DNA from: Rhodoplanes serenus
GTDB taxonomy: Bacteria > Pseudomonadota > Alphaproteobacteria > Rhizobiales > Xanthobacteraceae
Length of the DNA stretch: 64,000 nt
Direction of reading: 5' to 3'
Assembly: GCA_945897515.1 (NCBI GenBank)
Contig: CAMDFO010000016.1
Span: 3,262 to 67,261, forward strand
A model generated the notes under the pieces. That model worked only from the letters and a program-made list of their open reading frames with translations. It did not search any database and was not told where the DNA came from. Below are positions 1 through 64,000 of the stretch, piece by piece. The position numbers and the translations under genes are program-made. Within the stretch, counting starts at the first letter, position 1; each line of letters starts with the position of its first letter.

Positions 1-404
1 TTGACCAGCACGATGAGCTGGCCCATGCCGATCAGGCCCACCGGGGCGAAATCCTTGCGCGGGTCGTAGCCGACGTTGCTGTAGAGCGACGGATTGACCG
101 CGAGCGTCCCGGTGCCGCCCAGGACCAGCGTGTAACCATCCGGCGCGGCGCGCGCGACCTGGCGGGTGGCGATCGAGCCGCCGGCGCCGGCGCGGTTCTC
201 GACCACGACGTTCTGGCCGAGCGTCTTGCTCATCTTCTCCGCCACGGTGCGCGCCATCACATCGTTGCCGCCGCCGGCAGCGTAGGGCACGACCAGCGTG
301 ATCGACCGGGTGGGATAATCCTGCGCCGATGCGGTCGCGAGCGGAGCGAGTGTCGCCGCGGCCAGCGTGAGCGCAGACAGTGCAAGCTTCATTGCATTCC
401 TCAT
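1..404 (-). CDS. Bug/TctC family tripartite tricarboxylate transporter substrate-binding protein (partial; runs off the window start)
   Basis: Manual translation of the minus strand gives MRNAMKLALSALTLAAATLAPLATASAQDYPTRSITLVVPYAAGGGNDVMAR...VVVENRAGAGG...APDGYTL: signal peptide plus Bug motifs. Alternative start at 392. Confidence 0.9.
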   Translation of the reverse strand, partial: MRNAMKLALSALTLAAATLAPLATASAQDYPTRSITLVVPYAAGGGNDVMARTVAEKMSKTLGQNVVVENRAGAGGSIATRQVARAAPDGYTLVLGGTGTLAVNPSLYSNVGYDPRKDFAPVGLIGMGQLIVLV

Positions 405-420
405 CCTTGCCTCGTCATCA

Positions 421-1404
421 TTATTGCGGCTTGTGTCCCATCGACTTGATGATCGCAGACCATTTGATGTCCTCCTGGTCGAGGATCGCGGCGTGCTCTT
501 CCGGCGTGGTCGGCATGACGTCCGCGCCTTCCTGATTCAAACGCCGCTTGACCTCGTCGGTCGCGAGCGCCGCCCGCAACTCCTTGTTAAGCCGCTCGAC
601 GATCGGGCGTGGCGTGCCGGCCGGCGCAACGATGCCGTAGGTCAGCACCGCGTCGAAGCCGGGCAGGCCCGACTCCGCGATGGTCGGCAGGTCCGGGAAC
701 GTGCTGGAGCGCTTCAACGACGTGCCGGCCAGCGCCCGGATCAGCTTGCCTTCGAGCGCGCCGCGCGACACCGGTATCGGGTTGAAGCCGACCTTCACGT
801 GACCGCCGACCAGTTCGGTGATCAGCGGCTGCGAGCCTTTGTAGGGAATGTACTGCAGCTTTACGCCGGCCTGCTGGGCGAACAGCACCGCGGCGAGATG
901 GTTCACGGTGCTGACGCCGGGGGTGGCGACCTGGAACGGCTCTTTCGATGCCTTCATCAAACCGATCAGTTCACGCACGTCTTTGACGTTCATGCTGGGA
1001 TGCAGCAGCAACAAAGCCGGCGCGCCGCCGATCAGACCGATCGGCGCGAAATCCTTGCGCACGTCGTAGCCGACGTTGCTGAACATGTACGGGCCGGTCG
1101 CCATCGTCGATGTATAGGCGAGCAGCAGCGTGTAGCCGTCGGCCGGTCCCTTCGCCACCGCGCGGGTCGCGACCGTGCCGCTGCCGCCGGCGGGCCGGTT
1201 TTCGACCACCACCTGCTGGCCGAGCGAGGCGCTGAGCTTGTCCGCCACCGCGCGCGCCATCATGTCGTTGGTTCCGCCAGGAGGCAGCGGGATCACCAGC
1301 GTGATCGCGCGGTTGGGATAATCGCTCTGGCCGGCGGCAGGAACGATGCCGAGGACCAGCGCCAACGTTGCAAGACAGCTCCGGAACGATGGACGTGCGG
1401 ACAT
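421..1404 (-). CDS. Bug/TctC family substrate-binding protein
   Basis: YPNRAITLVIPLPPGGTND, VENRPAGG, ADGYTL, IPYKGS, PTIAESG motifs; start trimmed to MSARPS. Confidence 0.93.
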   Translation of the reverse strand: MSARPSFRSCLATLALVLGIVPAAGQSDYPNRAITLVIPLPPGGTNDMMARAVADKLSASLGQQVVVENRPAGGSGTVATRAVAKGPADGYTLLLAYTSTMATGPYMFSNVGYDVRKDFAPIGLIGGAPALLLLHPSMNVKDVRELIGLMKASKEPFQVATPGVSTVNHLAAVLFAQQAGVKLQYIPYKGSQPLITELVGGHVKVGFNPIPVSRGALEGKLIRALAGTSLKRSSTFPDLPTIAESGLPGFDAVLTYGIVAPAGTPRPIVERLNKELRAALATDEVKRRLNQEGADVMPTTPEEHAAILDQEDIKWSAIIKSMGHKPQ

Positions 1405-1523
1405 GGCTTTCAGCTCTCCCTGAAGCCCGGTTACTGTCGCGCATTCCACGTGATAGATAAATGCCTGTTTCTGCGCGAGCCTGCGCGACTAGCCGCGGCG
1501 GCGCGTTGGACGGGTAAGCCGCG

Positions 1524-1659
1524 GTCATTCCGGGGCGCGAGCAACGCGAGCGAGCCCGGAATCCAGGGCGACAGGCGTGGCTCTGGATTCCGGGCCCGGC
1601 ACGGAGCCTGTCATCGGGCCGCGCTCCGCGCGGACCCGGTGGCGCCATCCCGGAATGAC
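1524..1659. repeat. REP-type palindromic element (GTCATTCCGGG...CCCGGAATGAC subfamily) with a nested hairpin insert
   Basis: Termini GTCATTCCGGG / CCCGGAATGAC; inner CCCGGAATCCAG...CTGGATTCCGGG; extra segment of about 45 bp in the right arm. Confidence 0.85.
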
Positions 1660-1675
1660 GGAGAGAGTCGCGCCG

Positions 1676-2647
1676 CTAGATCTTTGGAATATTCGCTTCC
1701 TGGATCACATCGGACCAGCGCTTGGTGTCTTCCGCGATGAAGGCGCGGGCCTCGGCCACGTTGCCGCTGCCCGGCGTCAGCAGCAATTGCTTGAAGCGCG
1801 CCACCAGTTCCGGCTCCTTCAGCACCTCGTTGAGCGTGGCGTTCAACTTGTTGACGATCGGCGCAGGCGTTCCGGGCGGCGCCGAAATCGCGTTCCAGGT
1901 GTCCGAGATCAGGCCCTTGATACCAAGCTCCCCCATCGTGGGCAGATCGGCGAGCTCCGGAATGCGCTGCTCGGTGGTGACCGCCAGGATGCGCGCCTTC
2001 TTGCCTTCGTGCAGCTTGATGGCCGACTCAAGCTGCATGAAGATCATGTCGACATGCCCGGCGACGAGATCGTTCAAGGCCGGCCCGGTACCCTTGTAGG
2101 GGACGTGGACCAACTTGGTGCCGGTCAGCTTCTGAAACAGCTCGGCCGTGAGGTGCGACGTCGTCCCCGGGCCCTGCGAAGCGTAATTGATCTTCCCCGA
2201 ATTGGCCTTGATGTAAGTCATGAACTCTTGCGCGGTCTTGGCCGGGAAGTCGTTCTTGACCATCAGCACGTTCGGCGCCCGCGACATGATGCCGACGAAC
2301 TGGAATTTCGTCGGGTCGTAGTTCAGCGACTTGTAAAGCACCACGTTGGTGGTGATCGGCGACGGCTGCGACGCCATGAGCTGATAGCCGTCCGGCTCGG
2401 CCTTGTAGATCGCCTCGGCGGCCAGGCTTCCGCCGGCGCCGCCGCGATTCTCGATGACGATGGTCTGGCCGAGCTTGGCCGCCATCCTCTGCGTCACCAG
2501 CCGCGTCACGGTGTCGACGCCGCCTCCGGCCGGAACGGTGACGAGGATGCGGATCGTCTTGTTGGGGTAGTCGGCCGCGCTCTGGGCGGCGGCTTGCGAT
2601 GCCGCGAGCATCGTACCGGCGGCGATCAAGGCGAGAAATTTGGACAT
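1676..2647 (-). CDS. Bug/TctC family substrate-binding protein
   Basis: Signal peptide, YPNKTIRILVTVPAGGGVD, ENRGGAGG, PDGY, HVPYKGTG. Confidence 0.95.
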   Translation of the reverse strand: MSKFLALIAAGTMLAASQAAAQSAADYPNKTIRILVTVPAGGGVDTVTRLVTQRMAAKLGQTIVIENRGGAGGSLAAEAIYKAEPDGYQLMASQPSPITTNVVLYKSLNYDPTKFQFVGIMSRAPNVLMVKNDFPAKTAQEFMTYIKANSGKINYASQGPGTTSHLTAELFQKLTGTKLVHVPYKGTGPALNDLVAGHVDMIFMQLESAIKLHEGKKARILAVTTEQRIPELADLPTMGELGIKGLISDTWNAISAPPGTPAPIVNKLNATLNEVLKEPELVARFKQLLLTPGSGNVAEARAFIAEDTKRWSDVIQEANIPKI

Positions 2648-2772
2648 GGGACGATCCTCGAACTGATGGCTTGGAACAGCTAACCCCCGGGGCTTGATTG
2701 CCGGGCAGGAGCGAAAAAGTCAATTTGCTGCGGTGTCGCGCATGGCCACATAGCGTCCCGGTTGAGCCTCAG

Positions 2773-4449
2773 TCAGGCGCCGATGACTTGAGCCAACAAC
2801 CGGCTGGCATCGGGCGGTGGCGCGTCGCCGCGCCAGGCGACGTATTGATCCGGGCGCACCAGCACCAGATCGCGCCCATAGAGCTCGCGGGCATCGGCCT
2901 GCGGCACATCAAGGACTTGCAGCGGCACGCCGCGCTCGCGGGCCGCGTGCTCGATCGCGCTGCTGTCAGGCGGCTTGGCGCCGAGCCGCAACAGCGTGAA
3001 GCCGAAGCCCATGCGGTCGAACAGCGAACTGCCGTATCCGCGCCCGGCGTCAAGCCAGAAATGTGGGGCGCGTCCGCCCGGAACGCCGGACGGCGTGTAG
3101 TTCACAGTGTCATCCGCGGGCGGCGTGCCGTCCGCAAAGATCAGCGGTGATCCGTCATAACGCGCCCCAAGCTGCACTCCGAGGGAGGCGAACTCTTCGC
3201 CGAGCGTCGCGATGAATTCGCGAAACCGGCGCCGCGCGGCTTCACCCTCGGCAGAATCCTGCTCGATTTCGGAAGCGACCGGCGCGGTGGCAAGATGCTT
3301 GTTGAGCTCGCGGCCCGCGGTGGTGTTACGTTCGGCAACCGGACGGCGCTCCTGCTCGTAGGATTGCAACAGGTGCGGGCCGCCCCAGCCTTGGACAATC
3401 GCAGCTAGTTTCCAGCTCAGGTTGGAGGCGTCGTCCATGCCGGTGTTCATGCCGAAACCTCCGGTCGGCGTGAACAGATGCGCAGCATCGCCGGCCAGGA
3501 TGACGCGGCCGGCGATGAAGCGTTCGGCGACGAGCGCGACGCCCGCGGTCCACGGACGTTGGTCCAGCATTTCCATTGGCACCTCGGCGCCAATGGCGCG
3601 GCGGATCAGCGCCGTGATTGCTGCGTCGTCGGGCGGAGCGTCGCTGTCGTCGCGGGCCTTGGAGAAAATCAGAAACTCCTCGTCGCCGGCCAGCGAGATG
3701 ATGGTGGCGCGGACTTCGGGATTCACCACCCAGTATTGCCAGCCGTGCCGGTGGGCGAGAAAATCGCGGTACAACGTCGGCGCACGCATGTGGGTCGCGA
3801 CCATGCGGCCGCCGTAGTGCGGCGCATCGAGCTTGGCGAATCCGTGATAGCGCAGCGCCAGCGAGCGGCGCACGAAGCTGCGGCCGCCGTCGCAACCGAC
3901 CAGATATTGTGCGCGCCAAATCTCATGGCGCGCTTCGTTCGCGCCTGCAGCCGACTCGGCTTCGATCGTGACGCCGTCGGCGTCGTCCTCGAATTTCTCA
4001 ACCTGCCAGCCGAAGCGGATCGTGATGTTGGCGCTCCTGCGCGCCTGTTCGAGCAGGAATTGTTCGACGTACATCTGGTTGGCGCGCAGGATCGGCTCGG
4101 GCACCTGGTCGGTCGCGGCCGAGTTGGCGACGGCGCGCTGCTTCTCGGCTTCCGACGGCATGCGAAGTCGCGCCAGCTCCGCGCCGTTGAGGCGCGTCAG
4201 GTAGGCGACGTCGGTCGGGCGGTCCGGCGGAAGTCCGAGCGCGCGGATTTGTGCGGAGAAGCCGAGCCGCCGATGGTGCTCCATCGTGCGTGAGTTGTGC
4301 GAGCTGCCCTTGGGGTGCGGGCGAATCTCGGGCTCGGTGTTGAACAGCACCGAGCGCACGCCGTAGCGGTCGAGGAACAACGCCAGCAGCAGGCCGACCG
4401 GGCCGCCGCCGACGATGGCGACGGGAATGGTGTTCGCGTCACGCGGCAT
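2773..4449 (-). CDS. FAD-dependent monooxygenase (PheA/TfdB-like aromatic hydroxylase with C-terminal thioredoxin-like domain)
   Basis: GGGPVG, GCDGGRS, LAGDAAH...PTGGFGMNTG, C-terminal PGGRAPH and LVRPDQYVAWR. Confidence 0.92.
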   Translation of the reverse strand: MPRDANTIPVAIVGGGPVGLLLALFLDRYGVRSVLFNTEPEIRPHPKGSSHNSRTMEHHRRLGFSAQIRALGLPPDRPTDVAYLTRLNGAELARLRMPSEAEKQRAVANSAATDQVPEPILRANQMYVEQFLLEQARRSANITIRFGWQVEKFEDDADGVTIEAESAAGANEARHEIWRAQYLVGCDGGRSFVRRSLALRYHGFAKLDAPHYGGRMVATHMRAPTLYRDFLAHRHGWQYWVVNPEVRATIISLAGDEEFLIFSKARDDSDAPPDDAAITALIRRAIGAEVPMEMLDQRPWTAGVALVAERFIAGRVILAGDAAHLFTPTGGFGMNTGMDDASNLSWKLAAIVQGWGGPHLLQSYEQERRPVAERNTTAGRELNKHLATAPVASEIEQDSAEGEAARRRFREFIATLGEEFASLGVQLGARYDGSPLIFADGTPPADDTVNYTPSGVPGGRAPHFWLDAGRGYGSSLFDRMGFGFTLLRLGAKPPDSSAIEHAARERGVPLQVLDVPQADARELYGRDLVLVRPDQYVAWRGDAPPPDASRLLAQVIGA

Positions 4450-4482
4450 GCGGGGACTGTATCCGAACCGGCGCGCGCGTGT

Positions 4483-5832
4483 TCAAAGCTGTTTGGGGTT
4501 TCCCTTGAGGATCTCGTAACGCCAGGTTTTGTTGTCGCTGTCAATGAAGAGCGCGACGTTGTCCTGAACCTGCACGCGGTAGCACTCCTCGTCGTCCTTC
4601 GGAAACTTGAAGCAGACGCGCTCGCCACGCACGGTCCAGCGTCCCGTGGAGCGCTCGTCGTCGGTCCTGGATTTCACCGATCCGTCGGGCAGGTAGTGCT
4701 CGGTCAGCAGGCCGTCGTCATTTTTCCCGGTGATGGTGTTGCCGAGGAGTGCATTCCAGGCCGCCAGGCCGGTCAGCCGCGGGGCCGGTTGGGGGATTGT
4801 GGGAGTCGCGGCGGTGCGTGCGGGCGGGGTCGGCGGCGCGGTCAGCTTGAACGAGTTGAAGAACCGCTGCGTGTCCGGACTGGTCTCGATGCCGGCCGGA
4901 CCGACGACCACTTGCTGATAAAGCTGGCGGCCGACCGCCGTGATGCGGAGTTTCTTGATCGGGGTGTCGGGGCATTTGTCGAAGATCAGATCCATGACCA
5001 GCCCGTCCGGAATCGATGTGCGCCGGTCGTCGCGCAACTCGCACTTGTCCTTGATCGCCGCAATCATGCCGGTGGCAAATGCCTCGTCCGAAAGGTTGCC
5101 TCGCGCTGGATTGTGGTAGCGGGTCGCAGCGGCAAGCCATACGGCATTTCCGGCCGCGACGGCGTATTGACGGCTACTAACCATGGTCTGCGCATTGTGG
5201 TTGGCCGGAACAGGTTGCGCGGCGCCGGGAAATTCGATCGAGAATCCGTCGTCCGCCGAGGTGAAGGTCTGCCACTCCAACGGTTTCGCCGGGGCGGCGA
5301 CCGGCGCGGGCGGTGGCGCCATCTCGGTCAGCTTGAAGGAATCGAGGACCCGCTGCGCCTCCGCAGTCTTTTCGAATCCGGCAGGGCCGACGGCGATCAC
5401 GTTATAGATACGGTGGCCGATTGTGTAGGACCGCAGCCGGACCGCGGCGCCTTCCGGGCATTTCTCGAACGTGAACTCGGAGCCGACGCCGCCGGGAACC
5501 GAAAGCCATCGCTCGTTGTGGACCTGGCAGTCTTTCTTGAACTGGTCCGCCATGATCTGCATGGCCTGCGCACCGGTCGCGGTGAAATCCGCCGCCGGAT
5601 TGCGGATGATCGCCATCACCATGTAGCCGCCGTTGGCCCTCGACTTCAGCTCGTAGTTTCGCTCCAGCAGGAGGTTGGACTTCGGCGGATCGTCCTTCAT
5701 GGTGGCCGTGCCTGGAAGTTCCACGGACAGGCCGTCCTGCACGCTGCCGTAGGTTTTCCATTCTTGAGCAGCGGAGGAACCAGCGAATGTTGCAACGGCC
5801 AGCAGCGCCAGGACCGAAATCCGTACACGCAT
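4483..5832 (-). CDS. Secreted hypothetical protein with two tandem ~145-aa domains (PsbP/DcrB-like?) and a small C-terminal beta domain
   Basis: Signal peptide MRVRISVLALLAVATFAGSSAA-Q; internal duplication EWKTY..DGLSVELPG...VGPAG...SFKLT versus EWQTF..DGFSIEFPG...VGPAG...SFKLT; Pro/Ala linkers. Confidence 0.8.
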   Translation of the reverse strand: MRVRISVLALLAVATFAGSSAAQEWKTYGSVQDGLSVELPGTATMKDDPPKSNLLLERNYELKSRANGGYMVMAIIRNPAADFTATGAQAMQIMADQFKKDCQVHNERWLSVPGGVGSEFTFEKCPEGAAVRLRSYTIGHRIYNVIAVGPAGFEKTAEAQRVLDSFKLTEMAPPPAPVAAPAKPLEWQTFTSADDGFSIEFPGAAQPVPANHNAQTMVSSRQYAVAAGNAVWLAAATRYHNPARGNLSDEAFATGMIAAIKDKCELRDDRRTSIPDGLVMDLIFDKCPDTPIKKLRITAVGRQLYQQVVVGPAGIETSPDTQRFFNSFKLTAPPTPPARTAATPTIPQPAPRLTGLAAWNALLGNTITGKNDDGLLTEHYLPDGSVKSRTDDERSTGRWTVRGERVCFKFPKDDEECYRVQVQDNVALFIDSDNKTWRYEILKGNPKQL

Positions 5833-5901
5833 GGAATGCCCCCTTCGACGATTTGCATTAGTAGGATGCAAACGCGGGCGCAAATCAAGCGGCGCTACAG
5901 A

Positions 5902-8322
5902 TCAGGACAGCGCTCGGAGATAGCGGATCGGGCGACCGGGGGCGATGGCTTGCGCGGCCGCGACGATCGCGTTGGCGTCGATGCCGTAGTGCCGGTAGAG
6001 GTCGGGGATCGAGCCGGTCTGACCGAAGTGCTCGACGCCAAGCCCGCGCACGCGGTGGCCGTACACCGAACCGAGCCAGGCGAGCGTCGCCGGATGACCG
6101 TCGAGCACGGTGACGATCCCGCAATTCGCCGGAACGTTGTCGAGCAGCCGCTCGATATGCGAGCGCGCGTGGACCAGACCTCGCTCGCGCGCGCGTTGCG
6201 CCGCAGTCCAGCCGGCGTTGAGCCGGTCCGCCGACGTCACGGCGAGAAGCCCGACGTCGCGGCGATCCTCGGCCATCAGCCCGACGGCTTGGATCGCCTC
6301 GGGCGCGACCGCGCCGGCGTAGGCGACGATCACCTGGCAGTTCGGGCCGGGCTCGCGCAGCCAGTACGCGCCGTCGACGATGCCCTGGCGCAGCTCCGGG
6401 GTCATCGCGCGCTTGATCTGCTCGACCGGCCGCGTCGACAGCCGCAGATAGATCGAGCCGCCGGTCTCGTCGCGCAGCCAGTTGCGCTCGTCCGCCGCGC
6501 CGTCGCCGTCCTTCTGGATGTAGCCGAGCGCGAACCGGAGGATTTCCGAAAGCTCGTCGACGAAGGCCGGCTCGAATGACGCCAGCCCGTCCTGTGCCAT
6601 GCCGATCAGCGGCTGGGCGATCGACTGGTGCGCGCCGCCCTCGGGCGCGAGCGAAATGCCGGACGGCGTCGCCACCAGGATGAAGCGCGCCTCCTGGTAG
6701 CAGGCGTAGTTGAGTGCATCGAGACCGCGCGCGATGAATGGATCGTACAGCGTGCCGATCGGGATCAGCCGCTCGCCGTTGATCGAATGCGACAGTCCGA
6801 GCGCGGACAACAGGATGAACAAGTTCATCTCGGCGATGCCGAGCTCGATATGCTGGCCCTTCGGCGAGAACGACCAGTTGAAGGTCGACGGGATGCTCTC
6901 GCTCTTGAAGGTGTCGGCCATGGCCTCGCGCGCGAACAATCCTCGGCGGTTCACCCACGGGCCGAGGTTGGTCGAGACCGTGACGTCCGGTGAGGTGGTG
7001 ACGATGCGCTCGGCCAGCTCGGAGTTCTCGCGTGCGATCTCATTGAGCAACGCGCCGAATCCGAACTGGGTCGACATTTCCGGTTGGATCGTGACCTTGA
7101 GCTCGCCGGGCACCGCGATCTGCGGCGCCTGATGGCGTCGCGGACCGCCCGATGCGAACGGCACGCGGTCGAGAAACGATTGCAGATTTTCTGCTGGCGT
7201 CGCGAGGCCTTCGAATGCATCCCACTCGTGGCCCGCCCGGATGTTCATCGCGGCGCGATAGACCTCCATCTGCGCCGGTGTCATCAGGCCGGCGTGGTTG
7301 TCCTTGTGGCCGGCCATGGGCAGGCCGATGCCCTTAACCGTGTAGGCGATGAAGCAGGTCGGCCGGTCGTGGTCGATCCGGTCGAAGGCTTCGACGATCG
7401 ACGGCAGGTCATGGCCGCCGAGATTGTTCATCAGGCGCGCCAACGCGTCGTCGGACCGCGACTCGATCAGCTTCGTCACCGCGCCCTGGTCGCCGATCTC
7501 GTCGAGCAGCCGCTTGCGCCACGCCGCGCCGCCCTGGAACACCAGCGCGGAGTAGAGCGGGTTCGGACACTGGTCGATCCACTGCCTCAAGCGCTCGCCG
7601 CCGGGCTCGCGGAACGCCGCCTGCTGCAGCGAGCCGTATTTCAGGATCACGACGTCCCAGCCAAAATTCTTGAACAACTGCTCGTAACGCTCCCACAGTC
7701 CTTCGCGCACCACGGCGTCCAGGCTCTGGCGGTTGTAATCGACGACCCACCAGCAGTTTCGCAGGCCCTGCTTCCAGCCTTCGAGGATGGCCTCGAAGAT
7801 GTTGCCCTCATCCAGCTCGGCGTCGCCGACCAGGGAGATCATGCGGCCTTCGGGCCGGTCGGCGCCCCAGCCGTGCGCGCGCACGTAGTCCTGTACGATC
7901 GAGGAGAACAGCGTCTGCGCCACGCCCAGCCCGACAGAGCCGGTGGAGAAGTCGACGTCGTCTGTGTCCTTGGTGCGCGACGGATAGGACTGCGCGCCCT
8001 TGTAGCCGCGGAAGTTCTCCAGCTTCTCGCGGGTCTGCTTGCCGAGCAGATACTGGATGGCGTGGTAGTTCGGCGAGGCGTGCGGCTTGACCGCGACGCG
8101 GTCCTGCGGCCGCAGCGCGCGGAAATACAGCGCGGTCATGATGGTGGCGAGCGAAGCCGACGACGCCTGGTGGCCGCCGACCTTCATGCCGTCGACGCTT
8201 TCGCGCAGATGGTTGGCGTTGTGGATGGTCCAGCTCGCCAGCCACAGCACCTTGCGTTCGAGTTCGCCGAGGATGGCGAGGTCGGCGGGGGAGATGGTTG
8301 CGCTGGTGTCGTGCTTTGGCAT
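5902..8322 (-). CDS. Homodimeric-type 2-oxoacid dehydrogenase E1 / transketolase-like ThDP enzyme (AceE/MdeB-like)
   Basis: GGHQASSAS, HASP, SYP, STGSVGLG, GDAELDEG...DYNRQSLD ThDP motif, ELGIAE, PEGGAHQ; start trimmed to MPKHD. Confidence 0.88.
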   Translation of the reverse strand: MPKHDTSATISPADLAILGELERKVLWLASWTIHNANHLRESVDGMKVGGHQASSASLATIMTALYFRALRPQDRVAVKPHASPNYHAIQYLLGKQTREKLENFRGYKGAQSYPSRTKDTDDVDFSTGSVGLGVAQTLFSSIVQDYVRAHGWGADRPEGRMISLVGDAELDEGNIFEAILEGWKQGLRNCWWVVDYNRQSLDAVVREGLWERYEQLFKNFGWDVVILKYGSLQQAAFREPGGERLRQWIDQCPNPLYSALVFQGGAAWRKRLLDEIGDQGAVTKLIESRSDDALARLMNNLGGHDLPSIVEAFDRIDHDRPTCFIAYTVKGIGLPMAGHKDNHAGLMTPAQMEVYRAAMNIRAGHEWDAFEGLATPAENLQSFLDRVPFASGGPRRHQAPQIAVPGELKVTIQPEMSTQFGFGALLNEIARENSELAERIVTTSPDVTVSTNLGPWVNRRGLFAREAMADTFKSESIPSTFNWSFSPKGQHIELGIAEMNLFILLSALGLSHSINGERLIPIGTLYDPFIARGLDALNYACYQEARFILVATPSGISLAPEGGAHQSIAQPLIGMAQDGLASFEPAFVDELSEILRFALGYIQKDGDGAADERNWLRDETGGSIYLRLSTRPVEQIKRAMTPELRQGIVDGAYWLREPGPNCQVIVAYAGAVAPEAIQAVGLMAEDRRDVGLLAVTSADRLNAGWTAAQRARERGLVHARSHIERLLDNVPANCGIVTVLDGHPATLAWLGSVYGHRVRGLGVEHFGQTGSIPDLYRHYGIDANAIVAAAQAIAPGRPIRYLRALS

Positions 8323-8348
8323 GCGGTCGCGAATTCCGTTGTCAGAGC

Positions 8349-8753
8349 TCAAGCGTGGCTCTCGATCTTCGCGGTGTTGTCGAGATTCCCGATCCAGGGA
8401 GTTGCTGAGCGACACCATATCTGCAGCTTCGGCGGAAGCGCATCGCGCTGGCGCAGCGTCGCCACTCGGATTCCGTAGTACGTCGGGTTATCGACATGCG
8501 AGCCGTAAATCGGACTCCCGCACTCGCCACAGAACGCTTGGACAAGTCGATTCCCGCTGTCAGCCTGCTTGACGTATTTCTTTGGCTCTCCCGAAAGAAT
8601 ATTGAACGCGCTGATGGGGACCCGAACGACGATGCGAAAGGCAGAACCGGATAGGGACTGGCAATCGGTGCAGTGACAGATCAGGACCTTCTCGGGATCG
8701 ATCTCTGCTTCGAACCTGATACGGCCGCAGTGGCAACCTCCGTCTACCTTCAT
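8349..8753 (-). CDS. GFA (glutathione-dependent formaldehyde-activating enzyme-like) family zinc protein
   Basis: GGCHCGRIR, CHCTDCQ and FCGECGS zinc motifs; start trimmed to MKVDGG. Confidence 0.9.
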   Translation of the reverse strand: MKVDGGCHCGRIRFEAEIDPEKVLICHCTDCQSLSGSAFRIVVRVPISAFNILSGEPKKYVKQADSGNRLVQAFCGECGSPIYGSHVDNPTYYGIRVATLRQRDALPPKLQIWCRSATPWIGNLDNTAKIESHA

Positions 8754-8866
8754 TGCTCTGCTCCCGAATGGGCCGGGGCTCCTTCCCAGCCGGCTCCCAG
8801 CAAGCCCAGTATTCCCCTGAAGGTAGGGCGTTGCTTGCCAATTTCCATCATCTATTTGGCTTGGAT

Positions 8867-8881
8867 TAGCTAATTCTGCTA
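8867..8881. promoter_or_regulatory. Putative Lrp-family operator in the divergent promoter region
   Basis: TAGCTAATTCTGCTA matches the E. coli Lrp consensus YAGHAWATTWTDCTR at 13/15 positions, in an AT-rich gap next to an Lrp gene. Confidence 0.5.
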
Positions 8882-8906
8882 AGTTAGATGGCAATAGAGG
8901 TGGATT

Positions 8907-9377
8907 ATGCCAAAACGAGCCCTGGACGCAGTCGACCGCAAGATCCTCCAGCATTTGCAGGTTGACGGCCGCATGAGCTTGGCCGACCTCGCCGAGAAGG
9001 TCGGGCTATCGCCGTCGCCGTGCCTGCGGCGGGTGCGGATGCTGGAGCGTGACGGGGTGATCGCGCGCTATGTGGCGGTGCTCGACCAGCGCGCGGTGGG
9101 GCTGCCGGTCAGCGTATTCGTCTCGATCAAGCTGGAAAAGCAGCGCGAGGAATCGCTCAATCGCTTTGCCAAGGCGGTCGAGCGCTGGCCCGAGGTGCTG
9201 GAGTGCTACCTGATGACCGGCTCGCGCGACTACTGGCTGCGCGTGGTGGTGCCCGACCTCGACGCCTACGAACGCTTCGTGAAACAAAAGTTGACGCGGC
9301 TCGAAGGCATTGCATCGATCGAATCGAGTTTCGCGCTGGAGCAGGTGAAATACACCAACGTGCTGCCGGTGGCGTAG
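8907..9377 (+). CDS. Lrp/AsnC family transcriptional regulator
   Basis: LDAVDRKILQHLQVDGRMSLADLAEKVGLSPSPCLRRVRMLE HTH; ECYLMTGSRDY RAM domain. Confidence 0.96.
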   Translation: MPKRALDAVDRKILQHLQVDGRMSLADLAEKVGLSPSPCLRRVRMLERDGVIARYVAVLDQRAVGLPVSVFVSIKLEKQREESLNRFAKAVERWPEVLECYLMTGSRDYWLRVVVPDLDAYERFVKQKLTRLEGIASIESSFALEQVKYTNVLPVA

Positions 9378-9445
9378 CGGTTGATTTCGTGCATCGTGAT
9401 ATGCCGAAATGGCTGAAAGCAGACCGGCAGCGATAGGGCGCGACC

Positions 9446-11770
9446 ATGAACGACGTACGCAGCGCGCAGGACCACACGTTTCGTCTCGAAGAAGCGACGA
9501 TCGGCGACCTGCACGCGGCCATCCAAGTGGGTCGGACCAACTGCGTTGCGGTTGTGCAGCACTACATCGAGCGCGTGCGGGCCTTCAATGGTGTGGCGAG
9601 CATGCTGGTGACGCAGGACGGCGCACCTGTCGCAGAAGCTACCGGCACGGAGCGCGCGATGGCGCCGATCCGGTTTCCGACGCAGACCGTCAAAGCCTCG
9701 TCGATCCTGCCCGATCTCGACAAGTATCAGGGGCCTCCGCTGGAGTTCGGCCGCATGGAGCCGACCGCGTCCGATCCGGCGGTGCAGCAGCAGTTCGGCA
9801 TGATCGTCGGCATTCCCAACGCCGGACAGGTCAACGCGATCGGCACGCTCAACATCCGTGGCGAGCGATCCGTTACCTGCAAGGGCGAGTTCGACCGGCA
9901 TCCGGCGAAAGGGCCGTTGCCGCCCGGCGCGCCGCCGGTGTGCGAGTTCTTCCGCCAGCAGCCCGATGCGCTGGAACGCGCCGCCGAGCTCGATGCGAAA
10001 TACGGCTGCAATCCCGATCTCGAAGCTATGCCGATGTACGGCGTGGTGTTCTCGTTCAAGGACCCGTTCGACACCAAGGACATGCGCTCCACCGGTGGCG
10101 GCGACGCGCGCTACGACATCGATTTTCCGGCGCGCGACCACGTTCTGGTCGAGCAGCTCCGCAACAAGGGCGCGATCATCTTCGCCAAGGCGGTCAACAC
10201 CGAATACAACGGTCGCGCCGGCGATCCGGGCGGCCGGCACCAGCCCGAAAAGGTGCTGCCGTCGACGCTCGGCTATCAGCGCAGCACCTGGGCCGGCAAT
10301 CCATCCAATCCATACGACACGACGCGCTCGGCCTCGCTCGGCTCAAGCTCCGGCTCGGCGCTGTCGGTCTCGACCAACATGGTGATGGCGAGCCTGGGCG
10401 AGGAGACCCGCGCATCGTGCCGCGGTCCGTCCAATCACAACGCGGTGGCGCTGATCCTGCCGCACAAGGCGATGCTGGGGTTCGACGGCGGCGCGATCGG
10501 CGCGGACATCTATTGCGATCGCAGCGGCATTCATGCGCGCAGCATCGTCGACTGCGCCAAGATTCTCGACGCACTCAAAGACCCCGTGGAAGGCTATTAC
10601 GATCCGCGCGACGTTTACACGACGGTGCCGCGTTCCTCGGTGCTGAGCACGCCTTATGCCAGTCACCTCAGCGCATTTGGCGCGCCGGGCGCGCTGAAAG
10701 GCTTGCGGCTCGGGGTGATCCGCGAGTCCATGACAATCCCGCCGGGCTCCAAGACCGAGGAACCGATCGTCAGCGCGGTGACGAAGGAAATCAAAGCGGT
10801 GCTCGGTGAGCGGCTGGGCGTCACGCTTGTGGAGTCCTCCGACCCGCTTTGGACGCCCGATGCCGGCATAGAACAGATGACGGTCGATTTCCGCCGTGCG
10901 CTGGCGCGGCTGGTGCCGGTGTTCATGCCCGACCTGCTGTTCCGGCTCGGCCGGGACGGCACGCCGCTGTTCAAGGAGTTCGCGGCGGCGATCGTGCCCA
11001 CTGAGTTCATGCCCGGAAAGGTGTTCGGCTCGGGCATGATGGCGCCGATCGACTATTGCGTCGAGCTGGCGGAGGGGCGGATCGCACCGCCGAAGAATCT
11101 CGATCTCGGCACCATCCAGCAACAGGAGATGGCGAACACGTTCCGCTTCCACATTTCGCAATATCTCTCGCGGCGCGCCGCCGACTGGAAGGCGAAGGGC
11201 TTTGCCGAAACGCTGACAGACTGGCCGGCGCTCAATGCGCGCTCGAAATTCTGGGGTGACGACCAGCGTTCGGCGTTCAAGAATTGGGAGGAGATCGCCG
11301 ATCCGCGCAACCCGCACGGCCGGCGTCAGGGAGTCAACGAGCGAATCATGCTGCGAGAAATGCTGCGCCGCGCCGACATGATGGTGATCCTGGAGAACAA
11401 GCTCGACGCGCTGGTACGGCTGCACACGCCGTGGCCGCCGGGATTGATCGGCCATGCCTACCAGTACGACATCGCGAGCAACCTGCGGCCGGAGTCGCTG
11501 AGCGGCCCGAACGCGGGCCTGACCGAAATCCTGATTCCGGCCGGATACGTGACCACGGCGTACGATCCGGTGTTCAAGCTGACGGCGGACGGCAAGCGCT
11601 ACGTGTCGGCCGCATCCAACAAGCCGACGGCAATTCCGGAGCCGGGCCTGCCGTTCTCGCTGGTGTTCCGTTGCGAGCCGGGCCGGGAGGACGTGCTGGT
11701 CAGGATCGCGTCGGCGTATGAGGCCACCTCGAAGCGCCGCGTGCCGCCGCCGGCGTTTGGGCCGCTGTAG
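9446..11770 (+). CDS. Amidase-signature family protein, unusually long (774 aa)
   Basis: FSFKDPFDT (catalytic Lys), NPYD...SLGSSSGSA, GEETRASCRGP, C-terminal GLPFSL...IASAYE. Confidence 0.85.
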   Translation: MNDVRSAQDHTFRLEEATIGDLHAAIQVGRTNCVAVVQHYIERVRAFNGVASMLVTQDGAPVAEATGTERAMAPIRFPTQTVKASSILPDLDKYQGPPLEFGRMEPTASDPAVQQQFGMIVGIPNAGQVNAIGTLNIRGERSVTCKGEFDRHPAKGPLPPGAPPVCEFFRQQPDALERAAELDAKYGCNPDLEAMPMYGVVFSFKDPFDTKDMRSTGGGDARYDIDFPARDHVLVEQLRNKGAIIFAKAVNTEYNGRAGDPGGRHQPEKVLPSTLGYQRSTWAGNPSNPYDTTRSASLGSSSGSALSVSTNMVMASLGEETRASCRGPSNHNAVALILPHKAMLGFDGGAIGADIYCDRSGIHARSIVDCAKILDALKDPVEGYYDPRDVYTTVPRSSVLSTPYASHLSAFGAPGALKGLRLGVIRESMTIPPGSKTEEPIVSAVTKEIKAVLGERLGVTLVESSDPLWTPDAGIEQMTVDFRRALARLVPVFMPDLLFRLGRDGTPLFKEFAAAIVPTEFMPGKVFGSGMMAPIDYCVELAEGRIAPPKNLDLGTIQQQEMANTFRFHISQYLSRRAADWKAKGFAETLTDWPALNARSKFWGDDQRSAFKNWEEIADPRNPHGRRQGVNERIMLREMLRRADMMVILENKLDALVRLHTPWPPGLIGHAYQYDIASNLRPESLSGPNAGLTEILIPAGYVTTAYDPVFKLTADGKRYVSAASNKPTAIPEPGLPFSLVFRCEPGREDVLVRIASAYEATSKRRVPPPAFGPL

Positions 11771-11880
11771 CTCGAAAACTGTTCACAACCCGTCTTTCCA
11801 CGCTTCGGTTGCAGGGCCGGCGCGCAGCGCATCGATAACATTTCACCTCGGTGATTCGCGATATCGCTGGGGGATACGGC

Positions 11881-12807
11881 ATGCGGGGCGCGCTTCTCGG
11901 CATTGGGCTTGCCGTCACATTCTTCTGCGCTACGGCTAACGCCGCGCCGTGCCCCGGCAATCCGAACGCGCTCGGCGTCAGCCGCGAACTGACGGTGACG
12001 GCCGGCGACTACTCCCGGCTCGGGACGATGCAGTATCGGCAGACCTTACCGCTCGCCGACCGCGAGGTGGTGCTTACGTTCGACGACGGGCCGCTGCCGC
12101 CTTATTCCGACCATGTCCTGGCGGCTCTGGCGGCGGAGTGTGTGAAGGCGACATTCTTCCTGGTCGGCCGGCACGCACGGGCTCATCCGGATGCCGCCCG
12201 CCGGATCTACAACGCCGGTCATACGATCGGAACGCACAGCCAGAACCACCCGCTGTCGTTCGACCAGATTTCGGACGGCCGGGTCGAGCACGAGATCGAC
12301 GATGGCATCGCCTCGGTCACCGCCGCGCTCGGCGACAGCAAGGCGCTGGCGCCGTTCTTCCGCGTTCCCGGCCTGCGGCGGACAGCGAGCGTGGAGGCGC
12401 ATCTGCGGACGCGTTCGCTCGTGGTGTGGAGCTCGGACACGCTCGCTGACGATTGGCGGCCGATCAGCTCCGACCAGGTGCTGCGTCTCGCGCTGTCGCG
12501 GCTCGAAGCGCGCGGCAAGGGTGTGCTGCTGCTGCACGACATTCAGGCGCGTACGGTCCTGATGCTGCCGACGCTGCTCGCGGAATTGAAAAAGCGGGGA
12601 TTCAAGATCGTCCATGTGATTTCCGAAGGGGCGAGGCCGGTGCTTCCGGAAGCGCCGATCGCGGAGGCTGAGCCGGCAAGGCCGGGCTGGCCGCGGGTTT
12701 CCAAGGTGGCCGCTGCGCCAGTTAAGACCGCCGCCCGCTCGTTCTGGTCGACGTTCGCCGGGCTGCAAGCCGGGCCGGTCAAATACGACCTTCACGGCTC
12801 GCAATAA
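11881..12807 (+). CDS. Polysaccharide deacetylase (NodB/CE4 family), exported
   Basis: Signal peptide; TFDDGP, HSQNH, FRVPG, DDW and LLHD motifs. Confidence 0.93.
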   Translation: MRGALLGIGLAVTFFCATANAAPCPGNPNALGVSRELTVTAGDYSRLGTMQYRQTLPLADREVVLTFDDGPLPPYSDHVLAALAAECVKATFFLVGRHARAHPDAARRIYNAGHTIGTHSQNHPLSFDQISDGRVEHEIDDGIASVTAALGDSKALAPFFRVPGLRRTASVEAHLRTRSLVVWSSDTLADDWRPISSDQVLRLALSRLEARGKGVLLLHDIQARTVLMLPTLLAELKKRGFKIVHVISEGARPVLPEAPIAEAEPARPGWPRVSKVAAAPVKTAARSFWSTFAGLQAGPVKYDLHGSQ

Positions 12808-14173
12808 AGAGCGTTGCAACGCCGCGGCGGTCGGCCTTGCCGGTCGCGCCGGCCGGCAGCGCGTCGGTGAAATAAAACGCGTCGGGCACCTTGAAGCGTT
12901 CGGTGCGCGCGAGCATCCAGTCTCGCAGAGCACTCGGTGTCAGTTGCGAGCCTTTCCGCAGAACGACCACGGCGTGAATGATCTCACCCAGCCGCTCGTC
13001 GGGCACGCCGGCGCAGAGCGCGGCCGCCACGTCCGGATGCTCGGCCAGCAGATTGTCGATTTCCAGCGGCGCGATCTTGATGCCGCCGCGCGAGACGATG
13101 TCCTTGCTGCGTCCGACGAGTTGGACGCGTCCGTCCGGATCGAGGCCGGCGAGGTCACCGGTGTTGAAATGACCGTTGTCGAACGCCGCCGCCGTTAGTT
13201 GCGGGTTGTCGAGATAGCCGAGCATCCCGAACGGCGTCTTGATCTGCAACTCGCCGGTTTCGCCGATCTGGAACGCAACACCCTCGGTCGGCACCCCGAT
13301 GGTGCCCCGGCCATCCGGCTGGTCGTCCGGACCAACCACGAAGTCGCACGATCCGGTTTCCGTCAGTCCATAGAGGTCGTAGATCGCGGCTTTGGGCGCG
13401 GTGCGCTGCAGACCGGCGGCGAGCGGCTTCGGCAGCACCTCGCCGCCGGTCAGGATCATGCGCAGTCCGGGCATCGAGATCGTTGGATCGGCCAGCAGCG
13501 TGCGAAACATCGACGGCACGCCGGCCAGCACGGTAGCGCCGCCGCCGAGGCCCTTGGTGATCGCATCCGGCGAGAATTTCGGAACGAGAATGAGCCGCGC
13601 GCCGGCATGCAGCGCGAGCAGACTCACCCACAATCCGAATATGAAGGTCAGTTGCAGGGGCACCAGCACGACATCGTCGGAACGGAACGCCAGCAGACGC
13701 TCCAGCACCGCGAGTTTGGCGGCGAGCCGTCGATGGCCGATGACCACGCCCTTCGGAAGCCCGGTGCTGCCGGATGTGAAGATGACGAGAGCCGCGTCCT
13801 CGCGCAGCAGCGGACGGTCGGGCGGCGGCGCGTAACCGCAAATCTCCAGCCGATCGGCGTCGATCAGGAACCGCGCGCCGGTCGCGTTGAGCAACGCCGA
13901 GACGGTGGCGGGCGCCGCCGTAACGTGGATCGGCACAGCGACCGCTCCGGCCTGCCACGCGCCGAGCAGCGATCCGAGATCGGATGGCCGGTTGCCGATA
14001 CGGACGTGGATGGGTTCGCCGGGCTGGACCTGATGTTCGGCCAGAATCTGCGCCACGCGGTCGGCAATCGAGAGCAGCTCGACAGCCGTGCGACTCTCGC
14101 CGCTGATGCTCTCGACCGGCCAACGCAGATCTTGCAGCGCGCCGGCAAGCACGCTGGTCAGCGTCTCGCTCAT
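12779..14173 (-). CDS. AMP-binding acyl-CoA synthetase/ligase (ANL superfamily)
   Basis: IFTSGSTGLPKG, YGLTE, FNTGDL, GRSKD, TGK. Confidence 0.93.
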   Translation of the reverse strand: MSETLTSVLAGALQDLRWPVESISGESRTAVELLSIADRVAQILAEHQVQPGEPIHVRIGNRPSDLGSLLGAWQAGAVAVPIHVTAAPATVSALLNATGARFLIDADRLEICGYAPPPDRPLLREDAALVIFTSGSTGLPKGVVIGHRRLAAKLAVLERLLAFRSDDVVLVPLQLTFIFGLWVSLLALHAGARLILVPKFSPDAITKGLGGGATVLAGVPSMFRTLLADPTISMPGLRMILTGGEVLPKPLAAGLQRTAPKAAIYDLYGLTETGSCDFVVGPDDQPDGRGTIGVPTEGVAFQIGETGELQIKTPFGMLGYLDNPQLTAAAFDNGHFNTGDLAGLDPDGRVQLVGRSKDIVSRGGIKIAPLEIDNLLAEHPDVAAALCAGVPDERLGEIIHAVVVLRKGSQLTPSALRDWMLARTERFKVPDAFYFTDALPAGATGKADRRGVATLFIASREGRI

Positions 14174-14994
14174 GCCTTGCGGCTCGGAAAGCGCGCATCG
14201 CGCCAGGCGAGCGCGGCTTTGAGCCCGTCGCGACGGGCGATGTCCATGAACTGCACCTTGTCGGGCGAGCCCGCACCTTCGATTTCCAGGTCGATGGCGA
14301 GCGCCTCTTCCAACGCCGCCAGCATGTTCTGTGCTTCTAGCGCGCGATTGATGGCGCGTTTGGTTTCCTTCACCAGGTTCGGGTCGATCGCCGCGATGTG
14401 CTGCGCCAGCGCGAGCGCCGCGTCGTCAAGTTCGGCCGCCGGCACGATCCGGTTGACCATGCCGATCTCGCGCGCCCGCGACGCCGGGATGCGATCCTCG
14501 CCGGTCAGGATGATCTCCTTGGCGACCTTCGGGCCGACGATCCAGGGCAGGATCATCGATACGATGCCGGCGCCGAATTTCAATTCCGGCTCGCCGAAGA
14601 ATGCGTCGTCCGCCGCGATGGTGATGTCGCAGGCCAGCGCCAGCTCGCAGGCGCCCGCGAGGCACGGCCCGCGCACTGCCGCGATGGTCGGGCGCGGGAA
14701 GTGCCAGAACCGCATGATGGTGTCGAAGTCCTTGCGCAGGATCCCGCGCCATTGCTCGACGCCCTGCGGCCGGCGCTCCATCTGCTCCTTGAGATCGAAG
14801 CCGGAGGAGAACGCCGCGCCCGCGCCCCGCACGATCACAGCGCGAATGGCGGGATCGCGCTCGGCGTCATCGAGCGCCTCGCCGATTTCGCCGAGCATGG
14901 TCTGATTGAGCGCATTGGCGCGCTCGGGACGGTTCAGGGTCAGCCGCAGGATCGGCCCGATGGTCTCGACGACGATGGTCGAGAACGCGGTCAT
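14170..14994 (-). CDS. Enoyl-CoA hydratase/isomerase (crotonase family)
   Basis: LTLNRPERANAL, AFSSGFDL, AGACELALACD, FGEPE; true start MTAFST lies within the longer ORF 14170..15807. Confidence 0.92.
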   Translation of the reverse strand: MTAFSTIVVETIGPILRLTLNRPERANALNQTMLGEIGEALDDAERDPAIRAVIVRGAGAAFSSGFDLKEQMERRPQGVEQWRGILRKDFDTIMRFWHFPRPTIAAVRGPCLAGACELALACDITIAADDAFFGEPELKFGAGIVSMILPWIVGPKVAKEIILTGEDRIPASRAREIGMVNRIVPAAELDDAALALAQHIAAIDPNLVKETKRAINRALEAQNMLAALEEALAIDLEIEGAGSPDKVQFMDIARRDGLKAALAWRDARFPSRKA

Positions 14995-15683
14995 TTCCCG
15001 AAGTCGAACACCGCCACCGCGCGGATCGGCGAGCCGGTGCCACCGCGCCACTTCATCGGCAGGCCGATGAACGTGAACGCACCCTGACCGAGCAGGGCTT
15101 CGAGGTTGCACAGGCTTTCCATGTGGGTGATGTCGAGCTCCAGGCAGGCCTTGTGCACCAGCGTGTTGACCATGCCCTCGGGGCCGGGCCGCATCGAGTC
15201 GATGCCAAAATGCACGACGCCCTGCTTGGCCAGCCATTCGGTGGCGGCAACATTCACGCCGGAGTTGTCGGTCGAGTATTCCTTGCGCGGAAAGGTGCGC
15301 TCGTGATGGCCGGTGCAGAGCAGCACCGTGCCTTTCTTCGGGACCGGAACGCCGGCCTTCTTTACGGCCTCTTCCAGATGCTGCGGCGTGATCTCGGCCT
15401 TCGGCGCGATGTGCCGCAGGTCGAGGCAGATGCCCGGCACGATGCAATTCTCCAGCGGATACTCGTTGATCGGCTGGCCGTTGACCCCGAAGTGCTTGAA
15501 CGCGTCGATGTGGGTACCGCCGTGGTCCGACATCGAGAAGAACATCACGCTGTTGCCGTGGACGCCGCCGGATTCGGCCTTCGCCTCCTCGTGAGTCTTC
15601 CAGATGCCATGGATGATCGGCGGTTGGCCCGGATAGCTTGGGGTGCGGTGATAAAGTTCGCGGCTCAGGTCGACAATTCTCAT
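14991..15683 (-). CDS. Cyclase family metal-dependent hydrolase (kynurenine formamidase-like)
   Basis: VDLS, HGGTHIDA, GIDS, GTGSPIRAVA. Confidence 0.9.
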   Translation of the reverse strand: MRIVDLSRELYHRTPSYPGQPPIIHGIWKTHEEAKAESGGVHGNSVMFFSMSDHGGTHIDAFKHFGVNGQPINEYPLENCIVPGICLDLRHIAPKAEITPQHLEEAVKKAGVPVPKKGTVLLCTGHHERTFPRKEYSTDNSGVNVAATEWLAKQGVVHFGIDSMRPGPEGMVNTLVHKACLELDITHMESLCNLEALLGQGAFTFIGLPMKWRGGTGSPIRAVAVFDFGK

Positions 15684-15724
15684 GGAGCTTTCTTTGCGAT
15701 GCGTTCGGGTTCAGTCCGGTCCGG

Positions 15725-16441
15725 TTACTCGCGATACGGCCGGTCCGCCTTGCGGCACCAGTTTTCCCAGGCGCGGTTGACGTTCGCGGGCGTGGTCGTG
15801 CCGGCAACCTTTTTGACCTCGCCCTTGGTCAAGAATTTTACCTTGCCCATGGCCTCGGCCTGCATCTGCAGCTTGGCGTTCAGTTCGAGATAGATCGCAG
15901 TGTACACCGTGGCGCGCAGGTCGGGGCCGGCCACGACGCAGCCGTGGCCCCGCATCAGCGCGGTGCGGCCCTTGCTGAGCGTCTTCACCAGGTCGCGGCC
16001 CATCGCCATGCTGGTGACCAAGAGATCGGTGTCGCCGAATTTCTTGTGCTGGTCCCAGATCGGCACCTCGTCGCCGATGGTCCCGCACATGTGCATGATC
16101 GGTCGCATCTTGCGGCCGGTGACGCCGAACGGGATCACGCCGGGGCTGTGATTGTGGATCACCGACAACACGTCAGGGCGCTTCTCGTAGGCCGCGCCGT
16201 GGATGAAGCGTTCGAGATAGGGCTTGCGCCCTTTGGCGTCGACCGGATCGCCCTCCAGGGTGAACTCCATGATGTCGGCGGTCTCGACTCGTTCAGGCGC
16301 GCGCGACCGCGACAGGAAATAGGTTTTGGGATTGTCCGGATTGCGGATGCTGACGTGGCCGAACGAATCCACGATGTTCTGCGTGGCCAGGATGCGATTG
16401 GCGGTGACGAGGTCCTCGATCAGGTCGGAGAGTTTCGACAT
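15725..16441 (-). CDS. Class II aldolase/adducin family protein (decarboxylase-like)
   Basis: DSFGHVSIR, ERFIHGAAY..RPDV..VIHNHS, LMRGHG. Confidence 0.9.
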   Translation of the reverse strand: MSKLSDLIEDLVTANRILATQNIVDSFGHVSIRNPDNPKTYFLSRSRAPERVETADIMEFTLEGDPVDAKGRKPYLERFIHGAAYEKRPDVLSVIHNHSPGVIPFGVTGRKMRPIMHMCGTIGDEVPIWDQHKKFGDTDLLVTSMAMGRDLVKTLSKGRTALMRGHGCVVAGPDLRATVYTAIYLELNAKLQMQAEAMGKVKFLTKGEVKKVAGTTTPANVNRAWENWCRKADRPYRE

Positions 16442-16472
16442 TAAGGCGTTCCCCCTTGGAGACGGTTGTTGG

Positions 16473-17705
16473 TTAAAACTTCAGATCCTGTTTTGGCACT
16501 TCGACGCGTTCGACGCGCGGCAGGCCCGGCTGATGGCCGTAGAGCCACGACATGTCGACGCCACCTTGCGCGGTCCAGTCGCTCAGCACCTGGTTGCGCA
16601 GTTCGCGGTTGACGCCGGAGGCGTGGTAGATCTCACCGAACACGCGGGCCATGAGCTGGACCCGCGCGGTGCGCAGATAACGAATCTGCTGGTAGCTCTT
16701 GAACGCCGCGGCGTAGTCGTCGCCGTTCTTGACGATTTCCTCGGCGAGGCAGACGCCGTCCTCCAGCGCCATGTTTGCGCCTTGCGCCAGATATTGCAGC
16801 ATCGGATGCGCGGCGTCGCCGAGCAGCACAACGCGGCCCTTCGCCCATTCCTTGATCGGCGGGCGGTCGCACAGCACCCACATCTTCCAGGCTTCGACCT
16901 TCTTGAGCAGGGTGCGGACCGGCTCGCATTTCTCGGCGAACTTCTTGTGCAGCTCCTCCGGATCGCCGTAGGTGTCCCAGCCTTCCTCGTAGCGGTCGGA
17001 GTGGAACACCACGACGAGATTGAACAACTCGCCGCGCCGCAACGGATAGTGAACCAGGTGGGTCTTCTCGCCGCCCCACAGGATCATCTTGTTGATGCGG
17101 TATTCTTTCGGCCAGTCGGCGGTCGGGACCACTGCGCGATAAGCGATATGGCCCGACACCACAGGCTTGCCGTCGCCGACGATGATCTGACGGATCGTCG
17201 ACCACAGGCCGTCGCAGCCGATCAGTGCCGCGCCGCTGAAGCTTTCGCCGCTTTCCGTGCGCACCGTTACGCCGCCGGCGGTTTCGTCGAAACCGATCAC
17301 CTTCTGGGAGGTGGTGAGCTTGATCAGGTCCGATTTCTTGCAGGCCTCGTAGATCACGTTGAGCATGTCGGCCCGGTGCACGACGGCATAGGGTGCGTGA
17401 TACTTCGCCCAGAAGCGCTCATCGACCGGAAGCTCGACGAAGGTCTTGCCGGTCATGGAGTCGCGCATCTCCAGGCCCTCGGGGAAGACCACCCACTTGT
17501 TCATCTCCTCGGTCAGGCCAAGGAATTCGAACATGCGGAACACGTTGGGGCCGAGCTGGATGCCGGCGCCGATTTCCTTGAATTCGGGGGCCTGCTCGAT
17601 GACGTGGACTGGAATGCCCTTGCGGGACAGGGCGAGCGCGGTGCCAAGCCCGCCGATGCCGCCGCCCACCACCAGGACCGGCGGCCGCTTTTTGTTATTG
17701 CTCAT
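16473..17705 (-). CDS. Group A flavin monooxygenase, 3-hydroxybenzoate 6-hydroxylase-like
   Basis: GGGIGG, EIGAGIQLGPN, HRAD, GCDGLWS, THLVHYPLR, GDAAHPMLQYLAQGANMALED. Confidence 0.88.
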   Translation of the reverse strand: MSNNKKRPPVLVVGGGIGGLGTALALSRKGIPVHVIEQAPEFKEIGAGIQLGPNVFRMFEFLGLTEEMNKWVVFPEGLEMRDSMTGKTFVELPVDERFWAKYHAPYAVVHRADMLNVIYEACKKSDLIKLTTSQKVIGFDETAGGVTVRTESGESFSGAALIGCDGLWSTIRQIIVGDGKPVVSGHIAYRAVVPTADWPKEYRINKMILWGGEKTHLVHYPLRRGELFNLVVVFHSDRYEEGWDTYGDPEELHKKFAEKCEPVRTLLKKVEAWKMWVLCDRPPIKEWAKGRVVLLGDAAHPMLQYLAQGANMALEDGVCLAEEIVKNGDDYAAAFKSYQQIRYLRTARVQLMARVFGEIYHASGVNRELRNQVLSDWTAQGGVDMSWLYGHQPGLPRVERVEVPKQDLKF

Positions 17706-17861
17706 ACGCTTCGTCACTCCGGCACGCGAAACCGTCACCTTGGGGCTCACTGTAGAATTTCAGCCCCCGCGCGATCAAGCGAGTGGGGCGTGTGCCCATA
17801 GGCAGTCGCGGCCAAATGGGGAATACTCGACCGAAAGAAACGTCTGCGGAGGGAGCCCGAT

Positions 17862-18839
17862 ATGACAAAATCGCTCGTTGCATTGCTGGCATGCGGACTG
17901 CTTGCCCTCGGGGCAGGTCCGATTGCGGCGCAGACCGCCTATCCCAGCAAGACCATCACCATCGTGGTGCCGGCTTCGCCGGGCGGCGTGACCGACACGC
18001 TGGCCCGGCAGCTCGCACAGCGGCTCACGGAGAAGTGGGGCCAGCAGGCGGTGGTCGAGAACCGGCCGGGCGCCAACAATTCGATCGCCGCGGAATACGT
18101 CGCCAAGTCGGCGCCGGACGGCCACACGCTGTTCATCGGCCCGGACGGCACGTTCGTGGCCAATCCGAGCCTCTATCCGAAGCTGCCTTACGATCCGGAC
18201 AAGAGCTTCACGCCGATCACCGGCCTGGTGATCATCAACCATGCGCTGATTACAAACCCGTCGATGCCAGTCGGCAGCGTCAAGGACTTGCTCGATCTGG
18301 CGAAGCAGAAGCCGGGCACGATCAACTACGGCACCTTCGGCATCGGTTCGAGCGGTCACATGAACATGGAGCTGCTCCAGAACATGTCGGGCGCGAGGTT
18401 CCAGGCCGTGCACTACAAGGGCGCGACGCCCGCGTTGACCGACGTCGTAGCCGGCCACATCCAGATGATGTTCGTGAGCGTCGGCACTGCTGTCCCGCAA
18501 TGGCAAGGCGGCAAGGTGAAATTCATCGCGGTGAGCTCCGCGCAGCGCATGGCGAGCTTGCAGGAGATTCCGACCGTGGCGGAGAGCGGCGTGCCGGGCT
18601 ACGAGGCGGTGTCCTGGTTCGGTTTGTTCGGTCCGGCCGGCATGCCGACCGAAGTAGTCGCCAAAATCAACGGCGAAATCCGCGCCATGCACGCCGATGC
18701 CGAATTCAAGAAAAGCTTCCTCGATCGTTATTATTTCCAGTCGATCGCGGGGCCGCCGGAGCAGCTGACGCGCTTCATCAAGTCGGAAGAGCCGAAGTGG
18801 CGCAAGATCATCCTCGATGCGAAGATCAAGGTGGAGTGA
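17862..18839 (+). CDS. Bug/TctC family substrate-binding protein
   Basis: YPSKTITIVVPASPGGVTD, ENRPGA, PDGHTL, YKGA. Confidence 0.95.
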   Translation: MTKSLVALLACGLLALGAGPIAAQTAYPSKTITIVVPASPGGVTDTLARQLAQRLTEKWGQQAVVENRPGANNSIAAEYVAKSAPDGHTLFIGPDGTFVANPSLYPKLPYDPDKSFTPITGLVIINHALITNPSMPVGSVKDLLDLAKQKPGTINYGTFGIGSSGHMNMELLQNMSGARFQAVHYKGATPALTDVVAGHIQMMFVSVGTAVPQWQGGKVKFIAVSSAQRMASLQEIPTVAESGVPGYEAVSWFGLFGPAGMPTEVVAKINGEIRAMHADAEFKKSFLDRYYFQSIAGPPEQLTRFIKSEEPKWRKIILDAKIKVE

Positions 18840-18849
18840 ACACAGAACC

Positions 18850-19251
18850 ATGAGCGAAAAGAAAAAGCTGCCCGCCGATCTGGAGAAGTTCCGCGACAGC
18901 TACGTCGAGCTGTTCGGCGTGCTGCCGCCGTTGCCGTCGGCGCGCTTCGAATTTTCCGGCGAGGTAAACCCCGAGTTTCTGCGGGTGTCCGAGCAATTGC
19001 GGGCCGGGGCGTTCTACTCCAAGCACATCGACGTCAAAACCACGCAGCTCATCCTGTTCGGGATGCTGCTCGCCGAGCACAATCCGGTCGGCGCACAGGC
19101 CCATGCGGCGGCCGCGCGGAAAGCCGGCGCGTCGTGGGAGGAGTTGCATACGGTGATGGAACTCGCCGCCGCGACCGGCGCGCTGTGGGCGGCCAATAAC
19201 GGCGGCTCGATGCTCAAGGGACTGAAGGACAAGGAAGCGGGCGGGACGTAG
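18850..19251 (+). CDS. Carboxymuconolactone decarboxylase-like (CMD/AhpD fold) protein, no CxxC
   Basis: IDVKTTQLILFGML...HAAAARKAGASWEEL pattern; start MSEKKK. Confidence 0.8.
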   Translation: MSEKKKLPADLEKFRDSYVELFGVLPPLPSARFEFSGEVNPEFLRVSEQLRAGAFYSKHIDVKTTQLILFGMLLAEHNPVGAQAHAAAARKAGASWEELHTVMELAAATGALWAANNGGSMLKGLKDKEAGGT

Positions 19252-19296
19252 CAGCGCAGTCCGCAGCTTCCTCCACCGTTGGCTGCCCATATCCCA

Positions 19297-19383
19297 CTGT
19301 CATCGCCCGCGAAGGCGGGCGATCCAGTCTTTGGACATCAATCATGGTAGCGCTGGATGCCCCGCCTTCGCGGGGCATGACAG
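19297..19383. repeat. REP-type palindromic element (GTCATCG(T/C)CCGCGAA subfamily)
   Basis: CTGTCATCGCCCGCGAAGGCGGGCGATCCAG...CTGGATGCCCCGCCTTCGCGGGGCATGACAG between convergent genes. Confidence 0.9.
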
Positions 19384-19414
19384 CGAGTACCAAGCGGCAG
19401 ACATGACGGGGAAG

Positions 19415-20362
19415 CTACCGCGGCAACCCCGGCATCAGCGCGAGCGCGTTGCCGCGCTCGATTGCGGCGATATCGGCCGCACTCAGGTTTAGCTCGGCGA
19501 GCGCCTGAATCGCTTCCTCCGGCTTCCAGAACGGAAAATCGGTCCCGAACAGCAGGTGCGACATCGGCATGACATCGAGCAGCGCGGCCAGCGCGCCAGG
19601 GCTGTTGATGCTGACAATGTCCACGTAAAGCCGGCTGAGTTCGTGTTTCACGCCGTTCGGAACCCGCGCGCCCATCTCCGGCCGGTTGCGTGCGAAATGC
19701 GCGAGGCGGTTCGCGATCATCGCCAGCGCGCCGCCGCCATGGGAGAAGATCCACTTGATGTCCGGGCAGCGCGACAGCGTGCCGCTGAACAGCAGGCTGG
19801 TGATGGCGCGCGTGGTGTCGAACGGAAACTCGATGGTCGGCGGCGGGATGTCCTTGACCCGATTGAACGCGAAGCTGTTCGCGGTCGGATGGAAATACAC
19901 CACCGCCTTGCGGCGGTTCAGCTCTTCGAATATCGGCGCCCAGGCGGCCTCGCCGGGATACTTGTCGTCGTAGTTGGTGGTGAGCGCGATGCCGTCGGCC
20001 TTGAGCGTGTCGAAGATGTATTCGATCTCGCGCAGGCTGCCCTCGACGTCCGGCAGCGGCAGCGTCGCGAAATGGCCGAACCGGCCCTTGTGGTCGCGCT
20101 GCAAGGTCGCGCAATAATCGTTGCACTCGCGCGCCAGCGCGCGGGAGGCCGCGGCGTCGCCCAGCCAGACGCTCGGGGTCGCGATCGAGAGCACCGAAAC
20201 CGCGATGCCGTCCCGGTCCATCGCCTCCACCGCCTGGCTGGGCTGCCATCGGGTGAGCCGGTCGTAGAACGCGTGCGTGGTGCGCTTGAGGATGTCGGCG
20301 GTCTTCTGCAGATAGGCCGGCGGGTAGGGGTGATGGTGGGTGTCGATCCGGTGCGGGGTCAT
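19415..20362 (-). CDS. Amidohydrolase-2 family protein (ACMSD / aromatic acid decarboxylase-like)
   Basis: IDTHHH, VYFHP, FPFDTTRA, SHGGG, LLFGTDFPF. Confidence 0.9.
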   Translation of the reverse strand: MTPHRIDTHHHPYPPAYLQKTADILKRTTHAFYDRLTRWQPSQAVEAMDRDGIAVSVLSIATPSVWLGDAAASRALARECNDYCATLQRDHKGRFGHFATLPLPDVEGSLREIEYIFDTLKADGIALTTNYDDKYPGEAAWAPIFEELNRRKAVVYFHPTANSFAFNRVKDIPPPTIEFPFDTTRAITSLLFSGTLSRCPDIKWIFSHGGGALAMIANRLAHFARNRPEMGARVPNGVKHELSRLYVDIVSINSPGALAALLDVMPMSHLLFGTDFPFWKPEEAIQALAELNLSAADIAAIERGNALALMPGLPR

Positions 20363-20482
20363 CGGTCACTCATGCTGAAATGCGGCGGGCCGGCCAGGAC
20401 GGGGGATTGAGCGGGATCGTCTCCGAGCATATCAATTGCGCCAGCGAATGCATCAGGCGGCGCGCCGCCGGGAGACAAGGCC

Positions 20483-21448
20483 ATGATCATCGACGGAGCG
20501 GATTCGGTCACCAAGGCGGTGCTGAGCGAGCTGGAGCGCGCGCCGGATCCGCGATTCCGGGAGATCATGACGTCGCTGGTCAAGCATCTGCATGCGTTCG
20601 TGCGCGAGGTCCGGCTGACCGAGGACGAGTTCCGCACCGCCGGCGAGTACATCAATGCCATCGGCCAGAACACCAACGCCTTCCACAACGAGGCGGTGCT
20701 GATGTCCGGCTCGCTCGGCGTTTCGACGCTGGTTTGCCTGCTCAACAACGGCAACAACGGGCAGACCGACACCACCGCGAACCTGCTCGGTCCGTTCTGG
20801 CGACTCGATTCGCCGCGCACCGAAAACGGCGGCTCGATCATCCGGTCGCCGACGCCGGGGGCCGAGATTTTCGTCAATGCCTGGGTGAAGGATACAGCGG
20901 GCCAGCCGGTCGCCGGCGCCGAGGTCGACATCTGGCAGTCGTCGACCGAAGGGCTCTACGAGAACCAGGATCCGACCCAGGCCGACATGAACCTGCGCGG
21001 CAAGTTCACCACCGATGCACAGGGCCACTTCGCGTTCCGCAGCATCCTGCCGGCGGGCTATCCGATCCCGATCAACGGGCCGGTGGGCGATCTGCTGCGC
21101 GCCCAGGGCCGCCACAACATGCGGCCGGCGCACCTGCATTTTTTGATCTTCAAGGAGGGCTTCAAGACCCACATCTCGCAGGTCTATGTGCCGGAAGACC
21201 CCAACATCGAGACCGATGTGCAGTTCGGCGTCACCAAGGCGCTGCTGGGCAACTACATCCGGCATGAGAGCGGCACGCCGCCGGTGCCTGGCATCAAGGC
21301 GCCGTGGTACACGCTCGACTACACGTTCACGATGGACGCCGGCAAGGCGCGGCTGCCGCGCGCGCCGATCCAGGACAAGGCGAAGTCCGCGGAAATGCGG
21401 CCGCAGTATCTTGCGGCAGTCAGTCGCGCGCCCTCGATGGCGAAGTAG
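20483..21448 (+). CDS. Intradiol ring-cleavage dioxygenase (hydroxyquinol/catechol 1,2-dioxygenase family)
   Basis: N-terminal dimerisation helices (LVKHLHAFVREVRLT), LLGPFW, Fe ligands in GLYENQ, PAGYPIP and RPAHLH. Confidence 0.92.
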   Translation: MIIDGADSVTKAVLSELERAPDPRFREIMTSLVKHLHAFVREVRLTEDEFRTAGEYINAIGQNTNAFHNEAVLMSGSLGVSTLVCLLNNGNNGQTDTTANLLGPFWRLDSPRTENGGSIIRSPTPGAEIFVNAWVKDTAGQPVAGAEVDIWQSSTEGLYENQDPTQADMNLRGKFTTDAQGHFAFRSILPAGYPIPINGPVGDLLRAQGRHNMRPAHLHFLIFKEGFKTHISQVYVPEDPNIETDVQFGVTKALLGNYIRHESGTPPVPGIKAPWYTLDYTFTMDAGKARLPRAPIQDKAKSAEMRPQYLAAVSRAPSMAK

Positions 21449-21460
21449 CGCATCTCCTTT

Positions 21461-21500
21461 GTCATTCCGGGCTCGCCGCTGCGCGGCGCCCCGGAATGAC
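21461..21500. repeat. Single-hairpin REP (GTCATTCCGGG subfamily)
   Basis: GTCATTCCGGG-ctcgccgctgcgcggcgc-CCCGGAATGAC. Confidence 0.85.
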
Positions 21501-21505
21501 GGCTG

Positions 21506-21856
21506 GCGTTAACGGAAAATTTCCGCGCGAGGATCGAATCCGCGGTGGAGAACGATTCGCGGAAGCGGAACGAAACGGGACGTTTGCAGGAACATCCGCG
21601 TGTTCGTCCTTAACCGTGGGCGTGCGATCGCGGCGTTCGCGTTAAGAGAAAATTTTATCGGGAAAATCGAATCGGATTCGGCAGCGATTCGTTCTTCAAG
21701 AACGAAGCGTGACGATTGCGGGAACGCCAGCGTTGGCGCGCTTAGACGCGTGCTTGAGTTGGTGGCGTCGCGTTAAGAGAAAATTTTATCGGGAAAATCG
21801 AATTGGAATCGGAAGCGATTCGTTCTTTTAGAACGGGCGGGGACAATTGCGGGAAC
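21506..21856. repeat. Degenerate tandem repeat, unit 131-133 bp, about 2.7 copies, non-coding
   Basis: Cores start at 21506, 21639 and 21770 (GCGTTAA..GAAAATTT...ATCGAAT...CGATTCG...GAACG...GAC..TTGC.GGAAC); cores 2 and 3 match at 76/87 positions by hand alignment. Confidence 0.9.
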
Positions 21857-21865
21857 GTTTGTGTA

Positions 21866-21941
21866 CACAGCGCCGCGAATCGCGGCGCTGTGGTTCGTGT
21901 CCCGGTCTGCAGTCGCAGGGAGACGACCCTGCAGACCGGGA
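21866..21941. terminator. Two adjacent strong hairpins downstream of the ABC receptor gene (possible terminator or mRNA stabiliser)
   Basis: CACAGCGCCGCG-aat-CGCGGCGCTGTG (12-bp stem) and TCCCGGTCTGCAG...CTGCAGACCGGGA (13-bp stem); no clear U tract. Confidence 0.5.
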
Positions 21942-21950
21942 ATTGCGTAG

Positions 21951-23219
21951 CTACTTCTTCCGTGCGTCGGTGTACGGATAGATCATGTCGCCGGTCTTGT
22001 ACTCCGGCGGCCATAGGATCGGCTGCTTGTTGCCATCCCGGAACTGGTCGAGATTGCTGGGCGAAATGTTCTGAAACTGCGTGAAGAACGAGCGCGGCTT
22101 CGACCACTCGCCGTCCTGTCCGAACGATATATCCCCAACCACGGTTTTGAAGCTCTGCTTGTGGAGATAGGCGGCAAGCGTGTCATGATCCAGGCTCTTG
22201 GTCGCGGTGATGGCCTGCGCGATCACCTGCCCGGCCGCGTAGCCGAACGGCACGAAGGCATACCCGAGCGGATCGGTCTTCATCTCCCCCGCCTTGGCCT
22301 GATAGCGTTTCATGAGATCGTCAAGGCCGGCAAACTTGAGCTTGGGCGAGGACAGGAAGCTCTCGTTGATGACCAGGCCGTTGGTGATCGGCCCGAGCTG
22401 CACCTTGATCGGGGTGATCAGCATGCCGATCATGGCGCCGCCGAACATTTTTGGAGTGAGACCGATCTCGTTGGCGGCCCGCACGATGCCGACGTTGTCA
22501 GGCGGATAGGCTCCGATAAAGAGGATGTCGGCGTTGGCCGCCTGCACAGCCCGCATCACCGGCGCGAAGTCGGTGGTCGCCGGCGGATAGCTCTTGTCGT
22601 AGACCAGCTTGAAGCCGTGCTTCTTCAGTTCTTCGCGTGCGCCTTGGGCCGAATTCTGCGCGAATTCGGCGTCGGCCGCGAGGATAGCGACCGTCTGCGG
22701 CTTCGGTTTCTGCGCGGCTGCCAGTTCAAAGAAGCCCTTCGAGAATGCATTCACGCCGTCCGGGCCGACCGGGACCATCGAAAAATATTTGTCGTACTTG
22801 AACTCGCGATTGATGCCGATGGCGGTGAAGCTGATCGTCATCTTCTTGCTCTGGATCAACGTTGGCAGCGCGGGCGCCACGAAATTGGTGCCGTAGGGTC
22901 CGAGCAGGATGTCGGCTTTGTCGACGCTGATGAGCTTGGTGTAGATCGCCGGCACGCCGGCCGGGTTGCTCTGATCGTCGTATACGATGACTTCGACAGG
23001 GCGGCCGATCAGCCCGCCCTTGGCGTTGACGTCGTCACGCCAGAGTTCGACCGCGGCCTGCAGCATCTTGCCCGCCGGGGCGCCCGCGCCGGTCAGCGCG
23101 AGACTCATTCCGACCTTGATGGGGGTTCCGCTCTGCGCGAGCGCGCCCGAGATCCAGAGCAGGCTCACGAGCAACGCCGCGGCGAACGCGCGCAGCGCAT
23201 TTCGACACAACTTCATCAT
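21951..23219 (-). CDS. ABC transporter substrate-binding protein, LivJ-like (periplasmic binding protein type 1)
   Basis: Signal peptide, PIKVGMSLALTG, DVNAKGGLIGRPVEVIVYDDQS, TVVGDISF; start MMKLCR. Confidence 0.92.
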   Translation of the reverse strand: MMKLCRNALRAFAAALLVSLLWISGALAQSGTPIKVGMSLALTGAGAPAGKMLQAAVELWRDDVNAKGGLIGRPVEVIVYDDQSNPAGVPAIYTKLISVDKADILLGPYGTNFVAPALPTLIQSKKMTISFTAIGINREFKYDKYFSMVPVGPDGVNAFSKGFFELAAAQKPKPQTVAILAADAEFAQNSAQGAREELKKHGFKLVYDKSYPPATTDFAPVMRAVQAANADILFIGAYPPDNVGIVRAANEIGLTPKMFGGAMIGMLITPIKVQLGPITNGLVINESFLSSPKLKFAGLDDLMKRYQAKAGEMKTDPLGYAFVPFGYAAGQVIAQAITATKSLDHDTLAAYLHKQSFKTVVGDISFGQDGEWSKPRSFFTQFQNISPSNLDQFRDGNKQPILWPPEYKTGDMIYPYTDARKK

Positions 23220-23275
23220 GGACTTCCTCCCTTGCTGGCGGAGCGTCGATGCGCGCCGCCTTATCGTTGTTGTCC

Positions 23276-24184
23276 CTATTTGTGCATTTCGTCGGTCGGC
23301 ATGATACCCCAAAGATTGGACGCGGACGGGTCCTTCGCCCAGACCTTGGGCTTCTGCGGCCGGTCGCGATGCCACGGCCGCGGCTCGAAGTAGCCAAGGT
23401 CCTCGTTCATGCGGTCGAGCTCGGCGAACAGTTCGACGATCAGCCCGTTCGGTGCGCGATGATAGCAGAACAGGTTGTGGCCGATGCCGTGGCGGCCCGG
23501 ACCCCAGATCAGCTTGTAACCGTTGGTGCTGAGGAAATCGCAGGCGGTCTGCATGTGGCCCCAGTCGCGCAGCTCGAACGCGGTGTGGAAGTGCCGGTTG
23601 GCGCCGGTGCCCATCAGGTTGATAGTGTGGTGGTCGACGCCGCAGCGCAGGAACGAGAAGAAGTCGCCCATCCAGTCGGATTCGCGGAAGCCCAGCACGT
23701 CGAGATAGAACTGGGTGGTCTTCTTGACGTCGACGCAGTGGAACGCGACGTGGCCGATCTTGTGCGGAATGATGCCCTTCTTCGGAAACGTCTGGCTCTG
23801 CGGCTCGGGGCGCTTGAACACCTCCATGACCGTGCCCTTCGGGTCCTCGAACGCGACCATGTCCGAGATCGTCGGCTCCGGGTCTTTCAGGCGGCGGGTC
23901 TTAACGCCCTGCGCCGCGGTCTGCTTCTCGAAGGCGTCGAGATCGTTGTCCGGCCCGATCTGGAAGCCGAGCCGCACGCATTGCGCCGCGCCGCCTTTGC
24001 GCAGCACGACCGAGTGATGATCGACGGTCGAGGCGAGGTAGGCGGCGTCTTTGTCCTTGGCGACGAGGTTTAGTCCGAGGATGTCGGTGTAGTACTCGGT
24101 CTGCTGGTCGAGATCGGGCGTTTCATAAGTTGCGTGAGCGATCTTCTTCACGCGGATCATCTGTCTCGTGTCTTTTTGGATCAT
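23276..24184 (-). CDS. Two-domain VOC family protein, extradiol dioxygenase-like
   Basis: KIGHVAF, DHHTI, HFHTAF, GRHGIGHNLFCYHRAPNGLIVE (His-His-Glu triad); ATGA overlap with upstream gene; alternative start 24160. Confidence 0.85.
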   Translation of the reverse strand: MIQKDTRQMIRVKKIAHATYETPDLDQQTEYYTDILGLNLVAKDKDAAYLASTVDHHSVVLRKGGAAQCVRLGFQIGPDNDLDAFEKQTAAQGVKTRRLKDPEPTISDMVAFEDPKGTVMEVFKRPEPQSQTFPKKGIIPHKIGHVAFHCVDVKKTTQFYLDVLGFRESDWMGDFFSFLRCGVDHHTINLMGTGANRHFHTAFELRDWGHMQTACDFLSTNGYKLIWGPGRHGIGHNLFCYHRAPNGLIVELFAELDRMNEDLGYFEPRPWHRDRPQKPKVWAKDPSASNLWGIMPTDEMHK

Positions 24185-25062
24185 GACTTTAACCTTTGCA
24201 TGGAGCTGAGCACGTCGACCATCACGGCGACGTCATTGTCCTCAGCGAGACCGAGATCGGCGCAGCGCTGATAGACCTCGACGGCGCGGTCGAACAATGG
24301 CGTTGCGCTGCCACTGGTGGCCGCCAGACCTTCGATCTTCTCGAAATAGTGAGCGAGCAGCGCCGGCGAGCCTTGTACCGGCTTGAACCGCCGTTCCGCC
24401 ATCCAAGGCGCGCGGATGCCGAACTGGGTCGATCCGCCGCTGCCGTTGGCGATGGCCTTGATCATCAAGTTGAGATCGACGCCGGCCTTGGTCCCAAGCG
24501 CGACCGCCTCGGCCGCGGCCGCGATGTTGATGGCGACCAGCATGTTGTTGATCAGCTTGACGTTGGTCGCCGCGCCGAACGGTCCGAGATAGAGACACAT
24601 ATCGGCGAAGCCTTTGATGGCGGGTTCGAGCTTTTTGCAGGCGTCAGCATCTCCGGCGAGATAGACCACCGCTTTGCGCGCCGCCGCCATGCCGGGCGTG
24701 CCGCTCACTTCCCCGTCGATGTAGACCGCGCCCTTCTGCCCGAGGGTCGCGACATGCTTCTGCTTGTCCGGCACCGGGTGCGAGCCGAGTTCGACGATGA
24801 TCTGTCCGGGCTTGGCGGAATGAATGAGGCCGTTGGGGCCGTTCACCACCTCATTCATCGACTCGGTGGTTGGCACGCAGGAGAACACGATGTCGGTTTG
24901 CGCGCCGATTTCGGCCGGCGATTTCGCCGGCACGCCGCCGAGCTTTTCGAATTCGGCGAGCGAGCCGCGGCGATAGCCCAGCACGCGGAAGCCGCTCTTG
25001 ATCAGGTTCTCGCAGATCGGCATCCCGATCTTGCCTACGCCCACGAAGCCTACAGTCTGCAT
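24181..25062 (-). CDS. NAD(P)-dependent beta-hydroxyacid dehydrogenase (3-hydroxyisobutyrate dehydrogenase family)
   Basis: VGFVGVGKIG, DGEVSGT, VKLINN. Confidence 0.9.
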   Translation of the reverse strand: MQTVGFVGVGKIGMPICENLIKSGFRVLGYRRGSLAEFEKLGGVPAKSPAEIGAQTDIVFSCVPTTESMNEVVNGPNGLIHSAKPGQIIVELGSHPVPDKQKHVATLGQKGAVYIDGEVSGTPGMAAARKAVVYLAGDADACKKLEPAIKGFADMCLYLGPFGAATNVKLINNMLVAINIAAAAEAVALGTKAGVDLNLMIKAIANGSGGSTQFGIRAPWMAERRFKPVQGSPALLAHYFEKIEGLAATSGSATPLFDRAVEVYQRCADLGLAEDNDVAVMVDVLSSMQRLKS

Positions 25063-25089
25063 GCTCACTCCAAACGGAACTTCTTACGG

Positions 25090-25473
25090 TTATGCGATCT
25101 CGAGCGATTGGTCGGAAAAATTCACCTTCAGTCCGAGCGATCCCTCCATCACGGTCCACTCGCGCACCTCGAAGGTGCGCAATTTGTTGGTGACGAACGG
25201 ATCGGCCGATGCGATGGCTCGCGCCTCGTCCGCATTGGCGGCGCGCAGAATGGTGAGCCCGTCACCGACCGGCTGGCCTTGTGCGGCCGTCAGCGGACCG
25301 GACGCAAACAGCACGCCCGTCTTCTCCAGCCCGATCATGTATTCGAGATGCTGTGGCAGCGTCGCGCCGATCTGGTCCGGCGTGGCGCCGCCCTTGGACA
25401 GCACCACATAGAGCTTCTTGCGCAACATGCGCGCGGTGAGCTCCCGGATACGCTGCTCTCCCGAGCCTGACAT
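25090..25473 (-). CDS. YciI family protein
   Basis: HLEY..GLEKTGVLFASGPL, EARAIASADPF. Confidence 0.85.
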   Translation of the reverse strand: MSGSGEQRIRELTARMLRKKLYVVLSKGGATPDQIGATLPQHLEYMIGLEKTGVLFASGPLTAAQGQPVGDGLTILRAANADEARAIASADPFVTNKLRTFEVREWTVMEGSLGLKVNFSDQSLEIA

Positions 25474-25551
25474 TGTCCGCAACCCTTAAACCGGACCGTT
25501 TGGCTTAGGGACCTAAGCGTGCCGAGCCTAAGCGCCTTGGCGGTCACGGGC

Positions 25552-25584
25552 AACCGCCCCGCGACTTTCGGCGGGAGCGGTTTT
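25552..25584. terminator. Hairpin after dctP, possible intrinsic terminator
   Basis: AACCGCCCCGC-gactttcg-GCGGGAGCGGTTTT, imperfect stem. Confidence 0.45.
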
Positions 25585-25595
25585 GTGTCGCTGCG

Positions 25596-26606
25596 CTACC
25601 GATGCTTTTTGGCCGCCTCGACAAAGGCGTCGTAATCCGCCTTGATTCGAGGGTTGGCGGAAAGCACCTGCGCACCGGTCGGGACGACCACGTCGATGTA
25701 GCGCTTGGCCTCGGCCGGCGGCAGCGTGATGATCTCGCCGCCGTTCTTGCGCCATATCTCTTCGCCGGCCTTGATGCTGTTCATGTTCCAGTCGGTGAAC
25801 AGGGCCTCGGCCTTGCGTGACTCGTCCTTCACGATCGCGGCGAGTTCCGGCCCGATCTTGGTCAGGAACTGCTTGTTGATGACGATCGGCGCAACCAGCG
25901 TGGTCGCGGGCAGGAACGTCAGCGGCTTGGCGACGTCGTAGTATTTGAATGCGGTGAACGGCGCGACGCCGGCGATCATGCCGTCGATGGTGCGGTTCTG
26001 CATCGCCGGCAGTGCCTCGCCGAGCGGCAGCGACACCGGCAGGATGCCAAGCTTCTTGAACGGCTCGACCTGAATCGGTGCGCCGCCCTGAGTGCGGACC
26101 TTCTGGCCCTGGAAATCGGCAACGGTACGCACCGCCTTGTGGGTCAGCATCATCATCGGGCTGTAGATGCCGGGCGTGAGGATTTCGACGCCCTTGTCGG
26201 CGCCGAACGTCGCCATGCGGGCGCGGATCGCCGGATCGTTGGTGGTCTTGATGCCGTGCAGCACGCCGTCGAACAGGCCTGGGGCGTCGAACACCTGGAA
26301 GCGCGGCTCGAGGCTCACCCAGAAGCCGTTCGCGGAGCTTGCCGCTTCGATGGTGCCGAGCGCGACGCCTTCGACTACGGCGGGAAGCTGGCCGAGCTGG
26401 TTGGCCGGATAGATATCGACTTTGATCTTGCCGCCGGAGCGCTGCTCGATACCGGCCTTCAACGCCTTGAAATACTCGTGGACCACGTCGTTGATCGTCG
26501 GCAGCGACAGCTTCATGGTGAACTGTTGCGCCACGGCGGGAGCCGCGGCGAGAATGCCGGCTGCGAGAATGCCGATGGCTGCAAGCTTTCCGATCGTCGC
26601 GCGCAT
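25596..26606 (-). CDS. dctP: TRAP transporter substrate-binding protein DctP
   Basis: Signal peptide MRATIGKL..., SGGKIKVDIYPANQLG, FQGQKVR, MQNRTIDG; 3' part of ORF 25596..28070. Confidence 0.92.
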   Translation of the reverse strand: MRATIGKLAAIGILAAGILAAAPAVAQQFTMKLSLPTINDVVHEYFKALKAGIEQRSGGKIKVDIYPANQLGQLPAVVEGVALGTIEAASSANGFWVSLEPRFQVFDAPGLFDGVLHGIKTTNDPAIRARMATFGADKGVEILTPGIYSPMMMLTHKAVRTVADFQGQKVRTQGGAPIQVEPFKKLGILPVSLPLGEALPAMQNRTIDGMIAGVAPFTAFKYYDVAKPLTFLPATTLVAPIVINKQFLTKIGPELAAIVKDESRKAEALFTDWNMNSIKAGEEIWRKNGGEIITLPPAEAKRYIDVVVPTGAQVLSANPRIKADYDAFVEAAKKHR

Positions 26607-26635
26607 GTCAGTCCCCTCCCAGGAATTTCTGTTTC

Positions 26636-27919
26636 TTAGCCCCTGGCGAGCAGGTACCGGACACCGATCAGCGAGATGTCGGGCACGTAGGTGATCAGCG
26701 CCAAGGCGATGAGATAGATTACCACAAACGGGATGATGCCGCGATAGATCGTCTCGAGCTTCAGACCCAGCACCGACTGCGCGACGAAGATGTTGATGCC
26801 GAACGGCGGATGGAACAGACCGATCGCGAGATTGACCGTCACCACGATGCCGAAGTGCACCGGATCGATGCCGGCGGCCTTGATGATCGGCACCAGCAGC
26901 GGGCTGAGCAGCAGGATCGCCGACAGCGGATCGAGGAAGCAGCCGACCAGCAGCAGCAGGATGTTGATCGCGAGCAGCAGCATCCAGGTCGCGACGTTGA
27001 GCGATTGCAGCCATGCGGTGACGGCCGCCGGCACCTGGTTCACAGTGAGCAGCCAGGCGAACACGCCGGCGCAGGCGACGATGATGAGTATCTGGCCGGT
27101 AAACAGCACGGTCGAAGCGGCAGCCTCGAGGATGTCGCGGCCGCTCAGTTCGCGGAACACGAAAGCCGTGACGAACGCCGCGTAGACGCAGGCGACGGCT
27201 GCAGCCTCGGTCGGCGAGAACACGCCGCCATAGATGCCGCCGAGGATGATGAACGGTGCGCCGAGCGCCCACAGGCTGCGCACGAAGGCTCGGCCGAACC
27301 GCTTGCCGTCGAACGGCTCGCCTTTGCCGAAGTTTCCGCGCTTGGCCCGCCACACCACGTAGATCGCCAGCATGCCGGCGATCATCAGTCCCGGCAGGAC
27401 GCCGGCGGCATAAAGCCGGGCCACCGATTCCTCGGCGGCCGCGCCGTACACGATCATCGGAATGCTCGGAGGAATGATGACGTCGATCGCGCCGACGGAG
27501 GTGATCAGACCCGCCGTGAAGGTTTCCGGATAGCCGGCCTTGCGCATCGCCGGCACCATCACCCTGCCGATGGTGGCGACGGTTGCGGCGCTTGCGCCAG
27601 AAATAGCCCCGAAGATCGCCGACGTTCCGACCGCGGTGACCCCAAGGCTGCCGCGCACCGAGCCGACGCCGCCCTGGACGAAATCCACCAGCCGGCGCGC
27701 CACGCTGCCGCGGCCCATCAGTTCGCCCGCGTAGATGAAGAACGGTATGGCGAGCAGTGCCGACGCATTCACCGAAGCGAACATGTTCTGATGCAGCGCC
27801 GCCAGCGGCACGTTCATGAAGAACACCAGCGCGACACTGACGGCCGTCAGCAGCACCATGAAGATCGGGAAGCCGAGCAGCAGCAGAACGATCGGCACCA
27901 CGGCCAGCGCGAAGGTCAT
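26636..27919 (-). CDS. dctM: TRAP transporter large permease DctM
   Basis: LLAIPFFIYAGELM, ISGASAA, IIPPSIPMIVY, SPTEAAA, HPPFG. Confidence 0.95.
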   Translation of the reverse strand: MTFALAVVPIVLLLLGFPIFMVLLTAVSVALVFFMNVPLAALHQNMFASVNASALLAIPFFIYAGELMGRGSVARRLVDFVQGGVGSVRGSLGVTAVGTSAIFGAISGASAATVATIGRVMVPAMRKAGYPETFTAGLITSVGAIDVIIPPSIPMIVYGAAAEESVARLYAAGVLPGLMIAGMLAIYVVWRAKRGNFGKGEPFDGKRFGRAFVRSLWALGAPFIILGGIYGGVFSPTEAAAVACVYAAFVTAFVFRELSGRDILEAAASTVLFTGQILIIVACAGVFAWLLTVNQVPAAVTAWLQSLNVATWMLLLAINILLLLVGCFLDPLSAILLLSPLLVPIIKAAGIDPVHFGIVVTVNLAIGLFHPPFGINIFVAQSVLGLKLETIYRGIIPFVVIYLIALALITYVPDISLIGVRYLLARG

Positions 27920-28428
27920 AGGTTGACCTCGCGGGCCGCGGGTTCGGGCTTGCGTTGCACGATGCCGAGCAGCCGCCACAGCGCCACGATGAGCACCAGG
28001 CCGAAGCCGAGGGCGACCGTCCCGTGCGGGATCCACATCGGTACGCCGGCCATGTCACTGGTGCGCCCAATCATCTTCATGCGCTGGGCGTAGTCGTAAG
28101 ACTGCGTCAGCACGAAACCCGCAAGCGTGATCAGCAGCAGTTGCTCGATCACGCGTAGCGCCAATTGCAATGGCTTCGGCAAGAACCGGACCAGGACATC
28201 CATCCGCAGATGCATGTTGCGCCGCGTCACCACCGCGGCGCCGAGGAAGGTCATGCCGACCATGATGAAGATCTGCACCTCGTCGGAGCCGAGCAACGAG
28301 AGGCCGAACAGGTAGCGGCCGAGCACGTTGGAGAAGTTGAGCAGCACTGCGAGAATAAAGGCGAGCGCCAGCGCCAGCTCGATGATGCGCGCAACGCGGT
28401 CCAAAAACCTGTCGATCACCTTATTCAC
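27916..28428 (-). CDS. dctQ: TRAP transporter small permease DctQ
   Basis: Four hydrophobic segments, NVLGRYLF, SDEV, HLRMD; overlaps dctM start. Confidence 0.92.
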   Translation of the reverse strand: MNKVIDRFLDRVARIIELALALAFILAVLLNFSNVLGRYLFGLSLLGSDEVQIFIMVGMTFLGAAVVTRRNMHLRMDVLVRFLPKPLQLALRVIEQLLLITLAGFVLTQSYDYAQRMKMIGRTSDMAGVPMWIPHGTVALGFGLVLIVALWRLLGIVQRKPEPAAREVNL

Positions 28429-28537
28429 GTCTCCAAGACGGTGCTCCCGTCCTCTGCCCCAACGATAGGGGCCAACCTGACGGTTGTCCCGCCTGCAACT
28501 ATCGGTATCGGCCCTTCGACGGTATCAAAGTATGCCG

Positions 28538-28556
28538 TTAAGGCTCGGACAACCAT
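28538..28556 (+). promoter_or_regulatory. Degenerate CtrA-like site upstream of the chemoreceptor
   Basis: TTAA-ggctcgg-acAACCAT versus consensus TTAA-N7-TTAAC; CtrA commonly controls chemotaxis genes in Alphaproteobacteria. Confidence 0.3.
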
Positions 28557-28600
28557 TCCGAAGTATACCCGACATATCTCAGTCAGCACCGCAAGGCCGC

Positions 28601-29944
28601 ATGTCCCTGCCGCAGGTTGCCCCTGAACTCGCAGCCCGGTTGGCCAACTACGTGCTCGACGAGCGAGCGCGGCTGTTGTTGCGGGACATCGCCGCGACGG
28701 TCGATCCGCAGATCGACCGCGCCATCGACCAGGTCATTGCGGGTGCGGCAAATCTGCCCCAGGTGGCCGCGCTTTACAGAAAGCACGGCAACGACATCCG
28801 CCGCATGGAAGCAGTGCAGTTTCGCGCGCTTCTGACTGCGGCGTTCGACGCGAGCTACCTGGAACAATGCCGCATCACCATCGAGCAGGAAACCAAGCTC
28901 GGCTTCGAAGGACGTGCGCGGATCAACTGCGGAGCGGCGGTGTTTCGCTGCGCGGTGGAAGCCCTGACGCGCCAGCACCGCTTCTCGCCGACGGCTTTGG
29001 CCGAGCGGGTGCGTGTCCTGTCCCAGGCGATCTTCTTCGACCTCGCCACCACCTCGACGTTCCATCTGCAATTGGTCGAGCGTGCGGCATCGGCCCGACG
29101 CCAGACCATCGACGAAGCGATTGCCGACTTCGACAGCGCCATCGGCGAGGTGATCGTCGCCATCAAGGACACCTCGGGCTCGCTGACCGATACGTCCGCA
29201 ACCATGCAACAGGTCGCGGGCGACACCCTGCGCCGCATGGCATCGGCATCCTCGGCCTCGTCCGAAACGGCGCAGAGCGTGGACGTTACCGTCAACGCCA
29301 CCGAGGAGCTGTCGGAATCGATCCGCGAGATCGGCGAGCAGACCGCGCGCGGTCTCGACATGGCAAGGTCCGCGGTCGCCGATACCGAGCGGACCAACAA
29401 GGCGATGCGGTCGCTCGACGAAGCGGCCGAAAAGATCGGTTCGGTGGTCGGGCTGATTTCCAAGATCGCATCGCAAACCAATCTGCTGGCGCTCAATGCC
29501 ACGATCGAGGCGGCCCGCGCCGGCGACGCCGGCAAGGGTTTCGCCGTGGTGGCTTCGGAGGTGAAGGCGCTGGCCAATCAGACCTCGCGCGCCACGGAAG
29601 ACATCTCCCGGCAGGTCGCCGCCATCCAGGACGCGGCCAAGGGCGCAGTCAACGAGATCGCTTCGATCGCGCGCAGCATCCAGGAGCTGACGGCGGTTTC
29701 GACGTCGATCGCCTCGGCGGTCGACCAGCAGGGCGCCACCACCCGCGAGATCGCGGAGAGCGTCCAGGTCGCGGCGGGCAACACCGCGCAGGCATCGATC
29801 GAGATCAAATCGGTCGAGCAGGCCGCGCGCCAGAGCGTCGCGGCGGTGGGCGAGATCAGCGGCTGGACCGAGCGGCTCTCCACGCGTGCGCAGGACCTTG
29901 AAACCAAGGTTGCGGGCTTCTTCACCCGCGTGCGCGCGGCTTAG
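28601..29944 (+). CDS. Soluble methyl-accepting chemotaxis protein with N-terminal protoglobin-like domain (HemAT-like)
   Basis: [37 protein letters not shown] signalling domain; no TM segment; globin-like N-terminus ([13 protein letters not shown]...LGF). Confidence 0.9.
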
Positions 29945-30021
29945 GTCGCCGTCCCTCGGGCAACCGGGACAATTGCCTGAAAAGCAAGGCTTTCCGGCGT
30001 TATTGCACGGCTCTCATGCGC

Positions 30022-30037
30022 CAAAATGATTTTGACA
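30022..30037 (+). promoter_or_regulatory. Putative sigma70 -35 (TTGACA) overlapped by the palindrome CAAAATgATTTTG
   Basis: Seen directly about 110 bp upstream of the ThDP enzyme start; no convincing -10 box. Confidence 0.35.
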
Positions 30038-30148
30038 GGCGGTGCGCCCTATGGTCTTTTCCGGGCGAACCTGCCGCGTCCGTAGCGTGCTCCGTGTCTT
30101 GTCCGGTGCCCGTGTTGACGGCGGGCCGAACCGGGGGACATCAGCACC

Positions 30149-31960
30149 ATGGCGCCGAAATCCAATCCTGCGATCAAAGATCCTGACGTCCACAAGGTCG
30201 AGCGTCTCTCGACGCCGTATTCGACCAATGCGGCTGCTTTCGGCAGCGACGTCGTGGCCGAGACGCTGAGCGCGCTCGATATTCCTTACATCGCGCTCAA
30301 TCCCGGGGCGAGCTATCGCGGATTGCACGACAGCATCGTGAACTTCCTCGGCAACGAGCAGCCGCAGATGCTGCTTTGCCTGCACGAAGAGGCCGCGGTC
30401 GCGATCGCGCACGGCTACGCCAAGGTCACCGGCAAGGCGATGGCCGCGGCGGTGCATTCCAACGTCGGCCTGTTCCACGCCACCATGGCGATCTTCAACG
30501 CCTGGTGCGACCGCATGCCGATCCTGATCCTCGGCGCCACCGGGCCGGTCGATGCCATGAAGCGCCGCCCGTGGATCGACTGGATCCACACCGCCGCCGA
30601 CCAGGGCGCGATCATCCGCAACTACACCAAATGGGATGACCAGCCGGCTTCGGCCGGCGCCGCCCGCGAATCGGTGCTGCGCGCCTACTGGATGTCGAAC
30701 ACGCATCCGCAGGGCCCGACCTACATCAATCTCGACGCCGAGGTGCAGGAGGGCAAGCTCAACGCGCCGCTGCCGCCGATCGACGCCAAGCGCTACATGC
30801 CGCCGGTGGTGAGCAGCCCCGGCGCCGAACTGGTCAAGAAGGCCGCCGACCTGCTCAAGAACGCCAAGCGTCCGGTGATCCTCGCCGGCCGCATGTCGCG
30901 CAACATCGATGACTGGAATCGCCGCATCGAGCTCGCCGAGGCGCTCGACGCGCGCGTCGCCACCGGCCTGAAGGTCGGTGCGGTGTTCCCGACCGATCAT
31001 CCGCTGCACATCGGCGTGCCGGGCGGCGTTCCGGGCGACGAGGTGATTGCCGCCATCAAGGAGGCCGACGTCATCCTGAACCTGGACTGGGTCGATTTCG
31101 GCGGCACCATCAAGGCCGCCGGCGGCGCGCCTCCCGGCACCATCATCAGCGTGTCGCTGGACCAGACCATCCACAACGGCTGGAGCATGGATTACCAGGG
31201 CCTGCCGCCGGTCGACCTGTTCATCGCGGCCGATACCGATGCGACCGTCGAGGCGCTGGTCGGCGCCATCGGCAAGAGCACCAAGTCAAAGAAGCCCGCG
31301 GTGGTCCGCACCCTGAAGCCGAAGCCGTCGCCTGACGGCGAGATGGCGGCGGCGGACATGGCCAGCGTGCTGCGTCACGTGGTGGGCGACCGCAAGGTCT
31401 GCATCACCCACGTCTCGCTGTCCTGGCACGGCGACTTCTGGGATTTCCGTCACCCGCTCGACTACGTCGGCTCCGACGGTGGCGGCGGCGTCGGCGGCGG
31501 CCCCGGCATTTCGGTCGGCGCGGCGCTCGCGCTCAAGGGCTCCGGCCGCCTGCCGATCGCGGTCTGCGGCGACGGCGACTTCATGATGGGCAACACCGCG
31601 GTCTGGACTGCGGTGCACTACCGCATTCCCATCCTGTTCGTGGTGGCGAATAATCGCTCGTTCTACAACGACGAGGTCCATCAGGAGCGGATGGCCATCG
31701 CTCGTAACCGCCCGGTGGACAACAAGTGGATCGGCCAGCGCATCAGCGATCCGGACATCGACATCGCGGGTGTGGCGAAGGCGCAGGGCGCCAAGGGCTT
31801 TGGCCCGGCGCGCAATGCGGGCGAGCTGGAGAAGTTCCTCAAGGAGGCGATCGCAGCCGTCGAAGCCGGCGAGTGCGCCGTGGTCGACGCCCGGATCATT
31901 CCGAGCTACAGCCCGGCCAGTGCGAAGGAAATGGCGCGCGGGAAGTCCGATCGGGGCTGA
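30149..31960 (+). CDS. Thiamine diphosphate-dependent enzyme (acetolactate synthase / benzoylformate decarboxylase superfamily)
   Basis: NPGAS, LHEEAAVAIAHGYAK, GDGDF...VVANN. Confidence 0.92.
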   Translation: MAPKSNPAIKDPDVHKVERLSTPYSTNAAAFGSDVVAETLSALDIPYIALNPGASYRGLHDSIVNFLGNEQPQMLLCLHEEAAVAIAHGYAKVTGKAMAAAVHSNVGLFHATMAIFNAWCDRMPILILGATGPVDAMKRRPWIDWIHTAADQGAIIRNYTKWDDQPASAGAARESVLRAYWMSNTHPQGPTYINLDAEVQEGKLNAPLPPIDAKRYMPPVVSSPGAELVKKAADLLKNAKRPVILAGRMSRNIDDWNRRIELAEALDARVATGLKVGAVFPTDHPLHIGVPGGVPGDEVIAAIKEADVILNLDWVDFGGTIKAAGGAPPGTIISVSLDQTIHNGWSMDYQGLPPVDLFIAADTDATVEALVGAIGKSTKSKKPAVVRTLKPKPSPDGEMAAADMASVLRHVVGDRKVCITHVSLSWHGDFWDFRHPLDYVGSDGGGGVGGGPGISVGAALALKGSGRLPIAVCGDGDFMMGNTAVWTAVHYRIPILFVVANNRSFYNDEVHQERMAIARNRPVDNKWIGQRISDPDIDIAGVAKAQGAKGFGPARNAGELEKFLKEAIAAVEAGECAVVDARIIPSYSPASAKEMARGKSDRG

Positions 31961-31985
31961 TCGCGGCTCGCGGGCGGGAGTGCTG

Positions 31986-32849
31986 ATGGCTGCCGCACCA
32001 AACGCTTCCGCGCGTCCGGGAGATGGCGGTTCCGCATCTGCGGAACCGCTGCTCGTGGTCGACGACATCTACAAGCAGTTCGAGACGCCGGAAGGTCCGG
32101 TTATCGCGGTCGATCATATTTCGCTGAAGGTGATGCCCGGCGAATTCCTGTCGGTGATCGGCCCGTCCGGTTGCGGCAAGTCCACCCTGTTCAACATCAT
32201 GGGTGGGCTGCTGGACGATTATCAGGGCCGGGTTTCGGTGGCCGGCGAGACCGTGAAGGGACCGCATGCGTCGATCGGCATGATCTTCCAGGAGGAGTCG
32301 ACCTTCCCCTGGCGCACCGTCATCGACAACGTGGCGTTCCCGCTCGAGATCGCCGGGATGCCGAAGGCCGAGCGTCACGATCGGGCGCTGCATTTCATCG
32401 ATCTGGTCGGGCTCAACGGATTCGAGCGGCGCTATCCCGCCGAGCTGTCGGGCGGCATGCGCCAGCGGGTCTCGATGGCGCGCACGCTGGCGTCGGAGCC
32501 GAAGATCCTGCTGATGGACGAGCCGTTCGCGGCTCTCGACGAGCAGACCCGGCTGCTGCTTGGCGACAAGGTCGTACAGATTCAGCAGCAGCTCCAGCAG
32601 ACCACGCTGCTCATCACCCACAACCTCACGGAAGCGGTGCAACTTTCGGATCGCATCCTGGTGATGACCTACCGGCCCGGCAAGACCAAGCGCATCGTCG
32701 AGATCAAGCTGCCGCGGCCGCGCAGCTCGGAGATCGTCGGCAGCGATGCCTTCGGCCATTACGTCGCACAAATCTGGAACGATTTGCGCGAGGAGGCGAG
32801 CCGGGGCCTGAAAGACGACGAATCGCGCAGAGCCGAAAGGAGGCGCTGA
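31986..32849 (+). CDS. ABC transporter ATP-binding protein, NitT/TauB/SsuB family
   Basis: GPSGCGKST, LSGGMRQR, LLMDEPFAALD, ITH. Confidence 0.95.
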   Translation: MAAAPNASARPGDGGSASAEPLLVVDDIYKQFETPEGPVIAVDHISLKVMPGEFLSVIGPSGCGKSTLFNIMGGLLDDYQGRVSVAGETVKGPHASIGMIFQEESTFPWRTVIDNVAFPLEIAGMPKAERHDRALHFIDLVGLNGFERRYPAELSGGMRQRVSMARTLASEPKILLMDEPFAALDEQTRLLLGDKVVQIQQQLQQTTLLITHNLTEAVQLSDRILVMTYRPGKTKRIVEIKLPRPRSSEIVGSDAFGHYVAQIWNDLREEASRGLKDDESRRAERRR

Positions 32850-33619
32850 TGGCTTCGCGCGCCTTCTTCATGCGACAGGTGGTGCCGATTCTGTTCGGCA
32901 TCGCATGCCTGCTGGCCGTGGTGGTGGCGATCGAGCTCCTCATCAGGCTCGGTGCGATCAACCGCTTCATCGTTCCTTACCCGTCGGAAATCGCCGGCAG
33001 CTTCAAACGCATCATCGTTGAGGAGGATGTGCCGGCGCGCTTCCTGCTCACCACAGGGGAAGCATTGGCTGCGAGCCTGATGCTGACCGTGGTCGGGATT
33101 TCGCTCGGCGCCTTGCTGCATCGCATGCATCTGCTGCGGCTCGCGACCGAGACCTGGATCGCCGCCGTTGCGTCGGCGCCGCTGGTGCTGATGTACCCGC
33201 TGTTCCTGGTGATTTTCGGCCGCAGCGCGCTGACCATCATCATGATGGGCTTCGTCTCGGCGCTGCCGCCCGTGATACTCAAGACGCTGGAGGGGCTTTC
33301 CACCACGCGAGTGGTGCTGATCAACGTCGGCCGGAGCTTCAAGCTTACGCCGTCGCAGCTCTACTGGAAGATTTTGTTTCCTTCGGCGCTGCCGACGATC
33401 TTCGTCGGCGTGCGGCTCGGCATGATCTTCGCGCTGATCAACATCGTCGGCGTCGAGTTTCTGATCAATTTCGGCGGACTGGGCCAGCTCGTGAACGAGC
33501 TCGCCGAGCGCTATGACCTGCCCGGGACCTATGCGGCGATCTGCTTCGTGATCCTGGTCAGCGTCGTGTTCTTCATCGTCACCGAACGGATCGAACGATG
33601 GCTCAGACCGGGCACCTGA
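32849..33619 (+). CDS. ABC transporter permease, TauC/SsuC family
   Basis: Hydrophobic; TGATG coupling with the ATPase gene; KILFPSALPTIFVGVR, GLG. Confidence 0.9.
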   Translation: MASRAFFMRQVVPILFGIACLLAVVVAIELLIRLGAINRFIVPYPSEIAGSFKRIIVEEDVPARFLLTTGEALAASLMLTVVGISLGALLHRMHLLRLATETWIAAVASAPLVLMYPLFLVIFGRSALTIIMMGFVSALPPVILKTLEGLSTTRVVLINVGRSFKLTPSQLYWKILFPSALPTIFVGVRLGMIFALINIVGVEFLINFGGLGQLVNELAERYDLPGTYAAICFVILVSVVFFIVTERIERWLRPGT

Positions 33620-34434
33620 CCGCAGCGCCGGCGGCGCCGAACATTTGGGCCGCCATGCCCCTGAAGCGGCGCGTGATGTGGCTTCGCATCGCGCTGCTGG
33701 TGGGGATCGTGGCGGTCTGGGAGGCGGTGGCGGCATCGGGGCTGCTGTTCCGCGATGTCGTGCCCTCGCTCCTCACCGTCGGCCGGTCGCTGTTCGATAT
33801 CGTGACCAAGCCCGACTACAAGGTGACGCTCGGCGGCTCCGAAATCTGGATTCCCGAATTCTACCGCCATCTGTGGGTGACCACGGGCGAAGTCGCGACC
33901 GCGATGACGATTGGTGGCCTTGCCGGTCTTGTCATCGGACTGCTGCTGGGGACCAATCCGTTCCTCAGCGGGGCCTTCGAGCGCTTTCTCTACTATCTCG
34001 GCCCGACGCCCAAGATCATCTTCTTTCCGATCATGATCATGTGGTTCGGAGTCGGACCGGGATCGAAGGTCGCGATGGGGACGATCTCCTGCTTCTTCCC
34101 GGTGGTGCTCAGCGCCGCGGCCGGCGTGCGCCAGGTCGAGAGCGTGCTGATCCGCGTCGGCCGCAGCTTCCGGCTCAATTCATGGCAGATGGTCACCAAG
34201 ATTTATCTTCCGGCGATGCGGCCGTCGATCATCAACGGCGTGCGGCTCGGTCTCGGCGTGGCGGTCATCGGCACGTTGCTGGCGGAAACCAAGCTGTCCA
34301 ACCAGGGTGTCGGATTTCTCATCATCAATTCCTATTCGACCTTCGACATGCCGCGCATGTATGCGCTGCTGATGCTGCTGTTCATGGTCGCCATCGGCGC
34401 CAACGCCCTGGTCGGTCGTGCCAGCAGGGGCTAG
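33598..34434 (+). CDS. ABC transporter permease, TauC/SsuC family
   Basis: PKIIFFP, WFGVG, KIYLPAMRPSIINGVR, LAE. Confidence 0.9.
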   Translation: MAQTGHLTAAPAAPNIWAAMPLKRRVMWLRIALLVGIVAVWEAVAASGLLFRDVVPSLLTVGRSLFDIVTKPDYKVTLGGSEIWIPEFYRHLWVTTGEVATAMTIGGLAGLVIGLLLGTNPFLSGAFERFLYYLGPTPKIIFFPIMIMWFGVGPGSKVAMGTISCFFPVVLSAAAGVRQVESVLIRVGRSFRLNSWQMVTKIYLPAMRPSIINGVRLGLGVAVIGTLLAETKLSNQGVGFLIINSYSTFDMPRMYALLMLLFMVAIGANALVGRASRG

Positions 34435-34444
34435 CTCTATCCAC

Positions 34445-34528
34445 GTCATGGCCGTGCTTGTCACGGCCATCCACGTCTTGCTTCGATCAAAGCAAGACGT
34501 GGATGCCCGGCACAAGGCCGGGCATGAC
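34445..34528. repeat. REP-type palindromic element (GTCATGGCCG / GTCATGCCCGG subfamily)
   Basis: GTCATGGCCGTGCTTGTCACGGCCATCCACGTC...GACGTGGATGCCCGGCACAAGGCCGGGCATGAC. Confidence 0.92.
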
Positions 34529-34554
34529 AGCGAATGCGGAGTGCGAGGCGTTCC

Positions 34555-35868
34555 TCAAATCTGAACGACGTTGACCGTCCGGTCCTCGATCTCGCCGCGC
34601 ACGTGCGCGTAGAGGCGGGGACTGCGCGCCGACAGGATCTGCAGCGCAGCGAGCACTGCATTCGCTGGCTCCAGCACCGTCATCACCGGCACCTTGCTTG
34701 GCGCGCGCAGCGAGGACCAGATGTCCTCGGGGAACTCCTTGGCGCTCGCCGGCACCGTGATGACCGGGATGGTCGACATCGCGGAGATCGTTGGGCCCGC
34801 GCCGTTGGAGCGGCCGATGTAGGCGATCACCACCGTGTCCGGCACCTCCTGCACCATCTTGTGCAGGATGCCTGCCGCCGCGACCGGCTCCTTGTGCACA
34901 GAGCAGGTCACCACCTGCATCAGGTCCGCGAGAGGCCCGAGCGCCTTGGCGAAGGGCTCGGGGTTGTCGCTTTCCGAGCCGCGCCACAGGATGATGCGCT
35001 GCTGCGGAACGCGGAAGTTGCCGGTGATCTCGGCAACCCGGCGGTACGTCGCGGCCACATCGTCCAGCGCGCCGCCGTCGCGATAGACCTGCTTGTCGAT
35101 GTACGCGCCGTTGTCGAGGACGCGCCAGGAATCGTTGTCGATGACGTCAGCGAGCAGCAGGCGGTTCTGCGCGTCGAAACCGAACTCGACCTTGAAATCG
35201 ACCAGGGTGCGGCCTTCGAGCTGCCACGCCTTCTCCAGAACCAGGAACGCCTGGCGCGCGAGCCGCGACATCTCGGGATAGAGCTTCGCTTCGTCGGGGC
35301 GGATGAACACCTCGGAGGTGGCGAGCGTCAGGAACGGCTTCTGCTCAGGGAGCGGCTTCGACGGGACGTAAAGCTCGATCTGCGACGCGCCTTCCTTGTG
35401 GATCATCAGCGGATCGTCGGCGAGCAGCGGCTTGCCCTTCCAGCTCTTGTCCTTGGTCTTGAGGAAGAACTCCACGATCAGCTTCGGGAAAAGCTGGCCT
35501 TTGGCGAAGTGCGGCGTGCGCTTGAGGTACGAGCCGTGCGCCTCGCGCCGCACCACCACCTCGTAAGGGAGCATGGTGCAGCCCGGCGCGATAAACGATG
35601 TCGGGCTGTCCTGCTGCTCGAACGCCACCGGCAGGCCGCAGTCCTTGAGCAGGCGAAACACATTACAGGCGGTGGCGGTGGCGAGCCGTCCCTTGTCGGG
35701 AATGATGTCGTGCTTGGCGCCGTCGCCGGCGGTGATGTCGTCCTTGGCGACCAGCGCGACCAGGTCGGCGCGGCCGGCGACCTGGACGATGCGCTTGGTC
35801 TTGCCCTCGGACACGAGTGCGCCGAGCGAATACTTCGGGGATTGGCGTTCTGCCGTTTGTGCGTCCAC
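34555..35868 (-). CDS. purC: Bifunctional SAICAR synthetase / class II AIR carboxylase (PurC-PurE fusion, PAICS-like)
   Basis: N-terminal EGKTK, KDDITAGDG, EVVVRR..HGSYLKR, LVDFKVEFG, LADVIDNDSWR, DKQVYRD; C-terminal GSESD, SVHK, GRSNGAGP, PVITVP. GTG start after AGGA; ORF-track start is 35898. Confidence 0.92.
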   Translation of the reverse strand: MDAQTAERQSPKYSLGALVSEGKTKRIVQVAGRADLVALVAKDDITAGDGAKHDIIPDKGRLATATACNVFRLLKDCGLPVAFEQQDSPTSFIAPGCTMLPYEVVVRREAHGSYLKRTPHFAKGQLFPKLIVEFFLKTKDKSWKGKPLLADDPLMIHKEGASQIELYVPSKPLPEQKPFLTLATSEVFIRPDEAKLYPEMSRLARQAFLVLEKAWQLEGRTLVDFKVEFGFDAQNRLLLADVIDNDSWRVLDNGAYIDKQVYRDGGALDDVAATYRRVAEITGNFRVPQQRIILWRGSESDNPEPFAKALGPLADLMQVVTCSVHKEPVAAAGILHKMVQEVPDTVVIAYIGRSNGAGPTISAMSTIPVITVPASAKEFPEDIWSSLRAPSKVPVMTVLEPANAVLAALQILSARSPRLYAHVRGEIEDRTVNVVQI

Positions 35869-35882
35869 GACTTTTTCCTGCT

Positions 35883-35973
35883 GTTTATCCAGGACCAATG
35901 GTCCTCAGACCCCAATTAAATAAGGCAATCGGAGGCCGATTTGAAGCCTTCCGTGAGGACCCTGGTGGATAAC
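35883..35973 (-). promoter_or_regulatory. Candidate structured 5' leader of the purC-purE fusion
   Basis: Nested stems UUAUCC/GGAUAA, ACCA/UGGU and GGUCCUCA/UGAGGACC enclose two hairpins and end just before the RBS. Confidence 0.4.
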
Positions 35974-36005
35974 GCAAGGCCGCCCGCCGTCCGGCGGGTC
36001 CTGGC

Positions 36006-36791
36006 TTATCGGCTGCGCTTTTTGGCCGTGGCGGCGGCTTTCCTGGCGGCTTTCGCCTTCGGGTATTCGCCGGCCTTCCTCAGCCGCGTGCACCAGTATT
36101 CCCAGGCGCGGGCCTGCGGCCGTGGCTGGAGGTTGCGGTCCCATGCCTGCCGGGCTTCGCCGGGCGTCAACGGCGAGAGCGGCATGCCCTGCGCCTGCGT
36201 CATGAGCTGAAGCTCCGCGTTGCGGTAGCTGTAGATGATGCGGAACACGAGTTCCGTCAGGTTCTTGGCCGCGACCGTGACGCCGTGCCGGCGCAGCAGC
36301 ACCACCCAGTACGGACCGAGCGCCTTGGCGAGCGACGCGCCTTCCTCCGGCTTGAGCACGAGGAGGTTGGTGTCGCCGAACTCGTCGCGGCTGTCCCAGA
36401 ACGGCGTCTTCTCGCCGATCTGCGCGCCCATATGATAGAGCGGCAGAAGCTCGGCGCCGGTGTTGCAGAACGGCAGGAACGCCATGCCGTGATGGTGCGC
36501 GACGGCGTTGACGTCCGGCCGTGCCTTGTAGATTTCGCCGTGGATCACCAGCTCGCCGTAGCAGCGAATGCCCTTCGGCAGCGGTTTCACCGGCTCGGAA
36601 TCGAGCGTGTATTCATAGATGTCGCCGGGTTCCACCACCTCCGGGGAACGCGAGCGAGAGATCAGATAGCGGTCCGGCTTTGTGGGATGCCGCATGCTGA
36701 CGTGTCCGAACGCATCGATGATGCCTTCGAGGGACACGATGCGGTTTGCGATCGCAAGATCGAGCCGCGCCTGCGCCAATGGGTCAGCCAT
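36006..36791 (-). CDS. Class II aldolase/adducin family protein with basic C-terminal tail
   Basis: DAFGHVSMR, ELVIHGEIYKARPDV..VAHHH, LLRRHG. Confidence 0.9.
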   Translation of the reverse strand: MADPLAQARLDLAIANRIVSLEGIIDAFGHVSMRHPTKPDRYLISRSRSPEVVEPGDIYEYTLDSEPVKPLPKGIRCYGELVIHGEIYKARPDVNAVAHHHGMAFLPFCNTGAELLPLYHMGAQIGEKTPFWDSRDEFGDTNLLVLKPEEGASLAKALGPYWVVLLRRHGVTVAAKNLTELVFRIIYSYRNAELQLMTQAQGMPLSPLTPGEARQAWDRNLQPRPQARAWEYWCTRLRKAGEYPKAKAARKAAATAKKRSR

Positions 36792-36809
36792 GGGTGTGCT
36801 CCGGTGTTG

Positions 36810-37283
36810 TCAGAATGCGCGGCCGATCAGCCAGTAATCGAGCGAGATGATGCCGCCGCCGTGGATCAGGAAATACAGCACGCCGATTGCCCACATCGCC
36901 GGATATTCCAGGCCAACCTTGTTCCAGAAATAGCCGTCGTACTTGGCGTGATCGTAGGCCGACAGCGCTAGCAGCACGAACAGCACCAGCGCCATCGGCC
37001 GCGTGAACAGGCCGAGCGCGACGCACGGCGCGGCGACAAACTGGGTCAGCACCGTGCCGTAGGTCCAGAGCCAGCCGGGGCGGTAGCCCTTGCGCTCGTA
37101 CATCGCCGCCACGTCCGGCAGGCTGCTGATCGGGCCGCCGGTGCCTTTGAAATAGCCGAGGCACATGCGCATGCCGTGCGGAACCATCGCGGCGCCCACT
37201 GCAAAGCGCAACAGCGCCTCGACCCAGGGGCCGAGCGCTTCATAGACGACGCCAAGCGCCGGGAAAATCAGCGGGATTTCCAT
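36810..37283 (-). CDS. DoxX family membrane protein
   Basis: LLRFAVG..MVPHG, LGLFTR, GLEYP, GGGIISLD. Confidence 0.9.
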   Translation of the reverse strand: MEIPLIFPALGVVYEALGPWVEALLRFAVGAAMVPHGMRMCLGYFKGTGGPISSLPDVAAMYERKGYRPGWLWTYGTVLTQFVAAPCVALGLFTRPMALVLFVLLALSAYDHAKYDGYFWNKVGLEYPAMWAIGVLYFLIHGGGIISLDYWLIGRAF

Positions 37284-37290
37284 GGACGGG

Positions 37291-38652
37291 TTATTCGGCC
37301 GCTACGTCGTTACGCGCGGCATACCGGCTCGGAGGTCGCGGCAGGCCGAGGTGCTCGCGCAGAGTACGCCCCTGATACTCCGTGCGGAACAGGCCGCGAC
37401 GCTGCAGCTCCGGGATCACCATACTGACGAAATCGTCGAGCGAGCCGGGCAGGAACGGCGGCATCACGTTGAAGCCGTCGCAGGCCTCCTCGACATACCA
37501 CTGCTCCATGTAGTCGACGATCTGCTTCGGCGTGCCCTTGATCACGCTTTTGCCGCGCGCGCCCGCGACCCGCATCGCAAGCTGCCGGATGGACAGGTTC
37601 TCCTTGCGCGCCATGTCGATCGCGGGCTGCATCGTGCTCTGGCTGCCGCCGGTCATGGGAATTTCGGGCAGCGGACCGTCGAACGGATATTTCGACAGAT
37701 CGAAGGCGCCGAGAATGGTGGAGAGGATTTCGCGCGCCACGATCGGATGGATCAGCGACTGCATATATTCGTATTTTTCATTCGCTTCGCTTTCGGTCTC
37801 GGCGACGAAGCAAGCGAGGCCCGGCATCACCTTGAGATGATCGGGGTTGCGGCCGAACTTGTCGGCGGCGCGGCTCTTCACCTCCTTGAAATACGTCTGG
37901 CAGGCCTCGATCGACCAGTGCGCGCTGAAGATCACTTCGGCGAAGCGCGCGGAGATGTCCATGCCGTCATTGGAGGTGCCGGCCTGCACGATCACCGGAT
38001 GGCCCTGCGGCGGCCGCGGCGTGTTGAGCGGACCTTTGACGCTGAAGTGTTTGCCCTGGTGATTAAGCGTGTGCAGCTTGGCCGGATCGAAATATTGCCC
38101 CGACGCCTTGTCGCGCACGAACGCGTCGTCGTCCCAGCTATCCCACAGCGCGACCACGACCTCGGCAAACTCGCGTGCGCGGTCATAGCGTTCGGCGTGG
38201 CCGAAATGCGCTTCGCGGTTGAAATTGTAGGCCTCGGCGAACGTGCCGGAGGTCACCAGATTCCAGCCGACGCGGCCGCCGCTGATGTGGTCCATGGTCG
38301 CGAACTTGCGGGCCACGTGGTACGGCTCGTAATAGCTGGTCGTTGCCGTGCACACGAGGCCGATGTGGCTCGTCACCGCCGACAGCGCCGCGATCAGGGT
38401 CATCGGCTCCAGGTTGGAAACGTACTGCGCTGACCGCGACAGCGCCTCCATGCTGGCCTCACGCATCGCCAGATTGTCGGCGAGAAACACCATGTCGAAC
38501 TTGCCGCGTTCGGCGGTCTTGGTGATCTCGACGTAGTGCTGGAAGTTGGCGTTGGCGTCGGCCTGCGCCTCCGGATGGCGCCAGGACGCCACATGATGGC
38601 CGGTCGGATTGAAAAAGGCGCCGAGCCGGAGCTGGCCTTGTCGCCTTGGCAT
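37291..38652 (-). CDS. LLM-class FMNH2-dependent monooxygenase, NtaA/DszA/SnaA family
   Basis: AERGKFDMVFLAD, GRVGWNLVTS, SWDDDA, PPQGHPVIVQAGTS, PELQRRGLFRTEY.GRTLRE. Confidence 0.94.
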   Translation of the reverse strand: MPRRQGQLRLGAFFNPTGHHVASWRHPEAQADANANFQHYVEITKTAERGKFDMVFLADNLAMREASMEALSRSAQYVSNLEPMTLIAALSAVTSHIGLVCTATTSYYEPYHVARKFATMDHISGGRVGWNLVTSGTFAEAYNFNREAHFGHAERYDRAREFAEVVVALWDSWDDDAFVRDKASGQYFDPAKLHTLNHQGKHFSVKGPLNTPRPPQGHPVIVQAGTSNDGMDISARFAEVIFSAHWSIEACQTYFKEVKSRAADKFGRNPDHLKVMPGLACFVAETESEANEKYEYMQSLIHPIVAREILSTILGAFDLSKYPFDGPLPEIPMTGGSQSTMQPAIDMARKENLSIRQLAMRVAGARGKSVIKGTPKQIVDYMEQWYVEEACDGFNVMPPFLPGSLDDFVSMVIPELQRRGLFRTEYQGRTLREHLGLPRPPSRYAARNDVAAE

Positions 38653-38714
38653 GATGGACTCCCTGTCGCCGAAACTTATCCCCGCGTGGCGACTCGGCGC
38701 AAGGCGGGTTCGTT

Positions 38715-40112
38715 TCAGGCGTTGAATCTCGCGATCGTCTCGGCAGCGCGCAATCCGATGGTGGCGTTGATCAGCCCGCCGACGTAGCCGGCGTGTGGGC
38801 CGCCGTTGAGCCCTCCGATGGTAGAGCCCGCGGCGTAGAGGCCCGGGATCGGCTTGCCGCCGGTGTCGAGCACCGCGGCGTCGCCGTTCACGACGATGCC
38901 GCCCATGGTGTTGGTGATCGCCGCGCAGATCGGCATGGCGTAGAACGGCGCTGTCCGGACCGGCCAGGGCTTGGCTTTGCCGATGCGCGGCGGAGAAAGT
39001 TTTGCCTGCGTGCCGGCGTCGATAGCGGCGTTGTATCCGTCGACCACATCCTGCAGCCGCTGCGGCGCGATGCCGATCAGGGCGGCCAGCATCGCGATCG
39101 TATCCGCGCGATGCAGCGTGCCGCCGACGTCCGGCAGCAGCGGATTGGGCGGCTGTGCGTGGTTGCGTCCGGGCCCCTCCCAGATCGCGTGGTCGAAGAT
39201 CGCGGTGGCGCTCAACGGATCGGCCAGCCGCGCGATGGCGTTCGACAGATAGACGCCGCCGTATCCTTCATCGGCGAACCGGCGGCCTTCGCCATCGATG
39301 ACGATGCCCGCGACCGCGAGGTCGTCGGCCTGCGGCCGCGGCCACAGCAGCGGATTGCTCATGGCGTCGCGGCTGTGCAGATGGCCGTAGAAATTCGGCA
39401 GGCCGGTGGTCGCGGCGCCGAACGCCTGCGCCATGCGAAGCCCATCGCCCATTGCAGTGCCGCCGTTGCGAGGCAAGAGCTTCTCCGGCGCCGGCGAGAT
39501 GTGTTGCCGCACCATCTCCATGTTGGCCTGGAAGCCGCCGTCGGCAATCACCACGGCGGGCGCGCGGAACCGGACCTTGCCCTGCGCCTGCGCGGCGTGG
39601 ATTTCGATGTCGGCGCCCGCGCGTTCAAGCGCGCTGGCGCGCGTGCCGCGCAGGATCGCGCCGCCTCGCTTGGTCAGGTTGGCTTCGAGCTTTCGCAGCG
39701 TGACATCGCCGGCGTAGCCATCCCATTTGAAGCCCGCGCCGCTGCGCCAGACCGGCGACAGCACGTTGGTGTGGTACTGGCCGAGATTGACCAGCTCGAT
39801 GCCTTCGCCGCGAAGCCACTGCATCAGCCGGACGCCGTATTGTGCGACGGTGCGCGCCAGATCCTTGCGAGCGAAGCCCTCGGTGCAAGCCTCGATCGCG
39901 GCGACGAGCTTGTCCTCGCCCACCATCACGTCGGTGAGGCTGATGTGGAACGTGCCGTAGGTGTAGCGCGAGTTGCAGAGATATTTCTCCGCGGTGCCTT
40001 TCTCCAGCACGACGACGCGCTTGCCGAGCTCCGCGGCCCGGTTGGCCGCGACCAGCCCGGCGATGCCGCCGCCGATCACGATGACGTCGAAGCTTGTAGG
40101 GTCGTCGGCCAT
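38715..40112 (-). CDS. FAD-binding dehydrogenase (fumarate reductase / flavocytochrome c / TcuA / KstD-like)
   Basis: DVIVIGGGIAG, IADGGF, GDG, GRRFADE, TMGGI, PIPGLYAAG. Confidence 0.88.
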   Translation of the reverse strand: MADDPTSFDVIVIGGGIAGLVAANRAAELGKRVVVLEKGTAEKYLCNSRYTYGTFHISLTDVMVGEDKLVAAIEACTEGFARKDLARTVAQYGVRLMQWLRGEGIELVNLGQYHTNVLSPVWRSGAGFKWDGYAGDVTLRKLEANLTKRGGAILRGTRASALERAGADIEIHAAQAQGKVRFRAPAVVIADGGFQANMEMVRQHISPAPEKLLPRNGGTAMGDGLRMAQAFGAATTGLPNFYGHLHSRDAMSNPLLWPRPQADDLAVAGIVIDGEGRRFADEGYGGVYLSNAIARLADPLSATAIFDHAIWEGPGRNHAQPPNPLLPDVGGTLHRADTIAMLAALIGIAPQRLQDVVDGYNAAIDAGTQAKLSPPRIGKAKPWPVRTAPFYAMPICAAITNTMGGIVVNGDAAVLDTGGKPIPGLYAAGSTIGGLNGGPHAGYVGGLINATIGLRAAETIARFNA

Positions 40113-40174
40113 TTCCATTCCTTGCCTTGATCCGCCTGCGTTGCCCGCGCGGCCTTAAGGTAGGCTATAGCACC

Positions 40175-40261
40175 GTCATGCCCGGCCTTGTGCCGGGCAT
40201 CCACGTCTTACTTTCCTAAGTGAAGCAGGACGTGGATGGCCGGGACAAGCCCGGCCATGAC
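40175..40261. repeat. REP-type palindromic element (GTCATGCCCGG subfamily)
   Basis: GTCATGCCCGGCCTTGTGCCGGGCATCCACGTC...GACGTGGATGGCCGGGACAAGCCCGGCCATGAC. Confidence 0.92.
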
Positions 40262-40287
40262 GCGGTTAGAGCGGCATGCGCAGCGGC

Positions 40288-41511
40288 TCACACCGCGATC
40301 CGCTGGAAATCCATCGGGAACGTGTGCATCCGCTTTGCGCCCGTTTCGGTGATCTCCACCGTCTCGGCAAACACGCACCCCGTTTTCCCCTCGCGCCATT
40401 TCGGATCGAACAGGTCGATGTTGAACGCGAACACCATGCCGGGCTCGAAGCGGTCGCCGACCACCTTGATGGCCTCGCGGTCGGCCGCAATGGCATGGTG
40501 GCGGTAGCGCGGATATTCCAGCGAGGCGAGACCGTGGCCGTGGATGCCGGCCTCGCAAATTCCCAAGCCCCGGGAATCGATCTCGTCCTTCACCGCTTCG
40601 AGCGCGGTCGAGATCGTCCGGCCGGGGCCGAAGTTTTCCATCCCGCGGTTGTAGGCGGCGACGCAGCCTTCATAAATTTCGATCTGCTTCGTCTCCGGCT
40701 CGCCGAGGCAATAGGTGCGCTCGACGTGGGTGAAGTAGCCGCCGAACTTCGGATGCATCTCGCAGATGATGAGATCGCCGCGCTCCATCGGCCGCATGGT
40801 CGGTACGCGGAACGGATGCGGATAGGGATAGCGGTCGCAGTTCCAGAGAAACAGCGTCGGCTCTTCGCCGCCGTTCGCCACCATCGCCTGCATCATGCCG
40901 GCATACACCTCGCACTCCTTGACGCCGGGCCGCGCGATATCGCGGCAGGTCGACAGCATCAGGTCGCCGAGGTTCGCGGCCTTGCGCAGGGTGTCGAGCT
41001 CCTCGGCGCTCTTGATCGAGCGAATCTTCTCCAGCATGTCGTCCATGGCGACGAGCTTGGCATTCGGAAGCAGCGACGTCAGCCGGTTGTAGACGTCGAG
41101 CGGCAGCCAGCCGTCGGGATCGAGCGGGCCGGCGAGCCCGTCCATGCCGATCTTGCCGTTCTCAAGCTTGAGCTCTTTGATCCGATTGAACACCGAGTCC
41201 GCCCAGGTCTTGGTGCGCGGCCGGATGTCGGACACCCAGTCCTGCGCGGCGCGCCAGCCTTCCAGGAACGTCGGCATCTGCACGATCGAGGTCGGCTCGC
41301 CGACGGCCGGAAACACCACCACGTTGAATTCCGCGTTGCCGCCGATCGGCGAGAGATAGCGCGCGTTGGCGGTGTAGAAGTCCCACATCATCGGCCAGCC
41401 CCACAGCACGATGGCGTCGAGCCCGCGCGCCGCCATGTCCTTGCGCACAGCGGCATAGCGACGATCGCGCTCCTTGATGGAGAGGCGGGGGAGTTCGAGT
41501 GTGGGACGCAT
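40288..41511 (-). CDS. M24 (Xaa-Pro peptidase / creatinase) family protein
   Basis: Creatinase N-domain, IKSAEE, RPGVKE, GGYFTHVERT, HGHGL, FEPGMVF; start trimmed to MRPTLE. Confidence 0.88.
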   Translation of the reverse strand: MRPTLELPRLSIKERDRRYAAVRKDMAARGLDAIVLWGWPMMWDFYTANARYLSPIGGNAEFNVVVFPAVGEPTSIVQMPTFLEGWRAAQDWVSDIRPRTKTWADSVFNRIKELKLENGKIGMDGLAGPLDPDGWLPLDVYNRLTSLLPNAKLVAMDDMLEKIRSIKSAEELDTLRKAANLGDLMLSTCRDIARPGVKECEVYAGMMQAMVANGGEEPTLFLWNCDRYPYPHPFRVPTMRPMERGDLIICEMHPKFGGYFTHVERTYCLGEPETKQIEIYEGCVAAYNRGMENFGPGRTISTALEAVKDEIDSRGLGICEAGIHGHGLASLEYPRYRHHAIAADREAIKVVGDRFEPGMVFAFNIDLFDPKWREGKTGCVFAETVEITETGAKRMHTFPMDFQRIAV

Positions 41512-41530
41512 GGTAGGTCTCGCTATTTTC

Positions 41531-41611
41531 GTCATGGCCGGGCTTGTCCCGGCCATCCACGTCTTGGCAACGGTGTAAGACGTGGATGCCCGGCACAAGG
41601 CCGGGCATGAC
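41531..41611. repeat. REP-type palindromic element (GTCATGGCCGGG subfamily)
   Basis: GTCATGGCCGGGCTTGTCCCGGCCATCCACGTC...GACGTGGATGCCCGGCACAAGGCCGGGCATGAC. Confidence 0.92.
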
Positions 41612-41622
41612 GGGGTAAGAGC

Positions 41623-42591
41623 TTAAGCGGCTTGCTTCAACATCTTCAGGGTCGCGAGATAATCCGCGATGCCTTTTTCCAGATCGTACTCCGGCCGGTA
41701 GCCCAGTTCGTCGCGTGCCCGCGAAATGTCGTACACACCGGTTGCCGGATACGGAAAGCCGTAGAAATTCAGCCCGCCGCCGATTTCCATCTGCGCGTTC
41801 GGGATGTGCTTCTTGATGACGCGCTCGAAGTCGCGCAGCGTCACGCCTGTGCCGGTGCCGATGTTGTAGACCCGGCTCTTGATCTTGTCCGCGACGGTCG
41901 CGAGATAGATGCCGAGCGCCGAGTCCTTGTTGTAGATGAAGTCGTCCTTGTCGTCGCCGCCCTGTTCCAGCTTGAACGGCAGACCGTTCGCCGGGTTCTC
42001 GACGATGCGGCTCATCACCGCCATCGGCCCGTGCCGCGCGGTCTTGCCGGGGCCGTAGGTCGAGGCGAAGCGCAGCGACACCGTCTCGATGCCCATGTTG
42101 TCGTTGTAATAGGCGCAGACGTTCTCGCCCATGAACTTCGCCGAATCGTAGATGCGCTTCGGCTTCGCGGGCAAATCCTCCGACATCGGCTTCCAAGTCG
42201 GCGAGCCGTATTCGCCGAGCGTCGGGCCATAGACGCCCTTCGCGCTGGTGAACACCACGCGCTTCACGTTGAGCGCGCGCGACGCCTCCAGCACGTTGAC
42301 CAGGCCCATCACGTTAACTTGGATGCTGAGCGCGGGATTTGCCGCCGACACCGCGCCGACGAACGCCGCCGCGTGCACCACGTGCGTCACCTGGTGCTTC
42401 TTGATCGCCTGCAGGATGCGCGGCATGTCGAGCACGTCGCCCTGCTCGAAGTCGATCTTGTCGGCGATGTCGGGGATCAGCGAGTTGTCGCGGTTGCGTC
42501 CGAACACCACCGGCCGGTGGCCTTCACGCACGAACTTGCGGCTGGTCTCAGCGCCGATGACGCCCATGCCGCCGGTGATCAGGACTTTCAT
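41623..42591 (-). CDS. NAD-dependent epimerase/dehydratase (extended SDR)
   Basis: TGGMGVIG, HAAA, YDSAK, YGPG, YNIGTG. Confidence 0.92.
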   Translation of the reverse strand: MKVLITGGMGVIGAETSRKFVREGHRPVVFGRNRDNSLIPDIADKIDFEQGDVLDMPRILQAIKKHQVTHVVHAAAFVGAVSAANPALSIQVNVMGLVNVLEASRALNVKRVVFTSAKGVYGPTLGEYGSPTWKPMSEDLPAKPKRIYDSAKFMGENVCAYYNDNMGIETVSLRFASTYGPGKTARHGPMAVMSRIVENPANGLPFKLEQGGDDKDDFIYNKDSALGIYLATVADKIKSRVYNIGTGTGVTLRDFERVIKKHIPNAQMEIGGGLNFYGFPYPATGVYDISRARDELGYRPEYDLEKGIADYLATLKMLKQAA

Positions 42592-42598
42592 GGATGCC

Positions 42599-43585
42599 TC
42601 ACTCGACCTTGGCGCCGACCGCCTTGATCAGCGTGCTCCAGTGCTTGAGATCGCTCTCGATCAGTTCGCCGAACTTCTGGGGCGAGAGGTCGACGCGCTC
42701 GAACGCATTGGCTTTGAAGAAATCTCGCGATTGCGGCAGGTCCAGAACCTTCGCCACGTCGGCATGAATCTTGGCGACCAGTTCGCGCGGCATGTTCGGC
42801 GGTCCCCACAGCGCGAACCACACCGAGGTCTGGAATCCCGGCACCCCGGATTCGGCGATGGTCGGAAGGTCCGGACGCGCGGCCAGCCGCTTCTCGGTGG
42901 CGGCGGCCAGAATCTTCACCTTGCCGGTCTTCTCATGCGCCTCGATGCTGGAAAGGTTCAGCAGCAGCATCGAGATGTCGCCCGCGAGCAGGCCGGTCGA
43001 CGCCGGCGCGGCGCCGCGATACGGAATGTGCACGATGTCGGTGCCGGTGCGCTGCTTGAAGTCCTCCATGCTGAGGTGCGCGTAGGTGCCGACGCCATAG
43101 GAGCCGTAGTTCAGCTTGCCGGGCTGGGACTTGGCGAACGCGATCAGGTCTTTCACGTTGCCCGCCTGGATGGATGGATTCACCACCAGAACCGGCGAGG
43201 CCCGGCACAGCACGATGATCGGCGTGAACTCCTTCGGATCGTAGTTCAGCTTGGCGATCAGCGCGGGATTGGCGGTGAACGTGGAATCCGGCGCGACCAA
43301 CAGTGTGTAACCGTCGCCCGGCGAGCGTGAGACCGCCTGCGCGCCGACGCCGTAGTTGCCGCCGGGACGATTGTCGACAATCACCGTCTGGCCCCATAGT
43401 TCGCCGAGCCGCTGCCCCACGATCCGCGCCATGGTGTCGGTGACGCCTCCGGCCGGGACCGGCACGATCAGCCTCACGTTCTGGTTCGGAAAATTCTGCG
43501 CGGTTGCCGATGACGTCGCGAAGATGGCCACACCGGTCAGCAGCGCGACGGCGGCCGAACGGGCTCTGGTGGTGATGTCCAACAT
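42599..43585 (-). CDS. Bug/TctC family substrate-binding protein
   Basis: IVPVPAGGVTD, DNRPGG, DGYTL, HIPYRGA. Confidence 0.95.
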   Translation of the reverse strand: MLDITTRARSAAVALLTGVAIFATSSATAQNFPNQNVRLIVPVPAGGVTDTMARIVGQRLGELWGQTVIVDNRPGGNYGVGAQAVSRSPGDGYTLLVAPDSTFTANPALIAKLNYDPKEFTPIIVLCRASPVLVVNPSIQAGNVKDLIAFAKSQPGKLNYGSYGVGTYAHLSMEDFKQRTGTDIVHIPYRGAAPASTGLLAGDISMLLLNLSSIEAHEKTGKVKILAAATEKRLAARPDLPTIAESGVPGFQTSVWFALWGPPNMPRELVAKIHADVAKVLDLPQSRDFFKANAFERVDLSPQKFGELIESDLKHWSTLIKAVGAKVE

Positions 43586-43626
43586 TGGATGTCCTCCCTT
43601 GGCGTTTTCTTCTATGGACTATGCGC

Positions 43627-44139
43627 TTAGCGCGCGCTGGCGGTGCCGAGCACCGGCTTGCCGATGCCGAGCGGCTCGGCGTCGATCAGAACGAAGGCGA
43701 CGCGGGCGCGCTTGTCGCTGCGGTTGGCCCAGCCGTGGTTGGTGCCGCGCTGGATCATGATATCGCCCTGCTTCAGCTTCACCGTCGAAGCGTCCATCTC
43801 CATCTCGATCTCGCCCTCGATCACGATGACGTAGTCGATGGTCTCGGTGCGGTGCATGTGCGGGTGATTGCCCGGCGGGAAATCGATCACCGCGAACCGC
43901 GTTCCCTTCGGCGGCGGCGCCGTGCCGAGGATGCGCGCGCCAAAATCCTCGGCCTGCTCGCCGATAGGCATGGTCGAGGGCGCGCTGTCGGTGCACCACA
44001 TCATGGTGGAGACCAAGCCGGCCTGCGGGAATTTTGAATTTGTCGCGGGCGCGTCGATCAGCACCTTGGCGACGTTGTTGGCGTCGTGGCCGGTCACCAC
44101 GCGGCGGATCGGCGGATAGTTCGGCTTGTCGTCGGCCAT
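43627..44139 (-). CDS. Cupin domain protein
   Basis: RRVVTGHD, MHRTETIDY, GDIMIQRGTNHGW. Confidence 0.92.
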   Translation of the reverse strand: MADDKPNYPPIRRVVTGHDANNVAKVLIDAPATNSKFPQAGLVSTMMWCTDSAPSTMPIGEQAEDFGARILGTAPPPKGTRFAVIDFPPGNHPHMHRTETIDYVIVIEGEIEMEMDASTVKLKQGDIMIQRGTNHGWANRSDKRARVAFVLIDAEPLGIGKPVLGTASAR

Positions 44140-44169
44140 TTCAAACGCACTCCGTTACTGGCAGCAGCA

Positions 44170-45135
44170 TTATGAGGCTGGCCGCACCACGTTGACCATA
44201 TCCTTGAGGTTGCCGGCCAGGAAGGCGCGCATGTTCTGCTTCAGGATCGGCATGGCGAGGTCGACATAGACGTCGCAGAATCCGCCCTGATGAGTCGTGA
44301 TGATGACGTTCGGGAACGACCACAGCGGGCTGTCCGGCGGCAGCGGCTCGTGGTTGAACACGTCGAGCGCCGCGCCCGCGATCTGCTTGCTTCGCAGCGC
44401 CTCGATCAGCGCGTCCTCGTCGACCACGCCGCCGCGCGCCACGTTGATGAAATAGCAGGTGGGCTTGAGCGCCGCGAACACCTTGGCGTCGATCATGTTG
44501 TGGGTGGCGGGCGAATACGGCGTCAGCAGCACGAAATAATCGAGCTCCGGCAGCACGGCGTGCAGTTCGTCGATACCGTGGACGCGGTCGAAGCCCGGTA
44601 CGTCACGCGGCTTCGAGGTGATGCCGACCACCTTCATGCCGAGCGCCTTGCACTTCGGCGCCAGCGCCTCGGCGATCACGCCGATGCCGAGGATGCCGAC
44701 GGTCTTCTCGTGCAGCAGCTTGGCCGGCCAGCGGCCCCAAGTCTGTGTCGCCTGCTGGCGCACGAATTGCGGGATGTCGCGGCTGAGCGCGAACATGCCG
44801 GCCAGCGCCGCCTCCGACACCGGCGCGCCGTGCACGCCATGCAGGCTGGTGACGGTGACGGAGGGTTTCAGCGCCGGCTGGTCGGTGATGCCGTCTAGGC
44901 CGGTGCCGAGCGCCTGCACCCATTTCAGGTTGGCGGCGTCTTTGATGTCGATCGAGAGGTTCTTCATCATCTGCCCGAAGGTGAGCAGGATATCGGCCTG
45001 GCCGATGACCGGGGCGAGCTTGTCCTTTTGCGCCACCACGTCGATCTGCAACTCGGGGAATAGCCGGCTTAAGCGCGCGCGGTACTGCTCGGTGACGTCA
45101 GGCGGTAGCGTGAGAAGGATCAGCAGACGGGGCAT
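44170..45135 (-). CDS. D-2-hydroxyacid dehydrogenase
   Basis: GIGVIA, INVARGGVVDE, AALDVF.HEPLP, TTHQGG; start MPRLLI. Confidence 0.92.
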   Translation of the reverse strand: MPRLLILLTLPPDVTEQYRARLSRLFPELQIDVVAQKDKLAPVIGQADILLTFGQMMKNLSIDIKDAANLKWVQALGTGLDGITDQPALKPSVTVTSLHGVHGAPVSEAALAGMFALSRDIPQFVRQQATQTWGRWPAKLLHEKTVGILGIGVIAEALAPKCKALGMKVVGITSKPRDVPGFDRVHGIDELHAVLPELDYFVLLTPYSPATHNMIDAKVFAALKPTCYFINVARGGVVDEDALIEALRSKQIAGAALDVFNHEPLPPDSPLWSFPNVIITTHQGGFCDVYVDLAMPILKQNMRAFLAGNLKDMVNVVRPAS

Positions 45136-45230
45136 TGCAGATTTCCTGGCGGGCGGGCCAGCGAACAAATCACCCGGTCCGCCGCAAGGCAAGGGCAACG
45201 GCCCACCGGGCCGACCTGAGCGAGGTTCCG

Positions 45231-46049
45231 TCACACCGTCGCGGGCTCGCTCGCCTCCTGGTGCCAGACCAGCAGCCGCCGCCGCAGCACCGCCATCAGC
45301 TTGACCAGCACGTAACCGACGATTGCGATCTCGACCAGCGCCGCGAACACGCCGCGCGAGTCGGCGAAGCGCGAGGACGTCATCATCGCGCCGCCGAGGC
45401 CGTAGCCTCCCATCGCCATCTCGGCGACGATCGCGACGATCAGCGCGATCGGCAGCGCGACCTGTAACCCGGTGAGGATTTGCGGCAAGGCAGCGGGCAG
45501 AACCACCTGCCACATCACCTCCCGCTTGCTGGCGCCCATGTTGCGCGCCGACCAGATCAGCTCCTTCTCGACGCCCTGGATGCCGATGATGGTGGCCGTC
45601 ACCACCGGGAAGATGGCGTCGAACACCACCATCGAAATCTTCGATACGTCGTAGACGCCTAACCACAGGATCACGATCGGCAGGAACGCGATCTTCGGCA
45701 TCGGAAAGCCGACCGAGATGATCGGATCGAAGAACCAGCGCGCCACCGCGCTGCGCGAGATCGCCATGCCGAGCATGATGCCGGCCACCGCCGCGATCAG
45801 AAATCCGACGACCGCACGGTACAGCGTCAGGCCGACGTTGAGCCAGAGGTCGCCGGAGGCGTCGATCCAGATGCGCTCCAGCACCGCGCTGAGCGGCGGC
45901 AGAACGAACATCGTCACGGCGCCCGAACGCGCGAACAGTTCCCAGCCGACCAGCAGCAGCACCACCACCGACGAGCGCGCGACGACGAGACCGGCCGCGC
46001 TGAAGAAGCGCGCGGCGTCGATCGGTTCGGCGTGCGCTACTCCCGCCAT
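45231..46049 (-). CDS. ABC transporter permease, TauC/SsuC family
   Basis: PKIAFLP, SARNMGA, LPAALPQILTGL, VAEM. Confidence 0.92.
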   Translation of the reverse strand: MAGVAHAEPIDAARFFSAAGLVVARSSVVVLLLVGWELFARSGAVTMFVLPPLSAVLERIWIDASGDLWLNVGLTLYRAVVGFLIAAVAGIMLGMAISRSAVARWFFDPIISVGFPMPKIAFLPIVILWLGVYDVSKISMVVFDAIFPVVTATIIGIQGVEKELIWSARNMGASKREVMWQVVLPAALPQILTGLQVALPIALIVAIVAEMAMGGYGLGGAMMTSSRFADSRGVFAALVEIAIVGYVLVKLMAVLRRRLLVWHQEASEPATV

Positions 46050-46777
46050 GCCAGCACCCGGTTCATCAGCATCTGGTAGACCCGGTCGGCGGCGAAGCCG
46101 AGGAACGCCACGGTGAGCACCACGGCGTACATGCCCTCGTAGGCGCCGCTGGCGCCGAGGAAGCCGATCAGGTAGCCGAAGCCCTTCTGCGACACGATCA
46201 GCTCGGAGCTGACCAGCAGGATGAACGACAGCGCCAGCGCGGTGCGGATGCCGTTGAGCATTTCCGGCATCGCGCTCGGCACCACCACGTCCCACAGCAT
46301 GCGCAGCCTTCCCGCGCCCATGCTGCGCGCGGACCAGACCAGAGCGCGGTCGCTGCCGCGCGCGCCGTTGAACGCGCCGATCGTGACCGGCAGCATGCAG
46401 CCGAGGAAGATCAATAGGATTTTCGAGCCGTCGCCAAAGCCGAGCCAGATCACCGTCACCGGGATCAGCGCCGACTTCGGCATCGGGTAGAAGATTTCGA
46501 CCAGCGGCGAGAGCACGATGTTGAGCGGCCGCCACCACGCCATGAAGATGCCGAGCGCGGCGCCGATCACGATCGAGAGCCCGAGGCCCATGCCGGCGCG
46601 GTAGAGCGACGCCGCGCCGTTGGTGATCAGGTCGCCGTCCTTGACCAGCTCGATCCAGGCCTCGGCAACAGCGGTCAGCGAGGGCAGGGCGAGCGCGGAG
46701 ACCAGTTCCAGCCGCGCGGCGATCTCCCAGAACATCGCGAGGAGAAGAAGGGGGAGATAGCGGAGGAGCAATTGCAC
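46037..46777 (-). CDS. ABC transporter permease, TauC/SsuC family
   Basis: PKSALIP, WLGFGD, SARSMGA, VPSAMPEMLNGIR. Confidence 0.92.
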   Translation of the reverse strand: MQLLLRYLPLLLLAMFWEIAARLELVSALALPSLTAVAEAWIELVKDGDLITNGAASLYRAGMGLGLSIVIGAALGIFMAWWRPLNIVLSPLVEIFYPMPKSALIPVTVIWLGFGDGSKILLIFLGCMLPVTIGAFNGARGSDRALVWSARSMGAGRLRMLWDVVVPSAMPEMLNGIRTALALSFILLVSSELIVSQKGFGYLIGFLGASGAYEGMYAVVLTVAFLGFAADRVYQMLMNRVLAWRE

Positions 46778-46797
46778 TATCGTCCCCCCATTCTCGC

Positions 46798-46871
46798 TGT
46801 CATCGTCCGCGAAAGCGGACGATCCAGTCCTGTGTCAAGCACTGGATGCCCCGCTTTCGCGGGGCATGACA
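46798..46871. repeat. REP-type palindromic element (GTCATCGTCCGCGAA subfamily), inside an ABC operon
   Basis: TGTCATCGTCCGCGAAAGCGGACGATCCAG...CTGGATGCCCCGCTTTCGCGGGGCATGACA. Confidence 0.92.
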
Positions 46872-46895
46872 CCGATATTGTGGCGCGAGGAAAGC

Positions 46896-47690
46896 TCACA
46901 TTCCCCTCCCGCCCTGCGCCTTGATCGCCTCGTCGCGCACCAGGTTCCAGATCTCGTCAACCTTGTCGACGAAATGCGGGGCCTTGAACACGTCGCGGCT
47001 GTTCTTGTCGAACTTGGTGTCGACGATGGTCTTGATGCGGCCGGGACGCGCCGACATCACGGCGACGCGGTCGGCGAGATAGACCGCCTCCTGCACATCG
47101 TGGGTGACGAAGATCACGGTCTTGGGCGTGCGCTGCCAGATGCTCAGCAATTCGGTCTGCATCAGGTGGCGGGTCTGTGCATCGAGCGCGCCGAACGGTT
47201 CGTCCATCAGCAGGATCGCCGGCTCGAACGCCAGCGTGCGGGCGAGCGCGGTGCGCTGCTTCATGCCGCCGGACAATTGCGAGGGGTAGCTGTCCTCGAA
47301 ACCCGACAGGCCGACCAAGTCGACCAGCGACTGCACGCGGGCCTCACGCTGCTCGCGCGCCATGCCCTGGCGTTCCAGCCCGTAGGCGATGTTGGCGCGC
47401 ACCGTCTTCCAGGGAAACAGCGCGAAATGTTGGAACACGATGCCGCGGTCCGGTCCGGGCCCGGCGACCGGCTTGCCATCGACCGAGATCGAGCCCTTCT
47501 CGATCGGCAGAAATCCGCCCAGTAGGTACAGCAGCGTGGACTTGCCGCAACCGGAGGGACCGAGCAGCGCCAGGAATTCGCGCTGGCCGACTTGCAGCGA
47601 CACGTTCTCCAGCGCTGTCACTTCTTTGCCGCGCGTCGGCCGATAGACGTGGCTCACGCCCTCGATGACGATCTGCGGCTGGCTGCTCAT
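46896..47690 (-). CDS. ABC transporter ATP-binding protein, NitT/TauB family
   Basis: GPSGCGKST, LSGGMKQR, MDEPFGALD, VTHD. Confidence 0.95.
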   Translation of the reverse strand: MSSQPQIVIEGVSHVYRPTRGKEVTALENVSLQVGQREFLALLGPSGCGKSTLLYLLGGFLPIEKGSISVDGKPVAGPGPDRGIVFQHFALFPWKTVRANIAYGLERQGMAREQREARVQSLVDLVGLSGFEDSYPSQLSGGMKQRTALARTLAFEPAILLMDEPFGALDAQTRHLMQTELLSIWQRTPKTVIFVTHDVQEAVYLADRVAVMSARPGRIKTIVDTKFDKNSRDVFKAPHFVDKVDEIWNLVRDEAIKAQGGRGM

Positions 47691-47718
47691 GCCGACGCCT
47701 GAGCCATCGCAGGGCGTC

Positions 47719-48720
47719 CTATCTCGCCGGGACTTTGTTCAAGTAAACGTCGGTATAGGCTTTGGTCACGTCGATGGTGGCGCGCTTCACGTCCGCGTCG
47801 AACTCGCGCAGCACGTTGTAGGCGGTCTGAGCGCTGTCGCGCGAAAAGCGGCCGTCCGGCGAATACATCGGCTTGCTGGAACGGATCGAGCGAATGAAAT
47901 TGTCGGGGTTGCCGAGCGCGTGCTCCGGGGGCATCGCCTTGGCGATGTCTTCGGCGGAGCTTGCCGCGATCCATCTCAGCCCGCGCACGAAGGCGTTGAC
48001 CAGCGATTGCACGGTCTTTGGATTGTTTTGCGCATAGGCCGGCGTCAGGTACACCACCGCGGCCGGATAGAGCCCGCCGTAGATCCCGCGCGTGCCTTCC
48101 GGTGTGCGGGCGTCGGCGGCGATCTTGATCGCGTTCTCGCTGAGCAGCAGGTTGATCACCGGATCGACACTAACCAGCGCGTCGATGTCGCCGCGCTTGA
48201 TCGCCGCGACTGCGCTTGCACCCGCGCCGACGCCGATGAACGAGGCGTCCTCCGGTTTCAACCCGGCAGCCACCATCATGTGCAGAACCATGAAATGCGT
48301 GCTGGAGCCCGGCGCCGTGATGCCGATCTTCTTGCCCTTGAGGTCGGCCGGCCCGCTGTAATTCACCGACGGACGCAGCGCCAGCACGAAGCCCGGAAAC
48401 TGCCCGAGCTGCACCACCGCGACCAGCGGCTGGTTCTTGGCCTGCATCTGGATTGTATGGTCGAACGCGCCGGTGACGACGTCGGCGCTGCCGCCGATCA
48501 AGGCCTGCAGCGCACGGGAGCCGCCCGCCAGATCGGAAATCTCGACTGCCAGTCCCTCATCCTTGAAGTAGCCGAGCCTGTCGGTGACGGTGAGCGGCAG
48601 ATAATACAGCGCCGACTGTCCGCCGACCGAGAGCCGCACCTTGGTCTGGGCGTCGGCGCTCTGCGGACCCGCTGCGCACCATAAGACCAGCGCTACGGTC
48701 AAAGCCACTATCGGTTTCAT
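47719..48720 (-). CDS. ABC transporter substrate-binding protein, NitT/TauA/NMT1 family
   Basis: Signal peptide, YYLPL, GYFKDEGL, DLKGKKIGITAPGSSTH. Confidence 0.92.
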   Translation of the reverse strand: MKPIVALTVALVLWCAAGPQSADAQTKVRLSVGGQSALYYLPLTVTDRLGYFKDEGLAVEISDLAGGSRALQALIGGSADVVTGAFDHTIQMQAKNQPLVAVVQLGQFPGFVLALRPSVNYSGPADLKGKKIGITAPGSSTHFMVLHMMVAAGLKPEDASFIGVGAGASAVAAIKRGDIDALVSVDPVINLLLSENAIKIAADARTPEGTRGIYGGLYPAAVVYLTPAYAQNNPKTVQSLVNAFVRGLRWIAASSAEDIAKAMPPEHALGNPDNFIRSIRSSKPMYSPDGRFSRDSAQTAYNVLREFDADVKRATIDVTKAYTDVYLNKVPAR

Positions 48721-48785
48721 GGGGCTCCCCCCGGGGCCTCACGCCCCGTTCGCCTTCGAGTATGGCAAGCTTCGGCGCGACGCGT

Positions 48786-49955
48786 CTACGCGGTGAGTTC
48801 GCGCATAATGGCGTAGAGCGCTACCTGGCCCTCGAAGCCGATGCCGGGGCGGTCGGACAGCTTCAGATATCCGCCCTCCAGCGTGGCGTCGTCGGCGAAG
48901 CCGGCGAACGCCCCGAATACGCCGGGATAGGACTCTGCGCCGCCCAGCCCGAAACCGGCCGCGATGGCGAGCGACATCTGGTTGCCGCCGTGCGGGAACA
49001 GTGCGCTGCGCGGCCAGCCGTGGCGCTCCAGCATCGCCACGGTGCGGGCGTATTGCACGATGCCGTAGGCCTGCGGCGGATCGACCTGGATGACGTCGTT
49101 GCGCGTGGGCTTGAGCCCACCGAAACGCACGAGGTTCTCCACGTCCTGGGTCGAGAACAGGTTCTCGCCGGTGGACAGCGGCTCGCCGTAGATGCAGGCG
49201 ATTTCCGCGAGCAGCGCGAAGTCGAGCGGGTCGCACGGCTCCTCGAACCAGCGCAGCTTGAATTGCGCCAGCTCCCTGGCGTAGGCGAATGCTTCGTCGC
49301 GGTTGAATTTGGAGTTAGCGTCGACCGCGAGCAGCGTGCCTGCCGGCAGGATGCTCTTCACGGCCTCGACGCGGCGCATGTCTTCGGCGAGCGGCAGGCC
49401 GCCGACCTTCATCTTCACCATGGTGTAGCCGGCATCGAGATGGCGGCGCATCTCGTCCTGCACGTCCTTGATCGTGCCGCCGGGCGTGTACCAGCCGCCG
49501 CCGACGTAGCAGAACACCCGGTCGGCGACCTTGCCGCCGTTGTAGCGCTCGGCCAGCACGCGGTGCAGCGGCTTGCCTTCGATCTTGGCCACCGCGTCCC
49601 AGACCGCTACTTCGATGGTGCCGATCCCGACAGAGCGCTCGCTGTGGCCACCGGATTTCTCGTTCCGCATCATGACGGCGAGAATTTTCTCGGGATCGAG
49701 ATTGCTGCCGGCGGCATCGAGCAGCGACCCCGGCTCAGCCTTCAGAACGCGCGGGATGAATCGCTGGCGCATCTGCGCGCCGCAGGCATAGCGGCCGGTG
49801 GAGTTGAACGCGAAGCCCGCGACCGGCTTGCCGTCGCGCATGACGTCGGTGACGACGGCCACCACCGACGTCGTCATCTCGGAGAAGTCGAAACCGGAAT
49901 TGCGGAGTTGGGATTTCAGCGGGATCGCGGTTTCGCGAATATCGACGATGCGCAT
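48786..49955 (-). CDS. Mandelate racemase / enolase superfamily acid dehydratase, D-tartrate dehydratase (TarD)-like
   Basis: KMKVGG, VDAN, WFEEP, TGENLFS, HGG..MSL.IAAG.GLGG.ESYP; close to B. japonicum TarD as I recall it. Confidence 0.85.
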   Translation of the reverse strand: MRIVDIRETAIPLKSQLRNSGFDFSEMTTSVVAVVTDVMRDGKPVAGFAFNSTGRYACGAQMRQRFIPRVLKAEPGSLLDAAGSNLDPEKILAVMMRNEKSGGHSERSVGIGTIEVAVWDAVAKIEGKPLHRVLAERYNGGKVADRVFCYVGGGWYTPGGTIKDVQDEMRRHLDAGYTMVKMKVGGLPLAEDMRRVEAVKSILPAGTLLAVDANSKFNRDEAFAYARELAQFKLRWFEEPCDPLDFALLAEIACIYGEPLSTGENLFSTQDVENLVRFGGLKPTRNDVIQVDPPQAYGIVQYARTVAMLERHGWPRSALFPHGGNQMSLAIAAGFGLGGAESYPGVFGAFAGFADDATLEGGYLKLSDRPGIGFEGQVALYAIMRELTA

Positions 49956-49968
49956 TCAACAACCTCGG

Positions 49969-49998
49969 CTGGATCGTCCGCGAACGCGGACGATCCAG
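49969..49998. repeat. Partial REP hairpin
   Basis: CTGGATCGTCCGCG-aa-CGCGGACGATCCAG perfect palindrome sharing the ATCGTCCGCGAA.GCGGACGATCCAG core. Confidence 0.75.
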
Positions 49999-50128
49999 TA
50001 TCCATCGGCGTCCGGAGGAGGCAAGGAGAGTCTCGGAGCCTGCCTCGAACGGCACCGCCCCGTCAGGCCGATCGCTCTGGTTGCGAGTTTCGCTCGCATA
50101 TTGGACGACACGGAATATTGGCGTGGCC

Positions 50129-51118
50129 TCACTCCGCCTTGATTCCTGCTGCCTTGATGATCGGCCACCACTTCTCGATCTCGGCCTTGTGGAAGGCGCC
50201 ATGAGCCTCCGGCGTCTGCTGGTCGCGCGGGAAGATGCCTTGGCCGAGATCGGCGAGCCTTGACCGCACAGTCGCGTCCGCCAGCGCGTCCACCACCGCG
50301 GCATTGAGCTTCGCGATGATGTCTCTAGGCGTGGCCTTGGGCACCCAGAGCCCATGCCAGATCGAGACGTGGAAGTTCGGCAGCCCAGCCTCGTCGGTGG
50401 TCGGAACGTCCGGCGCCGACGCGAGCCGCGCCTTGGCGGTGACCGCATAGGCCTTGATCAGGCCGCCGCGCACCTGCGATATCGTGCCGCTTGGCTGATC
50501 GATGGTGATGTCAAGTTGTCCGGCGACGAGGTTCTGCGTCGCCGGGGCGGAGCCGCGATGCGGCACATAGACAAACTTCGTGCCGACGATCTTCTCGAAT
50601 GCAACCCCGCTGACGTGGCCCGGCCCGCCGACGCCGCCGGTGCCGAAGGTGACTCCCTCGGGACGCGCCTTCAGCCAGGCGATCAGCTCCTGCAAATTGT
50701 TCGCCGGAATGTCCTTTTTCGAGAGGATCAACTGCGGGCCGGCGCAGATCAGCGAGACCGGCGCGAAATCGTCGTGGAGGTGGTATGGCAGGTTGAAGAC
50801 CGCGCCGTTGACGACGTAGTGGTTCCAACCGCCGAGGCCGATGGTGTAGCCGTCCGGCGTTGCGCGCACGACCCGAGTGGTGCCGATTGTGCCGGTGGCG
50901 CCGGACACGTTCTCGATGACGACGTTCTGCCCAAGCGTTGCCTGCATGCGCTGGGCGAGGATGCGGCCGATCGAGTCGGTCGGCCCGCCTGCGCTGGCCG
51001 GTACGATCATGATGACCGGCCGCGACGGATAGGACTGCGCGGTTGCGATCCGCGACGCGGCTGGCAGCACGGCAGCACCTGCCGCCAGATGCAGAAAAGT
51101 TCTACGGGGCAGTTTCAT
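50129..51118 (-). CDS. Bug/TctC family substrate-binding protein with twin-arginine signal
   Basis: MKLPRRTFLHLAAGAA; YPSRPV, PASAGGPTD, PDGYT. Confidence 0.95.
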   Translation of the reverse strand: MKLPRRTFLHLAAGAAVLPAASRIATAQSYPSRPVIMIVPASAGGPTDSIGRILAQRMQATLGQNVVIENVSGATGTIGTTRVVRATPDGYTIGLGGWNHYVVNGAVFNLPYHLHDDFAPVSLICAGPQLILSKKDIPANNLQELIAWLKARPEGVTFGTGGVGGPGHVSGVAFEKIVGTKFVYVPHRGSAPATQNLVAGQLDITIDQPSGTISQVRGGLIKAYAVTAKARLASAPDVPTTDEAGLPNFHVSIWHGLWVPKATPRDIIAKLNAAVVDALADATVRSRLADLGQGIFPRDQQTPEAHGAFHKAEIEKWWPIIKAAGIKAE

Positions 51119-51148
51119 GGCGCTCCCTCTCTGACATGCTCGCGAACC

Positions 51149-52129
51149 TTAAATCTTTGGAATCTTGGCGTCCTGCATCGCCTTTCCCCACTTGGCGATC
51201 TCCGTCTTGATCCAGGCGTCGAATTCTTCGGGGGTGTTGACGACCGGCTCAAGCCCAAACGAAATCAGGCGCTCCCGAATCTCCGGCAGCGCGACAATCC
51301 TTGCGACCTCGCTGCGCCAGAGATCGATGATGGGTTTCGGCGTTCCGGCCGGAGCCACGATGCCCTGCATCGATCCGGTCACCAGTTCCGGCAGGCCGAC
51401 CTCCGTCATGGTTGGCACGTCCGGGAATTCCCGAAGGCGCTTGGCGCTCGTGAGCGCCAGCGCGCGCAGCTTGCCGTCCCTGATGTTCCCCGAGGCGTTC
51501 GACAGCGAGGTGAACGCGATCGGTGTGTGTCCGCCGATCGTCGACGTCATGGCCGGGCCGCCGCCGCTGAACGGCACATGCACCAGATCAAGCCCGAACT
51601 TGAGCTTGAACAGCTCGCCCACCAGCCGCGGCTGGGTGTTCGCGCCGGACGAGGCGAAGCTGTATTTTCCGGGATTGGCCTTCACCAGCGCGACAAGCTC
51701 TTTCACGTTGCTGGCCGGGACCGAAGGATGAACCGTCAGCGCGTGCGGGCCGGAGGCCACCAGCGTAATGGGCGCGAAGTCCTTCAAGGTATCGTACGGC
51801 AACCTGGCATGCAGGCTCGGGTTGAGAGTGTGAGCGCCGGCCGCAAACAGGACGGTGTAACCGTTGGCCTGGGCCTTCGCGACTTGGCCGGTGCCGACGA
51901 TTTCGCCGCCGCCCGGAATATTGTCGACATAGACTTGCTGCCCCCACGCTTCGGAGAGCTTTTGCGCGATCATGCGCGCGGTCACGTCGTTCGCCCCGCC
52001 AGCCGAGACCGGCACGACCATGCGGATCGAGCGTGCAGGATAACTCTGCGCCCACGCGGTTCGCGCCACCGCAGGGATCGCGACGGCGCTGCAGGCGAGG
52101 TACAGGAATTTTCGGCGGCTGGGTTTCAT
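51149..52129 (-). CDS. Bug/TctC family substrate-binding protein with twin-arginine signal
   Basis: MKPSRRKFLYLA...AWA-QSYPARSIRMVVPVSAGGAND; HVPFSGGGP. Confidence 0.94.
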   Translation of the reverse strand: MKPSRRKFLYLACSAVAIPAVARTAWAQSYPARSIRMVVPVSAGGANDVTARMIAQKLSEAWGQQVYVDNIPGGGEIVGTGQVAKAQANGYTVLFAAGAHTLNPSLHARLPYDTLKDFAPITLVASGPHALTVHPSVPASNVKELVALVKANPGKYSFASSGANTQPRLVGELFKLKFGLDLVHVPFSGGGPAMTSTIGGHTPIAFTSLSNASGNIRDGKLRALALTSAKRLREFPDVPTMTEVGLPELVTGSMQGIVAPAGTPKPIIDLWRSEVARIVALPEIRERLISFGLEPVVNTPEEFDAWIKTEIAKWGKAMQDAKIPKI

Positions 52130-52153
52130 GGTGTGCTCCGCCACAATTCCGAC

Positions 52154-52229
52154 TGTCATCGTCCGCGAAAGCGGACGATCCAGCAATCATCGACGATTGC
52201 CGGATGCCCCGTCTTCGCGGGGCATGACA
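52154..52229. repeat. REP-type palindromic element (GTCATCGTCCGCGAA subfamily)
   Basis: TGTCATCGTCCGCGAAAGCGGACGATCCAG...CCGGATGCCCCGTCTTCGCGGGGCATGACA. Confidence 0.9.
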
Positions 52230-52253
52230 TCGGTCGTTGTTCGAGGACCCTGC

Positions 52254-53219
52254 TCATATCTTCGGAATCTTCGCGTCCTCGATGACCTTCTTCCATTTCG
52301 CGATATCGGCCTTGACGTAGGCCGCGAACGACGCGGACGAGTCGCCTTCCGCCTCGACGCCAAGCTCAAGCAGTCGTGCTTTGATGTCGGACCGGTTGAC
52401 GATCGCGGAGATTTCCTTCTGAAGCAGATCGACGATCGGCCTCGGCGTTCCGGCCGGCACGAACACGCCGGTCATGGTCTCAGCCTCCTGATCCTTGATG
52501 CCGGCTTCTTCCAGGCTCGGAATTTCCGGCATCGACAGGGAGCGTTTCTTGGCCGTGACCCCGATCGCGCGCAGCTTGCCGTCCTTGATGAGGTTCACGG
52601 CGTTGCCAAGCGCGCCGCAGGCGATCGGGGTATGGCCGGCGAGCACCGATTGGGTGGACGGCCCGCCGCCCGAGAACGGAACGGTGACGAAATCGAGTTT
52701 CAGCCCGAGCTTGAGCATCTCGATCGAGAGCGACGGCGTTGTGCCGGCGCCGGGCGAGGCGACGCTGTGCTTGCCCGGCTCTTTCCTGATGAGAGCGACC
52801 AGCTCCTGCATGGTCTTGGCAGGGAAGCTCGGATTCACCAGCCACGCGTTCGGCGAGCCGCCGGCCTTGGTGACCGGGATGAAATCCTTCTCCACGTCGA
52901 ACGGCAGCTTCGCATAAAGGCTGGGGTTGACGGTGATGCTCGATGACGCGAACAGAATCGTATAGCCGTCGCCCGCCGATCGCGCGGCGTTTGCCATGCC
53001 GAGGTTGCCGCCGGCGCCGCCCTGGTTCTCGATGTAGAACTGCTGGCCAAGCTTCTTCGACAGCTCTGCCGCGATCACCCGTCCGGCAATGTCGGTCACG
53101 CCGCCGGCTGCGAACGGAATGATGATCTTCACCGGCTTGCTGGGATATTGCTGCGCGAAGGCCGAGCCGGACACCGCAAGCGCCGCACAGATCGCGGCCA
53201 AACGCACAATCATTCTCAT
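52254..53219 (-). CDS. Bug/TctC family substrate-binding protein
   Basis: YPSKPVKIIIPFAAGGVTD, ENQGGAGG, DGYTI; start MRMIVR. Confidence 0.94.
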   Translation of the reverse strand: MRMIVRLAAICAALAVSGSAFAQQYPSKPVKIIIPFAAGGVTDIAGRVIAAELSKKLGQQFYIENQGGAGGNLGMANAARSAGDGYTILFASSSITVNPSLYAKLPFDVEKDFIPVTKAGGSPNAWLVNPSFPAKTMQELVALIRKEPGKHSVASPGAGTTPSLSIEMLKLGLKLDFVTVPFSGGGPSTQSVLAGHTPIACGALGNAVNLIKDGKLRAIGVTAKKRSLSMPEIPSLEEAGIKDQEAETMTGVFVPAGTPRPIVDLLQKEISAIVNRSDIKARLLELGVEAEGDSSASFAAYVKADIAKWKKVIEDAKIPKI

Positions 53220-53266
53220 CGAAGTTCCCTCTCTCTTTTGTTTCTCGCTTTGTTTGAAGCCGCCCC

Positions 53267-54241
53267 TCATTCGATCCTCAGCTTGGCGCCGCGCACCACC
53301 TTACCCCATTTCTCGATCTCCACGGCGATGCGGGCGCCGAACTCGCCCGGCGTGTTGGCGATCGGCACGAAGCCCAGCGCCACCAGCTTTTCCCTCACGT
53401 CAGGCTGGGCGACGATCTTCGCGATCTCGCTCTGCAGCCGCTCCACGATCTCCTTCGGCGTGCCGGCCGGGGCCACGATGCCGGTCAGCGTGTCGGCCTC
53501 CTGGCCGGGAATGCCTGATTCCGCCATGGTCGGTACGTCCTTCAACGCCGCGACCCGCTTGTCCGCCATCACGGCGAGCGCACGCACTTTGTTTTCGCGA
53601 GCGGCGGTGATCGCCGGCGGCAGCGCCGTGAACGCGATCGGCGTGTGGCCCGCGATGGTGGAGGTGATGGCGGGCGCGGCGCCCGGAAACGGCACCATCA
53701 CCAGGTCGAGGCCGAACGTCAGCTTGAACAGCTCGCCGCCGAGATGCGGCGTCGAGCCGAGCGCGGGCTGCGCGTAGCTGTACTTGCCGGGGCTAGACTT
53801 GATCAGCGCGACCAGGTCCTTCGGCGTCTTGACCGGCACATCCGGGTTCACCACCAGCACGTTGGGGGATGCTGCAACCAACGTCACCGGGGTGAAATCC
53901 TTGACCGGATCGTAGGGCACTCTGGCGTACAGGCTCGGGTTGACGACAAATCCGGTGCTGACGACCAGGATGGTGTAGCCGTCAGCAGGCGCCTTCGCGA
54001 CCTGGCCGGTACCGGTGTTGCCGCCGGCGCCGGGCACGTTCTCGATGGTGAACGGCTGGCCGAAACGTTCCGCCAGCTTTTGGCCGACGATGCGCGCGAT
54101 CACGTCAGTCGGGCCGGCTGCGGCAAACGGCACGATCATGCGGACCGGCTTGCTCGGATAGTTCTGTGCCTGGGCCGCGGACGATAGAGCGAGCGTCGCC
54201 AAAGCTGCCAGCACGCGCGCAGTCATTCCCAATCCGGCCAT
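53267..54241 (-). CDS. Bug/TctC family substrate-binding protein
   Basis: YPSKPVRMIVPFAAAGPTD, ENVPGAGG, ADGYTI; start MAGLGM. Confidence 0.94.
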   Translation of the reverse strand: MAGLGMTARVLAALATLALSSAAQAQNYPSKPVRMIVPFAAAGPTDVIARIVGQKLAERFGQPFTIENVPGAGGNTGTGQVAKAPADGYTILVVSTGFVVNPSLYARVPYDPVKDFTPVTLVAASPNVLVVNPDVPVKTPKDLVALIKSSPGKYSYAQPALGSTPHLGGELFKLTFGLDLVMVPFPGAAPAITSTIAGHTPIAFTALPPAITAARENKVRALAVMADKRVAALKDVPTMAESGIPGQEADTLTGIVAPAGTPKEIVERLQSEIAKIVAQPDVREKLVALGFVPIANTPGEFGARIAVEIEKWGKVVRGAKLRIE

Positions 54242-54392
54242 GACGCTTCCCCTCGTGCCTGCAGGACTTATAGTTGTACGAATTCCGTGTCCTGCGATCG
54301 TCACACTCGACGCATGCGCGGTGCAGCGTTCCCCTATGGGTCGCGGTCCTGTATGGGGAGCGAACCGGCGTCGCCAAGCCTGAGGGATATCC

Positions 54393-55523
54393 GTGACGAA
54401 TGCAAACCTGTCCGGCCGCAACCGAATGTCGCTGCATGGCGGAAATGCCCTGAAAATCGGGCTGTTCGGCGCCAATTGCTCGTCGGGCCGTGCCGTCACC
54501 AAGGTGCCGGAGCGCTGGTCGGGAACCTGGCCTGACAATCTCAAGCTGGCGCGCATGGCCGACGAGGCGGGCATCGAGTTCATGCTGCCGATCGGCCGCT
54601 GGAAGGGTTACGGCGGCGAGACCGAGTATCAGGGCGCCACGCTCGAAACCATCACCTGGGCGTGCGGTCTGCTCCAGTCCACCAAGCGCATCACTGTGTT
54701 CGGCACGGTGCATGCCCCACTGTTTCACCCGATCATCGCCGCCAAGGAAATGGTGACCGCCGACCACATCGGGGAAGGCCGCTTCGGGCTGAACATCGTC
54801 GTCGGCTGGAACGAGGGCGAGTTCGAAATGTTCGGCGTGAAGCAGCGCGACCACGAGACCCGCTACGAGTATGCCCAGGAATGGATCGACGCCATCAGGG
54901 AAGCGTGGTCGGACCGCGAGGATTTCGATTTCGACGGACGCTTCATCAAGCTCAAGGGCGTGCGGGCGAAGCCGAAGCCCTACGGCGGCAGCCGGCCGGT
55001 GATCATGAACGCCGGCACCTCGGAAACCGGCCGGGCCTTCGCCGTGCGAAACTGCGACGCCTTTTTCATGCAGGCATCGCGCGTGTCAGCCAAGGAAACC
55101 GCCGAACGTGTTGCAGTGGTGAAGGCCGCGGCGCGCGGGCACGGCCGCGACATCGGCGTCTATACCGTGGGCGTCATCACCTGCCGGCCGACCCGCAAGG
55201 AGGCCGAGGACTACCACCATTATTGCGCCGTCGAGCACGCCGACTGGTCCGCGGTCGACAACCTGCTGGCGCTGCGCAAGGTTTTGCCGGACGCGATGTC
55301 GCCGGAAGAGTTCGCGCAACAGCGCATGCACTTCGCGCACGGCAACAGCGGGCTGCCGATCATCGGCGATCCCGATGACGTTGCGCGAACGCTGATCGAG
55401 CTGAGCCAGGCGGGCCTGACCGGGATCGCGGTGTCGCTGGTCAACTACGCGGACGAGCTCCCCTATATCGCCGCCGAGGTGCTGCCTCGGTTGGAGCGCG
55501 CGGGGCTGCGGGCGCCGGCTTAA
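54393..55523 (+). CDS. LLM-class (luciferase-like) flavin-dependent monooxygenase, RutA/SfnG-like
   Basis: KIGLFGANCSSG, MLPIGRWKGYGG, GRFGLNIVVGWN, MNAGTSETG. Confidence 0.9.
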   Translation: MTNANLSGRNRMSLHGGNALKIGLFGANCSSGRAVTKVPERWSGTWPDNLKLARMADEAGIEFMLPIGRWKGYGGETEYQGATLETITWACGLLQSTKRITVFGTVHAPLFHPIIAAKEMVTADHIGEGRFGLNIVVGWNEGEFEMFGVKQRDHETRYEYAQEWIDAIREAWSDREDFDFDGRFIKLKGVRAKPKPYGGSRPVIMNAGTSETGRAFAVRNCDAFFMQASRVSAKETAERVAVVKAAARGHGRDIGVYTVGVITCRPTRKEAEDYHHYCAVEHADWSAVDNLLALRKVLPDAMSPEEFAQQRMHFAHGNSGLPIIGDPDDVARTLIELSQAGLTGIAVSLVNYADELPYIAAEVLPRLERAGLRAPA

Positions 55524-55527
55524 CCTC

Positions 55528-56256
55528 TCACAGCGTCTCGGCGAAGAAATCGCGCATCAGCATGTAGGACGTGCGGCAGAGATTCTCGTCGTACCGAGCC
55601 GAGGGCGGATGGTTGGCAGTTGGGTCGCAGAACGAATGCACGCCGCGGCCGAACATGACGACGTGCCAATCGACCTTGGCCTTGGTGAGCTCCTCCTCGA
55701 GAGCATCCATCATCGGCTTCGGCGTTACCGGATCGGCGCGGCCGTGGATCGCCATCACCCGGCCCTTGATGTTGCAGGGCGTGCCGGGCACGACCGGATT
55801 CGGGTTGGTGACGTGGAACACGACGGTCGCCTTGAAATCCGCGCCGGCGCGCGCCTGCTCAAGGACAAAGCCGCCGCCCGCGCAATAGCCGATCGCAGCG
55901 TTCTTCGTGGGGTCGATGATGCCGAGCTTGTCCGCCTCGGCCATGAGCGCCGTGTAGGCGGCATTGCCGCAGGCGAGCGTGAAGGGGAGGTCGTTGTGCA
56001 CCGCGGTCATGCCCACCCGGAGTTCTTCTCGCGTCTTGGGCTTGTCGCCGTAACCCACGCCGAACATGTCGGCCACGAGCACGACGTGGTCCTTGCCGGC
56101 GACGGCGCGGGCTTGCTCGATCGTGTCGGCGCAGACGCCCTTCCAGTCGGGTTGGTCGAAGATGACCGGGCGCTTCGTCTTCACACTGTCGTCATAGACG
56201 ATCACGCCCTCGAATTGCCTGCCATTGACCTGGTACGGGACCTTCTTCTCCGCCAT
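55528..56256 (-). CDS. Dienelactone hydrolase family protein
   Basis: GYCAGG nucleophile elbow, IHGRADP, VHSF. Confidence 0.9.
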   Translation of the reverse strand: MAEKKVPYQVNGRQFEGVIVYDDSVKTKRPVIFDQPDWKGVCADTIEQARAVAGKDHVVLVADMFGVGYGDKPKTREELRVGMTAVHNDLPFTLACGNAAYTALMAEADKLGIIDPTKNAAIGYCAGGGFVLEQARAGADFKATVVFHVTNPNPVVPGTPCNIKGRVMAIHGRADPVTPKPMMDALEEELTKAKVDWHVVMFGRGVHSFCDPTANHPPSARYDENLCRTSYMLMRDFFAETL

Positions 56257-56300
56257 AGCACTCTCCACGCATTCTCAGTTTCTTGCTCAGTTTATCTTGC

Positions 56301-57275
56301 TCAGTTGATCTTGAGGCCGGCTTCGCGGATGACGCGGGCCCATTTCACGTTTTCCGCCTTCAGGTAGGCGGCGAACTGGGCGGGCGTGTCGCCGATCGGC
56401 GAGAACCCGATCGCCGCGAGCTTTGCCTTGACGTCGGGCATGGCGACAATCTCCACCGCCTTGCGATGCAGCAGGTCGACGATCTCCTTGGGCGTGCCGG
56501 CCGGCGCTAGAATACCGATCGGCGTTTCGCCGATCTGCCCGGGAAAGCCGGCTTCTTCCATCGTCGGCACGTTCGGCAGGCCTTCCACCCGCTTCTCGCC
56601 GGTGACGGCGAGCCCGCGAATTCCGCCGGACTGGATGTGGACCACCGACGGCGGCAGCGAGGCGAACGAGACCGGTGTGTGGCCGGCAAGCACGGACTGC
56701 GCCAGCGGACCGCCTCCGCCGAACGGGATCGAGGTGAGACTGATCTTCTGCGAAAGCTTGAACAACTCGCCGGACAGGTTTGCCGGAGTGCCGAGGCCGG
56801 GGTGGGCGTAGCTGTGATACTTGTCCGGATTGGCACGCATCAGGTCGACAAGCTCCTTGACGGTCTTGGCCGGCACCGATGGATTGACGATCAGGACGTT
56901 GGGCGTGGTCGCAATGCGCGTGATGGCGACGAGGTCCTTCTCCGGATCGTAAGGCAGCGACTTGTACAGGCTCGCGTTGATGACCAGCGCCTGGCTGTTG
57001 ACCAGCAGCGAGTAGCCGTCAGCGGGCGCGCGCGCGAGGGCGGCGGTGCCGATGTTGCCGCCGCCGCCGGGCTGGGTCTCGACGTAGAACTGCTTGCCGA
57101 ACGCCTCGGTGAACTTCTGGCCGATGATGCGGGCGATCAGGTCGGCCGGACCGCCCGGCGCATACGGAACGAGCAGGCGCACCGGTTTGTTCGGATAATC
57201 CCCGGCGGTCTGCGCGTGACTTGTGCCGCTCGCAAAGACCGCCGCTCCGACGATCAGCCCGATCAGTGCCCGCAT
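56301..57275 (-). CDS. Bug/TctC family substrate-binding protein
   Basis: YPNKPVRLLVPYAPGGPAD, ADGYSL, IPFGGGGP; start MRALIG. Confidence 0.94.
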   Translation of the reverse strand: MRALIGLIVGAAVFASGTSHAQTAGDYPNKPVRLLVPYAPGGPADLIARIIGQKFTEAFGKQFYVETQPGGGGNIGTAALARAPADGYSLLVNSQALVINASLYKSLPYDPEKDLVAITRIATTPNVLIVNPSVPAKTVKELVDLMRANPDKYHSYAHPGLGTPANLSGELFKLSQKISLTSIPFGGGGPLAQSVLAGHTPVSFASLPPSVVHIQSGGIRGLAVTGEKRVEGLPNVPTMEEAGFPGQIGETPIGILAPAGTPKEIVDLLHRKAVEIVAMPDVKAKLAAIGFSPIGDTPAQFAAYLKAENVKWARVIREAGLKIN

Positions 57276-57432
57276 GTGTCGCCTCCCCGTATTTCCGATT
57301 TTGGAAGAGTCTATCACCGCAAATCCGCCGGGACGCGGATTTTCTAAAGCCCGGTTTCGGGCTAAGAGAGGGCCGTGGCCCCATCGGGCCGCGGCTTTGT
57401 TTCGTGCCGTCACGCGATGAAAAGGACCGTCC

Positions 57433-58404
57433 ATGCCCGCCAAGAAGTACACGCGCCAGGATCTTCGCGATGCCGCCGAGAAATACAAGAACTGGGGCAA
57501 GTGGGGTCCGAACGACGAGATCGGCACGCTGAATTACACCTCGCCCGAGGACATCATCGCGGCCACACGACTGGTGAAGAAGGGCAAGGTGATTTCGCTG
57601 GCGCTGAACTTCGACCACACCGGACCGCAGGGCGCCAAGAGCAAATACCCGGCGATGGGCCGTGGCAACCCGATCCACACCATGTTACGCACCGGCACCG
57701 ACGCCTACTCCGGCGTGCTCGACAAGCGCGGCATCCGCGCCGCCGACGACATGGTGACCATGCCGCTGCAATGCGGAACGCAATGGGATGGGCTCGGCCA
57801 TATCTTCTATGAGAACTACATGTGGAACGGCTACGACTGCCGCGAGGTGACGTCGGCCGGCGCGCAGAAGTGCGGCATCGAGAAGACCAAGCACAAGATG
57901 GTCGGCCGCGGTGTGTTCCTCGATGTGGCGCGTTTCAAGGGCGTCGACTCGCTCGACGACGGCTACGGCATCACCTGCAAGGATCTCGACGACACCGCCA
58001 AGGCGCAGAAGGTCGAGCTGAAGCGCGGCGACTACGTCATTGTGCGCACCGGCATGATGGAGCGCTGCCAGAAGGCCGGAAGCTGGGACGGCTATCCGGG
58101 CGGCGACGCGCCGGGCTTCGCATTCGAAACGCTGGAGTGGATCAAGCGGGTCGAGCTTGCGGCGCTGGCGAGCGACACCTGGGGCTGCGAGGTCCGGCCG
58201 AACGAGAGCGAGGAGGGCATCAACCAGCCCTGGCACTGGATCACGATCCCGATCATGGGCATGACCATGGGCGAGATTTTCGAATTGAAGGAACTGGGCG
58301 AGGACTGCGCCGCCGACAAGACCTACGAATTCCTGTTCGTCGCGCCGGCGATCCCGATTACCGGCGCGGTGGGCTCGCCGGTGAACCCGCTGGCGATCAA
58401 GTGA
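57433..58404 (+). CDS. Cyclase family protein (QxGTQWD subtype)
   Basis: NWGKWGPNDEIGTLN, LQCGTQWDGLGH, VGRGVFLD, GAVGSPVNPLAIK. Confidence 0.92.
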   Translation: MPAKKYTRQDLRDAAEKYKNWGKWGPNDEIGTLNYTSPEDIIAATRLVKKGKVISLALNFDHTGPQGAKSKYPAMGRGNPIHTMLRTGTDAYSGVLDKRGIRAADDMVTMPLQCGTQWDGLGHIFYENYMWNGYDCREVTSAGAQKCGIEKTKHKMVGRGVFLDVARFKGVDSLDDGYGITCKDLDDTAKAQKVELKRGDYVIVRTGMMERCQKAGSWDGYPGGDAPGFAFETLEWIKRVELAALASDTWGCEVRPNESEEGINQPWHWITIPIMGMTMGEIFELKELGEDCAADKTYEFLFVAPAIPITGAVGSPVNPLAIK

Positions 58405-58413
58405 GGGATGCTT

Positions 58414-58860
58414 ATGTCTGGGATAATGGACAAGCTGTTCGGTAGGAGCGCGCAACCCATGGACACCAAGACCTACCCCGTCACCCGCACCGACGCCGAA
58501 TGGCGCAAGATGCTCTCGCCTGAGCAATTCCACATCATGCGCGAGCATGGCACCGAGGCGCCGGGAAGCTGCGCGCTGAACTACGAGAAGCGGCCCGGCA
58601 CCTTCGTCTGCGCCGGCTGCGAGCAGCCGCTGTTCACCTCGAAGAAGAAGTTCGAGAGCGGCACCGGCTGGCCGAGCTTCAACGATCCGGAGCCCGGCTC
58701 GGTCGAGGAAACGGTGGACCGCAAATACGGCATGGTCCGCACCGAGGTGCATTGCAGCCGCTGCGGCAGCCATCTCGGCCACGTGTTCCCGGACGGCCCG
58801 CCGCCAACGGGCTTGCGCTACTGCATCAACGGCGTGGCGACGAATTTCAAGCCGGAGTGA
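58414..58860 (+). CDS. msrB: Peptide methionine-R-sulfoxide reductase MsrB (Zn-type)
   Basis: GTE, CAGC, KFESGTGWPSF, CSRCGSHLGHVFPDGP, RYCIN; exact start uncertain. Confidence 0.96.
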   Translation: MSGIMDKLFGRSAQPMDTKTYPVTRTDAEWRKMLSPEQFHIMREHGTEAPGSCALNYEKRPGTFVCAGCEQPLFTSKKKFESGTGWPSFNDPEPGSVEETVDRKYGMVRTEVHCSRCGSHLGHVFPDGPPPTGLRYCINGVATNFKPE

Positions 58861-58876
58861 GCCGGCAACATACTCT

Positions 58877-58954
58877 ACTGTCATCGTCCGCGAAGGCGGA
58901 CGATCCAGTGCTTGCCCAAAGACTGGGTGCCCCGCCTTCGCGGGGCATGACAGT
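58877..58954. repeat. REP-type palindromic element (GTCATCGTCCGCGAA subfamily)
   Basis: ACTGTCATCGTCCGCGAAGGCGGACGATCCAG...CTGGGTGCCCCGCCTTCGCGGGGCATGACAGT between convergent genes. Confidence 0.9.
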
Positions 58955-58955
58955 G

Positions 58956-60131
58956 TTACGCCGCGCGAGTGCCCCACAACCGCTTGCTCGCGATCTCCGC
59001 GCCTTCGCTGAGTGCCTTCAGCTTAGCCCACACGATGCTGTCAGCCACGATCGGGTCGGTCCGCACCGCGGTGCCGAAGCCGCAGTCGACGCCGGCGATC
59101 ACCCGCTCGCGGCCGACAATGTCGGCGTAGCGGCCGATGCGCTGCGCCACCAGCTTGGGGTGCTCGACGAAGTTCGTGGTCGAATCGATCACGCCCGGAA
59201 TCAAAATCTTGTCGTCGGGAATCTTGATCGTCTTCAGGTCTTCCCATTCGTGGTCGTGGCGCGGATTGGCGGCCTCGATGCTGATCGCCTGCATGCGCGC
59301 CTTGAACGCCAGGTCGATAATCTTCAACAGCGGCAGATCGAAGCTATGCGGCCCCTCGTAATTGCCCCAGCAGATATGCAGCCGCATCCGGTCCGCGGGC
59401 AGCCCTTCGGTCGCGGCGTTGATCGCCTCGATGTTGCGCGCCGCGATCTTGGTGCGAAATTCGTCGTCGGAGAGATGGCGATACTGGTTGTTGCGCGCCG
59501 AACCGAGATCGGGAGCGTCGATCTGCAGCACGAAGCCGGCCTCGACGATCGCCCGGTACTCGGTTTTCATCATGTCGGCGAGCGCCGCCACATAGGCGTC
59601 CTCGTTCGGGTAGTGCAGATTGATGATGAAGCGCGTCAGGATGCCGGGTGACGGCGCGGTCATGAACACATCGGCGGGCTTCGACTTGCCCACTGCGGCC
59701 TTCAGGTGCGCGAGGTCGCGGTCGAGCGCGCTGCGGTCCTTGTATTTCAGCGGGCCGACGCAGCCGGGAAACGGCGAGTCGGAGAAATTCCGCCGGCGGT
59801 TGGCGAAATCCGGGTGCGCCAGGAGATCGCGGCCGATCATGATGTCATGACCCTTCTCGGCCGCTCGCGGATCGGGTTGGATTCCTTCGACCCGATGCCG
59901 GATGTAGGTGGTGTAGGACGGCTTGCTCATTTCGCCGTCGCTGACCACGTCGATGCCGGCCGCGACCTGCTGGGCGACGATGTCGTCGACCGCCTTGGCG
60001 GTGGCGGCCTCGAACGCGGCGGCGTCGATATCCTGGCCTTTCTCCCGGCCGAGAATGACGTCAATCAGCGATTGCGGCCGCGGCAGGCTGCCGGTGTGCG
60101 TGGTGAGGATACGGTCCTGGCTGGTCTTCAT
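58956..60131 (-). CDS. Single-domain cobalamin-independent methionine synthase II family protein (MetE C-terminal-like / XecA-like)
   Basis: TTHTGSLPRP, SDGE, LQIDAPD, Zn ligands in HICWGN, IEAAN and DCGFG. Confidence 0.9.
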   Translation of the reverse strand: MKTSQDRILTTHTGSLPRPQSLIDVILGREKGQDIDAAAFEAATAKAVDDIVAQQVAAGIDVVSDGEMSKPSYTTYIRHRVEGIQPDPRAAEKGHDIMIGRDLLAHPDFANRRRNFSDSPFPGCVGPLKYKDRSALDRDLAHLKAAVGKSKPADVFMTAPSPGILTRFIINLHYPNEDAYVAALADMMKTEYRAIVEAGFVLQIDAPDLGSARNNQYRHLSDDEFRTKIAARNIEAINAATEGLPADRMRLHICWGNYEGPHSFDLPLLKIIDLAFKARMQAISIEAANPRHDHEWEDLKTIKIPDDKILIPGVIDSTTNFVEHPKLVAQRIGRYADIVGRERVIAGVDCGFGTAVRTDPIVADSIVWAKLKALSEGAEIASKRLWGTRAA

Positions 60132-60316
60132 GCGGCCTCCCGGCATCTGGCGTTTCGCCGCGGATCGTATCGGGATTCAATTTTCGTTGTCGCGGAAAAG
60201 ACGGTCACGCAGCGCGCGGCGACAGCCATTGTGACGGCGTGGGCCACGCCACGCAGGAGGCGGCCCACCGCCACCGAACCTCCGCCGATGGGCCACGCCG
60301 GCGGCGCCGGGTCGCT

Positions 60317-60330
60317 TTGATCTAGATCAA
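60317..60330. promoter_or_regulatory. Perfect FNR/FixK-type binding site
   Basis: TTGAT-CTAG-ATCAA is an exact match to TTGAT-N4-ATCAA and ends 58 bp before the ligA start. Confidence 0.8.
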
Positions 60331-60355
60331 TGTTCGCAACGCGCACCGGCCGATA

Positions 60356-60369
60356 GTTACACAAGTAAC
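60356..60369. promoter_or_regulatory. Palindromic putative repressor operator near the predicted ligA transcription start
   Basis: GTTAC-ACAA-GTAAC inverted repeat. Confidence 0.5.
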
Positions 60370-60388
60370 CATATGGCGGAGCGCGACC

Positions 60389-60730
60389 GTGAAACATCAC
60401 AACATTCCCGGCACCACGATGTTCGGCGGCGATCAGGCGCAGCAGGGGCTTGCGCTCAACCGCATGTGCTTTTCGTTCAACAGCGCCGAGAACCGCGCCG
60501 CCTTCCTCAAGGATGAGGAGGCCTACTGCGCCAGGTTCGGCCTTACCGCGGAGCAGCGCGAGGCGGTGCGCGAGCGCAACGTTCTCAAGATGCTCGCGGC
60601 CGGCGGGAACGTCTACTACCTCGCCAAGCTGGCCGGCATCTTCGGCTTGGGCGTGCAGGACATCGGCGCGCAGCAGACCGGCATGAGCGTCGACGAATTC
60701 AAGGCGAAGCTTGTCGCCGCAGGGAGATAG
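60389..60730 (+). CDS. ligA: Protocatechuate 4,5-dioxygenase-like alpha subunit
   Basis: IPGTT.F, LNRMCFSF, NRAAFLKDEEAY, GGNVYYLAKL. Confidence 0.9.
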   Translation: MKHHNIPGTTMFGGDQAQQGLALNRMCFSFNSAENRAAFLKDEEAYCARFGLTAEQREAVRERNVLKMLAAGGNVYYLAKLAGIFGLGVQDIGAQQTGMSVDEFKAKLVAAGR

Positions 60731-60732
60731 TC

Positions 60733-61638
60733 ATGGCACGGATCATCGGCGGACTCGGCACCACGCACGTCCCTGCGATCGGCAAGGCGATCGCAGAGCA
60801 CAAGGAGAACGATCCCTACTGGAAGCCGTTCTTCGGCGGCTTCGACTATGTGCATGAGTGGCTCGGGCGCGAGAAGCCCGATGTCGCGGTGGTGTTCTAC
60901 AACGACCACGGATTGAACTTCTTTCTCGACAAGCTTCCGACCTTTGCCGTCGGCGCCGCGAACGAATACCGCAACGAGGACGAAGGCTGGGGCCTCCCGG
61001 TGTCCAAGACCGCGGCGGGCATTCCGAAACTCTCCTGGCATCTGATCGAGCGGCTGGTCGAGGACGAGTTCGACATCACCATGTGCCAGGACATGTTGGT
61101 CGATCACGCCGTCACCATCCCGATGGCGCTGATGTGGCCGGGCAAGGCCGCCTGGCCGGTGCGGATCGTACCGATCTCGATCAACACCGTGCAGCATCCG
61201 CTGCCGTCGCTGGCGCGCTGTCTCAAGCTCGGCCGCTCGATCGGCCGCGCCATCGAAAGCTACGACGAAGACCTGAAGGTGCTGGTGGTCGGGACCGGCG
61301 GCCTGTCGCATCAGCTCGACGGCCCGCGCGCGGGCTTCATCAACAAGGAGTTCGATCAGCTCTGCATGGATGAGCTGGTGCGCGACCCGGAGGCTCTCAC
61401 GCGCTTCACCATTCCGCAGTTCGTGGAACTGGCCGGCGCCCAGGGCGTCGAGTTCCTGAACTGGATGGCGATGCGAGGCGCGCTGACCGGCAAGGTGACG
61501 GAGGCGCACCGCAACTACCATATTCCGATTTCCAACACTGCGGCCGCCACCGTGCTGCTTGGCAACGAATCGAGGCCACGGCAGCAGGCTGGTACCGCGA
61601 AGGTGTCTCGCATTCCCGAGGATGCAAGCGCCGGGTGA
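60733..61638 (+). CDS. ligB: Protocatechuate 4,5-dioxygenase-like beta subunit (LigB family extradiol dioxygenase)
   Basis: TTHVPAIG, YNDH, DEGWG, VDH, GTGGLSHQL.GPRAGFIN, GVE; Fe ligands His-His-Glu present. Confidence 0.9.
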   Translation: MARIIGGLGTTHVPAIGKAIAEHKENDPYWKPFFGGFDYVHEWLGREKPDVAVVFYNDHGLNFFLDKLPTFAVGAANEYRNEDEGWGLPVSKTAAGIPKLSWHLIERLVEDEFDITMCQDMLVDHAVTIPMALMWPGKAAWPVRIVPISINTVQHPLPSLARCLKLGRSIGRAIESYDEDLKVLVVGTGGLSHQLDGPRAGFINKEFDQLCMDELVRDPEALTRFTIPQFVELAGAQGVEFLNWMAMRGALTGKVTEAHRNYHIPISNTAAATVLLGNESRPRQQAGTAKVSRIPEDASAG

Positions 61639-61687
61639 ACGACGAGAGAGCCGATCCAGCATAAATCGATTCAGGGAGGGTACAGAA

Positions 61688-62650
61688 ATGACGGCAATCC
61701 GCGGGTATGTCGCGCCGACAAGCGATCGTTCGGCAGTCGGAGTTCATTCGCTCGATCATTTCACCCTGGCGGTTCCCAACCTCAAGCCGGCGCAGAAGTT
61801 CTACGGCGACTTCGGGTTGGACGTGCGCGACGAAGGCGGCAGCCTCGGGCTGAAGACCTACGGTCACGATCACCGTTGGGGCACCGTCGTCGAAGGCTCG
61901 CGCAAGCGGCTGCATCATCTCTCGTTCGCCTGCTTTCCCGACGATCTGACGCGCTTGAAAGCGCAGGCCGAAGCCAACGGCGTCGTCCTGGTCGACCCGC
62001 CGCCGGGCTTCGAGAGCAACGGCTTCTGGATACGCGACCCGGCCGGGGTCCTGATCGAGGTGAAGGTCGCGCCGAAATCGTCGCCGGACCGCAAGTTGTC
62101 CGGGCCTTGGTCGTCGTCCCCGGAAGGCATTCCCGGTGCGCCGGTGCGAAGCAAGGCGCCGGTCATCCGCCCACGGCGGTTGTCGCACGTGCTGGTGTTC
62201 ACCACCGATATCGGCATAGCGCTGGAGTTCTATGCTCGCAATCTCGGTCTGCGCATGTCCGATCGCACCGACAAGGTCGCGTTCATGCACGGCATCCACG
62301 GCAGCGACCATCACATCCTGGCGTTCGCCCAGTCCGACGCGCCCGGCCTGCATCACTGCAGTTGGGACATGGCCTCGGTCGACGAGATCGGCATCGGGGC
62401 TGCGCACATGGCCGACAAGGGCTACACGCGCGGATGGGGTCTCGGCCGGCACGTTCTCGGGTCGAATTATTTTCACTACGTGCAGGACCCGTGGGGCAGC
62501 TTCGCCGAATATTCCGCCGACATCGACTATGTCGCCAAGCAGCAGGACTGGCCGGGCGCTTACCATCGCGACGAGGACTCGCTCTCGCTGTGGGGACCGG
62601 AGCCGCCGGATTATTTCATCGTCAACCACGAAGCGGGAACTAGGGCGTGA
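61688..62650 (+). CDS. Two-domain VOC family protein, extradiol dioxygenase-like
   Basis: LSHVL, DHHIL, LHHCSW, GRHVLGSNYFHYVQDPWGSFAE; start MTAIRG after GGAGG. Confidence 0.86.
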   Translation: MTAIRGYVAPTSDRSAVGVHSLDHFTLAVPNLKPAQKFYGDFGLDVRDEGGSLGLKTYGHDHRWGTVVEGSRKRLHHLSFACFPDDLTRLKAQAEANGVVLVDPPPGFESNGFWIRDPAGVLIEVKVAPKSSPDRKLSGPWSSSPEGIPGAPVRSKAPVIRPRRLSHVLVFTTDIGIALEFYARNLGLRMSDRTDKVAFMHGIHGSDHHILAFAQSDAPGLHHCSWDMASVDEIGIGAAHMADKGYTRGWGLGRHVLGSNYFHYVQDPWGSFAEYSADIDYVAKQQDWPGAYHRDEDSLSLWGPEPPDYFIVNHEAGTRA

Positions 62651-62886
62651 ACTTATAAAAGAGGCCGGGCGTACGACTCTGCGAGAGTCCGCTCTCCGGT
62701 CGGATCATCACCGGCTCATGGCCAGCCATGGGCTGGCGCGTCCGCGCCTCAACTTCCGTTCGAGACTTCGACGCGAGGGCTCGGTGTGCGCCATTCGCCT
62801 CGGCATTGTCCGATCCCGGTGGCGCTTTGCCATGCTTTCCTGGCCATGCCAATCTGCGGCGGGCAACAGGAAACAGTCGAATCATC

Positions 62887-64000
62887 ATGCTGGGACACAA
62901 CCGGAAAATGCTCGGCGCTGAGTGCATGGCCGACATGCTGCAGGCCTATGGCGTCACGCACGTGTTTCACGTGCCCGCGGTGCTGCGCAAAACCTTCGCG
63001 GTGATGGAGACGCGCACCAAGATCAAGCGGCTGCACGTGCATAGCGAGGCGACTGCGGCCTACATGGCCGACGGCTACGCGCGCGCGTCCGGCAAGCCCG
63101 GTATCTGCATGGCGCAGGTGATCGGCGCGCTCAATCTCGCCGCAGGCCTCCGCGACGCCTGGCTGGCGCATTCGCCGGTGATTGCGTTCACCGGCGGGCG
63201 CGATCCGAAGACCAAGTTCCGTCAGGTCTATCAGGAGGTCGACGACGTGCCGGCGTTCGAGCCGGTGACCAAGTGGAACGCCACGGTCGACGATGTGAAC
63301 CGTTTCCCCGACATGGTGCGTCAGGCATTTCGCGTCGCGACCACGGGCCGGCCCGGACCGGTGCATCTGCAATTTCGCGGCAATGAAGGCCAGGTCGACG
63401 GCGACGAAGGTGAGATGGAGCCGCTGATTGAGCCGGAGTTCGCGCGTGTGCCGCCGTTCCGGCCGGAGCCGGATCAGGCCAGCGTGATGGCGGCGCTCAA
63501 GGTGCTGCAGGAAGCGCAGCGGCCGGTGATCGTCGCGGGCGGCGGTGTCCGCGCTTCGGGCGCGGCGCGCGAGCTCGTCGCGCTGGCGGAGGCGCTGCAG
63601 ATTCCGGTTGCGACCTCGCTCAACGGCAAGGATTCGATCACCGGCCATCATCCGCTGTCGGTCGGCGTGGTCGGCAGCTATTCACGCGAGAGCGCAAACA
63701 AGGTGGTCAACGCGGCCGATCTGATCTGCTTCATCGGTACCACCACCGGCGGCATGACCACGCATTTCTGGGCGGTGCCGAAGATCGGCACGCCGGCGAT
63801 CCAGATCGACATCGATCCGGAATCGCTCGGCCTCAACTATCCATTGCAGGCGCGGGTCAACGGCGACGTCAAGGCGACGCTCATGAAGATGATCGCCGCG
63901 TGCGACAAATCGGGCGCCGGCAAGCGCAAGGCCTGGGTCGAGCAGACGCAGGGCATCGTCAAGGAGTGGTACGCGAAATACAAATCCGCGCTGGAGTCCG
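62887..64000 (+). CDS. ThDP-dependent acetolactate synthase-like enzyme (partial; runs off the window end)
   Basis: Manual translation: MLGHNRKMLGAECMADMLQAYGVTHVFHVP...HSEATAAYMADGYARASGKPG...GRPGPVHL...RPVIVAGGG; absent from the ORF track because it has no stop in the window. Confidence 0.9.
   Translation, partial: MLGHNRKMLGAECMADMLQAYGVTHVFHVPAVLRKTFAVMETRTKIKRLHVHSEATAAYMADGYARASGKPGICMAQVIGALNLAAGLRDAWLAHSPVIAFTGGRDPKTKFRQVYQEVDDVPAFEPVTKWNATVDDVNRFPDMVRQAFRVATTGRPGPVHLQFRGNEGQVDGDEGEMEPLIEPEFARVPPFRPEPDQASVMAALKVLQEAQRPVIVAGGGVRASGAARELVALAEALQIPVATSLNGKDSITGHHPLSVGVVGSYSRESANKVVNAADLICFIGTTTGGMTTHFWAVPKIGTPAIQIDIDPESLGLNYPLQARVNGDVKATLMKMIAACDKSGAGKRKAWVEQTQGIVKEWYAKYKSALES

Follow-up and report, generated by a model that had tools for sequence, protein, structure and literature searches.

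The closest described relatives of the gene considered here are the animal enzyme PAICS and a bacterial class II PurE. In textbooks and recent reviews, animals are said to carboxylate AIR directly with fused PurC-PurE and microbes to rely on PurK together with class I PurE, and this difference serves as a rationale for antibacterial PurE and PurK inhibitors (for example PMC10912719, PMC10484210). In a review of archaeal purine synthesis, fused PurCE is mentioned only as a eukaryotic form (PMC3261824). The structural core of animal PAICS is a PurE octamer, and one noted difference between active sites is an arginine in bacterial class I enzymes as opposed to a lysine in human class II (PMC10484210). 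Channeling of CAIR has been proposed only for human PAICS (PMC8988938). Among bacteria, the class II PurE of Treponema denticola has been characterized (Tranchimand et al. 2011, as cited in PMC10484210). In the literature searched, no described or assayed bacterial fusion of PurC with class II PurE was found, nor was anything relevant on displacement of purK-purE in Xanthobacteraceae or on purine synthesis in Pseudolabrys. Annotation pipelines already name such proteins 'phosphoribosylaminoimidazole carboxylase / SAICAR synthase', and fusions of this type are common among the bacterial entries of databases; the present case is one of apparent gene displacement and not of a new enzyme class.

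A gene of this type was present in the window (i.e., the whole 64,000-nt stretch of DNA that was analyzed), which lies on contig C16, one of 119 in a 4.47-Mb assembly of a freshwater alphaproteobacterium with a completeness of 89%. The features of the gene and its surroundings were as follows.

34555-35868, minus strand: PAICS-type gene of 437 codons plus stop, with a GTG start at 35868 and the stop codon at 34555-34557.
35014-35868, minus strand: N-terminal SAICAR synthetase (PurC) domain, residues 1-285 (Pfam PF01259, E 1.4e-40).
35269-35460, minus strand: extra PurC segment relative to animal PAICS, residues 137-200, which holds KTKDKSWKG and LYVPSKP.
34558-35001, minus strand: C-terminal class II PurE (AIR carboxylase) domain, residues 290-437 (Pfam PF00731, E 1.2e-17).
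34891-34902, minus strand: SVHK motif, in which the class II-specific Lys326 comes directly after the catalytic His325; S, H and K invariant in 67 relatives.
34792-34815, minus strand: GRSNGAGP loop, which takes the place of GGAAHLPG in class I enzymes and corresponds to human PAICS residues 330-335.
35869-36005, minus strand: 137-nt upstream intergenic region, a predicted promoter of the gene's own and 5' leader, with a partly conserved block and an AGGA ribosome-binding site.

We hold with good confidence that this gene encodes a working bifunctional PAICS-type enzyme that was acquired horizontally, displaced purK-purE and is the sole enzyme for conversion of AIR to CAIR in this genome.

The PAICS-type gene is real, intact and conserved, and its PurE is of class II. 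A reading made earlier from the sequence alone had described one open reading frame with SAICAR synthetase motifs followed by a PurE domain. Both the frame and the domain order were confirmed by translation from the GTG codon, which gave a single polypeptide of 437 residues in which Pfam recognized SAICAR_synt and then AIRC (E values as listed above), and all of the motifs named in that reading were found in the translation (KTKDKSWKG at residues 137-145, LYVPSKP, LADVIDNDSWR at residues 239-249, SVHK at residues 323-326 and GRSNGAGP at residues 352-359). An entry of 437 residues in a public protein collection (P0002) was identical from residue 2 onward, the GTG being read there as Met. In an alignment with six close relatives, the GTG start was kept in all six, as was the AGGA ribosome-binding site 5-8 nt 5' of it, and an alternative TTG start at position 35898 fell inside a 12-nt insert specific to the window. 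The frame was free of stops in its own genome and in most relatives. The GC content of the gene was 0.658, that of the window 0.647, and the GC3 of the gene 0.89. Scores with the NCBIfam equivalog models were 89 bits for purC against a cut-off of 190 and 62 bits for purE against a cut-off of 150, which indicates that both halves are strongly divergent.

The 137 nt upstream of the start codon probably provide the gene with a separate promoter and a 5' leader. This region contained a partly conserved block, CTTCAAATC...TTGCC.TA, that was common to the window and six close relatives. A consensus scan of the region revealed no strict sigma-70 promoter, and the one terminator-like hairpin detected was within chance expectation. 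An earlier suggestion of a switch-like leader was not borne out as far as a conserved RNA element is concerned, as an Rfam search of the upstream region gave no match and the 137-nt leader had no blastn match in 80 related loci. Metatranscriptome contigs from two libraries of the source study matched positions 34549-34691, 34778-35069 and 35710-35885 exactly, the last of these stretches spanning the start codon. These contigs are a weak indication that the fusion gene is transcribed, as they could be carried-over DNA; being assembled contigs only, they do not show transcript levels, and stretches that they leave uncovered are uninformative. The fusion gene was also present in lake and freshwater metagenomes from three studies.

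Among solved structures, the best full-length sequence matches of the window protein were PAICS from Bombyx (E 2e-56) and human (E 6e-53), with stand-alone PurCs and the class II PurE of T. denticola (E 4e-6) ranking far behind. An AlphaFold model built from a 41-sequence alignment (pLDDT 91.4, pTM 0.91) gave human PAICS 6yb8 as its best fold match (431 columns, E 1.5e-33, TM 0.71-0.73, identity about 30-32%), and the leading matches 6yb8, 4ja0 and 2h31 extended over 425-431 columns.

Assignment of the C-terminal half to class II, as the sequence-only reading had proposed, was upheld by motifs, trees and fold comparison alike. Native class I PurEs of the same genus carried SAHR and GAGGAAHLPG where the window protein carried SVHK and IGRSNGAGP, and the GRSNGAGP loop was invariant in 67 relatives except for two with G358A. 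Active-site residues of human PAICS were taken from PMC9376930 and read against a sequence alignment. Those listed there for the AIR carboxylase site (Ser274, Ser276, Asp277, Ser301, His303, Lys304 and Gly330-Arg-Ser-Asn-Gly334) were all matched in the window protein, and the corresponding positions were invariant or nearly so in 67 Xanthobacteraceae sequences, the position of Ser276 being mostly Lys. In a tree of PurE domains, a long branch with support of 100 separated class I from a group in which the window protein appeared together with stand-alone class II PurEs and eukaryotic PAICS, so that the grouping with class I PurE that would have spoken against the earlier assignment was not seen. 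In a fold search, T. denticola PurE was the top match among stand-alone structures for the C-terminal half and likewise outranked class I PurEs.

The N-terminal half showed comparable conservation of its active site. The PurC domain aligned to human PAICS residues 8-233 with the ATP-, Mg- and aspartate-binding residues kept. EGKTK, T46, E103, K226, K259 and R263 of the window protein corresponded to the human SAICAR synthetase-site residues G16-K19, Thr40, Glu97, Lys191, Lys228 and Arg232 (PMC9376930), and these positions were invariant or nearly so in 67 Xanthobacteraceae orthologues. The PurC insertion noted in the sequence-only reading is present but is not peculiar to this gene, since it is a trait of the whole bacterial branch: a spacing of about 65-70 residues between DDP and VDFK was found in nearly all bacterial fusions of the long type (here 'group B') and in related stand-alone PurCs. 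The extra segment was absent from animal PAICS and from a second, shorter set of bacterial fusions. It was modeled by AlphaFold as additional beta strands with a pLDDT of about 91-95 and was the least conserved part of the protein, with 68% mean pairwise identity as opposed to 81-83% for the PurC and PurE halves, which were equally conserved.

A search of the genome for canonical purK, purE and purC, which the sequence-only reading had advised, yielded neither purK nor class I purE. The best match to purK in the assembly scored 39.6 bits against a cut-off of 318, and the fusion contained the sole AIRC domain. Canonical purC was present (275 bits) and lay, with purM, purB and purH, on other contigs. 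As judged from these sequence searches, the fusion is most likely the sole AIR carboxylase of this genome, purK-purE having probably been lost.

The distribution of the fusion in related bacteria was followed in the same genome, in 24 other members of the genus and in 16 genomes of the same order that belong to other families. The fusion was carried by 21 of the 25 genus genomes, and both class I purE and purK were absent from 18 of these 21. Genomes with the fusion only included a closed one of 8.2 Mb (G010), with G001, G004 and G007 among those that are 96-100% complete; since complete and nearly complete congeners also lack purE-purK, their absence is not an artefact of assembly. Three congeners (G015, G022 and G024) held the fusion together with class I purE, which indicates that the two routes can coexist; purK was present in the first two of these and was not found in G024. 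Contamination was considered as the source of purEK in G022 and was rejected, as the purEK contig was 77-84% identical to contig C31 of the window's own assembly and so belongs to the genus. Two further members (G002 and G018) carried purE-purK and no fusion, and two very incomplete genomes had neither. All 16 genomes from other families carried purE-purK without the fusion. Of 201 genomes sampled evenly across the GTDB family, 22 had the fusion, as did 9 of the 52 genera, and purK was absent from all of ten further carrier genomes, in which the best match fell far below the cut-off.

The chromosomal position of the fusion in relatives bears on how purK-purE was replaced. The fusion adjoined rpsU, the gene for ribosomal protein S21, in 40 of the 80 related loci, at a distance of 0.5-2.9 kb (5.6 kb in one case), and five further truncated loci had neighbors of the rpsU type. 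In the rpsU-linked loci the fusion lay between rpsU and a gene for an AMP-binding enzyme, the usual arrangement being a GGDEF gene and then the AMP-binding-enzyme and TauE genes. The same interval between rpsU and the AMP-binding-enzyme gene held purK-purE in G002 and G018, and in two genomes from other families (G026 and G027) purK-purE directly adjoined rpsU, with the order rpsU-purK-purE-GGDEF in G027. These findings indicate that, in a large subclade, the fusion fills the slot of the genes that it replaces. In the gene tree, the rpsU-linked arrangement formed a nested clade of about 45 sequences, and earlier-branching lineages, including that of the window, had varied contexts. The fusion may therefore either have landed first at the purEK slot and moved later, or have arrived elsewhere and replaced purEK in that slot at a later time. 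In G004 and G017, the closest relatives in which the interval between rpsU and the AMP-binding-enzyme gene is contiguous, that interval contained neither purEK nor the fusion. The idea that purE-purK is hidden in an assembly gap between C92 and C78 of the window genome was also considered and seems unlikely, as the contiguous sequences of G004 and G017 bridge this junction with almost nothing missing and no purEK.

In the favored reading of a bifunctional enzyme that displaced purK-purE, the class II PurE domain would carboxylate AIR with CO2 directly to CAIR, with need of neither ATP nor PurK, and the PurC domain could then join aspartate to CAIR to yield SAICAR. Other bacteria would have passed the gene, already fused, to an ancestor of a clade of Pseudolabrys-like Xanthobacteraceae from soil and freshwater. 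The fusion would subsequently have displaced the native purK-purE, as its location in the purK-purE slot beside rpsU in many lineages suggests, and retention of the native stand-alone purC would leave the fused PurC half as a duplicate of an existing activity.

This last point admits a reading, in our judgment an unlikely one, in which the essential work is done by the class II PurE half only, the PurC half serves as an oligomer scaffold or back-up, and the SAICAR step is left to native PurC. Every Xanthobacteraceae carrier examined kept a canonical purC that scored above the family cut-off, which may make the fused PurC half dispensable, and a scaffolding function would accord with the PurE octamer that forms the core of animal PAICS. 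The PurC half, however, has kept its residues for binding of ATP, Mg and aspartate invariant in 67 sequences and is conserved as much as the PurE half. Moreover, in Verrucomicrobiota, in CPR and in one other proteobacterial genome no purC besides the fusion was found, nor any other AIRC gene save for one second match of lower score in the proteobacterial genome. As the only SAICAR synthetase there, the fusion must carry out both steps in those organisms. A Planctomycete carrier, like the Xanthobacteraceae, kept canonical purC.

A more far-reaching form of the favored reading, in which both halves are active, is less likely than not and is advanced only tentatively: 'group B' fusions might represent an old line of PAICS-type enzymes in its own right, in which the conserved extra beta structure of about 30 residues in the PurC domain makes assembly or the hand-over of CAIR different from that in animals, with selection for saving of ATP behind their spread and with PurC kept for channeling. 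If so, repeated displacement of purK-purE, here within the purEK slot itself, would spare slow-growing bacteria of soil and freshwater one ATP for each purine made, and the fused PurC would be kept beside native PurC because the carboxylase product is channeled.

Far less probable than reduction to a PurE enzyme is a repurposed role, which the sequence-only reading had raised for an aminoimidazole (de)carboxylase: such an enzyme, or a ligase, would work for neighboring catabolic or transport genes, and the draft would simply lack purE-purK. The sequence-only reading had correctly noted that the gene closes a catabolic-type run with no pur gene nearby. Thus, as annotated with a GC3 filter and Pfam, the fusion ends a minus-strand run of M24/creatinase-like, FAD-binding, luciferase-like monooxygenase, DoxX and class II aldolase genes, an oxidoreductase/aldolase/peptidase-like series, and a plus-strand run of TPP-enzyme and ABC-transporter genes converges on it. 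A class II aldolase homologue was also found upstream of the fusion at one other locus of the subclade (L040), and the assembly is 89% complete. Nevertheless, no loci but the six closest (86-91% protein identity) shared the neighbors seen in the window and the context differed elsewhere, for which reason the idea that the fusion works together with the class II aldolase, DoxX and monooxygenase was rejected. Both purine active sites are strictly conserved, purE-purK is lacking from complete as well as nearly complete congeners, and G004 and G017 have unbroken sequence across the ancestral purEK interval with neither gene in it.

The proposed displacement of purK-purE by a purine enzyme raises the matter of where the fusion came from. 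A whole-library search returned 1857 clusters (50% identity) at E values up to 1e-3 and 466 at E values up to 1e-30, and a search of the ESM Atlas returned only bacterial look-alike clusters. Titles of related records referred to uncultured Xanthobacteraceae, Pseudolabrys, 'Rhodoplanes' and Hyphomicrobiales MAGs. The Xanthobacteraceae fusions formed one clade (70 rows, support 98). Nearest to this clade on the outside were sequences of two small CPR genomes, of one MAG assigned to Proteobacteria and of a metagenomic protein, followed outward by a Verrucomicrobiota/Tepidisphaerales clade and then by very diverse representatives. The sequence-only reading had also allowed for an ordinary, inherited and already described form across the family, and this held in part, with respect to inheritance within a family clade, the pipeline names and the commonness of such fusions among bacteria.

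Comparison sets for domain trees were fetched by means of a distant representative that scored much higher against animal PAICS, and consisted of insect PAICS with a protist transcript, shorter bacterial fusions, and stand-alone class II PurEs from Chloroflexi and DPANN archaea. In the PurE-domain tree, the window protein was placed in a divergent, bacteria-only branch (support 98), and eukaryotes were placed with short fusions in a region that remained unresolved. The PurC-domain tree, in which native purC was a very long outgroup branch, was congruent with the PurE tree. In the full-length tree, the branch of the window protein was one side of a split with support of 99 and eukaryotes were a separate clan (support 96); in the best trees the former branch was set apart with support of 97-99. 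Since the PurC and PurE trees were congruent and both placed the protein in a bacteria-only branch, the fusion appears to have moved as a unit and to have come from bacteria. The match of GC and GC3 to the host genome suggests that the acquisition was old and has been ameliorated. A horizontally acquired, PurK-independent enzyme, one of the two options of the sequence-only reading, is most likely, given the placement in a bacteria-only branch and the lack of purK in the genome.

The domain phylogenies called for in that reading agreed with the class II side of the proposal but did not, in the best trees, place the protein next to animal PAICS. The description 'animal-type' is thus apt for architecture and enzyme class and probably not for ancestry, both halves being in a bacteria-only branch and eukaryotes being, in the best tree, with the shorter bacterial set. 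Transfer of a eukaryotic (animal or protist) PAICS into bacteria is very improbable. In its favor are the shared domain order, the motifs GRSNG[AL]GP and D[IV]WSSL, which are nearer to animal PAICS than are GRSNALS and ILSSL in short fusions and stand-alone class II PurEs, and an AU test that did not reject a tree joining the bacterial branch of the window protein with eukaryotes (p 0.36). Against it, the gene is nested in a branch where many bacterial phyla contribute 50%-identity clusters by the hundred, its branch is one side of the well-supported split with eukaryotes beside the shorter bacterial fusions in the best trees, its identity to human PAICS is only about 30%, and its nearest non-alphaproteobacterial relatives are bacterial.

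If purK-purE was displaced as proposed, a free-living alphaproteobacterial clade has exchanged the microbial route of AIR carboxylation for an animal-style one, a few members carrying both. Location of the fusion in many relatives in a chromosomal slot that elsewhere holds purK-purE makes this a clean and testable case of route displacement, and replacement within that slot adds some evolutionary interest to a fusion that is common in metagenomic bacteria. Biochemical work could also draw on the locus for PAICS-type enzymes of bacterial origin.

With respect to known systems, the window protein shares with metazoan PAICS (human 2H31 and 6YB8, Bombyx mori 4JA0) the order of PurC and then class II PurE and the catalytic residues of both sites, including SxHK and GRSNGxGP, but differs in being only about 30% identical, in having about 30 residues more in its PurC domain and in belonging, in both domain trees, to a separate bacteria-only branch. 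It shares with T. denticola PurE (3RG8 and 3RGG) the class II signature and a host without purK; the latter protein, however, is an unfused, stand-alone enzyme of 159 residues whereas the class II PurE of the window is fused to PurC. The stand-alone class II PurEs in the tree carry GRSNALS as opposed to GRSNGAGP. Native alphaproteobacterial PurK and class I PurE (N5-CAIR synthetase and mutase) catalyze the same step from AIR to CAIR as that assigned to the fusion, but class I PurE depends on the ATP-requiring PurK, carries SAHR and GGAAHLPG and was not found in the window genome. Bacterial fusions annotated with the pipeline name given above are of two types, a longer one in Verrucomicrobiota, Planctomycetota and CPR and a shorter one in Eremiobacterota, Armatimonadota, Dormibacterota, Binatus and CPR. 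The window protein is of the longer type, being 60-65% identical to Verrucomicrobiota/Tepidisphaerales proteins and having their PurC insertion and motifs. Within this type, the fusion is the sole PurC of the Verrucomicrobiota and CPR carriers and of one other proteobacterial carrier, whereas the window genome and the Planctomycetota genome keep native purC, and it is for the Xanthobacteraceae fusion that takeover from purK-purE can be demonstrated, often in the slot of purK-purE itself.

The position of the PAICS fusion was compared among relatives at the slot next to rpsU (L045:6571-9965 and about 40 loci like it; L106, L107, L110 and L111). In many Pseudolabrys-type genomes, represented by L045 and the similar loci, gene order was rpsU (minus strand), a 277-aa gene, the fusion (plus strand) and a GGDEF gene (plus strand); a Pfam search of the 277-aa gene gave no match. 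In relatives that carried the native purK and class I purE pair, the order was rpsU-purK-purE, in some cases followed by GGDEF, in the slot taken by the fusion elsewhere. In the R. serenus assembly itself, a tandem array of four overlapping paralogues, each about 340 aa long, was noted outside the window (contig C78:1543-5499), where they occupy part of the interval between rpsU and an AMP-binding gene that holds either purK-purE or the fusion in relatives.

Two congeners carried the fusion together with a purE-purK pair (L108, on G015:C1, and L109, on G022:C116), and in neither did this pair adjoin rpsU. PurK from these loci was only 57-60% identical to PurK of a third congener, G002; the rest of the G022 contig was 77-84% identical to R. 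serenus contig C31. The purEK pair at this second locus may be transitional or may have been acquired separately.

The window features that bear on the immediate surroundings of the fusion gene were as follows:

35869-36005, minus strand: leader of the fusion gene
34435-34528: nested-palindromic repeat between the permease stop (34434) and the PAICS stop (34555), the two genes being convergent

The sequence-only reading of the leader as switch-like was not borne out, as an Rfam search of the leader gave no match and the sole features common to this leader and those of six close relatives were a promoter-like block and the RBS. A conserved riboswitch is also at odds with the location of the GGACC/GGUCC pairing segment, which lies mostly inside a 12-nt insert found in this window alone. 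The repeat, of about 94 bp, contains …ATCCACGTC…GGCCATCCACGTCTTGCTTCGATCAAAGCAAGACGTGGATGCC… and was matched by 170 segments of the same genome (blastn-short); contig depth there peaked at 1664 compared with about 24 in the DNA runs, and numerous contigs are interrupted at the repeat. It resembles intergenic elements of the REP/MITE type and is possibly a bidirectional terminator.

Stand-alone PurC proteins of about 270-300 aa (P0171-P0271) were noted with the same insertion as the long-type fusions, the bacterial branch that includes the window gene. In the PurC tree, these proteins were scattered among the long-type fusions, and PurC seems to have undergone fusion and fission with class II PurE more than once inside this branch.

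Fusions 63% identical to that of the window were also present in 0.7-Mb "Patescibacteria group" (CPR) genomes (L088:1719-3041 and L092:8001-9305), and these fusions branched beside the Xanthobacteraceae clade. Their GC contents, 0.56 and 0.53 compared with 0.47 and 0.48 for the respective flanks, were 5-9 points higher, which suggests import from high-GC bacteria. In each of these CPR genomes, the fusion is the sole purC and AIRC gene.
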